Part shown: positions 1 to 64,000 of the stretch, piece by piece
How the letters are laid out: every line of letters begins with the position of its first letter
Numbering within the stretch: position 1 is the stretch's first letter
Assembly (NCBI GenBank): GCA_963748625.1
Contig: CAVVJT010000007.1
Span: forward strand, 64,001 to 128,000
Direction of reading: 5' to 3'
DNA: 64,000 bases
Source of the DNA: an uncultured Chloroflexia bacterium
GTDB lineage: Bacteria > Chloroflexota > Limnocylindria > Limnocylindrales > CSP1-4
Translations under genes and position numbers: made by a program
Notes under the pieces: model-generated
What the model was told of the DNA's origin: nothing
Database searches by the model: none
The model's input: the letters and a program-made list of their open reading frames with translations, nothing else

Positions 1-1284
1 GTCCCGATGCTCCTGATCAGCCACGCGGGCACCAAGTACGGCATCCCGTACCCGGTCTTCGCGCGGGCCTCGTTCGGCACCTACGGTGCCAACCTGCCGG
101 CCCTCATCCGGGCCGGGGTGGCCTGCGGCTGGTTCGGCATCCAGACGTGGATCGGCGGCACCGCGCTGTTCGCCGTCGTCGGCGCCCTGCTGGGCCCGGA
201 CTCCTTCTGGGTGACAGCCGACAAGGTCTCGCATCGGCTATCGGCGTCGCGGCGTCGCCAGCCATGGACCGCGTGGCTCAGCTTCGCCATCTTCTGGGCC
301 CTCAACATGATCATCGTGCTCTGGGGCATGGAGGCCATCAAGCAGTTCGAGAACTGGGCGGCCCCGTTCCTGATCGTCGTCTTCCTGGGCCTCATGATCC
401 TGATGGTCGCCCAGGCCGGCGGCCTGGGCCCGGTCATGGCTGAGTCCGGCACCCTGGGCTGGGGTCCCGAGTTCTGGGCGATCTTCCCGCTCTCGCTCAT
501 GGGCATGATCGCGTTCTGGTCCACCCTGTCGCTCAACATGCCGGACTTCACCCGGTTCGGGCGCAGCCAGACGGAGCAGGCGTCGGCCAGGCCCTCGGCC
601 TGCCCACCACCATGACGCTGTTCCCGCTCGTCGGCGTCATCACCGACGTCCGCGACCGTGATCGTGTTCAAGGAGGCCGATCTGGGATCCGGTCACAGCT
701 CACCGGCATGCTGGAGAACCCGATCCTGCTGATCATCATGCTCGCGGCCCTGGCCCTCGCCACGCTGACCACCAACGTGGCCGCGAACGTCGTGAGCCCG
801 TCGTACGACTTCTCGAACCTCTGGCCGAAGCGCATCAGCTTCCGGACCGGCGGCATCATCACGGGCATCCTCGGCATCCTGATCATGCCGTGGAACCTGC
901 TGCAACGACCCCAACAGCTACATCTTCACCTGGCTGGGCACCTACGGCGGCGCCACCGGCGCCATCGCCGGCGTCCTCATCGCCGACTACTGGTGGGTCC
1001 GCCGCAACAAGCTCAAGCTGGCCGACCTCTACCGCTCCGACGGCGTCTACGGCTACGCCAAGGGCTGGAACTGGATCGCGGTCGTCGTCGCTGCTGGTCG
1101 GCATCGTGTTCGCCATCGGCGGTGCGAATGGCGGCCCCTTCCCGGCCGAAGGGTTCATCCCGCTGCAGCTCTTCCGCGACTCTACGACTACAGCTGGGTC
1201 GTGGGCCTGGTCGTCGCATTCGTCCTCTACGGCGTGCTCACCCTCTCGCTCGGCAAGAAGCACCTCAAGGAGCAGATGGCCTGA
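1..1284 (+). CDS. NCS1 family nucleobase:cation symporter (5'-truncated, several frameshifts)
   Basis: Motifs GTKYGIPYPVFARASFG, ACGWFGIQTWIGG, FWSTLSLNMPDFTRF and TTNVAANVVSPSYDFSNLWPKRISF are spread across frames. In-frame stop TGA at 1282-1284. Confidence 0.85.
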
Positions 1285-1326
1285 TCGCCGGGCCGGCCAC
1301 GCCGGCCCGCAACCCTGCACCAGCGG

Positions 1327-1354
1327 AGGCCCCGTCGCGGACGCGGCGGGGCCT
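1327..1354. terminator. GC-rich hairpin between convergent genes
   Basis: AGGCCCCGTCGC-ggac-GCGGCGGGGCCT (one G-U pair), lying between the stops of the NCS1 and ArsB/NhaD genes. Confidence 0.5.
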
Positions 1355-1373
1355 TCATCCGTGGATCGCGTCG

Positions 1374-2646
1374 TCAGGCCAGGTAGCGCACCCAGAGGTA
1401 GACGGTCGAGATCACCATCGACATCAGCACGGTGACCGACCCGTACTTGAGGAACTGGCCGAAGGTGATCGGGTGGCCGGCCTGGCGGGCGATGTTGGAG
1501 ACCAGCACGTTCGCCGATGCGCCAACGATCGTGAGGTTGCCGCCCAGGCACGCGCCCAGCGCCAGCGCCCACCACAGCGGCTCGGCGTTCATGCCGCTGG
1601 CGGCGAACTGCTGGACGACCGGGATCGCGGTCGCGGTGTACGGGATGTTGTCCACGATGGCCGACACGATCGCCGAGAACCAGAGCAGCGCGATCGTGGC
1701 CACGTCGGCCTGGCCACCGGTGACCTCGATGAGCCTCTCGGCGAGGCCCGCGATGATCCCGGTGGCCACGAGGCCCTCGACCATCATGAACAGGCCGATG
1801 AAGAAGAAGAGCGTGTTCCACTCGATCTCGCGCAGGGCCGTGCGCGGCTCCGTGCCGGAGACAAGGAGCATGGCCATGGCACCCAGCAGCGCGATGGTCG
1901 CGGGCTCCACCCCCAGCGCGCCGTGGGCGAGGAAGCCCACGATGGTCGCCCCGGTGACGACCAGCGCCCGGATCGAGGAGGCCCTTGTCCTTGATCACGT
2001 CGTCCTCGGTCGCCTCGAGCGCCTCGGTGCGTCGCTCCGAGGGGACCTGGAGATGGCCTTTGAACGTCAGCCACATGATCCCCAGGAACACGGCCATGAT
2101 GATGATGACCACTGGTGTCAGGTTCGCGAGGAACGCCCCGAACCCGAGGCCTGCCGCGGACCCGATCATGATGTTGGGCGGGTCGCCGATCAGGGTCGCC
2201 GTGCCCCCGATGTTGGAGCTCAGGATCACCGCCACGAGGTAGGGCATCGGCGACACGCCCAGGCGCTTCGACACGGACAGCATCACCGGGGTGACCAGCA
2301 CGACCGTGGTGACGTTGTCGAGGAACGCCGACAGCACCGCGGTCACCAGCGAGAGGATCATGAGCAGGGCGATCGGGCGGCCCTGCGACAGGGCCACCGA
2401 GCGGATGGCGATCCACTCGAAGAACCCGGTCTTCACCAGCACCGAGGCGATCACCATCATCCCGGCCAGCAGGAAGATGACGTCCAGGTTGATCGCCGCG
2501 AAGGCCTCGTGCTCGTCCAGGATGCCGAGCGCCACGAGCATCAGGCCCGCGATGACCGCCGTGATGGTGCGGTCCGGCTTCTCGATCGCGATCAGGACAT
2601 AGGCGATGACGAACAGGCCGCCAGCGATCCAGGCCTCGGGGATCAC
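1374..2646 (-). CDS. ArsB/NhaD (SLC13-like) ion transporter, one frameshift near 1970
   Basis: SAFLDNVTTV and SNIGGTATLIGDPPNIMIG in ORF 883..2646; SAIVDNIPY and GACLGGNLTIVGASANV in ORF 1374..1940. Confidence 0.88.
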
Positions 2647-2711
2647 CGGTACACCAGCGGTGACGCGGTCCCGTGCACGGTCACGTCCATGGGCTGCATC
2701 GGCTGGGCCAT
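2643..2711 (-). CDS. putative 22-aa leaderless upstream ORF (MAQPMQPMDVTVHGTASPLVYR)
   Basis: CATAAT -10-like hexamer 6 nt before the ATG. Its TGA overlaps the GTG start of the transporter (GTGA). Confidence 0.3.
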   Translation of the reverse strand: MAQPMQPMDVTVHGTASPLVYR

Positions 2712-2789
2712 CGGCGAATTATGGTGCCCGGCAAGCGGGCGGGTGGGGCGTTCCCGTGGTGCCGGGCGGCGGAGACGGCCTCGGCAGCC

Positions 2790-4412
2790 TCAGCGGCCCA
2801 GGCGCCACTGCCAGCGGCGGGCGGCCTGGAGCCTTGCCTGGAGCTGGCTCTCGGTGGCCTCGGTCACGCGGCGGATGCCCGCCAGGCGGTTCAGCTCCAG
2901 GTTGACGGCGGCGAACGTCAGGCCCGACACGCGCGCGATGTCCTTGGCCGCCTCGGCGTTGGCGGCCCGCAGGCGGTCCTTGACCTCGCGGCGGGTGAGA
3001 CCCGTGCCGTCCATCGGCAGCGCGGCGAGCGGCGGCGGCGGCCCGAGCTCGAAGTCGATGGAGCCGTCGGCGCCGTCGGCCCAGTCGTCGGGGAGCGCCT
3101 CGTTCCAGGGGGCGACAGCCGCCGCCTCGCCCGTGGCCACGGCGGACAGCGCCGCGAACAGGGAGAGCTGGTCGCCCATCATCGGCTGGTCGTCCGGCCC
3201 CTGCTGCTGAGGCAGCGTGTCGTCGTCCTCGCCGCGGGCCTTCTTGCGCAGCGAGTGGCGGCGCGCCTCGGCGATCTCGGCGGCCCGGATGCGCAGCCGG
3301 AGGTCGTCGGGGATGAACAGCCAGGCACGCTGGTCGCGGATGCCCGGCGTCCAGCGCACGAAGCGGCCCACCGCCTGGCGGAAGAAGAGGTCCGTCGTGA
3401 CCGTCGTCGCGTAGACGCCCACGCGCAGCCGCGGGATGTCCACGCCCTCCGACACCATGCGCACCGCGACCAGCCACGGGTCCGACGAGGACGCGAACTT
3501 CGCGATCTTCGCCGAGGCCTCCGGGTCGTCCGACGTGACGATCTCCGCCGGCCGGCCGATCTCCTTGCGCAGCAGCTGGGCGATGCCGCGGGCGTGGTCC
3601 TGGTCCATGGCGATGACGAGGCCGCCGGCGTCTGGCTGGTGGCGTCGGACGTCGTCAAGCCTGGCGACGGCGTCACGCATGACGGTGGGCAGCCACTCCC
3701 CGTCGATGGAGAGCGCGGTGCGCAGGCGCTGGTTCGCGAGCTGGTTCGCGAGCGGGTCGTCGAAGGTGGCCTGGTACACCGCGCCGTCTGGCGCGCTCCA
3801 CTCCATCTCCCCGCCGACGCGCGGGAAGTACACCGGGCGCACGACGCGGCCGTCGCGGAGGGCATCGCCGTAGCCGTACTCGAAGTCGGGGACGGCCTCG
3901 TCCTGCTCGTACCGGACGAACGGGATGGCGCGCGTGTCGGAGCGGAACGGCGTGCCCGACAGGCACAGGCGGCGCGCGCTCTCGCTGAACGCCTCGCGGA
4001 CGGCGTCGCCCCAGGCCTGCTCGTCGCCGGCGTGGTGGACCTCGTCGAGGACGACGTAGGCGCCGCGGGCGAGCGGGCGCAGCTCCTTCGCCGACATCGC
4101 GACCTGCTGGTAGCTCGTGACGACGCCGTGCATGTCCGGGGGCATCGCCCCGTCGGCCGGCGTCCAGGCCGGGTCCAGGTGGAGGCCCAGCTTCGTGGCG
4201 GCGGCCGCCCACTGGACCTTGAGGTGGGCCGTGGGCGCGACGATCACGACGCGGGCCGGCTGCTCCGCGAGAATGGTCCGCAGGGCGGCCAGGGCGAACG
4301 TCGTCTTGCCGGCGCCCGGCGTGGCGACGGCGAGGAACTCCGGCCGGCGCGTGGCCGCATACCGCGCGAGCGCGGCGTGCTGCCAGGGGCGGAGTCGGAC
4401 GCTGCGGGACAT
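2790..4412 (-). CDS. SF2 DEAD/DEAH-box (ResIII-like) helicase
   Basis: LRPWQ Q-motif, ATPGAGKT Walker A, DEVHH, SGTPFRSD, MVSEGVDIPRL, QAVGRFVR. Confidence 0.9.
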   Translation of the reverse strand: MSRSVRLRPWQHAALARYAATRRPEFLAVATPGAGKTTFALAALRTILAEQPARVVIVAPTAHLKVQWAAAATKLGLHLDPAWTPADGAMPPDMHGVVTSYQQVAMSAKELRPLARGAYVVLDEVHHAGDEQAWGDAVREAFSESARRLCLSGTPFRSDTRAIPFVRYEQDEAVPDFEYGYGDALRDGRVVRPVYFPRVGGEMEWSAPDGAVYQATFDDPLANQLANQRLRTALSIDGEWLPTVMRDAVARLDDVRRHQPDAGGLVIAMDQDHARGIAQLLRKEIGRPAEIVTSDDPEASAKIAKFASSSDPWLVAVRMVSEGVDIPRLRVGVYATTVTTDLFFRQAVGRFVRWTPGIRDQRAWLFIPDDLRLRIRAAEIAEARRHSLRKKARGEDDDTLPQQQGPDDQPMMGDQLSLFAALSAVATGEAAAVAPWNEALPDDWADGADGSIDFELGPPPPLAALPMDGTGLTRREVKDRLRAANAEAAKDIARVSGLTFAAVNLELNRLAGIRRVTEATESQLQARLQAARRWQWRLGR

Positions 4413-4520
4413 GGCACCAAGTGCGAAGGGGGAGGACGGGGCCCGGGACGCGCGACTCGGCCGCGCATGGCCACGGCGCAGCGGCAACGGGGCCACCGCA
4501 CGGGCCGATGGTACCGAGGG

Positions 4521-5009
4521 CTAGGGTTCGCCGCTCCTGGCAGCCGGGTCCCGGAAGGCCGGCATCCGGCCGACGGCGACCAGGAGCCCTTGGATCAGCG
4601 CCTCGGGGCGAGGCGGGCACCCCGGCACGAGGACGTCGACGGGGAGGACCTCGCCGATGCCGTCCCGCCCGGCGTAGCTGCCGGCGAACACGCCGCCGCT
4701 GATGGCGCACGCGCCGACGGCCACCACGAGGCGCGGCTCCGGCATCGCCTCGTACGTGCGCAGGGCGGCCTCCTCGAGGTTCCGGGTCATCACGCCCGTC
4801 ACCAAGAGGACGTCCGCATGGCGCGGCGAGGCCACGAAGTCGATCCCCAGGCGTTGGAGGTCGTGGTACGGGTTCAGCAGCGCGGCGATCTCCCAGTCGC
4901 ATCCGTTGCAGGACCCTGCGTCCAGGTGGCGCACATGGAGGGACCGTCCGAGGCGGCGACGGGTGGCGTGCCGGAGCTCGCGTGCCTCGGCGGAGTCGGG
5001 CGTGGTCAC
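4521..5009 (-). CDS. hycG: group 4 hydrogenase small subunit (HycG/HyfI/NuoB-like)
   Basis: GSCNGCDWEI, FVASPRHAD, VGACAISGG, PGCPPRP. GTG start overlaps the upstream stop. Confidence 0.9.
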   Translation of the reverse strand: MTTPDSAEARELRHATRRRLGRSLHVRHLDAGSCNGCDWEIAALLNPYHDLQRLGIDFVASPRHADVLLVTGVMTRNLEEAALRTYEAMPEPRLVVAVGACAISGGVFAGSYAGRDGIGEVLPVDVLVPGCPPRPEALIQGLLVAVGRMPAFRDPAARSGEP

Positions 5010-5350
5010 GGCCGGTCCTCCAGGGGGCGCTCGATCACGAGCGACGCCCGCGTCGCGGCCGCGAGCTCGATCCGCCCCCCGAGGACCAGGGCACCGGTGG
5101 GGCAGGCCCGGGCACAGGCTGCGCAGAAGATGCAGGCGCCGGCGTCGAGCACCCAGGCCGCGTCCGTCACCCTGATCGCGGCGGTCGGGCAGGCGGCTGC
5201 ACAGGCGGCGTTGCCGTCGCAGCGTGCGGCGTCGAGCTCCGGCAGCCCGCGGGCCACAGCGGCCAGGACAGGCGGCTCGGCAGGGTAGCGGCTGGTGACC
5301 GGGCCGCGCCGGAGCGGCCGCAGGATTCGGTCGAGGACGTCCATCGGCAT
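5006..5350 (-). CDS. 4Fe-4S ferredoxin subunit (HycF/HyfH/NuoI-like)
   Basis: CDGNAACAAACP (second Cys position altered) and CIFCAACARACP motifs; position in the operon. Confidence 0.85.
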   Translation of the reverse strand: MPMDVLDRILRPLRRGPVTSRYPAEPPVLAAVARGLPELDAARCDGNAACAAACPTAAIRVTDAAWVLDAGACIFCAACARACPTGALVLGGRIELAAATRASLVIERPLEDRP

Positions 5351-5352
5351 GC

Positions 5353-6930
5353 TCAGCGGTCCGTGCAGGCGTAGCAGAGCTCGAAGCTCTTGTTGATGAG
5401 CGGGAAGTCGGGGACGAGGTCACCGGGCACGGCGGCTGCAACGACCGGCCAGTTGGCGAACGACCCGGAGCGCAGTCGCAGCCGGTCGATGGTGCCGTCC
5501 TCGCCGGCCCGCAGCCAGATCCACGAGGCGCCTCGCGGCCCCTCGGCGGCTCCGAGCGCCGTGGCCCCCACGGGCGGGGCCGGCAGCCTGCGGCCATCGA
5601 CGGCCACCGGGCCGCCGGGCAGCCTCGCGACGACCGAGCGCAGGATCCGCAGCGATTCGACCGCCTCCTGCGCGCGCATGTGGAAGCGGGCAGCGGCGTC
5701 GCCCGTCGCGGCGGTCGCGACCTCCACGCCGCACTCGGGGTAGGCGGCGTAGGGACGATCAACGCGGAGGTCGACCGCGATGCCGGACGCCCGGGCCGCG
5801 ATCCCCAGCGCGCCCAGGGCCTCGGCGGTCTCGAGCGGGACGACGCCCGCTCCGTGGAGGCGCGCCATCACCCCCGAGGAGCGGACAAGGGCCCGCACCG
5901 CCGATGCGAGCTCGGTCCCGACCTCGCCCAAGAGGGCCGGCAGGGCGGCGAGGCCCGCCGGGTCGAGGTCGGCCGCGAGCCCGCCTGGGACGATCATGCC
6001 GGTGAGGTACCGGTGGCCGGTGAGCGCGTCGTTGGCTCGGAGGAGCCGTTCCTTGAGCCAGCCGAGCCGCGACACGCCCGGGTAGAACCCGATCCCCGCG
6101 CAGATGTTGCCGAGGTCGCCCACATGGTTGTAGAGGCGTTCCAGCTCCGCCAGCAGCACGCGGGCGAAGCGGGCGCGCGGGGGCACGGTGACGCCGGTCA
6201 AGGACTCGACGGCGTCCGCGTAGGCGAGCGCATGGGTGACCGTGCACACGCCGCAGGCGCGCTCGACGACGGGGGTTGCCGCAGCGAACGTGCGGCCCTC
6301 GACCAGCTTCTCCAACCCGCGGTGGGTGAAGAACAGGCGCGCATCGAGGTGCAGGACTCGCTCGCCGATCGCGGAGAACCGGAAGTGGCCAGGCTCGATG
6401 ATCCCGGCGTGGATCGGCCCGACGGGCAGCTGGTAGACGCCCTCGCCGTGCACCTCGAATGGCACGAAGCGCCGGTCGCCCACGGGCGCGCGCTCACCCG
6501 CTGGGACGTCCTTGCGCAGCGGGTGGTAGCCCCGCGGCCAGCGCTCGTGGAGGACCAGCCGCCGCGGGTCCGGATGCCCGATCGGGACGATCCCGAACAG
6601 ATCGCGCATCTCGCGCTCGTCCCAGTGGGCCGCCGGGACGAGCGGTGTGATCGACGGGTACGTTGCGGCCTCGAGGGGGATCGCCGATCGGAAGCGGGCG
6701 AGCGAGCCGTCTGGACGCATCGCCACCGCCTCCACCCCATAACGGTCGCTCCCGATGGCCCGGTCGTCGAGACCAACCAGCGTGACGAACCGTCCGCCGG
6801 CGTCGAGCACCTCGCGGACCCGCGCCCCCAGCGCCTCGGGGACCACCTCGAGCACCGCGACCTCTGCGGATGCGGGGGCGGCGGCTGATGCGCCCTGGCG
6901 GCGGGTCCCGGAATCCAGCGTCTCAGCCAT
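5353..6930 (-). CDS. hycE: group 4 [NiFe]-hydrogenase large subunit (HycE/HyfG; NuoC-NuoD fusion)
   Basis: WDEREMRDLFGI, GPIHAGIIEPGHFRF, HRGLEK, L1 motif ERACGVCTVTH, C-terminal L2 motif SFELCYACTDR. Confidence 0.92.
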   Translation of the reverse strand: MAETLDSGTRRQGASAAAPASAEVAVLEVVPEALGARVREVLDAGGRFVTLVGLDDRAIGSDRYGVEAVAMRPDGSLARFRSAIPLEAATYPSITPLVPAAHWDEREMRDLFGIVPIGHPDPRRLVLHERWPRGYHPLRKDVPAGERAPVGDRRFVPFEVHGEGVYQLPVGPIHAGIIEPGHFRFSAIGERVLHLDARLFFTHRGLEKLVEGRTFAAATPVVERACGVCTVTHALAYADAVESLTGVTVPPRARFARVLLAELERLYNHVGDLGNICAGIGFYPGVSRLGWLKERLLRANDALTGHRYLTGMIVPGGLAADLDPAGLAALPALLGEVGTELASAVRALVRSSGVMARLHGAGVVPLETAEALGALGIAARASGIAVDLRVDRPYAAYPECGVEVATAATGDAAARFHMRAQEAVESLRILRSVVARLPGGPVAVDGRRLPAPPVGATALGAAEGPRGASWIWLRAGEDGTIDRLRLRSGSFANWPVVAAAVPGDLVPDFPLINKSFELCYACTDR

Positions 6931-6931
6931 G

Positions 6932-8554
6932 TCAGCCTCCGAGCACCAGTACCACCTGGTCGAGGATCGCGCGCAGCGCAGGTGGCGTCCACACGCCCAG
7001 CACGATCACCACGCCGAGCGGCATGGACAGGAGCACGAGGCCCGGCAGGCGATACGCGCGGCCGCCGCGGGGGCCCGCGTCATGCGGGTCCGGGTCATGC
7101 GGGTCCGGGTCATGCGGGTCCCCTGCCGCCCCGGCCGCCTTGGGCGCCGGCGCCGCTCCAGCGGGCTGGCCCTGGTCACCGGCGGGATGGCGCGCACCGG
7201 CATGCTGCCCGCTCGCGCGGGCGGCTGGCGCAACCGCGAGCCGGACGATATGGAACAGCAGGCCCGCAACGGCCAGGGCGAGGATCACGGCCGCCAGCGC
7301 CGCCGCGAGGCCCCATCCGCGGTCGATGCCGCCCAGGAGCACCGCGATCTCCGCAACGAAGATGCCCGATGGCGGCAGACCCGCGAGCAGCAGCGACGCG
7401 ACCACCAGCGCCGAGCCCTCGACCGGAGACCGGGCAACGCTCCCGGTCAGCCGCCCGATGCGCCGGCTCCCCCGGTCCGCGACAAGGCGGCCGGCGGCCA
7501 GGAACGCGGTCGACTTGGCCAGTCCGTGACAGGCGAGGTGCAGCGTGAACCCCAGGAGCGCGAGCTCGCCGCCGAAGCCCAGGGCCAGCGTGGCCAGCCC
7601 GAGATGCTCGATCGACGAGTAGGCGAGCAGCCGCTTGACGTCGCCCTGGGCAACGATGAACGGGAGGGCGACGAGCAGGCTCAGCAGGCCGAAGGCGACG
7701 AGCAGCGTGGACGAGAAGTCCGGCCCCACTGCACCCATCACGACGAGGTGGAACCGTGCGAGCGCGTACAGCGCCACCGCGAGCGAGGCCCCCGACAGGA
7801 TCGCCGAGATGGGGCTCGGGGCCTGGCTGTGCGCATCCGGCAGCCAGGTGTGGAACGGGGCGAGGCCGGCCTTCGTGCCGTACCCGGCCAGCGCGAAGAT
7901 GAACGCCAGGCGCACGAACGCAGGATCCAGCCGGTCCGAGATCCCGATCAGGCGCGTCCACGAGAGGGCGTCGCTCGTCTCCCCCAGCACGCCCACCGAG
8001 GATGCGTACAGGAGCAGCGTGCCCAGCAGCGCGAAGCCGATGCCGATCGAGCCCAGGATCAGGTACTTCCAGGCAGCCTCGATCGCCGTCCGGGTGCGGA
8101 GGTATCCCACGAGCAGGGCCGACACGATCGTCGAGAACTCCACCGCGACCCACACCAGGCCCAGGCTGTCGAGGAGCGGGGTCGCCGCCAGCCCGGCGGC
8201 GAACCATGCCAGGAGCGCGTAGTAGCGCCCCTGGTGGTGTCCGTGGGAGACGCCCGCGTCGGGATCCGCCGGCTCGTGGGCCAGGTGGTCGGGCGACCCC
8301 GCGAGGCCGATCGCGGTGACGACCAGGACCAGGACCAGGAAGTAGGCGCCCAGGGCGTCGACCGCGACGAGGCCGTCGAACGCGCGGACCGGCCCGCCCG
8401 AGAAGACCGTGCCCGCCAACGCAAGGCCGGCGACGATCGCCAGCCCCAGGCCGGCCGTCACGGCACGGGCCGCGGACCGCGGCGGCGCGAACCATGCGAC
8501 CACGCCCGCGAGGGCCGGCACGACCACGGTGGCGAGGACCAGCGCCTCGATCAT
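6932..8554 (-). CDS. hyfF: hydrogenase-4 membrane subunit F (antiporter-like)
   Basis: EAAWKYLIL, GYGTKAGLAPFHTWLPDAHSQAPSPISAILSG, KRLLAYSSIEH. Confidence 0.9.
   Translation of the reverse strand: MIEALVLATVVVPALAGVVAWFAPPRSAARAVTAGLGLAIVAGLALAGTVFSGGPVRAFDGLVAVDALGAYFLVLVLVVTAIGLAGSPDHLAHEPADPDAGVSHGHHQGRYYALLAWFAAGLAATPLLDSLGLVWVAVEFSTIVSALLVGYLRTRTAIEAAWKYLILGSIGIGFALLGTLLLYASSVGVLGETSDALSWTRLIGISDRLDPAFVRLAFIFALAGYGTKAGLAPFHTWLPDAHSQAPSPISAILSGASLAVALYALARFHLVVMGAVGPDFSSTLLVAFGLLSLLVALPFIVAQGDVKRLLAYSSIEHLGLATLALGFGGELALLGFTLHLACHGLAKSTAFLAAGRLVADRGSRRIGRLTGSVARSPVEGSALVVASLLLAGLPPSGIFVAEIAVLLGGIDRGWGLAAALAAVILALAVAGLLFHIVRLAVAPAARASGQHAGARHPAGDQGQPAGAAPAPKAAGAAGDPHDPDPHDPDPHDAGPRGGRAYRLPGLVLLSMPLGVVIVLGVWTPPALRAILDQVVLVLGG
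7079..7121. repeat. 15-bp tandem repeat (~3 copies) encoding DPHDPDPHDPDPHD in HyfF
   Basis: GTCATGCGGGTCCGG repeated. Confidence 0.85.
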
Positions 8555-9216
8555 CCGCGGAGGCTCCGCAGGTGGTCGGTCGAGATGGTCCCGTGGTCGT
8601 CGATCATCCGGCGCGTGTAGACCCAGGCGACGACGACTGCGATCAGCACGTCGAACAGCACGCCCAGCTCGACGACAAACGGCATGCCGTAGGTGAGGGA
8701 GAAGGCCGCGAGCGCGATGCCGTTCTCGAACACCAGCAGGCCGACCACCAGCGAGAGCACCTTGCGCCGCGTCATCACCACCAGGAGGCCGGTGAGGACC
8801 TGGGCGATGGCCGCAGGGAGCGCGCGCGTCACCGACAGGCTGGTCCCGGGCGCGAGTCCGTCGGCGGCGATGCTCGCGGTGAACACGATGGCGACTGCCG
8901 CCGCAAGCGACAGGCGGGGTCCGAGCAGCGGATGCCGCTCGGTCCGGACGAGCGACCGGCGCAGGCTGGCGCCCAGGACGAGCGGGACGACGACACCCTT
9001 CACGCCCGCTGCGAGGAGCCCGCCCACGACGAGGTGCCAGGACCCGGTCGCCACGCCCACCACCACGGCGGACAGGCCGACCAGGACCGACTGCACCGCC
9101 ACCATCCAGATCGCGCGGCCGATGGACCGCGTCACGGCGATGAGGACGCCCAGGATCACGATGGCCGCCGCGAACGAATCGACCAGCTCCGCGGCTGCGG
9201 CCGCATCCAGGCTCAT
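8551..9216 (-). CDS. hyfE: hydrogenase-4 membrane subunit E
   Basis: Hydrophobic; GLLVFENGI and PFVVELGVLFDV motifs; ends LRSLRG as HyfE homologs do. Confidence 0.88.
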   Translation of the reverse strand: MSLDAAAAAELVDSFAAAIVILGVLIAVTRSIGRAIWMVAVQSVLVGLSAVVVGVATGSWHLVVGGLLAAGVKGVVVPLVLGASLRRSLVRTERHPLLGPRLSLAAAVAIVFTASIAADGLAPGTSLSVTRALPAAIAQVLTGLLVVMTRRKVLSLVVGLLVFENGIALAAFSLTYGMPFVVELGVLFDVLIAVVVAWVYTRRMIDDHGTISTDHLRSLRG

Positions 9217-10169
9217 GCCGGCAGCCAGATGCGTGCCGCGAGCCCGATGGCCGCGAGCAGGGTCGCCGTCCCGAGCAGCGCGGGAAGCACGAGGATGCGC
9301 AGCTTGGCGAGTGTCGCGTCCAGCACGCCGAGCGCGGCTGCGGCGAGCGCCAGCTTCAGGAGCAGCGACAGGGTGGCCACGAGAAGCGCCGCAGGATCCG
9401 CGGAGGTCGTGGTGCCGGCAGGGACGAAGGCCGCGGCGAAGAGGCCGACGACCAGCACGAGCTTGAGCTCCGAGGCGTAGACCAGCATGGCGAGACGGGG
9501 CCCGGTCGCCTCGAGGAGCATCCCCTCGTGGATCATCGTCAACTCGAGGTGCGTGTCCGGGTTGTCGAACGGCTCATGTCCGGTCTCCGCAACGGCAACG
9601 ATAGTGAACGCTGCCGCCCCCAGCAGGAGGGCGGGCGTGAACCATGCCCGCCCGGCCGCAGCACCGGCGGCAACGATGCTCCCGAGATCCGTGGATCCGG
9701 CCGCGAGGACGGCGCCCGCGAGCGCCAGCAGGAGGGCGGGTTCCACGAGGGCGGCAATCGCCACCTCGCGGCTGCTGCCCATGCCCCCGAACGCGCTGCC
9801 CGCATCGAGCGCGGCGAGCGCCAGCACGAAGCGTCCGAGCGCCAGCAGCCCGATCACCACGATCACGTCGCCCCATCCCGGCAACGGCGACTGCTGGCCG
9901 ACCATCGGGACCAGCATCGTGGCCACCAGCACGGACGCCAGGACCAGCGGCGGCGCGAGGCGTGTCAGCGGGCCGGCGGCCTCGCTCTCGACGACCTCCT
10001 TGCTCCACCACTTGGCGAGGTCACGGTAGCCCTGGAGCAGCGGGGCGCCGCGACGGTACTGCAGGCGGGCCTTGACCTTGCGCGTGATCCCCAGGAGCAG
10101 CGGGGCGACGGCGAGCACGACGACGACCTGGATGAGCGCCGGGGCCAGGACGTCGATTGCTGCGGTCAT
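9213..10169 (-). CDS. hyfC: hydrogenase membrane subunit (HyfC/HycD/NuoH family)
   Basis: KVKARLQYRRGAPLLQGYRDLAK, FGGMGSSRE, AETGHEPFDNPDTHLELTMIHE. Confidence 0.9.
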   Translation of the reverse strand: MTAAIDVLAPALIQVVVVLAVAPLLLGITRKVKARLQYRRGAPLLQGYRDLAKWWSKEVVESEAAGPLTRLAPPLVLASVLVATMLVPMVGQQSPLPGWGDVIVVIGLLALGRFVLALAALDAGSAFGGMGSSREVAIAALVEPALLLALAGAVLAAGSTDLGSIVAAGAAAGRAWFTPALLLGAAAFTIVAVAETGHEPFDNPDTHLELTMIHEGMLLEATGPRLAMLVYASELKLVLVVGLFAAAFVPAGTTTSADPAALLVATLSLLLKLALAAAALGVLDATLAKLRILVLPALLGTATLLAAIGLAARIWLPA

Positions 10170-10174
10170 GTCGC

Positions 10175-12220
10175 TCACCGGACAAGGACCAGCAGAATCA
10201 CCACCGTGGCCACCGTGTACGCGAGGTAGAGCTGCAGGCTGCCGGACTGCAGCCGGCGGGCCAGCTGGGCACCCCGGACGGCCCAGCGGTGGATGGGTCC
10301 ATAGACTCGCTCGTCGAGGAGCTGGCGGGAGCTGCTCCGGTAGCGCACCGTGCGGGGGAACGGGGTGCCCGGATGCAGTTCGACGGTCAGCTCCCGGGCG
10401 GGCCGCAGGATGTCCCCGAAGTAGAGCCGGACGAGCTTCGCGAAGCTCGCGGATGTGTACTCGAAGGCGGGCTCCGGCAGCACCCCGCAGGTCCAGGTGG
10501 GAGCCCGCCGGACGCGGCGCCCGCGGATGCCGGCCAGCCAGGCGAGCAGGAACACGAGGACGAGCAAGAGGAACAGCGGGGCGGCCGCGTAGCCCGGCGA
10601 TCCGGCCAGCCCCTGGACGCTCCCGGCTGCCGGGGACCCGAGGGTCGCGCTGCCCGGGCCCAGCACGCCAACGGCGACGCTGCCCGCACGGGCGGCAAGC
10701 GGGCCGGCGGCCACCCCGGCCAGCACGCAGGCGGCGGCCAGCGTCCCCATCGCAAGGCGCATGGAGCGGCCCACCTCCGCAGCCCCCGCAGCACCGGCGC
10801 TCCGCGGCAGTGCGAGGAACCCCACGCCCGTCGCCTTCACGAAGGTGGCCACCGCAAGCGCGGCCGTCAGCCCGAGCCCGGCGACAGCGACGAGCATGAC
10901 CGAGCGGACCACAGGCGGCAGCGCAGCGTCGCCGGCCGCTCCAAGCAGCGCCTGGAAGGTGAGCCACTCACCTGTGAACCCATTCAGCGGTGGCAGGCCG
11001 CTGATTGCCGCGGCGCCTGTCACGAACACCACGGCGGTGACCGGCATGACCCGGGCCAGTCCGCCGAGGCGGTTCAGGTCGCGGGTGCCGGCCGCCTCCT
11101 GCACCGAGCCCGCCGCAAGGAACAGCGCGGACTTGAACAGCGCGTGGTTGAAGGCGTGGACGAGGACCGCGGCCATGGCCACGGTGGCGATCGTGCCCAC
11201 ACCGTGGGCCGCAGCGACCAGTGCCACGCCCAGCCCGATCAGGATGATCCCGACGTTCTCGATCGTGCTGAACGCGAGAAGGCGCTTGAGATCGTCCTCC
11301 ATCATCGCGTACAGGACGCCCAGCACGGCCGACACGAGGCCGATCCCCAGCACCGTCATCCCCCACCAGTCCGGACCAGGGCCGAGGATCTCCACGCCGA
11401 AGCGGATGAGGCCGTAGATGCCGGCCTTGACCATCACACCCGACATCACGGCCGAGACGTGGGACGGCGCGACCGGGTGAGCGCGCGGCAGCCAGACGTG
11501 GAACGGGATCGCGCCGGCCTTCGTGCCAAAGGCGACAAGCAGGAGCAGGAACACGATGTCGCGGACGGGTCCAGGCAGGGATGCGGCGGCGGCGGCGAAC
11601 CCCTCGAGATCCGTGGAGCCGGACGTGGCCGCGAACACGCCGAAGGCCACGACCAGCGCGGCGGCGGCGAGGTGGGTCAGCGCGAGGTAGACGTACCCGG
11701 CGCGGGCGGTGGCAGGCGTCGGTCGGGATCCGATGACGAGGATGGCCGAGCTGACGGCCATGAGCTCCCAGGCCAGCAGGAACGCGAACGCGTCACCGCT
11801 GCCGAACACGAGCGCGAGACTGCCGATGAAGACCGGCGCTGCGGCGGCTGCACGATCCCGCGTGCCGCCCGGGTGGCCGCCGTGGGCTCCATACCCGATG
11901 CCGAACACGGCGCTTGCGGCGCCCACGATCCCGAGGATCACCAGGAACACCGCGGCGAGGCCGTCGACGCGGAGGTCGACCAGCGGGAAGCCGAGGACGT
12001 CTCCCCAGGTCGCCTCGAGCGGCACCCCGCTCGCGAGCACCCAGGCCCCGAGCGCCAGGATGCCGAGCGCCGCGACGGCGGTGAGGCCCGATGCCAGGCC
12101 GCGGGGGTTCAGCCGCGATGCCGGGGCCAGGGCCGCGAGGGTGGCGAGCACCAGCAGGATGCCCACCAGCGGCAGCAGGCCATCGGCGACGAGGGCATCG
12201 GGAGACAGCGCTCCGGCCAA
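10175..12220 (-). CDS. hyfB: hydrogenase-4 subunit B (HyfB/HycC, NuoL-like)
   Basis: FLLAWELMA, KAGAIPFHVWLPRAHPVAPSHVSAVMSG, KRLLAFSTIENVG, GLPPLNGF, WTCG, LQSGSLQLYL. Confidence 0.9.
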   Translation of the reverse strand: MAGALSPDALVADGLLPLVGILLVLATLAALAPASRLNPRGLASGLTAVAALGILALGAWVLASGVPLEATWGDVLGFPLVDLRVDGLAAVFLVILGIVGAASAVFGIGYGAHGGHPGGTRDRAAAAAPVFIGSLALVFGSGDAFAFLLAWELMAVSSAILVIGSRPTPATARAGYVYLALTHLAAAALVVAFGVFAATSGSTDLEGFAAAAASLPGPVRDIVFLLLLVAFGTKAGAIPFHVWLPRAHPVAPSHVSAVMSGVMVKAGIYGLIRFGVEILGPGPDWWGMTVLGIGLVSAVLGVLYAMMEDDLKRLLAFSTIENVGIILIGLGVALVAAAHGVGTIATVAMAAVLVHAFNHALFKSALFLAAGSVQEAAGTRDLNRLGGLARVMPVTAVVFVTGAAAISGLPPLNGFTGEWLTFQALLGAAGDAALPPVVRSVMLVAVAGLGLTAALAVATFVKATGVGFLALPRSAGAAGAAEVGRSMRLAMGTLAAACVLAGVAAGPLAARAGSVAVGVLGPGSATLGSPAAGSVQGLAGSPGYAAAPLFLLLVLVFLLAWLAGIRGRRVRRAPTWTCGVLPEPAFEYTSASFAKLVRLYFGDILRPARELTVELHPGTPFPRTVRYRSSSRQLLDERVYGPIHRWAVRGAQLARRLQSGSLQLYLAYTVATVVILLVLVR

Positions 12221-12300
12221 CTCGGGCGACCTCCTCTCGGCACTGCGGGATCACGGCAACCGCCACGGCGTCGCCCGGCGGGAGCGGCCATGATAGCGTA

Positions 12301-12328
12301 ACTTCGTTATCTCGTAGTATTGCGAAGT
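12301..12328. promoter_or_regulatory. imperfect inverted repeat, candidate ArsR operator in the divergent promoter region
   Basis: ACTTCGTTAT-ctcgtagt-ATTGCGAAGT (8/10 arms match), in an AT-rich patch between hyfB and arsR. Confidence 0.6.
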
Positions 12329-12369
12329 ACCTGCAGAAGCACGTCGCGCACCGAGGGTCCTCGCACGCC

Positions 12370-12753
12370 ATGTCACCCGGCACGCAACGACCAGACGAGG
12401 CCGAGCGACTCCGCCAGTTCAAGGCGGAGTTCTTCAAGGCGCTGGCCAATCCCCTGCGGATCCGGATCCTCGAGCTCCTGCGCGGCGGGCCTCTGAGCGT
12501 CACCCAGATCGGGGATGGCACGGGAGCCCCTGCCTCCAGCGTGTCGCAGCAGCTTGGCGTCCTGCGCGCCAGGAACATCGTGGTCACAGAACGGCGGGGG
12601 ACCACGATCATCTACGAGGTCGCCGATCCGGAGCTGTTCGAACTGCTGGATGTGGCCCGGCGCATCTTCAACGTCCACCTGAACGAGACGATCGACATGC
12701 TCCGCCTGGTCGAGGGTGACGCCCCGGAACCCGCAGTGCGGCCGGATCACTGA
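12370..12753 (+). CDS. ArsR/SmtB family regulator (Rv0081-like)
   Basis: FKAEFFKALANPLRIRILELL...SVSQQLGVLR...RRGTTIIY winged HTH, divergent from the hyc/hyf operon. Confidence 0.9.
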   Translation: MSPGTQRPDEAERLRQFKAEFFKALANPLRIRILELLRGGPLSVTQIGDGTGAPASSVSQQLGVLRARNIVVTERRGTTIIYEVADPELFELLDVARRIFNVHLNETIDMLRLVEGDAPEPAVRPDH

Positions 12754-12866
12754 CCCCACCTGCCACCGCCAATCCTGCCGCCTGACCCGATCCAATGCGC
12801 CGAACGGGCTACACGAGCCGGGGCCGGGAGGGCATGATGACCCCCACACGGAGGTAGGGTCCACAG

Positions 12867-13304
12867 ATGTTCGGCATCGGCACGAAGCGCGACTGGCTCG
12901 CGATGGTGATCGTCCTGTTCGCGGTCCCGCTGTCCGTGTTCGGCGGCACCAACATCGCGTGCGTCGGCCAGGGCCTGTCGCAGGACTGCTCGTACCTTGC
13001 CGTATTCATCTCGCCGATGCTGCTGGTGGTCACGGGCGTGATCGCCGGGATCATCACGAGCGGCTGGACCGGCCTGTTCGTCGTGGGCGCGGGCCAGATC
13101 ATGGGCCAGGTGGTCATCGTGGCGCTGGCCTACGCGGCAGGCCGGCCAGTGCCGATCGACTGGTTCTCCGGGATCGTGGCCACCGTCTGGTTCGGCGCCC
13201 CGATCGCCATCGGCTACGGCCTCGCCCGGGGCGCGATGTTCATCGTTGCGCGTCGCAAGGCCGCTGCCGGAGCCGGCGATTCGAAGGACGCGCCGCAGGC
13301 CTGA
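12867..13304 (+). CDS. hypothetical membrane protein (~4 TM)
   Basis: GGAGG upstream, hydrophobic segments, coding-like GC3 bias. Confidence 0.75.
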   Translation: MFGIGTKRDWLAMVIVLFAVPLSVFGGTNIACVGQGLSQDCSYLAVFISPMLLVVTGVIAGIITSGWTGLFVVGAGQIMGQVVIVALAYAAGRPVPIDWFSGIVATVWFGAPIAIGYGLARGAMFIVARRKAAAGAGDSKDAPQA

Positions 13305-13324
13305 TCTCGCCCGCCCGGCCGGCG

Positions 13325-13353
13325 CCGGGGGTCCGGGGGTCCGGGGGTCCGGG
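13325..13353 (+). repeat. 8-bp tandem repeat CCGGGGGT x3 plus a partial copy
   Basis: ccgggggt ccgggggt ccgggggt ccggg. Confidence 0.7.
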
Positions 13354-13612
13354 TTCCGATGCCCGCTTCCATCCACGGACAGGGACGGATTCGCACTTCT
13401 ATCCGCTCCAGGATGAAGCTCGGGCGGCGCGTGCAGAGGTCAGCCCGCGAAGTCGGGGTTCAGCCCCCGACCTCCGCACGCCGCGGGCGGATCTCATTCC
13501 CACGGGGGTTGTTGACCGAATCCATCCGCGCAGGAATAGATGCCGGGTCGGGCGATCGGCCAGCGCCAAGGAGCGGCGCAGAGACGCGCGGCAGGGCAGG
13601 GTCGCCGTGACC

Positions 13613-13888
13613 TCAGGCCGGCAGGGCGATCCCCGGCATCGGCACGTGCCAGCCGATCAGCTCGCAACCCAGGACGTGGGGTGCCCGCTGTCCGGGCGTG
13701 CAGTCCGCGCAGCCCCACGGGGTGAGACCGCCGTCGTCGGAAAGGTAGACGATGTCGCAGGCCGACTCCGACGGGTCGCAGTCCGCTGCGTGGCACACGC
13801 AGTTGCAGTGGATCCAGTGCTGGCAGGTGCAGGCGGCATCGGGCGCGGGCTCGCGGAGCACCGAGGCAGGGGCCGGGACCAGGTGCAT
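13613..13888 (-). CDS. small Cys/His-rich hypothetical protein (91 aa)
   Basis: GGAGG 7 nt before ATG 13888; CTC, CNCVCH and CADC motifs. Confidence 0.65.
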   Translation of the reverse strand: MHLVPAPASVLREPAPDAACTCQHWIHCNCVCHAADCDPSESACDIVYLSDDGGLTPWGCADCTPGQRAPHVLGCELIGWHVPMPGIALPA

Positions 13889-14096
13889 GGGGACGCCTCC
13901 AGATCGACCACCACGCCCAGCTGACCGCGGCGGACCCGGTGATGCGGATTGTGCGCCCATGCGTCAACCCGCCGCGCCCGCCCGCAACCCACCGCGCCCG
14001 CCCGCAACCCCTCGCGCACACGCGCACCGTGACGCCGCGACCGGGTCCGGCTACCATCCGCACGCTGGCGCCCGCCGGCTGCACGGAGGACCGTCC

Positions 14097-14720
14097 ATGC
14101 TCCGACCGCTGACCGCCCTGGCCGCCCTCCTCGCGCTGGTCATGGTCCTGGGCGCGTGTTCGTCCAAGCCGGTTTCCCAGGCGTCCGAGCAGACGGCCCC
14201 GCCCGTCGCGACCGACGCTCCGGCGGCCGCTACGGCCGAACCCACCACCCTGCCAGCGACGCCTGAGCCGGAGCCCACTGCGGCCACCCCGACCGCCGAG
14301 CCCACACCCAAGCCCCCGCCCGGTATCCCGCCCAAGCCCGGCAACCCGACTTGGACCCTGCTCAAGCAGACGCCAGTCAAGTCCACCGGCCGCATCCTGG
14401 AGACGTACCGGGCAACCTGGACGGCCCCGGATGGCGTCGCCGACCAGTTCCTGCTCTACGGCGTGGAGGGATGCCTCCGCGAGTCCAAGAAGAACAACGG
14501 CAAGCCGTGTGTCGTGAAGGGCATGCCCATCCCCAAGGAGCGCCTGGTCAAGCTGGGGACCGCCCCGGGTGACGCGCGGGAGATGCAGATCTCCTACGAG
14601 GTCGGCGAGGCCGGGCCGGGCCCGTACGGGGCATTCCTGGTCCGCGCGGTGAATGGCGCCGGCAAGAGCATCTTCACGATCGTCCACAGCGACGACGTCT
14701 GCTGGCGCTGCACCTACTGA
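14097..14720 (+). CDS. lipoprotein with Pro/Thr-rich linker and FN3-like C-terminal domain
   Basis: GGAGG RBS, lipobox LGAC, PT/AEP linker, TWTAP...FLVRAVNGAGKS. Confidence 0.75.
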   Translation: MLRPLTALAALLALVMVLGACSSKPVSQASEQTAPPVATDAPAAATAEPTTLPATPEPEPTAATPTAEPTPKPPPGIPPKPGNPTWTLLKQTPVKSTGRILETYRATWTAPDGVADQFLLYGVEGCLRESKKNNGKPCVVKGMPIPKERLVKLGTAPGDAREMQISYEVGEAGPGPYGAFLVRAVNGAGKSIFTIVHSDDVCWRCTY

Positions 14721-14838
14721 CCGGGCCGCGCCGCGGAACGGGGGCCGGGCCGCGGAACGGCATCCACCGGGCCAGCGCGAGCGACGTATGCTGCCCGTGC
14801 GGCCGGCGCTGCCCGCACGGCCCGAACAGGAGGCTCCC

Positions 14839-15702
14839 TTGGGTCACGTCGCCGTCGTCACCGATTCCACCGCCGACCTGACGCCCGAGCAGGCAGCTGC
14901 CGCCGGCATCCACGTCGTCCCGCTCTACGTGCGCTTCGGCGACCAGGAATTCAAGGCGCTCGTGGACCTCACCACCGAGCAGTTCTGGGACCGCCTGCTC
15001 GCCCCCGGTGCGCCCATCCCCTCCACCTCGGCCCCGTCGCCCGGCGACTTCAAGACCACGTTCGAGCAGCTCTTCGCCGACGGCGCCGACGCCATCGTCT
15101 GCCCCACCCTGGGCACCAAGCTCTCGGCCACGTTCCAGAGCGCCACCCTGGCGGCGCAGGCCCTCCCCGACCGCGAGATCCACATCATCGACACCCGCTC
15201 CACCTCGATGTCCACCGGGATCCCGGCCCTGATGGCGGCGGAGCTCGCGGCGGCAGGCCACACGGCCGCCGAGATCGCGCAGGCCGTGACCGACCGCCTG
15301 TCCGACGTCGACCTGTTCGTGACGGTCGACACGCTCGACTACCTGCGCAAGGGCGGCCGGCTGTCCGGCGCGCAGGCCATGATCGGCACGATGCTCTCGG
15401 TCAAGCCGATCATCACCGTCGTCGACGGCCTGGTCACCGTGGCCGAGAAGCCGCGCACACGCGTCAAGGCGCGGGCGCGCACGGTGGAGCTGGTCACGGC
15501 CGCACCGCTCGAGCGGATCTCCATCCTGCACACCCCCACCAGCTCCGCCGACGAGGTGAAGGCCTTCCGCGAGGCCCTGCTGGCGGCAGCACCAGGCGTG
15601 GATCCGGCAAAGGTCACGACGGGCCTGATCGGGGCTTCCACCGGCCCGCACCTGGGGCCGGACCTGATGGGCGCGTCGTTCATGCGGGCTCGCCCCGCCT
15701 GA
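14839..15702 (+). CDS. DegV family fatty-acid-binding protein
   Basis: VAVVTDSTADL, STSAPSPG, TLDYLRKGGRL, GPHLGP; AGGAGG RBS before TTG. Confidence 0.93.
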   Translation: MGHVAVVTDSTADLTPEQAAAAGIHVVPLYVRFGDQEFKALVDLTTEQFWDRLLAPGAPIPSTSAPSPGDFKTTFEQLFADGADAIVCPTLGTKLSATFQSATLAAQALPDREIHIIDTRSTSMSTGIPALMAAELAAAGHTAAEIAQAVTDRLSDVDLFVTVDTLDYLRKGGRLSGAQAMIGTMLSVKPIITVVDGLVTVAEKPRTRVKARARTVELVTAAPLERISILHTPTSSADEVKAFREALLAAAPGVDPAKVTTGLIGASTGPHLGPDLMGASFMRARPA

Positions 15703-15771
15703 CCGCGCCGATGACGGGGAGGGTCTCCGCAACCGTCGGCGGCCACCCCCGATCCCGGCTACCTTGACGCC

Positions 15772-17335
15772 GTGAGAACGCGCAGGCGGGCGTGGACGGA
15801 GGTCCGCCAGCCGCCCACATCGACTCCTCGGCCGGTACGGCGCTCCTGCGGCCGTGTTCGGCGTGGCCATGATCGTCTTCCTGCGCACCCTGCTGCCCGG
15901 CCAGGCCTTCGACGACTGGGGGGAGATGCAGGTCGTCCCCCATGTCCTCGGCATCCCCCACCCCACCGGCTACCCCACGTACGTGCTCGTCGCCTGGCTG
16001 TTCGAGCTGATCCCGATCGGGTCGATCGCCTTCCGCGCGAACCTCCTGTCGGCCGTCTGCATCGCCGTGGCGCTGGCCGCACTCACCTCGGCGCAACAGC
16101 GGCTGGGCGTGCGGCCGGTGGTCGCCGCGGGGGCGGCGCTCGCGGCCGGCTTCACGGGCTCCATCTGGTCATCGGCGACCGTCGCCGAGGTCAACGCGCT
16201 CCACCTCGCGTTCATCGCCCTGATCTTCGACCGGGCGCTGGCCTGGGCGGACGGCAACCGCTTCCGCGATCTCGCCCTGGGCGGCCTCCTGATCGGGCTG
16301 TCGATGGGCAACCACGTCCTGACCGCGTTCACCGCGCCCTTCGTGATCCTCTTCGTCCTGTGGACGGGACGCCAGGCGCTCGCCGAGCACAAGGCGTGGA
16401 TCCTGGCGCCGGTGGCGACGATGGCCTTGGGCGGCCTCGTCTACCTCTACCTGCCCATCGCCGCGTCGCTCAATCCGCCGCTCCCGTACAACTCGCCCAC
16501 GGACTTCGAGGGCTTCAAGTTCCTCGTCCTCGGCGAGCAGTTCAGCGGCCAGTACCGCGGCCTGATCACGCCAGAGGGTCCAGGCACGTTCATCGGGTCG
16601 CTGCCGGACCTTGGCAAGCTCATGGGCGAGCGGGCCACCCTGCTCTTCCCGCTCGTCGCACTGCTGGGCGTGGTGCCCGCCATCCGGCGCAACCTGCCCT
16701 TCGCGGCGGTCCTGATCGCGACGATCCTGACCGGGGCGTATGTCTGGGCCAACTACCTGCGCCTGGAGCACTACCTGCTGGTGCCGTGGCTCGCGATGGG
16801 CATCCTCGTGGGGCTCGCGATCGACGAGCTGGGCGATCTCGTGGCGGGCTGGCTGACCGAGGGCCTGCGGCCGATCCCGGGCGCGGCGGTCGCCCTGCTC
16901 GCGCTGGGCCTGGCCGGGATGCTGGTCGCGGTCAACCTGCCCAAGCAGGACATGAGCGGCGACCGGTCCGCGGAGCAGTACGTGGACGACCTGTTCGCCC
17001 TGCTCCCGGAGAACGCCGCGGTGCTCACGTTCTGGGGGGCCTCACCGCCGCTGTGGTACGCGACCCTCGTGGATGGCCGCCGCACCGACGTGCTGGTGGT
17101 GGACGACACCAACATCGTCTACGAGGGCTGGCAGACGCGAGAGGCGCGAATCAAGGACCTGATCTGCGAGCGGCCGGTGTACCTCGTCCGCGGCAGCGGC
17201 AGGGACGTGGAACTGACCCGCCAGGCCGGGTACGAGGTCACCGAGGTGGGCAGCGTGCGGTCCGGCGGTGGCGGTCCAGTCGCCGGTTACACGCTGGCGG
17301 TCCACCGCGTGGAGCGCCCCGCGACCTGCCCGTAG
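15772..17335 (+). CDS. DUF2723 (TMEM260-like GT-C) membrane protein; 5' end probably frameshifted, main ORF 15854..17335
   Basis: DWGEMQ...LGIPHPTGYPTY, FRANLLSA, WSSATVAEVNALH, YLYLPI. Confidence 0.85.
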
Positions 17336-17387
17336 CAGCTCAGGGCCAGACGACGTTCCAGCGGAAGCCCGCGATGATCCCCCAGGC

Positions 17388-18299
17388 CTACGGCCAGGCG
17401 ATCGTCGCCGTCATCGGCGTCACCCCGAACCCGGGCGCGATGTTCTGCAGCACCAGGCGCCACGGGTTCGCCCCCACCACCGGCAGCGAGACGCTGGTCC
17501 CGGTCGACGGCCCCTGGTTGGGCAGCACGGTGCTCCCGGTTCCGCCCTGCTCGATGAGGTCCACCTCGTACGAGAACGGGTGGCCGCCCCACTGGGCGAG
17601 GAGCGTCACGTTGCCCTCCGTCCGCGGCGTCAGGATCGCGGTGATGCCGTTGGTCTCGGGATAGTCCGTCCCGTCGAAGCGGGCGTTCGCGATGGTCACC
17701 GTCGGGGCCTTGGCCGGGAACGTGACGGCCACGTCAACCACGGGCGTCTCCACGTCGGCGCCGCGCAGGGTGGCCTTGAACGATTCGGTCCGCCTGGTCG
17801 TGGTCACGGTCAGTTGGCCGTCCCCGGTCGTGGTGCAGCCGACCTTCTTGCCGCCCGCGCTCAGGCACAGGATCGCGCTGCCCATCGGCGACGTGGTCTT
17901 CACGGCGACGGTGATGACGCCGGTCCCCCGGCTCTCGAAGGTGATGGCCCGGTTCCTGCCCTGCGGATCGTCCTTCGCATCGAGCTTGAGCCCGGCGAAC
18001 ACGATGGTGGCGGGCTTGCCGGGCTTGGCCGACGGCCGCGGTGTGGGGGTGATCCCGGCGCTGGCCGATGCGCTGGCCGAGGCGACCGCGGACGCGACCG
18101 CCGACGCGACGGCGCTGGGATCGGGCGACACGGGCTCGACGGAGGCGGGGACGTCCGTGGGGGCGATGCTGCCCGCGGCGGTGCCGGTCGAGGCCGGACT
18201 CTCGCCGGCGCCGGTCGAAGGGACGGCCGCATTGCCGCACCCGGCAGCGACAAGGGAGGCAAGGAGCAGGACGGCCGGGAGCGCGCGCAGGGTGGTCAT
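17388..18299 (-). CDS. hypothetical lipoprotein with Ser/Ala/Pro-rich linker
   Basis: Signal peptide ending VAAGC, low-complexity linker, beta-rich C-terminal region. Confidence 0.75.
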   Translation of the reverse strand: MTTLRALPAVLLLASLVAAGCGNAAVPSTGAGESPASTGTAAGSIAPTDVPASVEPVSPDPSAVASAVASAVASASASASAGITPTPRPSAKPGKPATIVFAGLKLDAKDDPQGRNRAITFESRGTGVITVAVKTTSPMGSAILCLSAGGKKVGCTTTGDGQLTVTTTRRTESFKATLRGADVETPVVDVAVTFPAKAPTVTIANARFDGTDYPETNGITAILTPRTEGNVTLLAQWGGHPFSYEVDLIEQGGTGSTVLPNQGPSTGTSVSLPVVGANPWRLVLQNIAPGFGVTPMTATIAWP

Positions 18300-18862
18300 G
18301 CGCGGATGGTAGGCCCCGGGCTCAACCTTCGCGCGGCGGCGCCGGATTGGCCAGGCCCTCGACCACCTCGACGGTCGGCAGCGTGGCGCAGGATCGACGG
18401 CGGGGCGATCACCTTCCAGCTGCGGCTGCCGCCACCCAGGATGATCCGCTCGCGCTCCGTGACCGCGGCATCCACCCAGACCGGCAGGTGGTCGGGCAGG
18501 CCGAAGACGGTCACGCCACCGATCTCGTGGCCGGTGAGCGTGCGCGTCTCCTCGGGCGAGGCGAACGACGCCCGGCGGCCGAACCGCGCCTTGATCGCCT
18601 TGTTCACGTCGAGGCGGTGCGTCGCGAGCACCACGCAGGCGGCGTACACCGGCTCCGGGCCCTTGCCCACCACGATGATCGTGTTGGCGGAGTCCGCCAG
18701 GTCGAAGCCGTAGTGGGCGCAGAAGGCCGCCGTGTCGGCCAGCGCGGGGTCGCAGGGGAAGAGCTCGTGCTCGCCACGGCCGGCCAGGGATGCCTCGAGG
18801 GCGGTGCGATCGGGATCAGGCGTGGAGGCGGCCGCGGTGGCCGGGGCGTCGTCTGGGGTCAT
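18296..18862 (-). CDS. YbaK/EbsC (aminoacyl-tRNA editing) family protein; 3' end possibly frameshifted
   Basis: SANTIIV, ASFASPEET..LTGHEIGGVTVFG, GGGSRSWK. Confidence 0.85.
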   Translation of the reverse strand: MTPDDAPATAAASTPDPDRTALEASLAGRGEHELFPCDPALADTAAFCAHYGFDLADSANTIIVVGKGPEPVYAACVVLATHRLDVNKAIKARFGRRASFASPEETRTLTGHEIGGVTVFGLPDHLPVWVDAAVTERERIILGGGSRSWKVIAPPSILRHAADRRGGRGPGQSGAAARRLSPGPTIRA

Positions 18863-19032
18863 GGCGGGCAACGGTAGCGGAGTCCGCCGGCGTACGCGAC
18901 CGTCAGCCGCGCGTGGCGAGGGTGACGGCGTCTCCTTCGTGAGAGGGCTCCAGATGGACCGCGCGGAAGGTCACCCCCCGAGCCTGGCACGGAAGCGCAC
19001 GAGCCACACGGGGGCCGCCGTCCTCACGACCG

Positions 19033-19650
19033 CTACGAGGCCGTTGCGCGCCTTGCCGCGACCCACGCGGCAAGCGCACCGGCCACCAAGCCGACGAGGA
19101 GTCCAGTCAGGTTGTCGATGACGTCCCCGCTCTGGCACGCGCGATGGAGCGGCGTCACCAAGAACTGGGTCCCCTCGATCACGAATGGGAGGGCCGCCGC
19201 GGCGGCAAGCACCACCGCCTTGCGGCGCGACCTCGGAACCAGCGCGATCGTGAACCCGAGTGGGATGAACAGCAGGATGTTCCCGAGCTCGTCGGTGGGC
19301 CAGCGCAACCGATCCAGCGGCGCCAGCCCGATCCGTGACAGGTCGCAGGATCGAACAAGGCCGATATCGGGACGGTCCGCCGCCACCAGCGGTGTCATCG
19401 TGCCAGCCAGGATGACGCCGGTGCTGAACAGCAGCACCCAGGCGACAGGGCGCCGCACACGCAGCCAGCGCGCCACTCGACCGCTGGCGAGCGTGCTCAC
19501 AACGAACGCGAGCATGACGCCGGGGACGAGCCATGGCAGGGGCGATACCCACCAGATCACGGTCGCACCAGGGACATACGGGAATTGTCGGGCATCGGCA
19601 TCGGCAGCGGCCGGATCAGTGGGTGCCGGCCTCAGCAGTGACCGGGACAA
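19033..19650 (-). CDS. VanZ-like membrane protein
   Basis: GNILLFIPLG, IEGTQF...RACQSGDVIDNLTG. Confidence 0.8.
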   Translation of the reverse strand: MSRSLLRPAPTDPAAADADARQFPYVPGATVIWWVSPLPWLVPGVMLAFVVSTLASGRVARWLRVRRPVAWVLLFSTGVILAGTMTPLVAADRPDIGLVRSCDLSRIGLAPLDRLRWPTDELGNILLFIPLGFTIALVPRSRRKAVVLAAAAALPFVIEGTQFLVTPLHRACQSGDVIDNLTGLLVGLVAGALAAWVAARRATAS

Positions 19651-21703
19651 GCTCGAGACGCCGGTCTACCGCGGGCGCGAGCCACGAGATCTGGTCGGGG
19701 CGAATGACCGGTGCCGTGACCTCGACGTCCCGGACGTAGTCAAGGAGTGCCAGGCGCAGGGCCGGCTCGTCCGCCCCGCTCGCCATGGCGATCATGTGAC
19801 GCGCATCCTCGCGCACCTCCACCGGTGGAGGCGTCGTCTGCGCCCGCAGGACCTTGGCGCTCGCCGTCGGCTCCACCTGCTCCGCGTCATAGAACAGCTC
19901 CTCGTGGAGCTTCTCGCCGGGACGCAGCCCGACGGTCTCGATGGGCTGGCTGTCCGGGTCGCGGCCCGAGAGCCGGACCAGGTCCCGGGCGAGGTCCATC
20001 ACCCGGACCGGCTCGCCCATGTCCAGCACGAACAGGTCCCCGTCGGTGCCGAGCGCGGCCGCGTCGAGGATGAGCCAGGAGGCCTCCGGGATCGTCATGA
20101 AGTAGCGCGTCATGTCGGGGTGCGTGATGGTGAGCGGCTCCCCGTTCTCCAGCTGCTCCTGGAAGATCGGAACGACGCTGCCGTTCGACCCGAGCACGTT
20201 GCCGAAGCGGACCGACACGTACGGACGGCCGCTCCGGTGGGCGGCATCCGCCACCAGCATCTCTGCGATGCGCTTGCTCGCACCCATGACACTCGACGGA
20301 CGAACCGCCTTGTCCGTGGAGACGAACACGAAGCGCTCCACGCCCGCCGCGACCGCCGCGTCCAGCATCACCATCGTCCCGCCGATGTTCACGTGCGTCG
20401 CATCGGACGGATGCTCCTCCATCAGGGGCACATGCTTGAAGGCGGCCGCGTGGAAGATGATGCTGGGCGCCTCACGTGCGACGAACCGCTCCATCTCCGC
20501 CCGGCTCGCGACGTTCGCAAGGTGGATGACGACCTCGCCTTTCCCACGCCCCCGGCGACGTCGTGACTCGAGCTCGCGGTGGAGCATGTACAGGGGGCTC
20601 TCGGCGCGGTCCACCAGGATCAGCCTGCGCGGTCCGATAGCGAACACCTGGCGCGCCAGCTCGGAGCCAATGGAGCCGCCACCGCCGGTGATCAGCACGG
20701 TCCGGTCGCGGATGAGGCTCTCGACCCCGGCGGCGTGCTCGGTGACCATCGGGCGGCGAAGGAGGTCTTCGACGCGCACTCGCCGGACGCGATACGCGTC
20801 CACGCTGCCGTCGAGCAGGTCTTCGACCGACGGGACCGTTCGGACGTCGAGGTGGAGCGCCATTGCAGCCTCCACGACCTGCCGCACGGCGCTCCCGGGC
20901 GCGCTCGGCATCGAGATCAGCAGCTTCTTCGCGCCGGTAGCTGCGACCGCCTGCTCCAGCGTCGCGAGGCCGCCAAAGACCCGCAGCCCCGCAACGTACC
21001 CGCCCGCGAGGCTGGGGTCATCGTCGAGGAACCCGACCGGCCTGACACCGGCACCCGGATGCCGCTGAGCGGAGCGCGCCAGCAGGGCCCCGGTCTGGCC
21101 GGCGCCGTACAGCAGGGCCGCGTTACCGTTGGCAGGAGTGACGTCTTCGGGTGCGTGGGCGTGTTCCGAGGCGGCCCGGATACCGAACCGCACGCCGCCC
21201 AGGATCGTGATGCTCAGCAGGGCCTCGATCGGCCAGAACGAGCGCGGGAACTCTGTGACTGCCGGGCTGCCGGCGAGCGTCGAGGCGCCGTAGAAGATGA
21301 CGATGCTGATCAGCGATCCCAGCGCTACCGCAGCGGCGATCCGCTCGAGATCGGGGACGCTTGCATTGCGCCATCGACGGCTGTAGAGGCCGAGGTTGAT
21401 GTTGACGATGGTGCGGGTCGCGAGCAACAGCACCACGACGGCGGGGAACGCCGGGATAGACCACGGGGCGCTGACCCGGTCCAGGCGAAGCGCCAAGGCG
21501 ATGTACGAGGCAACTGCGATCCCGACCAGGTCGACAGCGAGGAGGTAGCGGCCGCGCAGGTGGCCGCCGAACGGCCACACGGTCCGTCTGGGCAACAGCG
21601 TCGACGCTCCGGAACGCGTGCGCCTCCGGCGCAGCCGGGACAGGACGGCGCGCGGGCGCCCTGACCACCTCTCGAGCGTACGGTCCGCCAATGCATCCCC
21701 CAC
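19616..21703 (-). CDS. NDP-sugar 4,6-dehydratase/epimerase, CapD/PglF family
   Basis: N-terminal TM segments, YGAGQTG, TGGGGSIGSEL, HAAAFKHVP, STDKAV, RFGNVLGSNGSV, GLRPGEKLHEEL. Confidence 0.93.
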   Translation of the reverse strand: MGDALADRTLERWSGRPRAVLSRLRRRRTRSGASTLLPRRTVWPFGGHLRGRYLLAVDLVGIAVASYIALALRLDRVSAPWSIPAFPAVVVLLLATRTIVNINLGLYSRRWRNASVPDLERIAAAVALGSLISIVIFYGASTLAGSPAVTEFPRSFWPIEALLSITILGGVRFGIRAASEHAHAPEDVTPANGNAALLYGAGQTGALLARSAQRHPGAGVRPVGFLDDDPSLAGGYVAGLRVFGGLATLEQAVAATGAKKLLISMPSAPGSAVRQVVEAAMALHLDVRTVPSVEDLLDGSVDAYRVRRVRVEDLLRRPMVTEHAAGVESLIRDRTVLITGGGGSIGSELARQVFAIGPRRLILVDRAESPLYMLHRELESRRRRGRGKGEVVIHLANVASRAEMERFVAREAPSIIFHAAAFKHVPLMEEHPSDATHVNIGGTMVMLDAAVAAGVERFVFVSTDKAVRPSSVMGASKRIAEMLVADAAHRSGRPYVSVRFGNVLGSNGSVVPIFQEQLENGEPLTITHPDMTRYFMTIPEASWLILDAAALGTDGDLFVLDMGEPVRVMDLARDLVRLSGRDPDSQPIETVGLRPGEKLHEELFYDAEQVEPTASAKVLRAQTTPPPVEVREDARHMIAMASGADEPALRLALLDYVRDVEVTAPVIRPDQISWLAPAVDRRLELVPVTAEAGTH

Positions 21704-22009
21704 GTATAGGTCGGCCGCACGACGGGGTGCGGCCGCACAACTCCCCCGGACCGACGACGATAGACTGGGAGACGAGGCCCGTTCCAGTGCCGATGGTCCT
21801 GCTCAAATGGTCCTGATCTATTCGTGGTGCACTTGGGCACCACGGCTGCCGCCGGCGCAGGCCGAGCACAGGGCCGTTGAGGGGCCGTTCCGGTGAGGAC
21901 ATGGGCGATTGGTAACATTGACCGTACCCGGCGTTGCGTCGATCATCGGAGTACGTCCCGGTCCTCATCCGCACGCCCCGCCCACCCGGAACACCGAGGC
22001 AGACATCCT

Positions 22010-23635
22010 GTGGATCTCCGGCGCCAGATGGCCATCATCCGGACGTGGCTGCCGCTGCTCGTCGCGAGCGTGATCTTGGCCGCCGTTGCGGCGTTCGCCG
22101 TCAGCAGCCTCCTGCCGAAGGTGTACGAGGCGAAGGCCACGCTGATCGTCGGCCAGTCGCTTTCGTCCTCCAACCCCGACTACAACCAACTCCTGGTCTC
22201 CCAGCGTCTGTCCGCGACCTACGCTGCGGTCGCGACCAAGCGGCCCCTCCTCCAGAGCGTGATAACCCAGCTCAACCTTGGAATGAGCCCTGAGGAGCTG
22301 GCGAAGAGCGTTCGAGCGGACGTCCCTACCGAGAGCACGCTACTTGGGATCACCGCCCAGGACGCCGACCCCGATCGCGCCGCGGCGATCGCCAACACGC
22401 TGGCCGACCAGCTCATCGCGGCCTCGCCTGCCCTCCAGGGACGCCAGGCCGAGCTCCAGACCTTCGCGGACTCGGAGGTGTCCGCGACGCAATCGCAGAT
22501 CCAAACGACGCAGGCGCAGCTCGAGGCTCTTCTTGGGTTGACGGAACGCACCCCAGAGCAGGATGCGGAGATCCAGACGCTCGAAGGGCGGCTGACCAGC
22601 CTCCGTTCCACGTATGCCACGCTGCTCTCATTCGCCCTCGGCAACTCGGCCAGCCTCTTGACGGTGGTCGAGCCGGCAGTGGGATCGGCGGACCCAGTCT
22701 CGCCCCGGGTGGCTCTCAACACCGTTCTGGCTGCCGTCCTGGGCCTCCTCGTCGCGGTCGGCATCGCGTTCCTCGCCGAGTACCTCGACGACTCGATCAA
22801 AGACTCCGACGCCGTCCAGGAGGCCACCGGCCTGAGCACGCTCGGCACGATCGCCCGGATGAAGGGCGAACGTGGCCGGAAGGAGATGTACAGGCTGGCG
22901 CCGCTGCTCTACCCGCGATCGAGTGCTGCGGAGGCATACCGGACGCTCCGCACCAACATCGAGTTCGCATCTGTCGATGCTCCAATTCGGACCCTCCTGG
23001 TCACAAGCGCTGTCCCAGGTGAGGGCAAGACGATCACCGCGGCCAACCTCGCGATCGTCTTTGCCCAAGCGGGTCGCCGAGTCCTGCTCGTTGATGCGGA
23101 TCTCCGCAAACCCGGTGTCCACGTCGCTTTCGGTCTCCTTAACGAACAAGGCCTAACGACGATGCTGCGCAGCGACGATGCTGGCCTCGCCTCACTCGTC
23201 CGGGCGACTGAGGTGGTCAACCTGCTGGTCCTCACAACCGGGCCCCTGCCACCCAATCCGGCCGAGCTTGTTGGCTCGCAGCGTATGGCCGCGCTGCTGG
23301 ATGAGCTGCGGCAGGACAGCGATCTCGTGATCTTCGACAGTCCGCCACTTGAGGCTGTCACTGACGCCGCGCTCCTGAGCTCGTTCGCTGACGGGACCCT
23401 GCTCGTGGTAGATGCATCAAAGAGCCGCCGCAGAGCCGTGCGCGCGGCCCGCGAAGCGCTGGATCGCGCAGGGGCCAACGTGGTCGGCGCGGTTCTTAAT
23501 CGGACGCCGGCGCGCGCGGCGCCAGCCTATGAGTACTACGGTGGCTACACCGAGACAGCGAAGAATGCCGAGCCCTCCGGCTCGACCGATCTGCCGCAGC
23601 CCGGCGAAAAGCTGCCCGGGCGGAGTGGCCCCTAG
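22010..23635 (+). CDS. polysaccharide co-polymerase / tyrosine autokinase (Wzc-like fusion)
   Basis: Wzz-like N-terminus with coiled coil, AEAYRTLRTN, GEGKT, DADLRKP, DSPP, Tyr cluster YEYYGGY. Confidence 0.93.
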   Translation: MDLRRQMAIIRTWLPLLVASVILAAVAAFAVSSLLPKVYEAKATLIVGQSLSSSNPDYNQLLVSQRLSATYAAVATKRPLLQSVITQLNLGMSPEELAKSVRADVPTESTLLGITAQDADPDRAAAIANTLADQLIAASPALQGRQAELQTFADSEVSATQSQIQTTQAQLEALLGLTERTPEQDAEIQTLEGRLTSLRSTYATLLSFALGNSASLLTVVEPAVGSADPVSPRVALNTVLAAVLGLLVAVGIAFLAEYLDDSIKDSDAVQEATGLSTLGTIARMKGERGRKEMYRLAPLLYPRSSAAEAYRTLRTNIEFASVDAPIRTLLVTSAVPGEGKTITAANLAIVFAQAGRRVLLVDADLRKPGVHVAFGLLNEQGLTTMLRSDDAGLASLVRATEVVNLLVLTTGPLPPNPAELVGSQRMAALLDELRQDSDLVIFDSPPLEAVTDAALLSSFADGTLLVVDASKSRRRAVRAAREALDRAGANVVGAVLNRTPARAAPAYEYYGGYTETAKNAEPSGSTDLPQPGEKLPGRSGP

Positions 23636-24054
23636 TGCCCGGCGGATCTGCGCCCTCCACGATCGCCGCGGGCCCGTCGCGACCGCGAGCGGTGGGTGAT
23701 AGACGTGCACACCTTGGTGTACACGTGGTGGAGGGTGCCCTCCTGCGTGAGGCCATGCGTCTCGCAGATCGTTGAGTCGAGGACTATCGTAAGCGGCGGG
23801 CTGCCCGGACCCGCGCCGGCGGCCCGGGCGAGTAGGCTGGGGGCAGACCGAATCGAGCTGGCGGGCGTGGCCCAGCGGGTGTTGCTGTGCGCACGAAGGT
23901 GCCCAACGCGGATAAGGCCTTCACCGTGAAGCCAAGGATCTTCGCCGCGCCCGCCTAGAGAGCGGCGGCATCGTCGATGCAGGCGCCGCCTGCGAGCGCA
24001 GAGAAGATCAGGGTCGGCAGTCTGTCGCCGACGTTCCCGCTGGGACGGGTTGGC

Positions 24055-25485
24055 TCATTCATGGACTCCATCGAACGTGATAGCGATCGAGTCTCCATCA
24101 GACCCGGTACGGTTCAATCCACCCCGGGGCGGAAGCTCGACGGCGATCCGCTCGTAGGTCTCGAGGAGTCCCTTGACCTCGGTCTCCCAGTTCCATCGCT
24201 CGCGCGCTGCGGAAAAACAGCGCGTCCTCAGCGCGAGCCGCTCGACAGGCCCGAGCTCTAGTATCGATCGGATCGCGAGAGCCACCGACGCAGGTCGTGC
24301 GGGATCGCAGATCGTGCCGAGTGGACCTGCTGGGTCGTCGACGATCCGGCGGACGCCCGGGAGGTCGCTAACAACCACGGGAACTCCGGCAGCCAGGCAC
24401 TCAAACAGCTTGTTGGGCGTTGCGAGGCGTAGGTTGCGGTCGGTGCCAGGGAGAGCGATAGCTCCGACGTCGGCCGACGAGATCCAACCGTGAAGCTCCT
24501 CCACCGGAACGGCATCGAGAACGTGAATGCGACCGGCAAACCGCGGGGCTCCCGAGAGCGCGCGCAAGGCATCGCGCAGTCGGCCGTAGCCGAGGAGCAC
24601 GAGGTGAGCGGACTCGAGACCCGGCTCGAGCATCGCCTCAGTCAGCACCTCAAGGCCCCGGTGGTTCGCGAGCAACCCGTGGTGCAGGACGATCGCGGCG
24701 CCTGCCGGGATGCCCGTCGCACGACGGAGAAGATCAGGCCCAGCATATGGAGCTGTCCGTGGCGGGCAGTTGTGGACCACGATCGTTCGCGGCGGCCGAT
24801 ATCGCCGATTGAGCACGACGGCCACGTCCCGGTTTACCGTGACCAGTGTGTCGATCCGTCTGACCCTCCTCTGCTCTTCCCAGCGCAGCAGAGAGCGGAG
24901 AGCCGGCGGGAGGAGGCCGGCGACCCCGGTGTCCAGGAACAACTCGTGGGAGTCGTAGACGATGGTGCCAGCACGCACGTGATCCGAGATCGCCTCAAGC
25001 GCCTGCAGATCATGGGCGTGCCAAACGTCCGCTTCTCCAATCGCCGTCGCCGCCAGCCTTCCCCAAGTTCGCAAGTGGTACAGATACGCCGCGAGCCAAG
25101 CAACTCGCTCCAGGGGCACGAGCCAACGTCTGGGGCGGTTCTCGGCAGTAAACGGGCTTGCACTCCCCGGTAATGTGCTGCCCCGACCTGGGAGCAGGGG
25201 TAGTACGTCCACACCGACCGGCGACCACCCGCTGGGACCGTTCCCGGGTAAGCATGCCAAGAGTACGTGATGGCCTGCTGCAGCCAGCGTTTCTGCCTCA
25301 CGACGGACCCGGCTGTCATGCGTGATGTCGCCATACACGGCCATGGCTATGCGAAGGCGCCGTTCCGGGGCGACTTCCGCAACGGTTTGGGTCGAGTTCG
25401 GCCTGGTTGGCCGCATCAGGGACACTTCGCGTTCATCGTGATCCCAGCGTGCGATCGATGCGCCGCCGAAGCTCGCCGTGACCAT
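24055..25485 (-). CDS. glycosyltransferase family 4
   Basis: HDSRVRREA, WHAHDL, YDSHE, PNKLFECLAAGVPVV. Confidence 0.9.
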   Translation of the reverse strand: MVTASFGGASIARWDHDEREVSLMRPTRPNSTQTVAEVAPERRLRIAMAVYGDITHDSRVRREAETLAAAGHHVLLACLPGNGPSGWSPVGVDVLPLLPGRGSTLPGSASPFTAENRPRRWLVPLERVAWLAAYLYHLRTWGRLAATAIGEADVWHAHDLQALEAISDHVRAGTIVYDSHELFLDTGVAGLLPPALRSLLRWEEQRRVRRIDTLVTVNRDVAVVLNRRYRPPRTIVVHNCPPRTAPYAGPDLLRRATGIPAGAAIVLHHGLLANHRGLEVLTEAMLEPGLESAHLVLLGYGRLRDALRALSGAPRFAGRIHVLDAVPVEELHGWISSADVGAIALPGTDRNLRLATPNKLFECLAAGVPVVVSDLPGVRRIVDDPAGPLGTICDPARPASVALAIRSILELGPVERLALRTRCFSAARERWNWETEVKGLLETYERIAVELPPRGGLNRTGSDGDSIAITFDGVHE

Positions 25486-25500
25486 GCTCTCGCTTGGTCC

Positions 25501-27369
25501 TCAAGCGGGAAACCACGCCCGGAGATAGCGATCCAGCGCGACCATGTTGAAGACTTGGTCGTCCCATGCGTAGGAGGGCTTCCGCCTCTGCCATTCGACC
25601 TGCAGCCTGCGGAGAGCGTCGACGTCTACCACTTCCTCCCAAGCGGGGTGCGGGTCGGCAATCCAAGTGTCAACCAATGGCTTCAAGGAGCCTCGAAGCC
25701 AACGCGCCTGTGGCAGCGAGAACCAGCGCTTGCCCGGGGACCAGGCAGGGATCCCGCCAGCTCGCGAGGCCAACGCGACGCGCAGCGGCCACTTTGTCCA
25801 CCCGTCCCGAAAGACGACATCTTCGGGCATGGCAAGCGATAAGGCGACAAGCGAGGCATCGAGGTACGGGAGCCGGGTTTCTACCGAATGGGCCATGGCG
25901 TTTCGATCGGCGTGAGCCAGCAGGTTGGGTAGACTCCAACGCTGGATGTCTTGCACGCGCATCTCGAGGCCACTGACTCGGACCCGCGGCGTGTGCTCAC
26001 CCTCGAACAGCTCTGGCCGCAAGAAGAGGTCTGGGCGGGGTGCGTTCCCCGCTCGACCTAGGTATCTGTACCCAGCTGTCCGAAGCCTGTCGACCGTGCC
26101 AACTTGACGGACGAAGCCTACGACGGGCCCGGTCAACGCCAAGGGACGTGTCGTTGCAGTTCGCCAGATGACGCTAGCCACGAACTTGTTGTAGCCGCCC
26201 AGGATCTCGTCAGCTCCCTGGCCATCGAGCACGACGAACACGCCGGCAGACCGGGCGGCCTCGAATACCTTCCACTGCCCGTAGATGCTCGTCCCCGAGA
26301 TCGGATACTCATGGTGCCACGACATCAGATCCCAGATCGTGCCGAACTCATCTGGGTCCGCGGGGACAGGCTCCCAGCCGGACCCCAGCGCCCTAGCGAA
26401 CTGACCGGCGGCGGAACCTTCATCGATCCGCACGTCATCACTTGTCGCCGTGAACGTCCGGTAACCCTTCTGACCCTGGAAGGTCGCCTCGGCAAGTACG
26501 AGGGAACTGTCAATACCAGACGAGAGGGATGTCCCAACCTGAACGTCCGAGCGGAGTCGCCTACGGATCGACCGGGCAAAGAGCTCCGAGAAGCGAACGC
26601 ACCAGTCAGCCGGCGACCGCTCAGGTGATACCGCACTGATCTCTGTGTTGAGGTCGAAGTACGAACCGCTCTTTACTCCGCCCCTATCCACCCAAAGCCA
26701 CCGACCCGGTGCAAGCTGGTTCACTCCTTCGAACCAGGAAGATGGCCCGTCAAAGGGCCGACCCGTTACCAGGAAGGTTGCCGCGCTGCGGGGATCCAAT
26801 CGGGGAGCGACCTGTGGGTATTGCCCGAGTTGCTTGACTTCGGATGCGAACGCTAGTCCGCCCTCCCACGAAGTCCAAAAGAGCGGCTTCTCTCCGAACC
26901 TGTCGCGGGCAATGAGAAGGCCGTCCTTGCGCTCGTCGTAGATCGCAAGCGCCCACATCCCATCGAGCCGGGCCAGTGCATCCGTGCCCCATTCAAGGTA
27001 GGCCTTGAGGAGGACCTCGCTATCGCCAGTTGACGTGAAGGTCCAGCCAAGCGCGGCCAAGTCATCGCGTATCTCGACGAAGTTGTAGATCTCGCCGTTG
27101 TAGGTCATCGCAGCTCGGCCCGGCACCACCATCGGCTGGTCCCCGCTGGGCAAGAGGTCCAGAATTGCCAGACGGCTGAAACCAAGGGCAACACGGGAAG
27201 CTTCGATGGCTTTGGTGTCGAGCTCATCGACGGGTCGGCAACCGATCTGACCGGGGACCCAGTAGCCGGTTCCGTCTGGCCCACGATGCCTCGCAACCCT
27301 GACCGCGTTTGCGAACCAGGCCCCTGGCACCTGGGGGCTTGCAGCGATATAGCCGTTGATGCCGCAGAT
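25501..27369 (-). CDS. asnB: asparagine synthase-like glutamine amidotransferase (AsnB family); apparent start codon ATC
   Basis: CGING N-terminus, RHRGPDG, YNGEIYNF, ARDRFGEKPL, LSSGIDSS, DGQGADE, DRNAMAHSVETRLPYLD. Confidence 0.92.
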   Translation of the reverse strand: MCGINGYIAASPQVPGAWFANAVRVARHRGPDGTGYWVPGQIGCRPVDELDTKAIEASRVALGFSRLAILDLLPSGDQPMVVPGRAAMTYNGEIYNFVEIRDDLAALGWTFTSTGDSEVLLKAYLEWGTDALARLDGMWALAIYDERKDGLLIARDRFGEKPLFWTSWEGGLAFASEVKQLGQYPQVAPRLDPRSAATFLVTGRPFDGPSSWFEGVNQLAPGRWLWVDRGGVKSGSYFDLNTEISAVSPERSPADWCVRFSELFARSIRRRLRSDVQVGTSLSSGIDSSLVLAEATFQGQKGYRTFTATSDDVRIDEGSAAGQFARALGSGWEPVPADPDEFGTIWDLMSWHHEYPISGTSIYGQWKVFEAARSAGVFVVLDGQGADEILGGYNKFVASVIWRTATTRPLALTGPVVGFVRQVGTVDRLRTAGYRYLGRAGNAPRPDLFLRPELFEGEHTPRVRVSGLEMRVQDIQRWSLPNLLAHADRNAMAHSVETRLPYLDASLVALSLAMPEDVVFRDGWTKWPLRVALASRAGGIPAWSPGKRWFSLPQARWLRGSLKPLVDTWIADPHPAWEEVVDVDALRRLQVEWQRRKPSYAWDDQVFNMVALDRYLRAWFPA

Positions 27370-27933
27370 GAGGCAATTCCTCCAAGGAGCGAAACAGAAG
27401 TTCGCGTTCTTGTCGTCGGACCCTATTGTGACAGCGCGGTTCGCCTCCGGCGCGGCATGTGCGGGCTGCCAGCCGGTCGCGGCAGACTCCTCGGGTGCCT
27501 CAGCCCCTTCGAGCATCCCTCGCGTCCCGTCAGCGCATGGGGCACGCGGCGTCGCGCTGCAGTGGGTCGCGTCCCCCAGACTTGGCGTAACAGCGTTGCC
27601 GTGAAGGAGAACGGCCACCGCGTCACTCTCGCCTTGCCGAATCCGAGAGATCTACTGCGTGGTGAACGCGAGGACGACGCGCCGCGACCGGGTCTTGACT
27701 GCCGCGGGGTTGTCGCTGGGGGGGGCTTGGGCGCTATGCGGGAAGGGCTAACATGGACGAGCGGGAGCGCTGTCCGCATTAACGTGACTTGACGCGGAGT
27801 GCAGTGGCGGAGCTTTGAGGCGGTCCGTTGTGATACGTGGTCGAACCGTAGGCCGACGACCTTTGCGCCCCGCAGTAGCGAGGAGCGGAAGGACGATGCG
27901 AATCGCGCTGCCTGGCCCGATGGGCAGTCGATC

Positions 27934-29307
27934 GTGAGCTCGAAAGCGGCACTGTTTGCAGGCTTGGTGGAGTCCGTGGCTAGGCCAACCCGACTTCACA
28001 TGTATCGCTCGTACGTGGCGAGCCAATTCGAACCCGTTCACCTCCGCCGCACCCGCCAAGACGCAAACCTGGCGTCCATGTTGTCATGGGCCCAGCAGGC
28101 CGTTCCGTACTACGGACAGTTGTTCACCACGGTCGGCATCGAGCCGGGCGACATCCGGGGAGTGCCGGACTTGGCCACGCTTCCCGTGCTTACCAAGGCG
28201 ACAATAAGGGAATCCCCGGACGCGTTCTACCCTCAGACCCCACGCCGCGAGCGCTTCGTGCAAGGCAGGACGGGCGGGTCAACTGGACAGCCTCTCCGAT
28301 ACCGCATGTCGAACCAGGACTATCAGGCTGGCGTGGCGTTGATGTATCGCGGCTGGGGTTGCGGTGGCTATCGACCGGGCGACAGCACCGCGATTGTTGC
28401 CGGCGGGTCATTGATGTCCAGCTCGCCCAGCCTCTTCAGCCGGGTCAGGGACGTGATACGTAACACGCGGCATCTGAGTTCCTACGGGATGACCGAGGAA
28501 CGGATGGCCGCGTACCTTGACTTCATGTCTCGCTGGCGCCCTCTGTATGTTTATGGTTATGCATCCAGCCTATTTGCTGTGTCCCGGTATGCCCTGGATC
28601 GCGGGCTGGAACCCTATTCCTCGGTTAGGGCCGTATTCAGCACAGCAGAGTGCCTTTCTCCATCTGCGCGACAGGCAATACGTCAAGTGTTCGGATGCGA
28701 GGTGTTCGACACCTACGGCCTGAATGATGGGGGTGTCTCGGCGTACGAGTGCCCCGAGCACTCAGGATTTCACGTCGACCTCGAGCGGGCAGTTCTCGAG
28801 GTCGTTGACGACGAGGGGAGGCCGGTCGTTGGCCGACCCGGCAGGATTCTGGCCACGAGCCTGCTGAACCAAGCGATGCCATTCGTTCGGTACGAAACCG
28901 GCGATATCGGCGTGATGACGACGGAGAACTGCCCGTGTGGCCGAACCAGCCCAATGCTGTCATCCGTCCTCGGTCGACAGACTGACCTGCTGGTGATTGA
29001 CGGCGTCACCATTGGAAGTCCCGTTCTTACTGTTCTGATGGGAACCACCACGGCAGCCTGGTACCAGATTGTTCAGACGGATAGGACGAGCGTGACCTTC
29101 AGGATCGTCAACCCGGATCCAGCGACACGGCAACACGACGAGACCACCATTGTCGCGTCGCTGCGTCATCACGTGGGCGAGACCGTCCGGATAACGTTTG
29201 AGTACTTGGAGATGCCAGACGACCTCCTAGCGGGCGACAAGCATCGGTTCATCGTCAACCAGTGGTTGGAACCAGCCGATCCACGGATCGGATCAGCCAC
29301 CAACTGA
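27934..29307 (+). CDS. phenylacetate-CoA ligase-like (CapK/PaaK family) adenylating enzyme; start uncertain
   Basis: VPYY, LPVLTK, TGGSTGQP, YGYASS, FDTYG, AMPFVRYETGD, GRQTD. Confidence 0.88.
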   Translation: MSSKAALFAGLVESVARPTRLHMYRSYVASQFEPVHLRRTRQDANLASMLSWAQQAVPYYGQLFTTVGIEPGDIRGVPDLATLPVLTKATIRESPDAFYPQTPRRERFVQGRTGGSTGQPLRYRMSNQDYQAGVALMYRGWGCGGYRPGDSTAIVAGGSLMSSSPSLFSRVRDVIRNTRHLSSYGMTEERMAAYLDFMSRWRPLYVYGYASSLFAVSRYALDRGLEPYSSVRAVFSTAECLSPSARQAIRQVFGCEVFDTYGLNDGGVSAYECPEHSGFHVDLERAVLEVVDDEGRPVVGRPGRILATSLLNQAMPFVRYETGDIGVMTTENCPCGRTSPMLSSVLGRQTDLLVIDGVTIGSPVLTVLMGTTTAAWYQIVQTDRTSVTFRIVNPDPATRQHDETTIVASLRHHVGETVRITFEYLEMPDDLLAGDKHRFIVNQWLEPADPRIGSATN

Positions 29308-29467
29308 GCGCCCAATATCGTGTCATGGCCGAACGGGTGCTCTTCTCGCATGATCAGCACGAGGTCCCGCGAGGCCATCGATCACGCGACGTCGTGGGCT
29401 CAGCGCCGGCCAAACCTACCCTGTACCCTCATGTGCCTGGAAATGACGCCAGGGCGATCGAGGCATC

Positions 29468-30808
29468 GTGAACCTCAGAGTTGACCGGTCAACGGCCGTC
29501 GTCGCGGCTGCCGCACTGGCTGCCGGCGGCATTGTGGGGGTAACCGTCGCTGCCGTAGGCCCGGCGGTGGCGGGGAGCGTTGCGCTCGCGGTAGTAGTCC
29601 TGACATTGCTGCGGTCACCTGGCGTAGCCCTCGCCCTCTACCTCTTCATTCCGCCTTTTCTGAAGGGCTATCTCCAGCCTTTCGTGCCTGTCGACCTGAC
29701 GGCGATCTTGGGGCTCGCGTGCGCCCTCCATGTTGCATACGGGATGATCGCGAGACCAGTCAAGATCCGACACCGAGCGTTAGTCCTCTGGATTGCCCTC
29801 CTCGCAATGATCACTGTGGGTTCGCTTTACGCTCCAGACCAGAACCTCGCGTTCTCACGAGTGCTGAATTGGCTCGCCCTAGTTATGGCGCCACTTCTCG
29901 TAGTGTTCTGGGTCGCGGAGGATCAGCGCGAGGTAGAGCGGTTCATCTGGACGTGCTTGGCGGTGGCCCTGCTCGTGGTAATCCTGACCGCAGGTGAATT
30001 CTCACCATCTCAGCGGCTTGCACCGGGCACCCTATCGACGATCAACGTCGGGCGCGCTTCACTGATGGTCCCAATCATCACATTCTTCTATTTGATGCGG
30101 GACGGTCCGTCGTGGCTGCGTGGACCCCTCCTAGTGGTAACGCCGCTGGCGCTGCTCATTTCGATCGCCGCCGCAGCGAGAGGGCCGCTCCTCTTGTTCG
30201 TCGCGCTCGCGGCCGCCCTTTCGATTTGGCACTTGGCCCGTGGACATCGCCCCTCCAGCCGTGCGGTCGCAAGTCTGACGGTGTCCGTCCTATTGCTCGG
30301 CATCATCGCCACCGTCACTCCTCTTCCGTCCGTCTCCCTGGACAGCTTCGTCCGATTGGCGGCGTATGCGACGGGAGCCGGCACAACTGTCGACGGATCG
30401 ATTGAACCGCGTCTCGATGCTGCCGACCTCGCGATCTCAATCTTCGAGGATCATCCAGCAGTTGGAGCCGGCACGGGCGCATTCACGCACTACTCACAGA
30501 CGATCCCGACGTTGTCGACCATCCAGAATCCGCACAACATCGTTCTTGAGATTGCGTCCGATTGGGGGGTGATGGGCCTGGTGCTGTTTCTTGTTCTGGT
30601 CCTGGTTGCGATCCGCCAGAGACCCCCAGCATCCGTCTGGACCGCGGTGTGGGCTGTGTTCCTGTTTCTCGGGGCGAATGCGATGCTGGGTAGCTTCTTC
30701 GACTACCGCGAGTTCTGGGGGTTCGGCCTGCTCCTCCTGGCGGCACCAGTCGCAGGTCGGCCCGCGGAAGGTCTTCTAGGGGCTCCAGTGTCTAGCACTG
30801 CCAGCTGA
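29468..30808 (+). CDS. O-antigen ligase / Wzy-like polymerase
   Basis: Multi-TM; ARGP; HPAVGAGTGAF...NPHNIVLEIASDWGVMG (Wzy_C-like). Confidence 0.85.
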   Translation: MNLRVDRSTAVVAAAALAAGGIVGVTVAAVGPAVAGSVALAVVVLTLLRSPGVALALYLFIPPFLKGYLQPFVPVDLTAILGLACALHVAYGMIARPVKIRHRALVLWIALLAMITVGSLYAPDQNLAFSRVLNWLALVMAPLLVVFWVAEDQREVERFIWTCLAVALLVVILTAGEFSPSQRLAPGTLSTINVGRASLMVPIITFFYLMRDGPSWLRGPLLVVTPLALLISIAAAARGPLLLFVALAAALSIWHLARGHRPSSRAVASLTVSVLLLGIIATVTPLPSVSLDSFVRLAAYATGAGTTVDGSIEPRLDAADLAISIFEDHPAVGAGTGAFTHYSQTIPTLSTIQNPHNIVLEIASDWGVMGLVLFLVLVLVAIRQRPPASVWTAVWAVFLFLGANAMLGSFFDYREFWGFGLLLLAAPVAGRPAEGLLGAPVSSTAS

Positions 30809-30942
30809 ACATCGTCGTGCCCACTGAGTTTGAGATCAGGTCGCAAGGGCAGGATGTCGCGCGTGTCGCTTGCCGTGTCCACCTCGTTGCCCCTCCTGCC
30901 TTAGGCGGGACGGCAGGAAGGCAGCAGTACCTGGGTTGAACT

Positions 30943-32409
30943 TCAAGCCTGGTGTTGAAGAGCCCTGATCTCGTGCTGGGCGGGCAGCAGGACTGCGCCG
31001 AGCGTCCCGATCAATGCAACCGCCCAAACAACACCTTGCACACCTGCCAGGGTCAGGACGAAGAGTGGCGCACTCAGGAGTAGGGCCACGCCGACATCTC
31101 GTGCAAGCCACCTAAGCGGCCCTCGGATCCCGACGCCTGCTATCTGCAGCAGCCAGAGCATGTAGCCGAACCAAAGGGCTGCGCTCGCGAGGCCAAACAA
31201 TGCGATAGCAGTCGTTGCATTCGCGAAGGCCCATCCGACAAGGAGCGTCGCCACCCGTACCGCAAGGAGGCAGATTTGGAACCCGAGTTCCGTGCGCTGC
31301 CTTTCTCGCACGAACACGAGGGTTGACAGCGGCGAGACCACGAACACGAGCAGCAGCCACGGCGCCAACCATTGTGCGTAGGTGCCTGCCTCGCGCCATG
31401 CGTCGCCAAAGAAGAAGGCGAACAATTCCGGGCCCGCGACGGCAAGCACCACCATCGGGCCTGCGCCCAGCGCCGCAAGGGCTCGGTAGACCGACCTCGT
31501 GGTCGCGGCCGTGTCGGAGTCGTCCTCGCGGCTAATCCGCGCGTAGAACACCTGGGCGACGGAAGCCCCAACGAGGGCGCTCGGTAATTGGAGCACGCGC
31601 AACGTGATCGAGAACCACCCAACAACGGTGGTGTCGAACATGGCGGCGAGCAGAAGCACTGGAGCCTGTGTGCTTGCCGTGTTCAGGAGCGCGGCCCAGA
31701 GCGTGTACAGTGGGAATCGCCGGTAGCGAGAAGCGACACCTCTAAGGCGGCGAAGAGATGTCCCTCTCATGCTCGCGCGACGCGTTGAGCCGAGCGTCCC
31801 GACGAACATCAAGATGCCACCTGCTCGGCCAAGCAGGTATCCAAGGATGAGCCCCAGCACGCCGGTCCCGGCCATGCCAAACCCGATCTGACCAGCCATC
31901 TGGGCGCCACCCGATGCCATGCTGGATCGCGCGCTCGCCCCGAAGGCAGCAATGCGGGTGGCCCAGAATGTCAAGGACTGCTGAATGGCGGTAGAGAAGA
32001 GCCCGAGCGGCACGAGCCAGAGAGCGGCTCGCGTTGTGTCGGGAATTGCCACCACGATGAGGTCCGAAGCCACAATCCACGTAGCCAGACCAACGAGACC
32101 ACTGATCGACAAGGCCGCAATGATGGCTAGGAGAAGCACATCCAGAGCATCCTCATCCAGGTCCGGCAGCGGTATTGCGGCCTCGTAGCGCAACGTGACC
32201 ACGATCGCCCCAATCGAGACGATCGCAAGGTAGATGCTTAGGGCGCCGATCTCGTCCGGAGCGTAGAGGCGCAATAGGATCGGTGACCCGAGAATGACGA
32301 TTGCCTGGCCTGCGGCAGCGCCGCCTGCAAGGGTCACAACACTCCCGACGAAACCCTCTCTTCTCGAGGTGACCCGACGGATTCCGTCTCGCAGTGCGCG
32401 CAACCTCAT
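30943..32409 (-). CDS. oligosaccharide flippase (Wzx family)
   Basis: ~12 TM; PILLRLYAPDEIG, LRYEAAIPLP, YRRFP, FFGDAWREAG. Confidence 0.88.
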   Translation of the reverse strand: MRLRALRDGIRRVTSRREGFVGSVVTLAGGAAAGQAIVILGSPILLRLYAPDEIGALSIYLAIVSIGAIVVTLRYEAAIPLPDLDEDALDVLLLAIIAALSISGLVGLATWIVASDLIVVAIPDTTRAALWLVPLGLFSTAIQQSLTFWATRIAAFGASARSSMASGGAQMAGQIGFGMAGTGVLGLILGYLLGRAGGILMFVGTLGSTRRASMRGTSLRRLRGVASRYRRFPLYTLWAALLNTASTQAPVLLLAAMFDTTVVGWFSITLRVLQLPSALVGASVAQVFYARISREDDSDTAATTRSVYRALAALGAGPMVVLAVAGPELFAFFFGDAWREAGTYAQWLAPWLLLVFVVSPLSTLVFVRERQRTELGFQICLLAVRVATLLVGWAFANATTAIALFGLASAALWFGYMLWLLQIAGVGIRGPLRWLARDVGVALLLSAPLFVLTLAGVQGVVWAVALIGTLGAVLLPAQHEIRALQHQA

Positions 32410-32763
32410 GGATCGTGCCGGATCCGGTCTGCGCCTCGACGCCCTGTGGCAGTCTGGCCAACAGTTGCACGGCGAGTGGCCGCGACCTTGATTCCAGCCC
32501 CAGCGCGAGGACGATCTGCAGCCCGACAGCGCGATACTGATTGGGCACCGGCGCGATCTAACATCGAGCGGCCCTTCCGATATGTAGTTGGCCGGGGGAG
32601 CGCAGCCTTGCCAGAAGAGCGTAGCGCCCGGGCTCGGCTCGCCGCCGAGTCCCGCAGGCGACGCTACAGGACGAACACAACTTCGATCAGCAGGCTGCGA
32701 CCGCGGTCGTACAGGCTAGCCTCTGGCACCCGCTCCGCGGGCTTCGGGCACGCCAACCGTCCG

Positions 32764-33834
32764 TCAAGCGGTCGGTCGCCGGTTGTGATCTCCTGAGCCG
32801 GCGCGAGTACGTCGTCCCGCGAGGCGCTGGCGAACACGGAAGATGTTCCTGATCGCTGATCGCCCAACGCGCATTATCCGGTACCGCGAGCGGTGAAAGT
32901 GGAAGGTCGGCGTCTCCACGCCGCCGTACTTCGCCTTGTAGTCGCCTGCTCCCCCCAAGTCGTAGCGCTCGGCGCCCTGCTCCCGCCAGAATCTCATGGC
33001 CTCCCAATGCAGCACTTCGTTCGGGTGGAGTTCTGCCTCGGTGCGGCGGAAAGCGGCGCCCCAAAGGGCCACCGTCTTCGTGTGTCCGACCAGGATAGCC
33101 GTGGCTATGCAGTCGCCACGGGGCGAACGAATCCGCAACAGGAGGAGATGGCCCGACGGCTGGACGCAGCCGATGAGCTGGCGGACTCGTTCCACGCCAT
33201 ACGTCGGCACGAGGTTCTGGCGGGCAAACACCTCCGCGAGCTGCGCCCAGTACTCGTCTGCGAACTCGAGATCGGTGGACCGCTCCACAGTGAGCCCGTT
33301 TCGGCGAGCTCGTCTGAGATAGTTCCGTGTCGTCGGCCGCATCGCACGTGCGATCGCCTCTTCGTCAGGGCGAAGGTCGACGACGAACGTGTGGCCAACT
33401 TCAACGATGTAGCTGGATCCCGCCATCAGGTCCGCGGTGAGCTGACGGTCAGCGAGCTCGACGTGCAGGCAGCGCAGATGATGGAAGGCAAACAGAAGGA
33501 GGGCCTCCGCAGCGATCTGGCGGTCGAACCCGACCTCCAGCAGGAAGCCCATGCACTGCGTTCCCCACCCTCGCAGGGGACTGCCCAGGATCCGGATACC
33601 GTAGCGCCGGACGATCGCGCCGACGAAGAATCCAACGGGCCGTCCGTCCGCGCGCACGACGGCAGTGACCGGCTCCGCGCCTTGCGAGGCAGCCAGGAAG
33701 TCGAGCCACGCGGACCCATGGAAGACCTCCAGGTCTGGGTGACCAGCGATCATGTGATCCCAGGCGGCAGCGTCGTAGTCGAGGCGCTCAAACGTGACCT
33801 GTACCGGCTGACTCGACGTCACGATGCGACCCAA
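32764..33834 (-). CDS. FemAB-like / GNAT family acyl- or aminoacyl-transferase
   Basis: FHGSAWL, TFVVDL...RNYLRRARRNGL, PNEVLHWEAM, YDLGG..YKAKYGG. Confidence 0.82.
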   Translation of the reverse strand: MGRIVTSSQPVQVTFERLDYDAAAWDHMIAGHPDLEVFHGSAWLDFLAASQGAEPVTAVVRADGRPVGFFVGAIVRRYGIRILGSPLRGWGTQCMGFLLEVGFDRQIAAEALLLFAFHHLRCLHVELADRQLTADLMAGSSYIVEVGHTFVVDLRPDEEAIARAMRPTTRNYLRRARRNGLTVERSTDLEFADEYWAQLAEVFARQNLVPTYGVERVRQLIGCVQPSGHLLLLRIRSPRGDCIATAILVGHTKTVALWGAAFRRTEAELHPNEVLHWEAMRFWREQGAERYDLGGAGDYKAKYGGVETPTFHFHRSRYRIMRVGRSAIRNIFRVRQRLAGRRTRAGSGDHNRRPTA

Positions 33835-34381
33835 CGTGGAAGAACACGGCGGGCCGCTTGCCTCACAGACGATGCTGTCCTCGCTGCGTCAGTGACGCTG
33901 CGCATTCCTACCCCCGGAGGATCCCGGCGCGGTAGCTGCCAGCTGCCAGCACTCCGGACCCTCGCTTGGTGCAGGGTTGACCGATCACGCCAGCGGCTGC
34001 TCCCTTGTGGCGTGCGGTTCACGACAGGTGCAAAGGCTGGAAGAGGTCGACGATTGCTGACCAAGTCAAGACGACGTCCCTTTAGAATGGATCGGACGCA
34101 GTGTCACCGTAGGTAAGGTGACCATGAACCGCGCCGATTCTGGCCGAGATCCAGAGCAGATGAGGTGAGTCTGCGCCGGCCCGGGACGCAAGTTTGAGTG
34201 GGCCGGGTCCGGCGGGCGGCGACAGTGTGTGGGGGGACGACCGTCAGAGGTGGCGTCGGGGGATCAGATACCCATTGGCGAACACGCAGGTGCGTGGCGC
34301 GGCGAGCCGCGGGGTGGCCCATTTCCGCTATCCCTGTGCCGTGCCTTCGATGCTCAGATGGCGTTCACCACCTTCTAGTTC

Positions 34382-35332
34382 CTAGCTGTAGCCGACGCGG
34401 ATCTTGCTCCGTAGCCAACGCCGCTCCAACGCTTGACGCTGGGCTGGAGATAGGACTGTGAGCCCGCGCTGTCGAACCAGGTGATCCAGGAGGGGGGTCA
34501 CGGGCACGAACCAACCGTTCTTGGACGCAAGGCGCTCCATGAGCTCGCGAAAGCGTGGGTCTATTCGCCCGTCGTTGCAGAAGCCGGAGGCAAAGTGGGT
34601 GTACATGATGCATGCCCCACCCTCCGCCTCGAGACGATCCTGCTCCGCCTCGCCGAGCTGGTGATTGAAGGCCCCCACGTCGGCCCCCTCAGAAGAGGCG
34701 AACCATGCTCGGACGTTGGGGCGGTCCGGGTCGTGATACGGCATGACGGGACAGGCGAGGAGGGTGTTCACGTCACCGTACGTGAAGTTGCGAACATACC
34801 GAACGCGCTCCCGACACAGATCGCCCCAGAACAGGGGGTCGCCTTCGATGTGACCGCGCGAGAAGCCACGACGGCGGAAACCCGTCAAGATGTTGTAGGC
34901 GAGCCGCGAGGTCCCGCTAACTCGGTCCTCGCCCCAGTAGATCGACTCGCGGCATCCGGCGTGATTGGCTAGGGTCTCGGGATCGTGACCGTAGATCTCC
35001 CGGAAACGATCCAGCGAGCGGGCCACAACCTCGCGAGGCGTTGTTGCCGGAGTGGCACCGTGCGAGCCGATCTCGAAGCCCGCCGTCTGCAACTCCAGGG
35101 TCCAGTCCCGATATGCCGGGTCGTCACAGGTTGCGCCCCCGATGAGGGGCGCGCCATCGCCAGCCATGGCCCAAACCGACTTGGTGGTTCGCAGGCCGAG
35201 GTCCCGCAGGAGCGAGTAGACCAGGGCCACATTCTCGACGGTAGCGTTGTCCGTGTCGTCAAAGACCGTAAAGGCGAACGCGCGGCCCTCCGGCCACTCG
35301 ACTAGCCGGCTGGTGTCCACCCGTCCCTCCAC
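34382..35332 (-). CDS. polysaccharide deacetylase-like (NodB-fold) hypothetical protein
   Basis: FAFTVFDDTD, GFEIGSHG, NH, IMYTHF motifs. Confidence 0.65.
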   Translation of the reverse strand: MEGRVDTSRLVEWPEGRAFAFTVFDDTDNATVENVALVYSLLRDLGLRTTKSVWAMAGDGAPLIGGATCDDPAYRDWTLELQTAGFEIGSHGATPATTPREVVARSLDRFREIYGHDPETLANHAGCRESIYWGEDRVSGTSRLAYNILTGFRRRGFSRGHIEGDPLFWGDLCRERVRYVRNFTYGDVNTLLACPVMPYHDPDRPNVRAWFASSEGADVGAFNHQLGEAEQDRLEAEGGACIMYTHFASGFCNDGRIDPRFRELMERLASKNGWFVPVTPLLDHLVRQRGLTVLSPAQRQALERRWLRSKIRVGYS

Positions 35333-35657
35333 CCTGACTCCTTGGCGGGATCCACGCGGTAACTGCTTGCGCCACCCCCACCGAGACCGCGGATCTCGTG
35401 GTGGGCGATGAGCGCCAGCACGGACCGCGCAACGTCTCGAAGGTGCACCGGAACGGGCCAACTGTACCGCCTCGTGCGCTGGTTGCCGAGTGGGCGCGGT
35501 CGGTCTCATGTCCTCTTGCGGACAGCGGGTCGGAGTTCTGTGCGGCGGCTGCACGGAACCGCCGAAGAATGCCACGCATGGCCTTGTTGGAGGTTCAGCC
35601 AACCTCCGGCGTCGCAAGCTCTTGGGTGCGGACCATCTTGCGGAACAGTCGCTTCCC

Positions 35658-37543
35658 CTACGGGATGATCGTGTTCCCGGAGATCATGATGTCCACTGCA
35701 GTCGCAGCCGCATCACTCCCTGATGTCGTCAAGATTTCCCGGCCTTTGGGCCAAGAGACAATGACGTTGTTGCGGATGTCTCCGCCCGTCGAGTAGACAG
35801 AGGTGAGCGCCCAGTAGGATCCGGAGAAACCATGCACGGTGTTGCCGCTGACGTCATTGTCGAGAGCACGGGCCGTCGCATAGCCGGTGACGAAGATGCC
35901 CCGATAGGATCCGGTCACTGTGTTCCCCTGGAACACGTTGCGCTGTCCAGAATGGGTGTCGATGGCGGTCCAGGTCGGGACGTCGTTGACGGTGTTCCCG
36001 GTGACCTTGAAATCAGTGGTTGGCGGGTCTACAGCCGGGTTCTGCTGCGACAGGGAGATGCCATAGGCATTGCCGCTATTGGCTTCCGAACCGACGACGC
36101 CGACCCGCTCGACCAGGTTGTTCGTGACACCGCCGCCTTTCCCCGACAAGACCATGATCCCCGCATAGACGACGTCACGGACGGTGTTATGGTCGACCTG
36201 CAGGCCAGTCACATGACCGAGCCACATCCCTGATTCGCCGAAGTTGCTGACGTAGCAATTCCGCACCGTCAGGCTCGCGACTGCAGATCCGACATAGATG
36301 CCGATCTCGCGGCTGTTGTACGCCGAGTGCTGCGAACCCGTGATCGTGAGGCCATCTAGGGTCACCGAGTTGGCTGCAATGGTGATCGCACGGGTCGAAG
36401 CCCCGACCTTGACCGCGCCCCCGACGATCGTTAGGGCTTTGGTGACGATCGCGGGGGTCGTGAATGAGCATCCGGTGAGAGTCAGAGTGCTCCCGGCCGG
36501 CGCGGCGTCGATGCGCGCTTGGAGGTCACCGCATGGCGCAGGCGTCGGGGCGGCCGTGGGCGCAGGCGTCGGGGCGGCCGTGGGCGCAGGCGTCGGGGCG
36601 GCCGTGGGCGCAGGCGTCGGGGCGGCCGTGGGCGCAGGCGTCGGGGCGGCCGTGGGCGCAGGCGTCGGGGCGGCCGTGGGCGCAGGCGTCGGGGCGGCCG
36701 TCGGCGCGGGGGTCGGGGCGGCCGGCGGCGCGGGGGTCGGGGCGGCCGTGGGCGCGGGGGTCGGGGCGGCCGTGGGCGCGGGGGTCGGGGCGGCCGTGGG
36801 CGCGGGGGTCGGGGCGGCCGTGCGGCGCGGGGGTCGGGGCGGCCGTGCGGCGCGGGGGTCGGGGCAGGCTCGGCGGCGGCCTTTGGCGTGGGTGCGGGTG
36901 ATGCCGTGGCCTTGGGTGTGGCTTTCGGCTTGGGCGTCGGGCGAGTCTTCGCGCCCATCAGGTCGGTGCCGAGGCGGACGACGAACGCGTCGACGGCAAC
37001 CGTCGGGTGCCCCCGGGTGCCCAAGCTGACGATGGAGATCCTGTGAGTTCCCACGGCGTTCCACGACTTCTCGAAGAGCACGCGCGCCGGGCGGAAGTGG
37101 GACGCCCATGTATTCACGGTCTTGACGAGCTTGCCGTCGATGTAGATCTTCGCCTTGCCGCGGGTCGGACCGATCGGCCCAATCCATGAGACCGCCGCCC
37201 CTTTGAACCTCAGGGTGGCCCTGGCCTTGCCAGCCTTCGCGGCCCGGGCCTTGTCGCCAAGATAGCCCGGGTGATGGACGGTCACCCAGGCGCCCCGGTA
37301 CGAGATCGCTCGGTTGCCCTCCTGGTAGACCTTGATCGCGGAGATGGCCTTCCACTCCGCACGCTGCGTCTGTGCCGAGGGCCGCGCAGCGGCGACGCTG
37401 GAGACCGGCACGAGTAGGCTCAGGAGCACGAGGGCCATGACGCCGGTGGAGACCCAGCCACGGAAGGAGCGTCGAGACGGCTGTCGGGGCGTCGCAACCG
37501 GCTGCCCGTCATCAGGGGGCCGACGACCTCCATTCCAGAACAT
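35658..37543 (-). CDS. secreted protein: beta-sandwich domain + PT linker + right-handed beta-helix; frameshifted inside the repeat
   Basis: Signal peptide and GPTRGKAKIYIDGK domain in ORF 36482..37657; beta-helix (DLQARIDAAPAGSTL, NTV/GNTV repeats) in ORF 35658..37355. Two extra C bases at 36823 and 36848 break the frame. Confidence 0.8.
36535..36865. repeat. 24-bp tandem repeat (~13.5 copies) encoding PTAAPTPA
   Basis: GGCGC(A/G)GG(C/G)GTCGGGGCGGCCGTG units, contiguous with no spacers. Confidence 0.95.
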
Positions 37544-37976
37544 GGGCGAGGATTCCTTTCGGCAACCCGGCTGACTCAGAGAGTCCCGTGGCTTTGCGGC
37601 CCCGCCTCGCGACGGGTGTGCCATTTCGAGGGTGCGTCGTTCAACCGAGCGCAGCACCGCCTCGCAGTGTCACTTGGCCCCAGCGCTCCGCCAATGGGGA
37701 GATGGTCCCGGCAGGAGCGGCCCCTGGGTCACGGTGACCACCCATCACCGCACCGCACGTCACCACGCGGCCGAACGATGGTGCGCCCAGTCACCGCCTC
37801 AGCACTTCGACCCGACGAGTCGATCGCGATTGTCGCGACGCGTGGCGCTCGGGAGGGAGAGGGCCGCGTTCGGGGCCCGGACTTACACGCCGACGAGGAC
37901 CCCTACACCTCGCCGCCGGAACCAGTGCAGTGTCGAGGCCCGCCAAGAACCCAGCGCTCCTGATAGCGCAGACCGA

Positions 37977-39314
37977 TCATGCCTGCGAGACATCAAGCAC
38001 ACCGTGGTCACCCTCGGCAGACCGGGGACGTCCCTCGATGACATCCGCGAACAGATCCCCGATGTGCGCTAGGTCATGCTCGCGTGCAACGAAGGCGCGG
38101 CCCGCGGAGCCCATCGCGACCAGCGTGTCGGGCGGTGATCCGGCGAGTTCCAGGAAGGCGGCGGCGAGACGCTCCGGATCGTCGGGTCGGACCGAGATCC
38201 CCGCACCGACGGAGGGTACGGGGTCATAGGCAGTGTCGCATGCGAACACCACCGGCCTCTCTGCGGCCATGTAGTCGAACAGCTTGTTGAAGCTGGTCCC
38301 GTACCGGTAGACGGGTGTGTAGGTCGTGTGGACGACGGCCGCATCGAAAGCGCGCAGGATCCTGGGCACGAACACCTTGGGAACCGCGGGTCCGAGGCTG
38401 ACGACCGGATGGCCGGCCGCACGGCGCTCCAGGTCCACGCGCTCTGGACCATCGCCGACCAGAAGAACCCCGATTCGGCCGGGCGCCCGCGTCTCTGCGA
38501 TTTGCGCCGCTGCGATGATGACATCGAGCCGATAGACGCGACCGAACGTCCCCAGGTAGCCGATCACGAACCTCCCGTCCGCCTTGAATCGGCCGGCCTC
38601 TGCTAAGCAACGGGCGACGTCCGCTGGCTCGCTCCCAGCCCCCTCACCCCCATCGAATGCGGCTAGCCTTGCGCCGTTTGGGATGTAGACCACGTGCCCG
38701 ATCGGCAGCCCACGCTCCAGGAGATAGTCCCGAATGCCGGGAAGCAGCGTGACGACTATCGAGGCGCGTCTCACCAGAAGCGCCTCAAGCGAGCGCAGCA
38801 TCGCCTCGCGCGGTGAGCCTTGACGCAGCGCGCCTAGATCCACGAGCGTTTGCGGCCAGAGGTCCCGAATCTCAAATATGAAGCGCGCGCGGCGCAGTTG
38901 CGCGGCCAGATAGGCGCCGAGAGCTGCGAATGGATGGACCGTGGAACCGACGATGTCGTCAGGCGACGCGAAACGCGTCTGGACCACCAGAAACGTCACC
39001 ATGAAGGACATCATATTGACCTGTCGGCGCAGGCCGTTGCCCCGATATGGAAACGTCCACAACCACACGAACCGGACACCATCGCACAGTTCGCTGCGGT
39101 ACATCTTGCCCGGCGCGAGTCGTTCCTCGCGACCTGACAGGTGACCGAAGCCGGCGGCGAAGACCGTAACCACGTGGCCGCGCTTTACGAGTCCTCGGGC
39201 AAGCTCGAAATGGCGACTTCCAGTCGGCTGGTCGGGGGTGGAAGCATAGTGGTTGACCAACCAGACCGTGTGTCGATTTGCGGATGCCCGATCCGTCGAG
39301 CAGGGCGCACTCAT
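37977..39314 (-). CDS. glycosyltransferase family 4 (WbuB-like)
   Basis: WLVNHYA, RHFELARGL, FEIRDLWP, YIPNG, NKLFDYMAAERPVV. Confidence 0.9.
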   Translation of the reverse strand: MSAPCSTDRASANRHTVWLVNHYASTPDQPTGSRHFELARGLVKRGHVVTVFAAGFGHLSGREERLAPGKMYRSELCDGVRFVWLWTFPYRGNGLRRQVNMMSFMVTFLVVQTRFASPDDIVGSTVHPFAALGAYLAAQLRRARFIFEIRDLWPQTLVDLGALRQGSPREAMLRSLEALLVRRASIVVTLLPGIRDYLLERGLPIGHVVYIPNGARLAAFDGGEGAGSEPADVARCLAEAGRFKADGRFVIGYLGTFGRVYRLDVIIAAAQIAETRAPGRIGVLLVGDGPERVDLERRAAGHPVVSLGPAVPKVFVPRILRAFDAAVVHTTYTPVYRYGTSFNKLFDYMAAERPVVFACDTAYDPVPSVGAGISVRPDDPERLAAAFLELAGSPPDTLVAMGSAGRAFVAREHDLAHIGDLFADVIEGRPRSAEGDHGVLDVSQA

Positions 39315-39487
39315 GTCACGCCAAATCCCTCTTGCTTGGCGATCAGCCACATTCTGGCGTCGCGACTGTTTGTCCACATGTGCACCCCGGTGCTCCCGGA
39401 ATGCCTGCGCTTGACTCAAGCGGCAAGTTAGGCAAATTGGGCACCATCGTCCATCGCACGACTGCTCATCGCGCAGGTCGGCACCAC

Positions 39488-41062
39488 CTATGAGTCGAGA
39501 CGGTCCGGCGCCGCGGTCGCCGGACCGCCTGATGTCGGCCCAAGCTCACCTTGACGGTACTTGGGAAAGAAGCCCGATCTCGCGCGCGGATCGAGCGGAT
39601 CAAGGTGTGGATGGAGTGCCGCGACGAGACGGCCATACTCTCGCTCGTCGACCACCAGCCGGAGGGTGGTGAAGGTGTGGCGCAGTGGGGAGAAGCCGGT
39701 CTTGAAGTGCAACAGCGAGTCGGCAACGCCTCCCACACCCCCGCCGAGGTGGAGGACATCGTTCCCTCGCTCCCGGGCCCAGGCCCGCGCGAAGTGCATC
39801 ATCAGTTTCGTCGGCTGGATGTCGCGGAACTCGCCACTCGTCCCCGATAGGTGGTATTGGACGATGCCATCCGTCTCTACGAAGAGTCCTGTGGCTGCCA
39901 CCGCGTCGGCGTTCTCGACAACGCAGAGGTGGAGACGGTCGCCCAATGCAGCCCGCAGACTATCGAAGTACGCGTCCGCAAACTGGTAGAAGGGCGACGC
40001 CTTTCGGCGCTCCATGGTCTCCCTGTACTGGCGCTTGAACGTCTCGAAGTGCACCCAGTCTTCGTCCATGCGGGCGACGTAGCCGAACCGAGTGGCACGC
40101 AGGATGTCGCGCCGGTGATTCAGCCGCATCTGGGCCCAGTGCACGTCAGCCCCAAGTGTCAGGTCCACGCTTACCGTGTCACCGTGGGAAACGAGCACGC
40201 CGATCCCCTCGGGCGGCAGCATGTTGAGCAGCGGATGGAGCCGCAAGAACACTGCCACGAGCCCCGCGTCGCGCAGCACCTGGAGTCCCGCGACCAGCGC
40301 GACTCGCAGGAATGCAGGATCCTCGACCCCCTTCCCGATCGGACCTGGGTAGCCGTAGGGCGAGGTGGCGTCGAACCCATCACCCGGGATCTGTCGGATC
40401 AACAGGGGCAGCAGCATCGTCCTGTGACCGTCTGTGACGCGCAGTGCACAGGGCCGTGCGCCCTCCTGAGCCGCGCACAACGCGACGTATGCCGGCAGGT
40501 GGTAGAAGTCATGGCGCGCTTCCCGGAGCACTGCCTCCCACTCAGGCGCACCGACATCGAGCAACGTTCCAGAGAGTGGCGGCGAAGGCAGAGGCGTCGC
40601 AAGCTTGACCTCGCGATCCTGCTCGAGGTCAAGCAGCATCACAAGCTCGCCGCGGTCCTCGCCCGCGTACGCGTAGCCAAGCGCCTCGTACAGGTGGCGG
40701 GCACGAACGTTCTCGGGATGAACACGCAACCGGACCACCGTGGCGCCTCGTTGGGCGGCCTCGGCGTGCAAATATCCCATCATCGCGCGGCCCAGGCCCC
40801 GACCACCGGCACTTGATCGGACCGCGATGCCCAACGAGGGGACCGAGTAACCCTCGTCCCAGCCACGAAGCATGCCGTAGGCGACCGCCTGGCCGTCCTC
40901 GATGAGAACTGCGTAGGCATCTGGCCCTTTGTCGCCGGCGATTCGGCGGGCTTCGTCATGAGTAAAGGGATGCGGGCGGAAGTACGTCTCGTCGATGTCC
41001 GCAAAGACGTCGACCAGTAGCGCTTCATCCCCCGGCCCCACGACTCGATACTCGCTGCTCAA
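39488..41062 (-). CDS. GNAT acetyltransferase fused to a FemAB-like domain
   Basis: N-terminal GNAT (SLGIAV..GRGLGRAMM..LRVHPEN..LYEALGY); C-terminal HDFYHLPAY, TSPYGYPGP, QYHLSGT, LHLGGG, LLHFKTGF. Confidence 0.85.
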   Translation of the reverse strand: MSSEYRVVGPGDEALLVDVFADIDETYFRPHPFTHDEARRIAGDKGPDAYAVLIEDGQAVAYGMLRGWDEGYSVPSLGIAVRSSAGGRGLGRAMMGYLHAEAAQRGATVVRLRVHPENVRARHLYEALGYAYAGEDRGELVMLLDLEQDREVKLATPLPSPPLSGTLLDVGAPEWEAVLREARHDFYHLPAYVALCAAQEGARPCALRVTDGHRTMLLPLLIRQIPGDGFDATSPYGYPGPIGKGVEDPAFLRVALVAGLQVLRDAGLVAVFLRLHPLLNMLPPEGIGVLVSHGDTVSVDLTLGADVHWAQMRLNHRRDILRATRFGYVARMDEDWVHFETFKRQYRETMERRKASPFYQFADAYFDSLRAALGDRLHLCVVENADAVAATGLFVETDGIVQYHLSGTSGEFRDIQPTKLMMHFARAWARERGNDVLHLGGGVGGVADSLLHFKTGFSPLRHTFTTLRLVVDEREYGRLVAALHPHLDPLDPRARSGFFPKYRQGELGPTSGGPATAAPDRLDS

Positions 41063-42000
41063 CCTTCGCCTCCGGACGGGACGTGCGGGTAGGCATCTTC
41101 GGGGCCGGGTTGGCGCACGGCCCGGGTGAACAGGGAAGGGCCGGGCGTGAAAGCGGCGAGGCTGGGTTGGACGATGCGCTCCAGGCCGGTGAGCAGCCCG
41201 ATGGGCAGATGTGCCGTGATGAACGTCGGGCGGAGGAGGCCCACGCTCCTCGTCGGGCCGACGATGAACCCGACGTCCTCCAGCCAGGTGCGAACGTCCC
41301 TCGGTGCGTGGAGATACATTGTGGACCCGGACCACCCTCGCACCTTCGTCTCCTCGCCCGACAGCCCAGTCACGAGACGAGGTCGTCTGCCTTTGGCGCG
41401 GGAAGGCAACAGCGTGAGTTCCACGTAAGGCTGCGAACCGAGCCGGAATGGTGACGAGCGCAGGCGGCGGGTCAGATAGGCGAGGATCGCCTTCAGGTTG
41501 CGCTTGTTGGCCGTCTCCAGCACGAGGACGCCACCTGGGCGAAGGACTCTAGCGAACTCGGTGAGCGCGGGACGAGGATTCTCCAGGTGATGCAGCATCC
41601 GCACGCAGACGACGGTATCGAAGCTTCGATCGACGAAGGGAAGGTGGTTTGCCTCTCCCGATACCAGCGTGAACCGTGCCTGGTCGCCGATGTGCTCGCG
41701 CGCACCTCTCAGCATGGCCTCCGAAGGGTCGAGGAGCACGACATGATCGTAGCCCGCGTACTCGTCGGCAAGCCGGCCGAAGCCGGCTCCAACCTCGAGG
41801 ACACGATCCCCGCTGGGCGGCAGGAGCGCCCGGAGCGCCATCCGGTCGCACTCATCCTCGTACCGCCGTCCAGGCCAGAAGTGGTCGCGATAGTCGAGGT
41901 TCTCAAAGGCGACGAGTGTCGTCGCTAGCTCCGGAGCGGCCGCCATCGCAGGGTCCGCCTCGAGCCCGGAAGCCGGTGGATGTGACGATGCGCGGTCCAT
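41059..42000 (-). CDS. class I SAM-dependent methyltransferase
   Basis: VLEVGAGFGR, LPFVDRSFDTV, HHL, RVLRPGGVL. Confidence 0.9.
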   Translation of the reverse strand: MDRASSHPPASGLEADPAMAAAPELATTLVAFENLDYRDHFWPGRRYEDECDRMALRALLPPSGDRVLEVGAGFGRLADEYAGYDHVVLLDPSEAMLRGAREHIGDQARFTLVSGEANHLPFVDRSFDTVVCVRMLHHLENPRPALTEFARVLRPGGVLVLETANKRNLKAILAYLTRRLRSSPFRLGSQPYVELTLLPSRAKGRRPRLVTGLSGEETKVRGWSGSTMYLHAPRDVRTWLEDVGFIVGPTRSVGLLRPTFITAHLPIGLLTGLERIVQPSLAAFTPGPSLFTRAVRQPGPEDAYPHVPSGGEG

Positions 42001-42174
42001 GCGTGCATCGTACTCGTCCCCGCTCGGCCGCAGCCGCGATCCGGTCCCCAGTTGCGGGCACGCACGCCGCTAGGTTTGTCCGGCGAAACATCCACGAGGC
42101 TGCGTGATAACGTCAGGCTGCCGTCGTGGGGCCGCGTCGCACGACCGATGCCATCCGATCTGGCCGGAGACGTC

Positions 42175-43305
42175 ATGACCTCGACGCCTGGGCACCCATA
42201 TCGAAACGTCCCGATAGCGCGGCCCGATATCGGCCCGCGCGAGCGCGAGCTCGTCGCCGAAGTGCTCGCAAGCGACGTCCTCGCGATGGGCCAATTCGGG
42301 CAGCGCTTCGAGGCAGGGATTGCCGCCGTTGCCGGTCGAGTTGAGGGCGTTGCCTGCTCAAGCGGCACGGCGGGCCTTCACCTCGGAGTCCGCGCCCTCG
42401 AGATCGGCGAGAACGACGAGGTCATCACCACCCCGTTCAGCTTCGTCGCCTCGGCCAACTGCCTGCTCTACGAACGCGCCGTACCGCGGTTCGTGGACAT
42501 CGAGGAGGAGAGCCTGGGCATGGACCCCGGCCAGGTGGAGGCGGCGGCCACCGGCCGCACTCGGGCCGTCCTGCCGGTGCACGTATTCGGCCGGCTGTGC
42601 CAGATCGACCCGATCATGTCCATCGCCCGGCGGCGGGGCTGGTCCGTCATCGAGGACGCATGCGAAGCTCTGGGCTCGTCCATCGGCGACCGGCCGGCCG
42701 GAAGCTTCGGCGACATCGCGGTGTTCGCCTTCTACCCGAACAAGCAGATCACGACCGGCGAGGGTGGCGTGGTAGTGACCGATGATCCGACCCTCGCCGA
42801 GACGATGCGCAGCCTGCGCAACCAGGGACGGGACGCGGACGGGACCTGGCTTCGCCACGTCCGCCTCGGTTACAACTACCGCCTGGATGAGATGTCGGCC
42901 GCAATCGGCGTGGCGCAACTTGAACGTCTCGAGGAGCTTCGTGCCGGACGCGCCCGAGTCGCGGCCACATACGAGCACGAGCTCGACGGCAACGACTGGG
43001 TCAGGCTACCGAAGGCGGGCGCCGACGAACGCGTGGACTGGTTCGTGTACGTCGTCCGGCTCGACGCGGAGATCGACCGCGATGTCCTGATCGGCCGGCT
43101 GGCCGATCGAGGCGTTGCATCGCGGCCGTACTTCTCGCCGCTCCACCTGCAGCCGTTCTACCGCAGGACCTTTGGGTTCAAACCGGGCGACTTCCCGATC
43201 ACGGAGCGGGTGGCCGCGTCCACCTTGGCCCTGCCGTTCTCCAGCCGGCTCGCGGACGACGACGTCCGATACGTTGCGGCGGCACTGTGCGAGTCAATAG
43301 GGTGA
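42175..43305 (+). CDS. DegT/DnrJ/EryC1/StrS sugar aminotransferase
   Basis: SSGTAGLHL, IEDACEALG, FAFYPNKQITTGEGG, GYNYRLDE. Confidence 0.95.
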   Translation: MTSTPGHPYRNVPIARPDIGPRERELVAEVLASDVLAMGQFGQRFEAGIAAVAGRVEGVACSSGTAGLHLGVRALEIGENDEVITTPFSFVASANCLLYERAVPRFVDIEEESLGMDPGQVEAAATGRTRAVLPVHVFGRLCQIDPIMSIARRRGWSVIEDACEALGSSIGDRPAGSFGDIAVFAFYPNKQITTGEGGVVVTDDPTLAETMRSLRNQGRDADGTWLRHVRLGYNYRLDEMSAAIGVAQLERLEELRAGRARVAATYEHELDGNDWVRLPKAGADERVDWFVYVVRLDAEIDRDVLIGRLADRGVASRPYFSPLHLQPFYRRTFGFKPGDFPITERVAASTLALPFSSRLADDDVRYVAAALCESIG

Positions 43306-44534
43306 CACCCGCCGCACGGTCGCCAGCGATCGTTGTCTCCGGCCACACGATGGCCCTGGCCGTGGTGCGGGCTCTCGGTGAAGCCGGCGTGCCCGTCGTT
43401 GTGGCGCACTACGACGCCCGCGACGTCGCCCAGACATCACGTCATGCGATGGCCGCCATCCGCGTACCCAACCCAATGTTGGACGAGGCAGGGTTCATAG
43501 ACGCGCTCGCAGCCCGCGGTCGCGAGTTTGGCGGCTCCGTCCTCTTCCCCGCATCTGACGAGAGCACCGTCGCGGTCTCCCGCAACAAGTCCCTCCTCGA
43601 GAAGCACTTCACGGTTGCATGTCCCGCCTGGGCGGTCACCGAGCGCTTCATCGACAAGTCGCGGACATACGAGATCGCCGCAGCATGTGGCGTGCCGACG
43701 CCACGAACCGTGACCCCGACGTCCGAGGCACACCTGCGGAAAGAGGCAGCGAGGATCGGGTACCCCGTGCTACTGAAGCCCGCGGAGAGCCACCGCTTCT
43801 ACGAGCGGTTCAAGCGGAAGATGGTCCGTGCCGATACGGAGTCGGAACTGGTGCACGCCTACCGTTCGGCAGTCGAGGCGGGGCTCGCCGTGATGGTCCA
43901 GGAGATCATCCCTGGTGCCGACCACACCGTCGTCAACTACAACGCCTACTTCTGGCAAGGCCAGCCTCGTGTCGAGTTCACGGCACGTCAGCTGCGGAAG
44001 GCACCTCCTGCGCTTGGGTCGCCGCGTGTCGCGATCAGCGAGCGGATCCCCAAGGTCCTCGAGCCGGGCAGAGAGATTCTTGCCGCCCTCGGTTTCGAGG
44101 GCTTCGCGTGCACCGAGTTCAAGCAGGACAGCCGCGACGGCGTGTTCAAGCTGATGGAGGTCAATGGGCGGCACAACCTTTCCGGGTTGCTCGCGGTCCG
44201 CAGCGGGGTCAACTTCCCCCTGCTTCACTACCGGCACATGGCCGAAAGCATCGAGCCAAGCGCCGCCTCGTTCCGGGCCGGAGTCTACTGGACGGACATG
44301 TTCCGGGACGCCGGGTACAGCCTCGCCTACCTCCGATCGGAGCGCTATCGGCCGTCAGACTACCTCGCCCCCTACGCGCGGCGGCACTGCGACGCGATCT
44401 GGGACCGACAAGACATGGGCCCATTCTGGGCGCGTCTCGGCTACCTGGCCCGGAACTCAGGTGCAACGGCACGAGCGGCGGTCGGTGCGCCGGCGATGGC
44501 GAAGCATCCCGACGAGAAGAGGGAGAGGACATGA
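43302..44534 (+). CDS. ATP-grasp carboxylate-amine ligase (D-aspartate ligase-like)
   Basis: VRALGEAG, DKSRTY, YPVLLKPA, VQEIIPG, EFKQDSRDG.FKLMEVNGR. Confidence 0.85.
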   Translation: MTPAARSPAIVVSGHTMALAVVRALGEAGVPVVVAHYDARDVAQTSRHAMAAIRVPNPMLDEAGFIDALAARGREFGGSVLFPASDESTVAVSRNKSLLEKHFTVACPAWAVTERFIDKSRTYEIAAACGVPTPRTVTPTSEAHLRKEAARIGYPVLLKPAESHRFYERFKRKMVRADTESELVHAYRSAVEAGLAVMVQEIIPGADHTVVNYNAYFWQGQPRVEFTARQLRKAPPALGSPRVAISERIPKVLEPGREILAALGFEGFACTEFKQDSRDGVFKLMEVNGRHNLSGLLAVRSGVNFPLLHYRHMAESIEPSAASFRAGVYWTDMFRDAGYSLAYLRSERYRPSDYLAPYARRHCDAIWDRQDMGPFWARLGYLARNSGATARAAVGAPAMAKHPDEKRERT

Positions 44535-45424
44535 CGGTGGAGACGAGGCACATCCTGTGCAGCGCGTGTGGTGTTAACCGTTTCGTTCCCCTGTCCTCGG
44601 TGGACGGATGGACGATCGGGCGCTGCGGGGCCTGCGGCCTCGTCTACGTCAACCCGTCCGCATTCTTCGAACCCACGGAAGCGTTCTCCGACATCTCGCG
44701 CGGGTTCGCATACACCGAGTACATGCACCAGCCTGTCACCCCCGCGATTCTGGAGTTCGAGCGACGACAGCTGCTCGCGAACGCGGGCGAGCTTGCGCGG
44801 CTCGCGCCGGCGCCACACCTGTCCGACGGGCGCCTGCGATTCCTTGACCTGGGCTGCGGGTCCGGTGCCTCGGTACGTGCCGCGACGGATCTCGGGTGGG
44901 ATGCGATCGGGGTCGACATCGATCCTTTGCTCGTTCACGAGGGCAAGGAGTCGCTCGGCGTCGACCTGCGGTGTGTCTCCATCCTCGATAGCGGCCTTCC
45001 GGCCGGCGGCTTTGACTTCATCAAGCTCCGCGACGTCGTCGAGCACCTGCCCAACCCACTCGAGGTCCTGGGGATGGTCGCCCGGCTGCTCGCGCCAGGT
45101 GGCACTGCGCTTCTCGTCACACCGAACGAGGGTGGCCTCGCGACCCGCGCGCGCGTCGCGCTACGGCGTCGCCCCTCCCTCGTGGCCACTGTTCCGCCGC
45201 CGCACCATCTCCACTCCTTCAATCCGGACACGCTGGTGCGGACGATGTCCCGGGCAGGTCTCACGCCCGTGGGCACGTTCACGACGAGGCCAACCGACTG
45301 GCGGTACGTGACATCCAGCAACATGGCCCGGGCGCACAGCCGCCCTGTCCTGCAACCCCTCTGGCGGATCGGGCAGGCACTTGGAATGGGGGCCGTTCTC
45401 GTCAGTTGGGCGGTCCGTCAGTAG
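44531..45424 (+). CDS. class I SAM methyltransferase with N-terminal Zn ribbon
   Basis: CSAC...CGACGLVYVNP, LDLGCGSG, DVVEHL, LAPGG, PHHLHSF. Confidence 0.88.
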   Translation: MTVETRHILCSACGVNRFVPLSSVDGWTIGRCGACGLVYVNPSAFFEPTEAFSDISRGFAYTEYMHQPVTPAILEFERRQLLANAGELARLAPAPHLSDGRLRFLDLGCGSGASVRAATDLGWDAIGVDIDPLLVHEGKESLGVDLRCVSILDSGLPAGGFDFIKLRDVVEHLPNPLEVLGMVARLLAPGGTALLVTPNEGGLATRARVALRRRPSLVATVPPPHHLHSFNPDTLVRTMSRAGLTPVGTFTTRPTDWRYVTSSNMARAHSRPVLQPLWRIGQALGMGAVLVSWAVRQ

Positions 45425-45455
45425 TGGCGTCGTCCCGGTTCAGGCGAGCGGTCGA

Positions 45456-46133
45456 ATGACCTCTCTCCGGATACGGCTGGCCATCAAGCGGGGAATCGAC
45501 ATCGGCGGGGCGGCGTCAGCCCTGCTGGTGCTCTCGCCTGTGCTCGCTTGGGTCGCGCTGCTCGTCGCGGTGACGCAGGGTCTGCCGATCCTCTTCCGGC
45601 AGCGACGTCCGGGTCTTGGCGGAGCGCCGTTCGAGATCCTGAAGTTCCGGACGATGCGCGCTCCGCGAAAGGACGAGGTCTGGTACCTCACCGATGATGA
45701 GCGCGTTACGCGCGTGGGGCGGTTCCTGAGAGCTACGAGCCTCGACGAGCTCCCTGAGTTCTGGAACGTCCTCCGAGGCGACATGAGCCTCGTCGGTCCC
45801 CGTCCGCTGTTGATGGAGTACCTCGCAGAGTACTCGCCTGAGGAACAGCGGAGACACGACATGCGCCCCGGTGTCACGGGCTGGGCCGTGGTCAACGGGC
45901 GAAACCTCCTCGTGTTCAGGGACCGGCTGGCCCTCGATGGCTGGTACGTCGATCATTGGAGTCTGCGGCTCGACATCCGGATCCTCCTGATGACAGTCGC
46001 CCAGGTGATCAGGCGCCAGGGCGTGACCACGACAGAGGACTTGGCACTCGGGTTCCCCCTGCCAAGCACCGGACCCGATCCGACGACCCCCGGAGCAGAT
46101 GACCCAGCCGTCGTGGAACACGTACCCGACTGA
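45456..46133 (+). CDS. initiating phosphoglycosyl transferase (PglC-like sugar transferase)
   Basis: KRGIDI, KFRTM, SLDELP, GDMSLVGPRP, RPGVTGWA.VNGRN. Confidence 0.93.
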   Translation: MTSLRIRLAIKRGIDIGGAASALLVLSPVLAWVALLVAVTQGLPILFRQRRPGLGGAPFEILKFRTMRAPRKDEVWYLTDDERVTRVGRFLRATSLDELPEFWNVLRGDMSLVGPRPLLMEYLAEYSPEEQRRHDMRPGVTGWAVVNGRNLLVFRDRLALDGWYVDHWSLRLDIRILLMTVAQVIRRQGVTTTEDLALGFPLPSTGPDPTTPGADDPAVVEHVPD

Positions 46134-46150
46134 GCAGGGCACGCACTCCT

Positions 46151-48133
46151 TCAGGGCTGGTCGATGGCGTATCGGAGGCCGACGACGATGTCCCGGTCAA
46201 ACGTTCCGGAGAACGTCGCCGTCGCCCCGGCCACAATGAGTTCCGGGCTGGCTGCAGTGATCCGGTAGCCGTCGGGCACCAGGATGCTGAGCGTGAGCGG
46301 CCCGGCCAGCAGGCCAGGCTGCTTCTGGATCGTCAGGCGGTACGTGCCGCCTTCGTCGTCGGCCTCGGCCGCGTATGGGCTCGTCCACGCGTACGTGAGG
46401 CTGGTGCTGCCGGGAGGCACCTGGAGGTACGCCCCGATCACCATCCTGCCGGCCTCGTTCTCGACCACCGCGGGATCGCTCAAGGGCATGGCTCCGCCGC
46501 CGCTAACAGCGCCGACTCGGCTGCGCTCGGGGACCACGACCCTGGAATACATCCCGAGAATCCGTCCACCGACGTTCTCCAAGGCCATGATGGCGTCTCC
46601 GGCCGCCGAGTCCACGGCGTTGTCCCAGGTCACCTGCAGCGAGTTGCTCGCATTGCCCACGGCGTCGAGGCGGATATCGAGATCGAGTGACCGAGTGGTG
46701 ACGATGTTGAGCTTCGACACGGGCGCCACGTTCGAATCAACGAGGTACACGAAGTCGCCGGCATCGTCTCGGACCGCGCCGGAGAAGCCGCCGCCGGCGA
46801 CCGCTGCCTGGTCTGCGGCGTCGACGAACCACGCCTGGAGGAGCCGATCCCGCCCGAGTGTCTCAACGGTGCCGACCAGATCGCCCCAACTCTGTGATGG
46901 CAGCGCCAGCATTGCCGCGACGAGACTATTGGCGAAAGCGAACAGAAATGCCTTCGCGTTCTCGCCCGGCGTGCGGGGAACCCGCGTGCGCTCAAGAACG
47001 GTCATCGTCGTCTCGCCTGGGGACACGGTCGTATCGAATCCGGGTACCGCGATCGGACCCGTGGCCTTCAGCAACTCGTCGATGGTGAAGGTGGTGATAG
47101 CGAGGACGCCGTCGAGGTCGCCATCGCCACTCTCGTTCGTGTAGAGGCGCAGGGCGTCCCTTGCGCTGGTGGGAAAGTCGGGTGACCAATTCGCGTCCGC
47201 GAACTGCCAGGGCTGCTTCGGTCCAAGCAGATAGTCTGCAAGCTCGCGGGGCGGGTCGATCCATGGGTAGTCAAACGGGAAGTCGAGGGGCCCGGTGTCC
47301 CGGAACCGGAGTTCCACGATCCGACCGCGGTCGAAGCCGACGATGGCGTACGTACCGAGGAATCCCCCAGTCGGACGCAACTCGGCAGGGTCCTGTGTGA
47401 GGACCAGGTAGCGCCGTGGTCCATCCCAGCCCAGGATGGACGGCAGCCGGGCGCTGACCTCGACGTAGGTGTCGAGGAGCGGGCCGTACGTGTCGATCCG
47501 CGCCGTCATCGCATCGCGGACGCTCTCCACCTGGCCCACCAGGCCGTCCGGCACCGCGGCAAGGTGCTGCCGGGCGCTCGCGACGGAGGCAGCAGCCGAG
47601 CTGACGCTGTCGCGGGTCGTGGCCATCAGCTCCACGAGCTGCGAGAGCGCGGAGGCGCGCGCCGGATCCGTGGCCTGCACGTCACGGATGTCGACGAACC
47701 GGCGCCCGACGACCAGCCCCTCGCCGACGGCATCAAGCAGGTCGCCGGCCGCAGCCACGACATCGTCCGCGCCACGCACGTTGGCGGCGGTGGGCGGGAG
47801 CGCGCGGGCGACCGCAACGAGTGGGTCGGTCGCAAGGAGGCTCTCGAGGCGGTCGAAGCGCCCGCGGGCCGCGGCCAGGTCGGCGTCAAGTGCGTCCATC
47901 GTGGCCCCGTCGATCCCCAGGCCGGCCTCCTTCACCCGGTCGACCATCGTCTCCAGGTCGGTCCGGAGCGCGCGCGCCTCGTCGAGCGCCGGCAGGTATC
48001 GGAGCGTGGCAAGGCCCGCGCCTAGGGCGAACGCGAGCACGAGGACAAGAGCGATGCCGCCCAGCACCACCCGCCGCCGGGGCCGGCCCCATCGCCGCGG
48101 AGCAGCCTCCGGTGCCACGCCACCCACGCTCAC
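46151..48133 (-). CDS. DUF4012 domain membrane-anchored protein
   Basis: N-terminal TM, helical region, RRYLVLTQDPAELRPTGGFLG, DANWSPDFPTSA, YRLTIQKQPG. GTG overlaps the sortase stop. Confidence 0.85.
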   Translation of the reverse strand: MSVGGVAPEAAPRRWGRPRRRVVLGGIALVLVLAFALGAGLATLRYLPALDEARALRTDLETMVDRVKEAGLGIDGATMDALDADLAAARGRFDRLESLLATDPLVAVARALPPTAANVRGADDVVAAAGDLLDAVGEGLVVGRRFVDIRDVQATDPARASALSQLVELMATTRDSVSSAAASVASARQHLAAVPDGLVGQVESVRDAMTARIDTYGPLLDTYVEVSARLPSILGWDGPRRYLVLTQDPAELRPTGGFLGTYAIVGFDRGRIVELRFRDTGPLDFPFDYPWIDPPRELADYLLGPKQPWQFADANWSPDFPTSARDALRLYTNESGDGDLDGVLAITTFTIDELLKATGPIAVPGFDTTVSPGETTMTVLERTRVPRTPGENAKAFLFAFANSLVAAMLALPSQSWGDLVGTVETLGRDRLLQAWFVDAADQAAVAGGGFSGAVRDDAGDFVYLVDSNVAPVSKLNIVTTRSLDLDIRLDAVGNASNSLQVTWDNAVDSAAGDAIMALENVGGRILGMYSRVVVPERSRVGAVSGGGAMPLSDPAVVENEAGRMVIGAYLQVPPGSTSLTYAWTSPYAAEADDEGGTYRLTIQKQPGLLAGPLTLSILVPDGYRITAASPELIVAGATATFSGTFDRDIVVGLRYAIDQP

Positions 48134-48855
48134 GGAGCCGGGTGCGCGATGACGATGAACCGGGGCGAGGTCGGGTGGTACGAGGTCGAGGTCTGCAGCG
48201 TCAACTGCTCGGTCTTCGTCGGCCGCACGTACTTCATGGCATCCCACGGGACCTTCGGGATGACCTCGTCCACGACGTACCGGCGCGCCGTCCCGTCGGC
48301 CAGGTCCAGCTCGATGACGTCGCCCACCTGCGCCTTCCACAGGTTGATGAACATCCCCTTGCGAGCATGGCCGTAGATATAGACGTTGGAACCGGCACCG
48401 GGCCACGCGGAGCCCGGGTAGTGGGCCGCCTTGTCGATCGGGGCGTCGATGCCATCACCCTCGACGATCCGGAGGTCGATGTCGAGCCGCTCGATCCGGA
48501 TCCGCTTCGCCTTGATGCCGTCGCCGGCAGCAGCGGTCGTGCTCGCGGACGGCTCCGCAGCGCCCGTGGCGTTGATCGAGCCCGTTGGGGTGAAGCTGGG
48601 CGCGGGGAGCTCGCTCGCGACCACGGGCACGAGGGACAGGTCCGCGTAGGCGGAGGTCGCCGCGGCGTCGGCGGTCGTCGATCCGGGCGTCGACGCCGTT
48701 CCGTCGGGCCCTCCGAGTCCGCCGAACGTGATCGCGAGACCGGCGATGATCGCAACGGCCGAGACAGCGAGGGTCGCGACGAGGACTGCCCTCCGATGCC
48801 GACCGCCGCTCGAGGAGGGCGGCGGCGAAGAGGTCGCGACGGGGCGCCCGGCCAT
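48130..48855 (-). CDS. sortase-family protein with Ser at the catalytic Cys position
   Basis: N-terminal TM, IRIERLDIDLRIVEG, AAHYPGSAWPG..NVYIYGH, GDVI, LTLQTS, PRFIVIA. Confidence 0.85.
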   Translation of the reverse strand: MAGRPVATSSPPPSSSGGRHRRAVLVATLAVSAVAIIAGLAITFGGLGGPDGTASTPGSTTADAAATSAYADLSLVPVVASELPAPSFTPTGSINATGAAEPSASTTAAAGDGIKAKRIRIERLDIDLRIVEGDGIDAPIDKAAHYPGSAWPGAGSNVYIYGHARKGMFINLWKAQVGDVIELDLADGTARRYVVDEVIPKVPWDAMKYVRPTKTEQLTLQTSTSYHPTSPRFIVIAHPAP

Positions 48856-48902
48856 GTCAGAGACTGAGGCAGTAGGTGGCCGGCCAGCCTGTCAGCCCGA
48901 CG

Positions 48903-49436
48903 TCAGGCCCAGCGCCGGAGTGCGATCGCGCCGCCGAAGAGGCCCGCAAGCACCAGGAGCAGGCCGACACCGACGGGCACACCACCTGCAGGCGCATCCC
49001 CCGGCAGGGTGGACGTCCGCGGCAGGCCACCGCACACCTGGGTCACGACCCCCGACGCGCTCACGTCGCCGGTTGTGCTCCCTTCGGCCGCGGTCACGGT
49101 CGCGCGGATCTGCCGCTGACCGCTGACAGCCCCCAGCGTCACGGTCGTCGTGGCGATGCCCTGCGCGTTCGTGACTGTCGGCGTCTTGTTGATTGTGTCC
49201 GACGCGGACTGCGTCGTCACGAAGGTCCAGGCCACCGACTGGTCGGCGACCGGGGCCCCGTTCGCGTCCAGGATGGTGGCGGTCATCGTGAACGGCTGGC
49301 CGCACGTGATCGTGCCCTGTGCGGCGACGCCGACGATCGCCTCGACCTGGCCCGTGTACCCGAAGGCGGTCGCAGTCGCCGTCAGCAGGATGATCACGGC
49401 CGCCAGACCGGCGACCCACCGAGTCCGGGCCCTCAT
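48903..49436 (-). CDS. Ig-like (Big_1-type) surface protein with C-terminal sorting signal LPRTS-TM-RR
   Basis: Signal peptide; TATILDANGAPVADQSVAW..TNAQGIATTTVTLG; LPRTS at 49011-49025, hydrophobic helix, ALRRWA tail. Confidence 0.82.
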   Translation of the reverse strand: MRARTRWVAGLAAVIILLTATATAFGYTGQVEAIVGVAAQGTITCGQPFTMTATILDANGAPVADQSVAWTFVTTQSASDTINKTPTVTNAQGIATTTVTLGAVSGQRQIRATVTAAEGSTTGDVSASGVVTQVCGGLPRTSTLPGDAPAGGVPVGVGLLLVLAGLFGGAIALRRWA

Positions 49437-49730
49437 CTCGTGCTCTCCCATCGCCGCGCGGTTGCGCTTGGCCGCGGAGACCTGTCGATCCACGGGTCTG
49501 GGGACGCAGCCAAGTCGTACGTCGGCCGCTGCCGACGCCGCGACACGCCGGATCCTACGCTCGGACGGCACCAATGGGTAGTACCTTCGGCCCCCTACTG
49601 AGCGTGCAGATGGTGCGCGGCGGCACCGGTCTCGGGGTCCCGCGGCGGTCGCTGCAGCGCGGCCCCCTGCTATCGTGGAGGCGCAGGCTTCCGTCCGGCC
49701 GAGCGTCGCAGCATGGAGCGCCGACGTCAG

Positions 49731-50363
49731 GTGATCGACCCAACCGCGCGCGTGCACCCGACAGCAGACCTGGAGCCTGACGTCTCCGTCGGCCCGGGGA
49801 CGAGCATCTGGAACCGCGCCCAGGTTCGGCGTGGTGCCTCGATCGGCGCAGAGTGCGTGGTCGGCCGCGACGCGTTCATCGACGAGGGCGTGGTCATCGG
49901 CGACCGGGTCAAGATCCAGAACGCCGCGCTCGTCTACCACGGCGTGACCGTGGAGGACGGCGTGTTCATCGGGCCGAACGCGATCCTCACAAACGACCGG
50001 TTCCCGCGCTCGATCACGGCCACCGGCGAGCTCTCACGGGCGGACGACTGGGTCGTGAGCCCCATCCGGCTGCGCACCGGCGCGTCGATCGGCGCTGGGG
50101 CGGTGGTGGTCGCCGGCAACGACGTCGGACGCTTCGCGACCGTGGGTGCAGGCGCCGTCGTCACCCGCGACGTCCCCGACCATGCGCTCGTCGCCGGCAA
50201 CCCGGCCCGTCGTCTCGGCTGGGTGTGCGCGTGCGGGCGACGCCTAGTGGACGATGCCTCGGACCCGTTCGGGGCAACCTCGTCGGGCCGCGCCGTGTGC
50301 CCTGCGTGTGCGACTGACTACCACGTCGAGGGCGACCGCTGCGTCGCCGCAACCAGGGGGTGA
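49731..50363 (+). CDS. hexapeptide-repeat N-acetyltransferase (WbpD-like)
   Basis: IGDRVKIQN, VFIGPNAILTND..PR, GASIGAGA, GAGAVVTRDVP..LVAGNPAR; C-terminal Cys cluster. Confidence 0.9.
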   Translation: MIDPTARVHPTADLEPDVSVGPGTSIWNRAQVRRGASIGAECVVGRDAFIDEGVVIGDRVKIQNAALVYHGVTVEDGVFIGPNAILTNDRFPRSITATGELSRADDWVVSPIRLRTGASIGAGAVVVAGNDVGRFATVGAGAVVTRDVPDHALVAGNPARRLGWVCACGRRLVDDASDPFGATSSGRAVCPACATDYHVEGDRCVAATRG

Positions 50364-50367
50364 CCGC

Positions 50368-51483
50368 GTGATCCCGATCTCGAAGCCGGACATCGGGACG
50401 GATGAGGAACAGGCCGTCCTCGAGGTCCTCCGATCCGGGATGCTGGCGATGGGCCGCCGGACGGCCGAGTTCGAGGAGGCGTGGGCCGCCTACTGTGGCG
50501 TCAAGCACGCGATCCTCATGGCGAACGGCACGGTCGCCCTCGAGGCGATCCTGAGGGCGATGGGGATCGGCCCGGGCGACGAGGTGATCACCGTCAGCTT
50601 CACGTTCAACGCCACCGTCAGCGCGATCCTCCAGGTGGGCGCCCGGCCAGTGTTCGTGGACATCCGGGCCGACGACTTCTGCATGGACCCCGACCTCGTC
50701 GAGGCGGCGATCTCGCCCCGCACAAAGGCAATCATGCCGGTCCACCTGTACGGCCTGATGGCGGACATGGACCCGCTCATCGCCGTTGCCCAGCGCCACG
50801 GGACCCCGATCATCGAGGACGCGGCCCAGGCACACGGCGCCACCCACCACGGCCGACGGGCGGGGCAGTTCGGACCCGCGATGTTCAGCCTGTACGCGAC
50901 CAAGAACCTCATGACGGGCGAGGGCGGCTTCGCCACGACCGACGACGACGCGCTGGCCGACCGGATCCGCCTGTACCGCAACCACGGCATGCGGGTGCGG
51001 TATCACCACGACGAGCTGGGCACGAACTTCAAGCCGACGGATCTCGCGGCGGCCCTGGGACTCGCCCAGCTTGCCCGCCTGGACGAGCGCACCAAGCGGC
51101 GCGCCGAGAACGCCGCCCGCCTCGCCGACGGGCTCCACGGCTACCTCACGCCTCTCGTCCCCGACGGGCGTGGCCATGCCTGGCACCAGTACACCATGCG
51201 CTTCCCCGGCGAGCGCCAGCAGGTCATCGACGGCCTCACGGAACGAGGGATCGGGACGCTCATCTACTACCCCATCCCGGTCCACCGCCAGGCCTACCTC
51301 CAGGCCTTCGTGCCCGGTGCGGCCGAGCTCGACCTGCCGGTCACGGACCGCCTCGCCGACGAGGTGCTCTCGATCCCGGTCCGGCCGAACCTCACCGAGA
51401 AGGAGCTCCAGGCCGTGATCGACGCCGTCCGCGAGGTCGCCACCCCGGTCCACGAGGGCACGACCGCCGGAGCCGGGCGATGA
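50368..51483 (+). CDS. DegT family aminotransferase (WbpE-like)
   Basis: NGTVALE, PVHLYG, IEDAAQAHGA, FSLYATKNLMTGEGG. Confidence 0.93.
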   Translation: MIPISKPDIGTDEEQAVLEVLRSGMLAMGRRTAEFEEAWAAYCGVKHAILMANGTVALEAILRAMGIGPGDEVITVSFTFNATVSAILQVGARPVFVDIRADDFCMDPDLVEAAISPRTKAIMPVHLYGLMADMDPLIAVAQRHGTPIIEDAAQAHGATHHGRRAGQFGPAMFSLYATKNLMTGEGGFATTDDDALADRIRLYRNHGMRVRYHHDELGTNFKPTDLAAALGLAQLARLDERTKRRAENAARLADGLHGYLTPLVPDGRGHAWHQYTMRFPGERQQVIDGLTERGIGTLIYYPIPVHRQAYLQAFVPGAAELDLPVTDRLADEVLSIPVRPNLTEKELQAVIDAVREVATPVHEGTTAGAGR

Positions 51484-52499
51484 CGGCGCCGCTGCGCGTC
51501 GGGCTCGCCGGCCTCGGCTCGATGGGCCGCAACCACCTCCGCCACCTATCGACCCGGACGGACTGCGAGCTGGTCGCGGTCGCCGATCCCGCACCGGATC
51601 TTGTGGCCGACGCGGTTGCCAAGACGGGCGCCGCCGGCTACGCGGACGCCCTCGCGATGATCGACGAAGCCGAGCTCGATGCGGTGGTGATCGCCGCGCC
51701 CACGACGGCCCACGCCCCGCTGGCGCTCGCCGCGATCGAGCGTGGCTTGCCGCTGCTGGTCGAGAAGCCGCTGGCCGCCACGGTTGCGGAAGGGATCGAG
51801 CTCGTCGCGGCGGCACGGAGGCGCGGCGTCCCCGTCCAGGTGGGCCACGTGGAGCGGTTCAACCCGGCCGTGCTCGAGCTGGGTCGCCGGATCGCGAAGG
51901 GGTGGGTCGGGACGCTCTATTCCATCACGAGCCGGCGGGCCGGACCCTTCCCCGCCCGGATCCGCGACGTCGGCGTGACGATCGACCTCGCGACCCACGA
52001 CGCGGACATCCTGTCGTGGATCGCCGGGGAGCGTCCGACCCGCGTGTACGCCGAGACGGCGCAGCGGCACCACGTGAGCAACGAGGACCTGCTGTTCGGG
52101 CTGCTGCACTTCCCGTCGGGTGCCACCGGCATGCTCGACGTCAACTGGCTGACCCCCGCGAAGCGGCGACAGCTCTCCGTCGTGGGCGAGTCCGGCATGT
52201 TCGAGCTGGACTACCTGACCCAGCGGCTGACGTTCACGAGCGCCGACATCGGCAGCCCCACGATCATCGACGGCTACGCGACGACGTTCGAGGGCAACGT
52301 TGTCGTCATCGATGTCGCCAGCCGGGAGCCCCTCGCCGCGGAACTGGACGCATTCCTCGCCGTCGCCCGCAGCGGCGGTCGTCCGGTGGTGGACGGCGAA
52401 GACGGCCTGTGGGCCCTGGCGATCGCCTCGAGCCTGCTGGAGGCGGCCTCGGCCGGCCGGCCGGTCAGCCTCGCGGACTTCACTGCGCGAGTGCCCTGA
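51480..52499 (+). CDS. Gfo/Idh/MocA oxidoreductase (WbpB-like)
   Basis: GLGSMGRNH, LVEKPLA, VGHVERFNPA, DLATHD. Confidence 0.92.
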   Translation: MTAPLRVGLAGLGSMGRNHLRHLSTRTDCELVAVADPAPDLVADAVAKTGAAGYADALAMIDEAELDAVVIAAPTTAHAPLALAAIERGLPLLVEKPLAATVAEGIELVAAARRRGVPVQVGHVERFNPAVLELGRRIAKGWVGTLYSITSRRAGPFPARIRDVGVTIDLATHDADILSWIAGERPTRVYAETAQRHHVSNEDLLFGLLHFPSGATGMLDVNWLTPAKRRQLSVVGESGMFELDYLTQRLTFTSADIGSPTIIDGYATTFEGNVVVIDVASREPLAAELDAFLAVARSGGRPVVDGEDGLWALAIASSLLEAASAGRPVSLADFTARVP

Positions 52500-52501
52500 T
52501 C

Positions 52502-53926
52502 GTGTCCATCACGGACCGGCCCTCGACGTCGGCCTCCCTGGTCGGCGGCGCGATCGCCCTGCCGGAGAACCCGTGCCTCCACGGCACAACCCGGCCCGTA
52601 GAGCGGTGGACCGGCGAGCCGGGGACTGCCGGTACCGTGATCGTGGTCGGGGCAGGCAAGATGGGCCTGCCCCTGGCCGCGCAGTTCGCATCGCACCAGT
52701 GGAAGGTGATCGCGGTCGACACGGACCCGACGGTCATCGCGGCGGTCAACGAAGGTCGATCCCATGTGCGTGGCGAGCCCGCGCTCGACGAGCGCATTGC
52801 GGACGCGCACGCCGCCGGGCGGCTCCGGGCGATGTGCGACGGGGTCGCGGCCGCGCGCGAAGCGGACGTCGTCGTCCTGATCGTCCCGGTGATGCTGGAT
52901 GACGCGAAGCAGCCCGACTACCGGCACATGGACGCTGCCGTCGCGTCGATCGCCCCCGGCCTGCGGGCCGGCGCAACCGTGATCTTCGAGACCACGCTGC
53001 CGGTCGGCGACACGCGCCACCGGTACGTGCCCCGGCTCGAGGAGGCCAGCGGCCTGGACGCGGACGACGACCTGTTCGTCGCGTTCTCGCCGGAGCGCCT
53101 GTTCAGCGGGGCTGTCCTCCGGAACCTGGCGACCTACCCCAAGCTCGTGGGCGGGATCGGGCCGGCATCAACGGAACGGGCGGCGCGCTTCTACGCATCC
53201 GTGCTCGACGCGGAGGTCGTGGCCATGAGCTCGGCCGAGGCCGCGGAGCTGAGCAAGTTGGCCGACACCACGTACCGCGACGTCAACATCGCGTTCGCAA
53301 ACCAGCTCGCGGCCTACGCGCAGCGTGTCGGCGTGGACGTCCACGAGGTGATCCGGGCGGCCAACAGCCAGCCGTACAGCCACATCCACCAGCCCGGCCT
53401 CGGGGTGGGCGGGCACTGCATCCCCGTCTACCCGCACTTCCTCCTGTCGAGGGCGCCCGAGATGGAGCTGGTGGAGGTGTCGAGGCGGGTGAACGACGGC
53501 CAGGTCGATGTCGCCGTGCGGATGCTGTCCGACGAGCTGGGCGGGCTCCGGGAGATCCCGGTCCTCGTCCTGGGCCTGACGTACCGGGAGGGCGTCAGGG
53601 AGCTCGCCTATTCGCGGGCGCTGCCACTGATCGGCGCGCTGGCCGCCGAAGGTGCCCTGGTCTCTGCCTGGGACCCGCTCCTGTCCGCGGACGACATCGA
53701 GCGGTGCGGGGCGGCACCCTGGGCCTGGGGATCCCCGAGCGATGCGCGGGCGGTTGTCACCCAGACGGCCGACCCGGCCTTTGCCCGGCTGGAGATGCCC
53801 TGGTTCCCGGACCTCGAGGTCGTCGTCGACGGCCGGAACAGCCTGCGGGACGTCACGTTCCCGGATCACGTGCGCGTGCTCGGCCTTGGCGTCCCGGCAC
53901 GGGGCGGGACGCGGCCAGGCTCGTGA
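52502..53926 (+). CDS. nucleotide-sugar 6-dehydrogenase (WbpA/WecC-like)
   Basis: VGAGKMGLPLA, ETTLPVG, FSPER, KLADTTYRDVNIA, GVGGHCIP, LGLTYR. Confidence 0.92.
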   Translation: MSITDRPSTSASLVGGAIALPENPCLHGTTRPVERWTGEPGTAGTVIVVGAGKMGLPLAAQFASHQWKVIAVDTDPTVIAAVNEGRSHVRGEPALDERIADAHAAGRLRAMCDGVAAAREADVVVLIVPVMLDDAKQPDYRHMDAAVASIAPGLRAGATVIFETTLPVGDTRHRYVPRLEEASGLDADDDLFVAFSPERLFSGAVLRNLATYPKLVGGIGPASTERAARFYASVLDAEVVAMSSAEAAELSKLADTTYRDVNIAFANQLAAYAQRVGVDVHEVIRAANSQPYSHIHQPGLGVGGHCIPVYPHFLLSRAPEMELVEVSRRVNDGQVDVAVRMLSDELGGLREIPVLVLGLTYREGVRELAYSRALPLIGALAAEGALVSAWDPLLSADDIERCGAAPWAWGSPSDARAVVTQTADPAFARLEMPWFPDLEVVVDGRNSLRDVTFPDHVRVLGLGVPARGGTRPGS

Positions 53927-53957
53927 TCCAGTCAGTCGCCGGAGAGGGTGGTCTGCG

Positions 53958-55094
53958 ATGCGGCTGGTGAACATCGTCGGCACCCGCCCCCAGCTGATCA
54001 AGGCCGCGGCGCTGCTCCCCGAGCTGCGTACCGGCCACGACGTGGTCCTGGTGGACACCGGCCAGCACTGGGATGACCGGATGGCCGGGAACTTCTTCGT
54101 GGAGCTCGGGCTGCCGCAGCCGGACTACAGCCTGGGCATCGGCGGCGGCGGTCACGCCGCCCAGACCGGACGCATGCTGCTCGCACTGGAGCCGGTGCTC
54201 GAGGCGGAGCGGCCGGACGCCGTGGTCGTGTACGGCGACACGAACTCGACCCTGGCCGGGGCCCTCGCGGCGGCCAAGCTCGGCATCCCGGTCGCGCACG
54301 TCGAGGCGGGCCTGCGCAGCTTCGACCGGCGGATGCCGGAGGAGCTCAACCGCGTCGTGTCCGATCACCTCGCGACCTGGTGCTTCGCGCCGACGCGGAC
54401 GGCGGTCGCGAACCTCGCGCGGGAGGGCATCGTCGATGGTGTGGTCGCCGTCGGCGACCTCATGCAGGACCTTGCGAGCCGAGTGAGCCGCGAGATCCGT
54501 GGCCTCGACGCGCTGCGCGACGCGGGTACCGCGCTCGTCGCGGCGGGGGCTCCCGCATCGGCCGCTCGGCTGGAGCCGGGCGGCTACGTCTTCGCGACCG
54601 TCCACCGGGCCGAGAACCGCGAGGCGGCGGCCCTCACCGCGTGGCCGGAGATCCTCGCGGATGCCGCCCGCCCGGACCGACCGGTGATCCTGGCGCTCCA
54701 CCCGGGGACGCGCGCAGCCCTCGAACGCGCCGGCGTCGATCTTGGGCGCGACATCTGGGCGGTCGAGCCGCTCGGCTATCGGACGTCGTTGACCCTCCAG
54801 CTCCATGCCGCTGCGGTGTTGACGGACTCGGGCGGTGTCCAACGCGAGGCCGCGTGGCTGGGCGTCCCGTGTCTCGTCCTCCGCAGTACGACGGAGTGGG
54901 TGGAGGCCGTCAACGACTCGGACGGCGGGATGGTTGTCGTTGGGCTCGACCGGAAGCGGGCCAGCGCGGAGCTCGAGCGCATGGCGCCGCCGGCCGCCTG
55001 TCGCGCCGCGGCACTCGAGCGCGCAAGGTCGCTCGACCTCGCGCCTGCGGGGGCGGCCCGACGCATCGCGGACGTCCTCGCCGGCGTCGCCTGA
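53958..55094 (+). CDS. wecB: non-hydrolysing UDP-GlcNAc 2-epimerase family (WecB/WbpI)
   Basis: VGTRPQLIK, TGQH, GDTNSTLAG, HVEAGLRS, PEELNR, TDSGGVQREA. Confidence 0.93.
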   Translation: MRLVNIVGTRPQLIKAAALLPELRTGHDVVLVDTGQHWDDRMAGNFFVELGLPQPDYSLGIGGGGHAAQTGRMLLALEPVLEAERPDAVVVYGDTNSTLAGALAAAKLGIPVAHVEAGLRSFDRRMPEELNRVVSDHLATWCFAPTRTAVANLAREGIVDGVVAVGDLMQDLASRVSREIRGLDALRDAGTALVAAGAPASAARLEPGGYVFATVHRAENREAAALTAWPEILADAARPDRPVILALHPGTRAALERAGVDLGRDIWAVEPLGYRTSLTLQLHAAAVLTDSGGVQREAAWLGVPCLVLRSTTEWVEAVNDSDGGMVVVGLDRKRASAELERMAPPAACRAAALERARSLDLAPAGAARRIADVLAGVA

Positions 55095-55251
55095 AGCGAC
55101 GCCCCGGCGTCGGCCGCGCCCCCGGTGCATCCCGGCACCTGCGGCCATCGCCCGAGGGACCTTGCGTCGCCCTGCCCTGTCGGTCGAGCGATGTGCGAGG
55201 CCTCGAGCGCCTGGCGTGATGGAGGCTGCTGGTTGTTAGCGGGCAAGGCGA

Positions 55252-55292
55252 GACGGCGGTCCCGCGCGTTCAGGGCGCGCTGGACCGCCGTC
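55252..55292. terminator. long GC hairpin downstream of the nucleotide-sugar operon
   Basis: GACGGCGGTCC...GGACCGCCGTC 11-bp outer stem; no U-tract. Confidence 0.45.
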
Positions 55293-55678
55293 CGGTCTCG
55301 GGGACCGGCGAACGTTGGAGAGCGGGCGGCGGTGCAAGGCGTACGCCGGTCCGTCGGACGAGCGGCCCGTGCGGAAGGGGCGAAACGCGCTCACGCACTC
55401 GCATTCCCTCTCCCCGGAAAAGGGAGGTCGTTCCGGTCCATCGGACCGGCCTCGGCTTCGTAGCCGGCAGCGCGACGGGCTCGAATTCGCGTGGGCGAAC
55501 ACGCACGCCGCGTGTCAGTGGCCGTCGACGGTACTACGCCAATAGTCCTACTGGTAGACCCTGACGCGATGAACGCCGTGGAGATGGGGCACTTGACATC
55601 GACGCTGGAGCGCGTCCGGCCATCGCCGCTACATGCCGGCACCGCCGGGAGCCCCTGACCCTTGTAGCATCGGCAGCG

Positions 55679-56344
55679 ATGCAACCCAACGAGCACTGGC
55701 AGCGTGCCCGCGAGGAGGTCGTCCTCTTCAGCCGCCGCCTCCTGGCCGAGCACCTCGTGTACTACACGGCCGGCAACGTCAGCCGCCGCGTGGACGGCGA
55801 GGATGGTCTGTACGCCGTCACCCCCACGAGCACCCCGTACGACACGCTGCGCCCCGAGGACGTGGTGATCGCCACGATCGACGGCGAGATCGTCGACGGG
55901 GACAAGCCGCCCACCGTGGAGTTCCCGCTCCACTCGGCGCTGTACCGCCAGCGACCTGAGATCGGCGGCGTCGTCCACACCCACAGCCCCGCTGCGATGA
56001 CGATGGCCGCCCTCGGCTGGACGCTCCCCCCCATCCTCACCGGGTTCTGCGAGGCCGCCGGCGGTGCCGTCGTGACCGCCCGCTACGCCCGGCCCGGCAG
56101 CGAGGAGCTCGCGGAGGCCACGCGAGAGGCGCTCGCGGAGCGCGGCGCCTGCTTCCTGCGCCATCACGGGCTGCTCGCGATCGGTCCCACGCTCGCGCGC
56201 GCCTATAACGCGGCTAGCGTCACCGAGGGCGCCGCCGAGGTCTTCCTTCGCGCGCGCGGGCTCATGGGTGACGTGCCGGCGCTCCCCGAGAGCGAGGTCG
56301 CCTGGCTCCACGAGGAGTGGGCCGCCCACTGGGACCGCCACTGA
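55679..56344 (+). CDS. class II aldolase/adducin family (L-fuculose-phosphate aldolase-like)
   Basis: TAGNVS, VTPTS, PTVEFPLH, VVHTHS, FLRHHG. Confidence 0.92.
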   Translation: MQPNEHWQRAREEVVLFSRRLLAEHLVYYTAGNVSRRVDGEDGLYAVTPTSTPYDTLRPEDVVIATIDGEIVDGDKPPTVEFPLHSALYRQRPEIGGVVHTHSPAAMTMAALGWTLPPILTGFCEAAGGAVVTARYARPGSEELAEATREALAERGACFLRHHGLLAIGPTLARAYNAASVTEGAAEVFLRARGLMGDVPALPESEVAWLHEEWAAHWDRH

Positions 56345-56475
56345 CGGTCGAGCGGTCCTGCCGTGCGCTCGCGCCGCGCGGCCGGCTTCGCGCGCCGCCG
56401 TCCGCGCGAATGCCGCCGAACCTCGGCAAATCCGCATTGACGCCGCGGGCGAACATGGGGTGGCTCACGTGAGAC

Positions 56476-56522
56476 CGAAGAGGCGCCCGCCTTCCCCCCC
56501 CCCGGGGCCGGGCGCCTCTTCG
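56476..56522. terminator. perfect 14-bp inverted repeat (terminator-like hairpin)
   Basis: CGAAGAGGCGCCCG ... CGGGCGCCTCTTCG. Confidence 0.55.
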
Positions 56523-56579
56523 TGTCCGAAGCGTCGTGGAGCGGGGTTGCACCCGCTCCCTCGCAAACGTGCTCCGGTG

Positions 56580-57144
56580 CGGGTCAGCCCCGAGTAGGGC
56601 ACCCACGCGGACTTCGAGCGCGTCGTCGGGCAGGCATATGCGCTCGGCATGCGCGTGATGATCAACGTGGTCAACAAGCACAGCGCGTACGACTCGCGGC
56701 CGGTCACCGAGCACCCGGAGTTCTTCCACCAGGACGCCGCCGGCACGCCAGCGACCACGGTCCCCGACTGGACCGACGTCATCGACCTGCGCTACGGCGA
56801 TCCGGCACTCGAGGAGTGCATCTCGACGCTCGAGGACTGGGTGCGACTGGGCATTGACGGATTCCGGCGAGATGTGGCCTCGATCATCCCCGGGGAGTTC
56901 TGGCGGCATGCCCGCGCCCGCATCGACAGTGTCCGGCCCGACGTTGCTGTGGCTGGCCGAGTCCGTCCGTGCAGGCCGGGTGGCCGACCGGCGCGAGCAC
57001 GGCCTCTCGGGCGTGTCCGACAGCGAGCTGCGACGTGGCCTGATCGATGTGCCGGAGTATGCACGTGTCCTCCGGACGAGCCCGCTCGAGAGGGTGCAGC
57101 CGCTGGCAACGCCGCTGCTCGATCACGGGTTCGATGCCGGGCTG
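56580..57144 (+). pseudogene. GH13 alpha-amylase family remnant
   Basis: SPE*GTHADF..GMRVMINVV.KH, DWTDVIDL, GIDGFRRDVA, WLAES. In-frame TAG at 56595-56597, a frameshift near 56945, and both ends missing. Confidence 0.75.
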
Positions 57145-57160
57145 AGGGCCCGGCCCGGGC

Positions 57161-57430
57161 TCAGGCGCCGGCGAGGAGGTCCACGACCCGCGGCTTGGCA
57201 GCCTCCACCAGGTGCGGATCGAGCATGCGCGAGGCCGCCTCCGCGTGCGGGCACACGCCATGGAGCGTCGCGAACTCGCAGTCGCAGATCCAGCCGTCGG
57301 GCCCCAGCGTCAGCACGTGCTGGCCGCCACCGGCCTCGAAGGTCGCTTCCAGTGAGCTGATCCGCAGCCGGTCGCGCTCCAGGGCGTAGCGGTGTGCCTT
57401 CTCGGCCTTCGTGACGATGGTGCTCTGCAT
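57161..57430 (-). CDS. small SWIM-type zinc-finger protein
   Basis: AAGGA RBS; KAEKAHRYA..., WICDCEF....GVCPH (CxC..CxH). Confidence 0.8.
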   Translation of the reverse strand: MQSTIVTKAEKAHRYALERDRLRISSLEATFEAGGGQHVLTLGPDGWICDCEFATLHGVCPHAEAASRMLDPHLVEAAKPRVVDLLAGA

Positions 57431-57576
57431 CAGGTAGTGATCCTTGGGGGAGTGGGACGGGCGGGGCGTCTGTGGGCCTCAATGGTCGGGCCGACGGTGC
57501 CACGGGGTCAAGCACACGCGTGGAATGCGGTAACAGGAAGGGACCTGCCGACGTCTACCGGGTGAGGTTCCACGGC

Positions 57577-57795
57577 ATGGACATGATCACCGCCGACCTG
57601 TACTACCTGACCGAACAGGACGAGCTCGTCGTGATCCGGCGCCTCGCCCTCGAGCCCATCGACGACATCGACCGGGGCGGTCCTTCGCCATCGGGCATGG
57701 GGCGCAGCACCCCGAGAAGACACCTCCACAGCACGGCGCGACGACGGGCCATCATCCGATCGGGCCACATGCGTGAGCAGCTGCCAATAGCATGA
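57577..57795 (+). CDS. possible small hypothetical protein or gene remnant
   Basis: Strong GC3 bias over MDMITADLYYLTEQDELVVIRRLALEPIDD; the 3' half looks less coding. Confidence 0.3.
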   Translation: MDMITADLYYLTEQDELVVIRRLALEPIDDIDRGGPSPSGMGRSTPRRHLHSTARRRAIIRSGHMREQLPIA

Positions 57796-57983
57796 ACTTG
57801 GGGGTTGTCAAGAGACGCTCAATGGCCTAGAGTAGTAGGCCAATGGCGTGTCGCTTGACACGCCAGTACGTATGTCGGGATGGCGTGGACCCCGGCGTGC
57901 GATGACCCGGTCCGTGGACCGGGAAACCGTTTGGTATCCACCGGGTCGCGCGGTCGGGCGCGATGCCGTGCAGCTGGAGCATC

Positions 57984-59516
57984 GTGATTTCCGTCGATTC
58001 CTCCCTTCCCGCCTCCGACGCGGAGGCAGCGCTCGCCGCAGCCCAGATCGAGCTTGACCCCGTGGCCGCTGACCTGGAGGCTGAGGCCATCCTGGTCGAA
58101 GAGCCCGTCGTCGCAGCCCCCGCCCCCAAGGCAGAAGAGCCGGACGCCGAGGTCGAGGTCGTGTCGACCGAGGTGCTCGACACCGATGACTCCGTGCGCC
58201 TGTACCTGCGCGAGATCGGGCGCGTGCCGCTCCTGACCGCGGAGGAGGAGGTCATCCTGGCGAAGGGCATGGAGCTCGGCGGCCAGGGCGAGGCGGAGCC
58301 GTGGAAGGCCATCCTGGCGATCCACGAGTGGACGCTGCACAAGACCGAGCCGGTGGCGCGGGCCAAGGACAAGCGCTACGTGCTGCCGTTCGAGGCCGCG
58401 TCGCACCGCATCGTCGAGGCGGCGATCCGCTCGGACGACGCGCTGGACCTGCTCGTGATGGCGCCGGCCCTGGGTCTTGCCGATGGCCTCAAGAAGGCTG
58501 AGACGGACCTGCTCAAGGAGCGCCTGACCCGCGCCCAGGACGTGCGCTCGATCTACAACGAGCGGCTCGACGCCGAGAGCTTCCTGGACCTGCTCAACTG
58601 GATCGAAGGCGAGCTCGGCCGGCCGAACGCGGAGCTCCGCGCGAGCACCGCGCTCAAGGAGATGCGGGACTGGGCGCGCGCGGAGATCGCCTACCCGGCG
58701 ATTCAGCGCTACCTCGAGGCCGGCAACGAGGCCGAGGTCATGGACGAGTTCGGGCCCACGCTCAAGGTGCTGGCCAAGCACTCGCGTGACCACCTCACGT
58801 CGGCCAACCTGCGCCTCGTCGTGTCGATCGCGCGCAAGTACATCAACCAGGCGGGCATGGGCCTGCTGGACCTCGTCCAGGAGGGCAACGCCGGCCTGAT
58901 CCGCGCTGTCGACAAGTTCGAGTACGAGCGCGGCTTCAAGTTCTCGACGTACGCCACCTGGTGGATCCGCCAGGCGATCCAGCGCGGCCTCGCGGACCAG
59001 AGCCGGACCATCCGGATCCCCGTTCACATGGTCGAGACGATGGGTCGAGTGGCACGCGTCGTGCGCGAGCTGTCCACCCAGCTCGGCCGCGAGCCCACCA
59101 ACGCCGAGATCGCCGCGGCCCTGCCCGACGAAACCCCGGCGATGACGCCGCAGCGCGTCGAGGAGATCCGCAAGCTCGGCCGCGAGCCCGTCAGCCTCCA
59201 GTCCCCCGTCGGCGACGAGGGCGACGCGGAGCTCGGCGAGCTCATCCCGGACGAGGACGCCGTCTCCCCGCTCGACGTGGTCGCGGACCGCATGCGCCGT
59301 GAGCAGATCGAGCATGTGCTCGCCTCGCTCGACGGGCGCGAGCAGCGCGTCCTGCGCCTCCGCTTCGGCCTGGACGACGGGCATGCCCGGACGCTCGAGG
59401 AGGTCGGCCGTGAGTTCGGCCTCACCCGCGAGCGGATCCGCCAGATCGAGGTCCAGGCGCTGCGCAAGCTCCGCCACCCGAGCCGAAGCCGCAAGCTGCG
59501 GGAGTTCGCCGCCTAG
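57984..59516 (+). CDS. RNA polymerase sigma-70 factor, RpoD/SigA-like
   Basis: [17 protein letters not shown] (region 1.2), [65 protein letters not shown]. Confidence 0.96.
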
Positions 59517-59538
59517 GCGGAACGTCCCGAGGGAGAAC

Positions 59539-59568
59539 GAAGCCCCCGTCGCTGACGGGGGCTTCTTG
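59539..59568 (+). terminator. intrinsic terminator after the sigma factor (probably bidirectional)
   Basis: GAAGCCCCCGTC-gct-GACGGGGGCTTC-tt, between convergent genes. Confidence 0.8.
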
Positions 59569-59613
59569 CTGTCTCCGGGATGTCGGGCGGAGTCAGTCGC
59601 CCCCCGACGGTGC

Positions 59614-60303
59614 TTACCCGCCCGCGCCCGGGTCGGTGATGCCTGGGTCGGTGACGCCGGAGTCCCCCTGACCGCCCTGGCCGTCTTGGCCGTCTTGGCC
59701 GGGCATCGTGCCGCTGCCATCCCGGCCCTGGGGTCCACGGCCGCCACGGTGGGATGAGCCGCCGTTGCCATCCATGCCGCCGTGTCCATCCATGCCGCCG
59801 TTGCCATCCATGCCGCCGTGTCCATCCATGCCGCCGTTGCCATCCATGCCGCCGTTGCGATCCATGCCGCCGTTGCGGCCCTGGCCGCGGTTGCGCTCCA
59901 TGTCGCCGTCGCCTGCATCGCCGCCCTGGCCGGCGCCATCCTTCCCGGCGCCAACCTGGCCGTGCCGGCCGCCGGTGACGGGGTCGGTGACCTGGGGTGA
60001 ACCGGCCGTTGCCTGGTCGGACTCCGGGGCGAGGATACCCACCGCGAGTGCGGTGGCGGCGACCCCCGCGAACGCGGCGACCGTGATGCCCGCGAGCATG
60101 GTGCTGCGGCCGACGGTCCGGCGCCGGGAGGCGGCCGCCGGCGGCGCTGCGGCAGGCCCGTCGCCATGCGCATCGGCAGATGCTTCGGTGGGTGCCCATC
60201 CCTCCGGCGGTGCCGGCTCGAACGGGACGCTGTCCGGAGCCGGCGGGGTGGCCGGCTCCGGAGGGGTGAAGGGATCGGGGATCGGGGTGGTGGGGCTGTC
60301 CAT
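59614..60303 (-). CDS. single-TM hypothetical protein with Gly/Met/Asp-rich repeats
   Basis: Pro-rich N-terminus, TM (MLAGITVAAFAGVAATALAVGIL), GGMDG(N/H) repeats. Confidence 0.65.
   Translation of the reverse strand: MDSPTTPIPDPFTPPEPATPPAPDSVPFEPAPPEGWAPTEASADAHGDGPAAAPPAAASRRRTVGRSTMLAGITVAAFAGVAATALAVGILAPESDQATAGSPQVTDPVTGGRHGQVGAGKDGAGQGGDAGDGDMERNRGQGRNGGMDRNGGMDGNGGMDGHGGMDGNGGMDGHGGMDGNGGSSHRGGRGPQGRDGSGTMPGQDGQDGQGGQGDSGVTDPGITDPGAGG
59758..59876. repeat. 18-bp tandem repeat (~6.5 copies) encoding MD(G/R)(N/H)GG
   Basis: GCCGCCGT(TG/GT)C(C/G)ATCCAT units. Confidence 0.9.
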
Positions 60304-60616
60304 CCGAGCACTGTCGGGGGGCCAGGCTTTCGAACGCCTTACCGGCGGCTGTGAACAGGCTGGGAATGACCGGGCGGTCGTCCGGCGCTGTCCGCCACGT
60401 GTGGTCCGAGGCGTGCCTGTGCGCATGGTTCAGCCACACGGTGCGGTGCCGGCGCTGGATGCGCGATCCATGCGCACCCCGCGCGCTGTCGGCCCCTCGC
60501 TACCGCCTGCCCTGCGCGCAGGCCGCGCAGTCAGCGATCCGACAGCACAGTGTGCGCACTCGGCGCGCATCGGCGACAGACGCGCGGGCCTTGCGCGCGA
60601 TGGCTACAGTCTGTGG

Positions 60617-61057
60617 ATGGACAACCCCATCGCTGTTGAGCCGCAGCCGCGGATCGACACCCTGACCACCGATGCCGCCAGCGGCACCCAGCTCCGGCGG
60701 ACCGAGTACACAGGCACGGTGTGGTTCGGCGGCAAGCCGCAGTTCACGGGCTACGGCACGGTCACGATGAGCCAGGCCGCGCGCGTTGAGAGCCCCTTCT
60801 TCCTGCCCGACAGCCTGCCCTACCGCGCTGGAGCCCCGGCCCTCGTCGTGATCTCGGTGGCAGTCCAGTCGGCGCCCGACGAGGCCCACCAGGTGCTCGA
60901 GCATCACGCATCGCTCGTGCCCGATCCCCGCAACCAGGGGGTCGCCTGGGTCCAGGTGCAGGTTCTTGCGGCCATCCGGACGCCGACCGCGCTGAGCTAC
61001 CGCATCGACGTGCTGGTGACGCCAGACGGCGTGCTATCCGACGTCACGGGCAGCTGA
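60617..61057 (+). CDS. hypothetical protein (probably leaderless)
   Basis: Coding-like composition; TACAGT 6 nt upstream of the ATG and no SD. Confidence 0.7.
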   Translation: MDNPIAVEPQPRIDTLTTDAASGTQLRRTEYTGTVWFGGKPQFTGYGTVTMSQAARVESPFFLPDSLPYRAGAPALVVISVAVQSAPDEAHQVLEHHASLVPDPRNQGVAWVQVQVLAAIRTPTALSYRIDVLVTPDGVLSDVTGS

Positions 61058-61090
61058 GCCGCGCGAGCGCGGGGGCCGGTCGCAGGCCCC

Positions 61091-62344
61091 TCAACCGATG
61101 GCGGTGCGACTCCAGGTCACCGAGAACCGGGCTCCGCCGACAGGCGCGCGCCCGACCGCCCAACGCCCGCCGGTCGCCTTGACGATCGCATCGCCGATGG
61201 CGAGCCCGAGACCGGAACCGGCCGCCTCGGACGATGTGGTCACCGAGCGGTGGAAGCGGTCGAAGACGCGGTCGACCTCGTCCTCAGGAATCCCGGGTCC
61301 GGAGTCGTCCACGACCACCGATGCCCGGCTGCCATCGGTCACCACACTGACGACCACGCTCCCCTCCTCGGGCGCGTACTTGCAGGCGTTGTCCACGAGC
61401 ACGCCGATGAGGCGATCCACGAGATCGGCGGGTGCGACGACGAGCACGGGCTCGGCTGGGATGGCGACGCGCAGGTCAAGGCGGCGGGTCTCCGCGACGG
61501 CGGCGAAGCGCTCGGCGGCCTGCGAGGCGAGGATGCCGAGGTCCACGGGCCCGGTTGCCTGCGGCGTGGATGCCGCGTCGAACCGCGCCAGCCAGAGCAT
61601 GTCCTCCAGCAGCCGGCCCATCCGCTTGCTCTCGCGATCCACGCGGAGGAACGCCGTGCGGTACCACTCGGCCTCGCGGTCGGCCGCAAGCGCGAGCGTC
61701 GTGTTGGCCTCGATCACCGAGAGCGGGGTGCGGAGCTCGTGGGACGCATCGGCGGTGAACGCCAGCTGCCGGCGGCGCGCGGCTTCGATCGGCTCGGCAA
61801 CCCGACGGCCTACGAGGACGGAGCCGACGAACACCGATCCCAGCAGGAACGGGGCGATCAGCAGCGTGCCGAAGAAGATGACCCTCTGGGCATCGCCCAC
61901 TTGATCCGTCGCCTGCGCGACGACCAGCCGGCCGCCGTTGACGTCGGTCCCCGCGATGCGCATCGGGGTGCCGTCGATGACGGCGTCAGCAGGTGCGGTC
62001 GCGGTCTCGAGGCCGTCGGGCAGCGCGGGGTTGCCGGCCGGCGCCACGATCGTCCCGTCGTCACCCACGACCCACAGCAGGAACGGGGTGCCGTAGGGCC
62101 GGCCCGGATCACGATCGGGACGGGGGCCTCCGCTGTCCGAGGGGAACCCGCCGCCGAAGCCATCGGGCGGGACGCGGCCGAGTGCCTGCTCGAGCCGCTG
62201 GTCGATCTGGGACATGAGGTTCTGCGTGGCGAACAGCACGACAGTGCCGGCGATGGCCGCATACACGATGCCCACGACCAGGGTGGCCGACAGGGCGACC
62301 CGGATGGAACGGTTGCGGACGACGGACGTCCCGCTCATGGTCAT
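61091..62344 (-). CDS. sensor histidine kinase
   Basis: 2 TM; FTADASHELRTPL (H box), VDNACKY, DDSGPGIP, FDRFHR, GSGLGLAI. Confidence 0.95.
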   Translation of the reverse strand: MTMSGTSVVRNRSIRVALSATLVVGIVYAAIAGTVVLFATQNLMSQIDQRLEQALGRVPPDGFGGGFPSDSGGPRPDRDPGRPYGTPFLLWVVGDDGTIVAPAGNPALPDGLETATAPADAVIDGTPMRIAGTDVNGGRLVVAQATDQVGDAQRVIFFGTLLIAPFLLGSVFVGSVLVGRRVAEPIEAARRRQLAFTADASHELRTPLSVIEANTTLALAADREAEWYRTAFLRVDRESKRMGRLLEDMLWLARFDAASTPQATGPVDLGILASQAAERFAAVAETRRLDLRVAIPAEPVLVVAPADLVDRLIGVLVDNACKYAPEEGSVVVSVVTDGSRASVVVDDSGPGIPEDEVDRVFDRFHRSVTTSSEAAGSGLGLAIGDAIVKATGGRWAVGRAPVGGARFSVTWSRTAIG

Positions 62345-63009
62345 TCAGGCTCCACGCGGTAGCCGGCGCCGCGGACCGTCACGATGCGCACGCCGGCATC
62401 GGGGAGCTTGGAGCGCAGGCGCGACAGCTGGACATCGATGGCATTCGAGCCGAGGGGCTCGGTCTCGTCGGCCCAGGCGTGCTCGGCGATCGCCTTGCGG
62501 TCCACGACGGCCGGCGCACGGCGCAGCAGCAGCTCAAGGATCCGGTACTCGGTGGCCGTGAGGAGGCGCTCGGACGCGTTGACCGTGACCAGGTGCGTCA
62601 CCGGGTCCAGGGCCAGCTGCCCGCAGCGCAGCACCGGGGCATCCACGCCGCGTGGCCGGCGCTGCAGGGCGCGGACCCGGGCGAGGAGCTCACCGAAGTC
62701 GAAGGGCTTGACGAGGTAGTCGTCCGCACCGGAATCCAGGCCGCGGATGCGATCGGCGGGCGTGTCGCGGGCCGTCAGCATCAGGAGCGCCGTGGGCCGC
62801 TCGTGCCGGCGGGCCCAGTCGACCACGTCGATCCCCTCGGCCCCGGGCATCCGCCAGTCGATGACGGCGACGTCGTACTCGTACCACTTGAGCTGGTCGA
62901 TCGCATCGTCGCCACGCTCGACGGCGTCAACGTGGTAGCCGGCGTCCTGCAGGCCCAGCACGAGGACCTCGCGGAGGCCGGCGTCGTCCTCCGCCACCAG
63001 GATCCGCAT
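62341..63009 (-). CDS. OmpR-family response regulator
   Basis: MRILVAEDD, DWRMPG, GLDSGADDYLVKPF, LTATEYRILE, TVRGAGY. Confidence 0.95.
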   Translation of the reverse strand: MRILVAEDDAGLREVLVLGLQDAGYHVDAVERGDDAIDQLKWYEYDVAVIDWRMPGAEGIDVVDWARRHERPTALLMLTARDTPADRIRGLDSGADDYLVKPFDFGELLARVRALQRRPRGVDAPVLRCGQLALDPVTHLVTVNASERLLTATEYRILELLLRRAPAVVDRKAIAEHAWADETEPLGSNAIDVQLSRLRSKLPDAGVRIVTVRGAGYRVEPE

Positions 63010-63252
63010 GCCGTCAGCCTCCGTTGGCGCCCGCCGGGAGGTCCCGGCGGGGGTGATGGTGCCATGTGGCGGCATCGGATGCGCCCCAGGGCGAGAGGGC
63101 GGGCCCGGGCTGGGGGGAAGCCCGGGCCCGCAGGTGGGTTCGATGAGGGCACTGTCGCAGGGGATTCCTTGCGGACGGGTTACGCTGCGGCCGGCCCGTC
63201 GGCGACCGACCCGTGGGCGCAAGGCATCCGCGTGAGACGCAGGGCCAGCGGG

Positions 63253-63279
63253 TGAAACCAACGCCCTGCGGACGGCGTA
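63253..63279 (+). promoter_or_regulatory. candidate ECF-sigma promoter
   Basis: TGAAAC-N17-CGTA about 44 nt upstream of the lipoprotein start. Confidence 0.4.
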
Positions 63280-63322
63280 TCAGCCGGTGTCCAGCGTCCC
63301 CCATGGGCAGGAGACCACAGCC

Positions 63323-63838
63323 ATGCGCTCACCGCTTCTCATCGGCCCCCTCGTCGGCCTCGCCGTGCTCCTCGCCGCGTGCGGCGGCGGGACCGCTGCC
63401 GCACCGGGCACGAACGCCCCCGCCCCGACCACCGCTCCTGCAACCGAGGCCCCTGCAACCGAGGCCGCCACCCCTCCGGCATCCAGTGCCGCGGCCGAGA
63501 CGGCCGTCAACCTCGTGGACACCTCGCTTGGGAAGGTGCTCGTCGATGGCAAGGGCATGACGCTCTACATGTTCACGGCCGACAGCGCCGGCACCGCGAC
63601 GTGCTACGAGGCGTGCGCCCAGAGCTGGCCGCCGATCCTCGGCACGGCCACGCCGGGCACCGGGCTCGACGCCGAGGACTTCGCCACCACGACCCGCACC
63701 GACGGCACGACGCAGGCGACGTTCTACGGCATGCCCCTGTACCTGTTCGCAGGTGACGCGGCACCGGGCGACGTCAACGGCCAGGGCGTCGGTGGCAAGT
63801 GGTACGTGCTGGGCGCGGACGGCAAGCCGATCAAGTAG
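63323..63838 (+). CDS. secreted lipoprotein with Yx(FWY)xxD repeats (COG4315 / Lipoprotein_15)
   Basis: Lipobox LAAC; LVDGKGMTLYMFTAD, CYEACAQSWPP, GMPLYLFAGD..PGDVNGQG. Confidence 0.92.
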   Translation: MRSPLLIGPLVGLAVLLAACGGGTAAAPGTNAPAPTTAPATEAPATEAATPPASSAAAETAVNLVDTSLGKVLVDGKGMTLYMFTADSAGTATCYEACAQSWPPILGTATPGTGLDAEDFATTTRTDGTTQATFYGMPLYLFAGDAAPGDVNGQGVGGKWYVLGADGKPIK

Positions 63839-63880
63839 TCCAGGAGGGTCGAAGGCGCCCGGGCCGACGGGATGGACGGC

Positions 63881-64000
63881 TCAGACCGCCCGCTCGTTCC
63901 GGGCAGCCCGCTCCGTGGCTGCCGCGATGCGGGCGGCGCGGGTGGCGGGCCGCTTGGCGACCGAGATCCAGCCGACGATCTGCTTGCGCACGCTTGCCGG
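63881..64000 (-). CDS. YdeI/OmpD-associated family protein, C-terminal end (partial)
   Basis: PASVRKQIVGWISVAKRPATRAARI...*. Confidence 0.75.
   Translation of the reverse strand, partial: PASVRKQIVGWISVAKRPATRAARIAAATERAARNERAV

Follow-up and report, generated by a model that had tools for sequence, protein, structure and literature searches.

A candidate serine-nucleophile sortase encoded next to its presumed Ig-like substrate in an uncultured Chloroflexota bacterium

Introduction

In the abstracts surveyed, sortases are without exception described as cysteine transpeptidases, and inhibitor design, mechanistic models, and protein ligation ("sortagging") all depend on the sortase thiol. The canonical enzymes (PF04203) make up MEROPS family C60. 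Those compared in the present work were C. perfringens SrtD (4d70), C. diphtheriae SrtA (6bwe/5k9a), A. oris SrtC2 (8t28), and T. fusca SrtE. Outside the sortases, Cys or Ser nucleophiles are found among chymotrypsin-fold proteases and between DD- and LD-transpeptidases. Papain-like families with a conserved Ser represent another natural Cys/Ser swap within one fold (PMC10318531). These precedents concern different folds and different substrates, and none of them is about sortases. A literature search of listings and abstracts, with subscription journals and supplements lying outside its range, turned up no paper on a serine-nucleophile sortase.

Here we describe a sortase homolog with Ser at the position of the catalytic Cys. 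It is encoded in the window, i.e., the whole 64,000-nucleotide stretch of DNA that was analyzed, which comes from a soil or freshwater Chloroflexota bacterium of an abundant, uncultured lineage (genome 98.3% complete, 71% GC). The reading that we favor, and to which we assign a probability of about 0.6, is that the gene at 48130-48855 (minus strand) encodes an active sortase that would use Ser223 as its nucleophile and be dedicated to the Ig-like protein encoded upstream.

Results and Discussion

A sortase homolog with Ser at the catalytic Cys position

The gene and the elements of its product that are needed for the comparison are the following:

48130..48855, minus strand: sortase-fold gene, 241 aa (identified with AF2, Pfam, and Foldseek)
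48724-48789, minus strand: N-terminal membrane helix, residues 23-44
48133-48522, minus strand: catalytic domain, residues 112-241
48367..48369, minus strand: codon of His163 (YIYGHA), the conserved sortase histidine, directly after strand 157-161
48187..48189, minus strand: codon TCG of Ser223, at the sortase catalytic Cys position (phmmer alignment, homologs)
48160..48162, minus strand: codon of Arg232 (SPRFIV), the arginine conserved in sortases, which opens strand 232-239

The protein matched the Pfam Sortase family (PF04203) with an E-value of 2e-18 (66.8 bits, cut-off 26.6). Its catalytic domain, connected to the membrane helix by a low-complexity linker, was modeled by AF2 with a pLDDT above 90, and when this model was compared with the PDB using Foldseek, the top matches were all sortases (best match 6bwe_B, E 3.7e-9). 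None of the NCBIfam models for sortase classes A-F and GN reached its cut-off; the scores were 28.8-29.6 bits for class D (cut-offs 140-165), 22.9 for class E (160), 22.3 for class F (166), 20 for class C (160), and 19.2 for GN (158).

As in canonical sortases, we found an eight-stranded barrel fold preceded by an N-terminal membrane anchor, a His after strand 4, a nucleophile position that ends the TLxT strand, and an Arg that opens the next strand. Ser223 is the final residue of strand 217-223 in the AF2 model, and the codons that precede it on the minus strand are CAG (Gln221) and ACC (Thr222). In alignments with the solved sortases 4d70, 8t28, and 6bwe (phmmer), Ser223 fell opposite the Cys of TxxTC, and SPRFIVIAH opposite SHRLLVRAH. 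The first-pass annotation of this DNA had stated that the His (YIYGH) and the Arg (PRFIV) are kept and that TLxTC reads TLQTS, all of which can be read directly from the sequence and agrees with the alignments. Unlike canonical sortases, the clade studied here has the motif LTLQT[S/C], with an invariant Gln. Because the Cys of TLxTC is replaced by Ser223 and there is no Cys at all among the 241 residues, also in contrast to the canonical enzymes, we consider the protein to be a sortase homolog that is not a cysteine transpeptidase.

Distribution of Ser and Cys among homologs

Among the 120 homologs listed out of 566 with an E-value of at most 0.001, 118 had Ser at the nucleophile position and 2 had Cys. 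We then parsed 54 loci of relatives in other assemblies, using a 12-sequence alignment for the locus search, as a broad alignment of 36 sequences was too diverse. The codon was TCN in 51 of them (TCG in 25, TCC in 24, TCA and TCT in 1 each) and TGC in the remaining 3. That every Ser codon was TCN and every Cys codon TGC is consistent with a single-step exchange between TGC and TCC. The earlier remark that TCG lies two changes away from TGC is correct for the codon of the window, whereas the TCC of 24 relatives is just one change off. The string EQLTLQTSTSY was invariant in the 12-sequence alignment A2.

These counts bear on the trivial explanation that the Ser results from a sequencing or assembly error, or from a mutation that recently inactivated an otherwise ordinary Cys sortase. 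With Ser shared by nearly all listed homologs and by 51 of 54 independently assembled loci, encoded by four different TCN codons within an invariant flanking motif, this explanation appears to be effectively refuted by the homolog data, and we regard it as exceedingly improbable. Nearly all listed homologs have Ser where the first-pass annotation had seen one, and TLQTS is conserved, as a serine-nucleophile subfamily would imply. In the read data, the share of sampled words found in any indexed run reached at most 0.20, and the assembled contigs of four read runs (at least 85% likeness) ended at 48177 and restarted at 48207, the codon at 48187-48189 lying between.

To a larger distance, we used an alignment of 138 rows (the query plus 137 representatives from a list of 150 at 50% identity, 13 being omitted for length). 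Its nucleophile column contained Cys in 70 rows, Ser in 49, a gap in 8, and another residue in 11, most of these 11 rows having a disrupted flanking motif as well. Ser and Cys were the only residues seen at the nucleophile position of intact relatives. On a tree of 114 rows, built after the trait column had been dropped, the Cys and Ser forms were interleaved, with 10 changes, at least 3 of them forced by strongly supported branches (0 of 500 shuffles was as low). A 121-row tree gave 9 Cys/Ser changes, at least 4 of which were forced. As judged from sequence comparison, the Ser at the nucleophile site is conserved and has apparently evolved repeatedly.

The other active-site residues hardly distinguished the two forms. 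In the 114-row alignment, His163 was 100% conserved in the 77 Ser rows and in the 37 Cys rows, as was Thr222, and Arg232 was conserved in 97% of the Ser rows and 92% of the Cys rows. No residue that might compensate for the Cys-to-Ser replacement, such as an extra acidic residue, was found in these 114 rows, and no other column covaried with the nucleophile. One sister clade has Glu in place of the Arg, which indicates that not all Ser forms share a fully canonical active site. A cluster look-up gave no names for the other Ser clades. From the first-pass proposal of a conserved serine sortase subfamily, the conservation of the Ser and the retention of His and Arg as in the Cys forms were thus borne out; catalysis by the Ser is what we infer from them.

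An alternative is that the protein is a dead pseudo-sortase, which would bind the LPxT(S/D)T tail as a chaperone, a retention factor, or a scaffold (perhaps with the DUF4012 protein described below), without cleaving it. A nucleophile that had become dispensable should drift widely, yet intact relatives show Ser or Cys alone, His and Arg are equally conserved in Ser and Cys rows, and within one cassette, close orthologs may have either Cys or Ser. The loss of activity would account for the missing defining Cys and for the lack of a compensating residue alongside the Ser, and it would fit with the inactivity of Cys mutants of the sortases that have been studied. The SrtA of S. aureus loses its activity when the active-site Cys is replaced, cysteine peptidases are usually crippled by a Cys-to-Ser change, and a Ser hydroxyl, which the His would have to activate, is much less acidic than a thiol; all three points count against catalysis by Ser223. 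In one published use, the C184S form of SrtA served as a "cys-less" scaffold. The weak predicted contact with the DUF4012 protein is also on the side of a scaffold. On the other side, the presumed substrate already contains a membrane helix, and a pure retention factor would therefore add little. On balance, we consider an inactive protein unlikely.

The neighboring substrate and its sorting signal

The gene directly upstream of the sortase gene has the following features:

48903..49436, minus strand: Ig-like substrate gene, 177 aa, product secreted, with a signal-peptide-like N-terminus
49071-49295, minus strand: Big_1 (Ig-like) domain, residues 48-122 (Pfam E 5.4e-9, 36.5 bits, cut-off 34.9)
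49008-49025, minus strand: LPRTST sorting motif in the C-terminal region
48918-48980, minus strand: hydrophobic stretch (helix) of 21 residues
48906-48917, minus strand: basic tail RRWA

We could therefore find again each of the parts that had been attributed to this protein at first pass (signal peptide, Ig-like domain, LPRTS, transmembrane helix, and RR tail). A dedicated neighbor carrying LPxT, a hydrophobic helix, and a basic tail is a further likeness to canonical sortase systems. Unlike in the canonical LPXTG signal, the residue after the Thr is Ser or Asp, followed by Thr, and not Gly. Co-occurrence of the Ser sortase with an LPxT(S/D) protein, suggested as a check in the first-pass annotation, was observed: of the 55 loci with 900 nt or more of flank on the upstream side, 52 had a homolog of the substrate as the gene immediately preceding the sortase. 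We found the LPxT[S/D/T]T signal in 47 loci, and in 46 it was tripartite.

Cys-type orthologs of the cassette were found in Chloroflexota at three loci (L038, L039, and L042). These resemble the studied cassette in gene order, in their LPxT[S/T]T signal, and in the LTLQTx...PRF motifs. Three Cys-type proteins (P0053, P0054, and P0123), known from their motifs alone, share the active-site motifs of the studied sortase. The orthologs differ by a TGC (Cys) at the nucleophile codon, and all those listed interleave with the Ser forms on the tree. The signals at the three loci were LPPTST, LPNTST, and LPNTTT, indicating that the type of signal tracks the lineage rather than the nucleophile. The earlier suggestion that LPxTS is a signal peculiar to serine forms was not supported by this comparison.

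The class C sortases, which gave the best structural matches, are likewise dedicated enzymes encoded beside a small Ig-like substrate. Unlike class C pilins, however, the studied substrate has no conserved Lys that could serve as pilin nucleophile (the best Lys column had 18 of 48 aligned rows), and we rejected a pilus function for this reason.

Sortases of the genome and of the class

Two Sortase-domain matches were found in the genome, both of the Ser type. In the second family, the 120 listed homologs all had the Ser, the His, and a Lys at position 250 (120/120 in each case). Neither a Cys sortase nor an exosortase was found in this 98.3%-complete genome, and hence no Cys sortase that could process LPRTS in place of the studied protein, a possibility that had been raised at first pass. 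A scan for sorting signals was filtered on GC3 and hydropathy, because the unfiltered scan was too noisy at 71% GC. It yielded about 12 adhesin-like proteins with PPPT[D/S][S/T], a helix, and a basic tail, some of them carrying VWA, SpaA, or DUF11 domains. That about 13 sorting-signal proteins coexist with no Cys sortase or exosortase to process them is another argument against a catalytically dead protein. The genome also contains six genes for PBP transpeptidases and four for LCP ligases, which show that there is a peptidoglycan wall to serve as acceptor.

We extended the analysis to the class by reading 29 and 20 loci from 301 genomes searched. Ser was present in 21 and Cys in 7 of the 28 best-scoring published loci (counted by eye), or Ser in 22 of 29 with one unpublished locus included. 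In another sortase family, Ser was present in 20 of the 20 sampled loci. As far as these loci tell, Ser types dominate the sortases of this Limnocylindria-type Chloroflexota class. A broader reading is that such bacteria would anchor their surface proteins with Cys-free sortases belonging to at least four families, characterized by LQTSTS, LQTSTG, LQTSQG (Glu in place of the Arg), and WLQTSEG (with Lys). Repeated exchanges between Cys and Ser would have left the active site otherwise unaltered. These enzymes would proceed through oxy-ester intermediates on LPxT(S/D)T or PPPT(D/S) signals, and would be oxidation-proof and of new specificity. We see the odds on this class-wide chemistry as about even.

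Proposed mechanism

A conserved Ser at the catalytic Cys position, in a protein encoded beside its presumed substrate, suggests that a sortase can probably also work with serine. In the mechanism that we propose, the sortase would be membrane-anchored and extracytoplasmic, and the substrate, once exported, would stay in the membrane through its C-terminal helix and its RRWA tail. After binding of LPRTST by the sortase, Ser223, activated by His163, would attack the carbonyl of the Thr. By analogy with the cut after the Thr of LPXTG, cleavage would probably occur between Thr and Ser/Asp. The resulting acyl-enzyme would be an oxy-ester and not a thioester, and Arg232 would position both the substrate and the oxyanion. 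Attack by an envelope amine, most likely that of a peptidoglycan precursor, would finally resolve this intermediate and leave the Ig-like protein attached to the wall.

The last step could also be performed by water. Ser223 would in this case cut the signal as part of an active serine hydrolase (a sheddase or maturase), and resolution of the ester would release the Ig-like protein. The codons, the tree, and the conservation that speak for an active Ser do so equally for such an enzyme, and general chemical reasoning indicates that amines attack an oxy-ester less readily than a thioester. Penicillin-binding proteins show, however, that serine acyl-enzymes are capable of transpeptidation, and the genome has genes for peptidoglycan synthesis. 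Furthermore, a tripartite signal combined with a dedicated, membrane-anchored sortase is the architecture of an anchoring system, and the Cys orthologs of the cassette look like ordinary sortases. We therefore think that release by hydrolysis is rather improbable.

If Ser223 indeed acts as the nucleophile of a transpeptidase, the sortase fold would support a second catalytic type, and the matched natural Cys/Ser ortholog pairs would offer a means to understand how His and Arg activate a hydroxyl. Surface display of adhesin-like proteins in a lineage lacking Cys sortases would be explained, and ligases that need no thiol, resist oxidation, and recognize a new motif would become accessible. Annotators would also be warned that "sortase" labels in these phyla conceal other chemistry.

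The DUF4012 protein and adjoining genes

The third gene of the cassette is located downstream of the sortase gene:

46151..48133, minus strand: DUF4012 gene, 660 aa (Pfam DUF4012, E 6.4e-31)
46988-47425, minus strand: DUF4012 core, residues 237-382

Its GTG start overlaps the stop of the sortase gene (GTGA), and it is co-transcribed with the latter. The order Ig-like substrate (with LPxT[S/D]T, membrane helix, and basic tail), sortase, DUF4012 protein forms a three-gene cassette that is conserved in Limnocylindria-type Chloroflexota; of the 54 loci with 900 nt or more of flank, 50 had the DUF4012 gene on the downstream side of the sortase.

The DUF4012 protein has a membrane helix at its N-terminus, followed by a long helical region, the core, and C-terminal beta-rich domains (AF2 model, mean pLDDT 80.3). 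Among the Foldseek matches listed for the full-length model, there were only low-TM ones (TMq no higher than 0.20), which fell on beta-sandwich portions of OST subunits, M1 aminopeptidases, and inter-alpha-inhibitor. A profile search of the PDB gave no match below an E-value of 0.058, a Pfam search up to an E-value of 10 nothing further of use, and the protein atlas no usable match. We considered homology to LCP proteins and saw no sign of it: hhalign against the four LCP domains of the genome gave a probability of 0.1%, and no LCP match was present among the listed Foldseek matches, in the PDB profile search, or in Pfam up to an E-value of 10.

Structure prediction of a sortase-DUF4012 complex gave a score of 0.40 (best control 0.00), the runs agreeing in at least 91% of the contacts and the partner having a pLDDT of at least 84. 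Of 80 solved complexes, 58 reached the mark used for such predictions, as did 2 of 110 mismatched pairs; passing scores of 0.60 or less were obtained with 7 of the 80 solved complexes and with both mismatches that passed. The predicted contact is thus weak and was not counted toward the proposal of a serine sortase, though the sortase of the cassette may additionally be in a complex with the DUF4012 protein.

The LcpA-GspA-SrtA system of A. oris is a glycoprotein anchoring pathway (PMC6381275). The studied cassette resembles it in that the genes of a sortase substrate and of an envelope protein occur together, and it is itself located beside glycan genes; it differs by a DUF4012 protein without LCP likeness and by the inconstant linkage of the sugar genes. 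Sugar-nucleotide/glycan genes (WbpA/B/D/E-like) adjoin the cassette in the genome of the window and in its closest relatives. As they were linked in just 5 of 58 loci, we rejected them as a functional part of the cassette and place them outside the core system.

A sortase with serine in place of the catalytic cysteine

The minus strand of window 46151-49436 contains three tightly packed genes:

48903-49436, minus strand: substrate gene, 177 aa; N-terminus resembling a signal peptide, and a single Big_1 Ig-like domain (Pfam, E 5.4e-9)
48130-48855, minus strand: sortase gene, 241 aa; Pfam Sortase domain (E 2e-18)
46151-48133, minus strand: DUF4012 gene, 660 aa; Pfam DUF4012 (E 6.4e-31)

The C-terminus of the substrate consists of GGLPRTSTLPGDAPAGG, a 21-residue hydrophobic stretch and RRWA. 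Its gene is separated by 47 nt from that of the sortase, the N-terminal part of which comprises a membrane helix (residues 23-44) and an Ala/Ser/Thr/Pro-rich linker. The DUF4012 gene has a GTG start, which overlaps the sortase stop codon (GTGA).

The first-pass annotation had proposed that this sortase carries Ser instead of the catalytic Cys, and this was borne out by alignment. Codon 223 is TCG (window 48187-48189), and when the protein was compared with solved sortases using phmmer, Ser223 aligned with the Cys of TIVTC (4d70), TLVTC (8t28) and TLITC (6bwe), and the segment SPRFIVIAH with SHRLLVRAH. In the AlphaFold2 model, for which the input alignment held 125 sequences, pLDDT was above 90 over residues 112-241. 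His163 was found directly past strand 157-161, Ser223 was the final residue of strand 217-223, and Arg232 the first residue of strand 232-239, the arrangement that is canonical for a sortase triad. All matches listed by Foldseek against the PDB were sortases (class C, E, A or D; best E 3.7e-9), and none of the NCBIfam sortase class models (A-F, GN) came near its cut-off. The whole protein was found to be devoid of Cys, so that no other thiol could substitute.

Conservation of the serine, the cassette and the sorting signal

Among the best 120 listed of 566 homologs with E <= 0.001, the residue at the nucleophile position was Ser in 118 and Cys in 2. A recognisable His was present in 117 of these 120 proteins, Arg in 117 and Lys in 2, and 107 were Cys-free. 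We also retrieved 58 loci from named genome records, nearly all of them Chloroflexota, Limnocylindria or Limnocylindrales MAGs. The nucleophile codon, which could be parsed in 54 of them, was TCG (25), TCC (24), TCA (1), TCT (1) or TGC (3); the Ser codons were therefore all TCN, one step from TGC via TCC. A sequencing or assembly error at the Ser codon is excluded by the Ser found in nearly all of the best listed homologs and by the use of four different TCN codons in 51/54 loci. The Ser of TLQTS is thus conserved and genuine; the first-pass annotation had argued that it is no simple single-base error.

Broken substrate or sortase frames were seen in L019, L033, L052, L059 and L060, and in several sortase ORFs of L048-L054. 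They occurred across several MAG records belonging to a single assembly series, looked like frameshift errors rather than gene loss, and were left out of the counts. Two contigs with the cassette (L016 and L038) are labelled Isosphaeraceae and Propionibacteriales, while their proteins fall within the Chloroflexota clade, which could be due to mis-binning or transfer.

The cassette was conserved as well. Upstream flanks of 900 nt or more were available for 55 loci, and in 52 of these the gene directly upstream of the sortase encoded a homolog of the Ig-like protein; downstream flanks of that length were available for 54, and in 50 of these DUF4012 was directly downstream. The loci without these neighbours (L055-L058) belong to other sortase clades. 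An LPxTxx signal was read in 47 substrates, tripartite in 46; in five substrates the tail could not be read, apparently owing to frameshifts in the assemblies concerned. At x, Asn (20) and Arg (16) prevailed. Thr was followed by Ser (37), Asp (9) or Thr (1), after correction by eye of a regex mis-hit (L046), and the next position was Thr in 43. The co-occurrence with LPxT(S/D) proteins was thus confirmed. By contrast, the idea that LPxTS is the serine forms' own signal was not supported: LPPTST, LPNTST and LPNTTT occur in the three loci of Cys type, indicating that the signal belongs to the lineage or cassette and not to the serine. No conserved Lys was found in the substrates, which favours simple anchoring over pilus polymerisation.

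Metatranscriptome contigs from one sediment run (X20) matched the substrate gene with about 94% identity (window 48989-49495). With 27 differences over 458 bases, they represent a relative's copy in an RNA library. Since DNA may occur in such libraries, this is a weak hint of substrate expression.

Interchange of cysteine and serine

Searched exhaustively, the 50%-identity representatives yielded 1105 matches at E <= 0.001. In an alignment of 138 rows (the query and 137 of 150 listed representatives, 13 being left out for length), the nucleophile column contained Cys in 70, Ser in 49, a gap in 8 and another residue in 11, most of the latter with a disrupted flanking motif too in the printed alignment. 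A first tree (121 rows; trait column kept in; 27 rows with an incomplete domain or a state other than C, S or H left out) required 9 switches between Cys and Ser, and starred branches forced at least 4 of these. A second tree (114 rows), made from cassette orthologs and representatives with the trait column removed, and without the unpublished L068 or 13 ORFs that were frameshifted or could not be parsed, implied 10 changes, at least 3 of them forced, and none of 500 label shuffles gave a number as low. In both trees, Cys and Ser forms alternated inside one clade; both were quick, unrooted trees with SH-aLRT support only, and thus give no direction of change.

Comparison of 77 Ser rows with 37 Cys rows disclosed no other column covarying with the switch. 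His163 and Thr222 were 100% conserved in both, Arg232 was present in 97% and 92%, and a second His (145) in 96% and 92%, respectively. The swap is thus a clean single-residue exchange in an active site that is otherwise equally constrained. Judged from sequence, this is the pattern expected of two residues both serving as nucleophile and would not be that of a decaying pseudoenzyme, which makes it improbable that the protein is a non-catalytic binder. An active Ser enzyme that acts as a hydrolase would also use this residue as nucleophile; we consider this rather unlikely. Our preferred reading, with a probability of about 0.6, is that the gene encodes an active sortase with a serine nucleophile, dedicated to the Ig-like neighbour that bears the LPxT(S/D)T tag. 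If so, it would be a catalytic variant new to a known kind of enzyme.

A full-text literature search, with subscription journals and supplements outside its reach, yielded no paper on a sortase with a serine nucleophile. A 'cys-less (C184S) SrtA' is mentioned in an excerpt of PMC5578623, and papain-like families with a conserved Ser for Cys exist, called 'poorly explored' in an excerpt of PMC10318531.

Other sortases and candidate substrates

The window's genome (4.63 Mb, 98.3% complete, 7.7% contamination) contained two Sortase-domain matches, both Ser-type, and no exosortase/archaeosortase domain was found in it. The second sortase (TYIYSHA ... WLQTSEGP) lies outside the window. In its family, Ser and His were each found in 120/120 members, and Lys in 120/120 at the apparent position of the expected Arg. 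Members are mostly called 'hypothetical protein' in the sources, and many have no precomputed Pfam match. A genome scan for a C-terminal helix with a basic tail recovered the window's LPRTST protein and about 12 proteins whose C-termini combine (T)PPPT[D/S][S/T] with a hydrophobic helix and a tail rich in Arg (RRR). The second sortase and examples of these proteins, by contig (C) of this genome, are:

C7:1188436-1188798 (1396-2232 of locus L002), minus strand: second sortase homolog, 278 aa, very divergent
C2:45906-60083 (locus L110): PPPT[D/S]-tail protein(s)
C4:250643-256288: PPPT[D/S]-tail protein(s)
C4:344539-345480: PPPT[D/S]-tail protein
C4:362977-363711: PPPT[D/S]-tail protein
C10:264632-265504: PPPT[D/S]-tail protein
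C10:1270235-1271827: PPPT[D/S]-tail protein

Three such proteins in one cluster (957-1608 aa) have VWA, SpaA, DUF11 and DUF7507 domains, which we take to be a typical architecture of sortase-anchored adhesins. The PPPT[D/S]-tail proteins are candidate substrates of the second sortase. As both sortases are Ser-type, the genome has a full set of sorting signals with only serine-type sortases to handle them. It also has six PBP transpeptidase and four LCP ligase genes, indicating a peptidoglycan wall with attached polymers.

Of 301 genomes of the class that were searched, 243 had a Sortase domain, as did 123 of the 154 of high quality; 11 unpublished genomes are included in these figures. Read by eye, the best-scoring 29 loci comprised 22 Ser-type (LTLQTSTGP...DPRF) and 7 Cys-type (Ser-type 21/28 without the unpublished L068), and most of their genomes had a single Sortase match. 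Another family of the class (L090-L109) showed LTLQTSQG[YF]NRN[WY]GE in 20/20 sampled loci. Here the nucleophile position is occupied by Ser and that of the catalytic Arg by Glu, and 19 of the 20 genomes had only one Sortase match. These homologs have an inserted loop with Cys (CPDP...C). Among the rows inspected, Glu in place of the Arg accompanied only Ser, never Cys.

The DUF4012 protein and neighbouring genes

In the DUF4012 model (mean pLDDT 80.3), the N-terminal region is long and helical, the core is alpha/beta, and the C-terminal domains consist of beta structure. No informative match came from fold, profile or atlas searches. In an hhalign comparison with the LCP domains encoded in this genome, the probability was 0.1%, and we therefore adopted neither an LCP-like fold nor the analogy with A. 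oris LcpA-GspA-SrtA (PMC6381275, in excerpt). A predicted complex between the sortase domain and the ectodomain of the DUF4012 protein scored 0.40 vs 0.00 for the best control, with at least 91% contact agreement between runs and partner pLDDT of at least 84. The mark applied to such scores was reached by 58/80 solved complexes and 2/110 mismatches, scores of 0.60 or below being those of just 7/80 solved complexes and of both mismatches that passed, so that the modelling hints only weakly at a contact.

An excerpt of PMC6744442 describes an enrichment of DUF4012 families in Gram-positives, Cyanobacteria and Chloroflexi, with one located in a CPS/EPS cluster of B. longum. In the window, sugar genes lie on both sides of the cassette:

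49713-53926, plus strand: hexapeptide acetyltransferase, DegT aminotransferase, Gfo/Idh/MocA oxidoreductase and UDP-sugar dehydrogenase
45456-46133 and 44624-45424, plus strand, on the cassette's other side: Bac_transf initiating sugar transferase and methyltransferase

The first four resemble the WbpD/E/B/A set for a 2,3-diacetamido uronic acid. Sugar genes were linked to the cassette in only 5 of the 58 loci.
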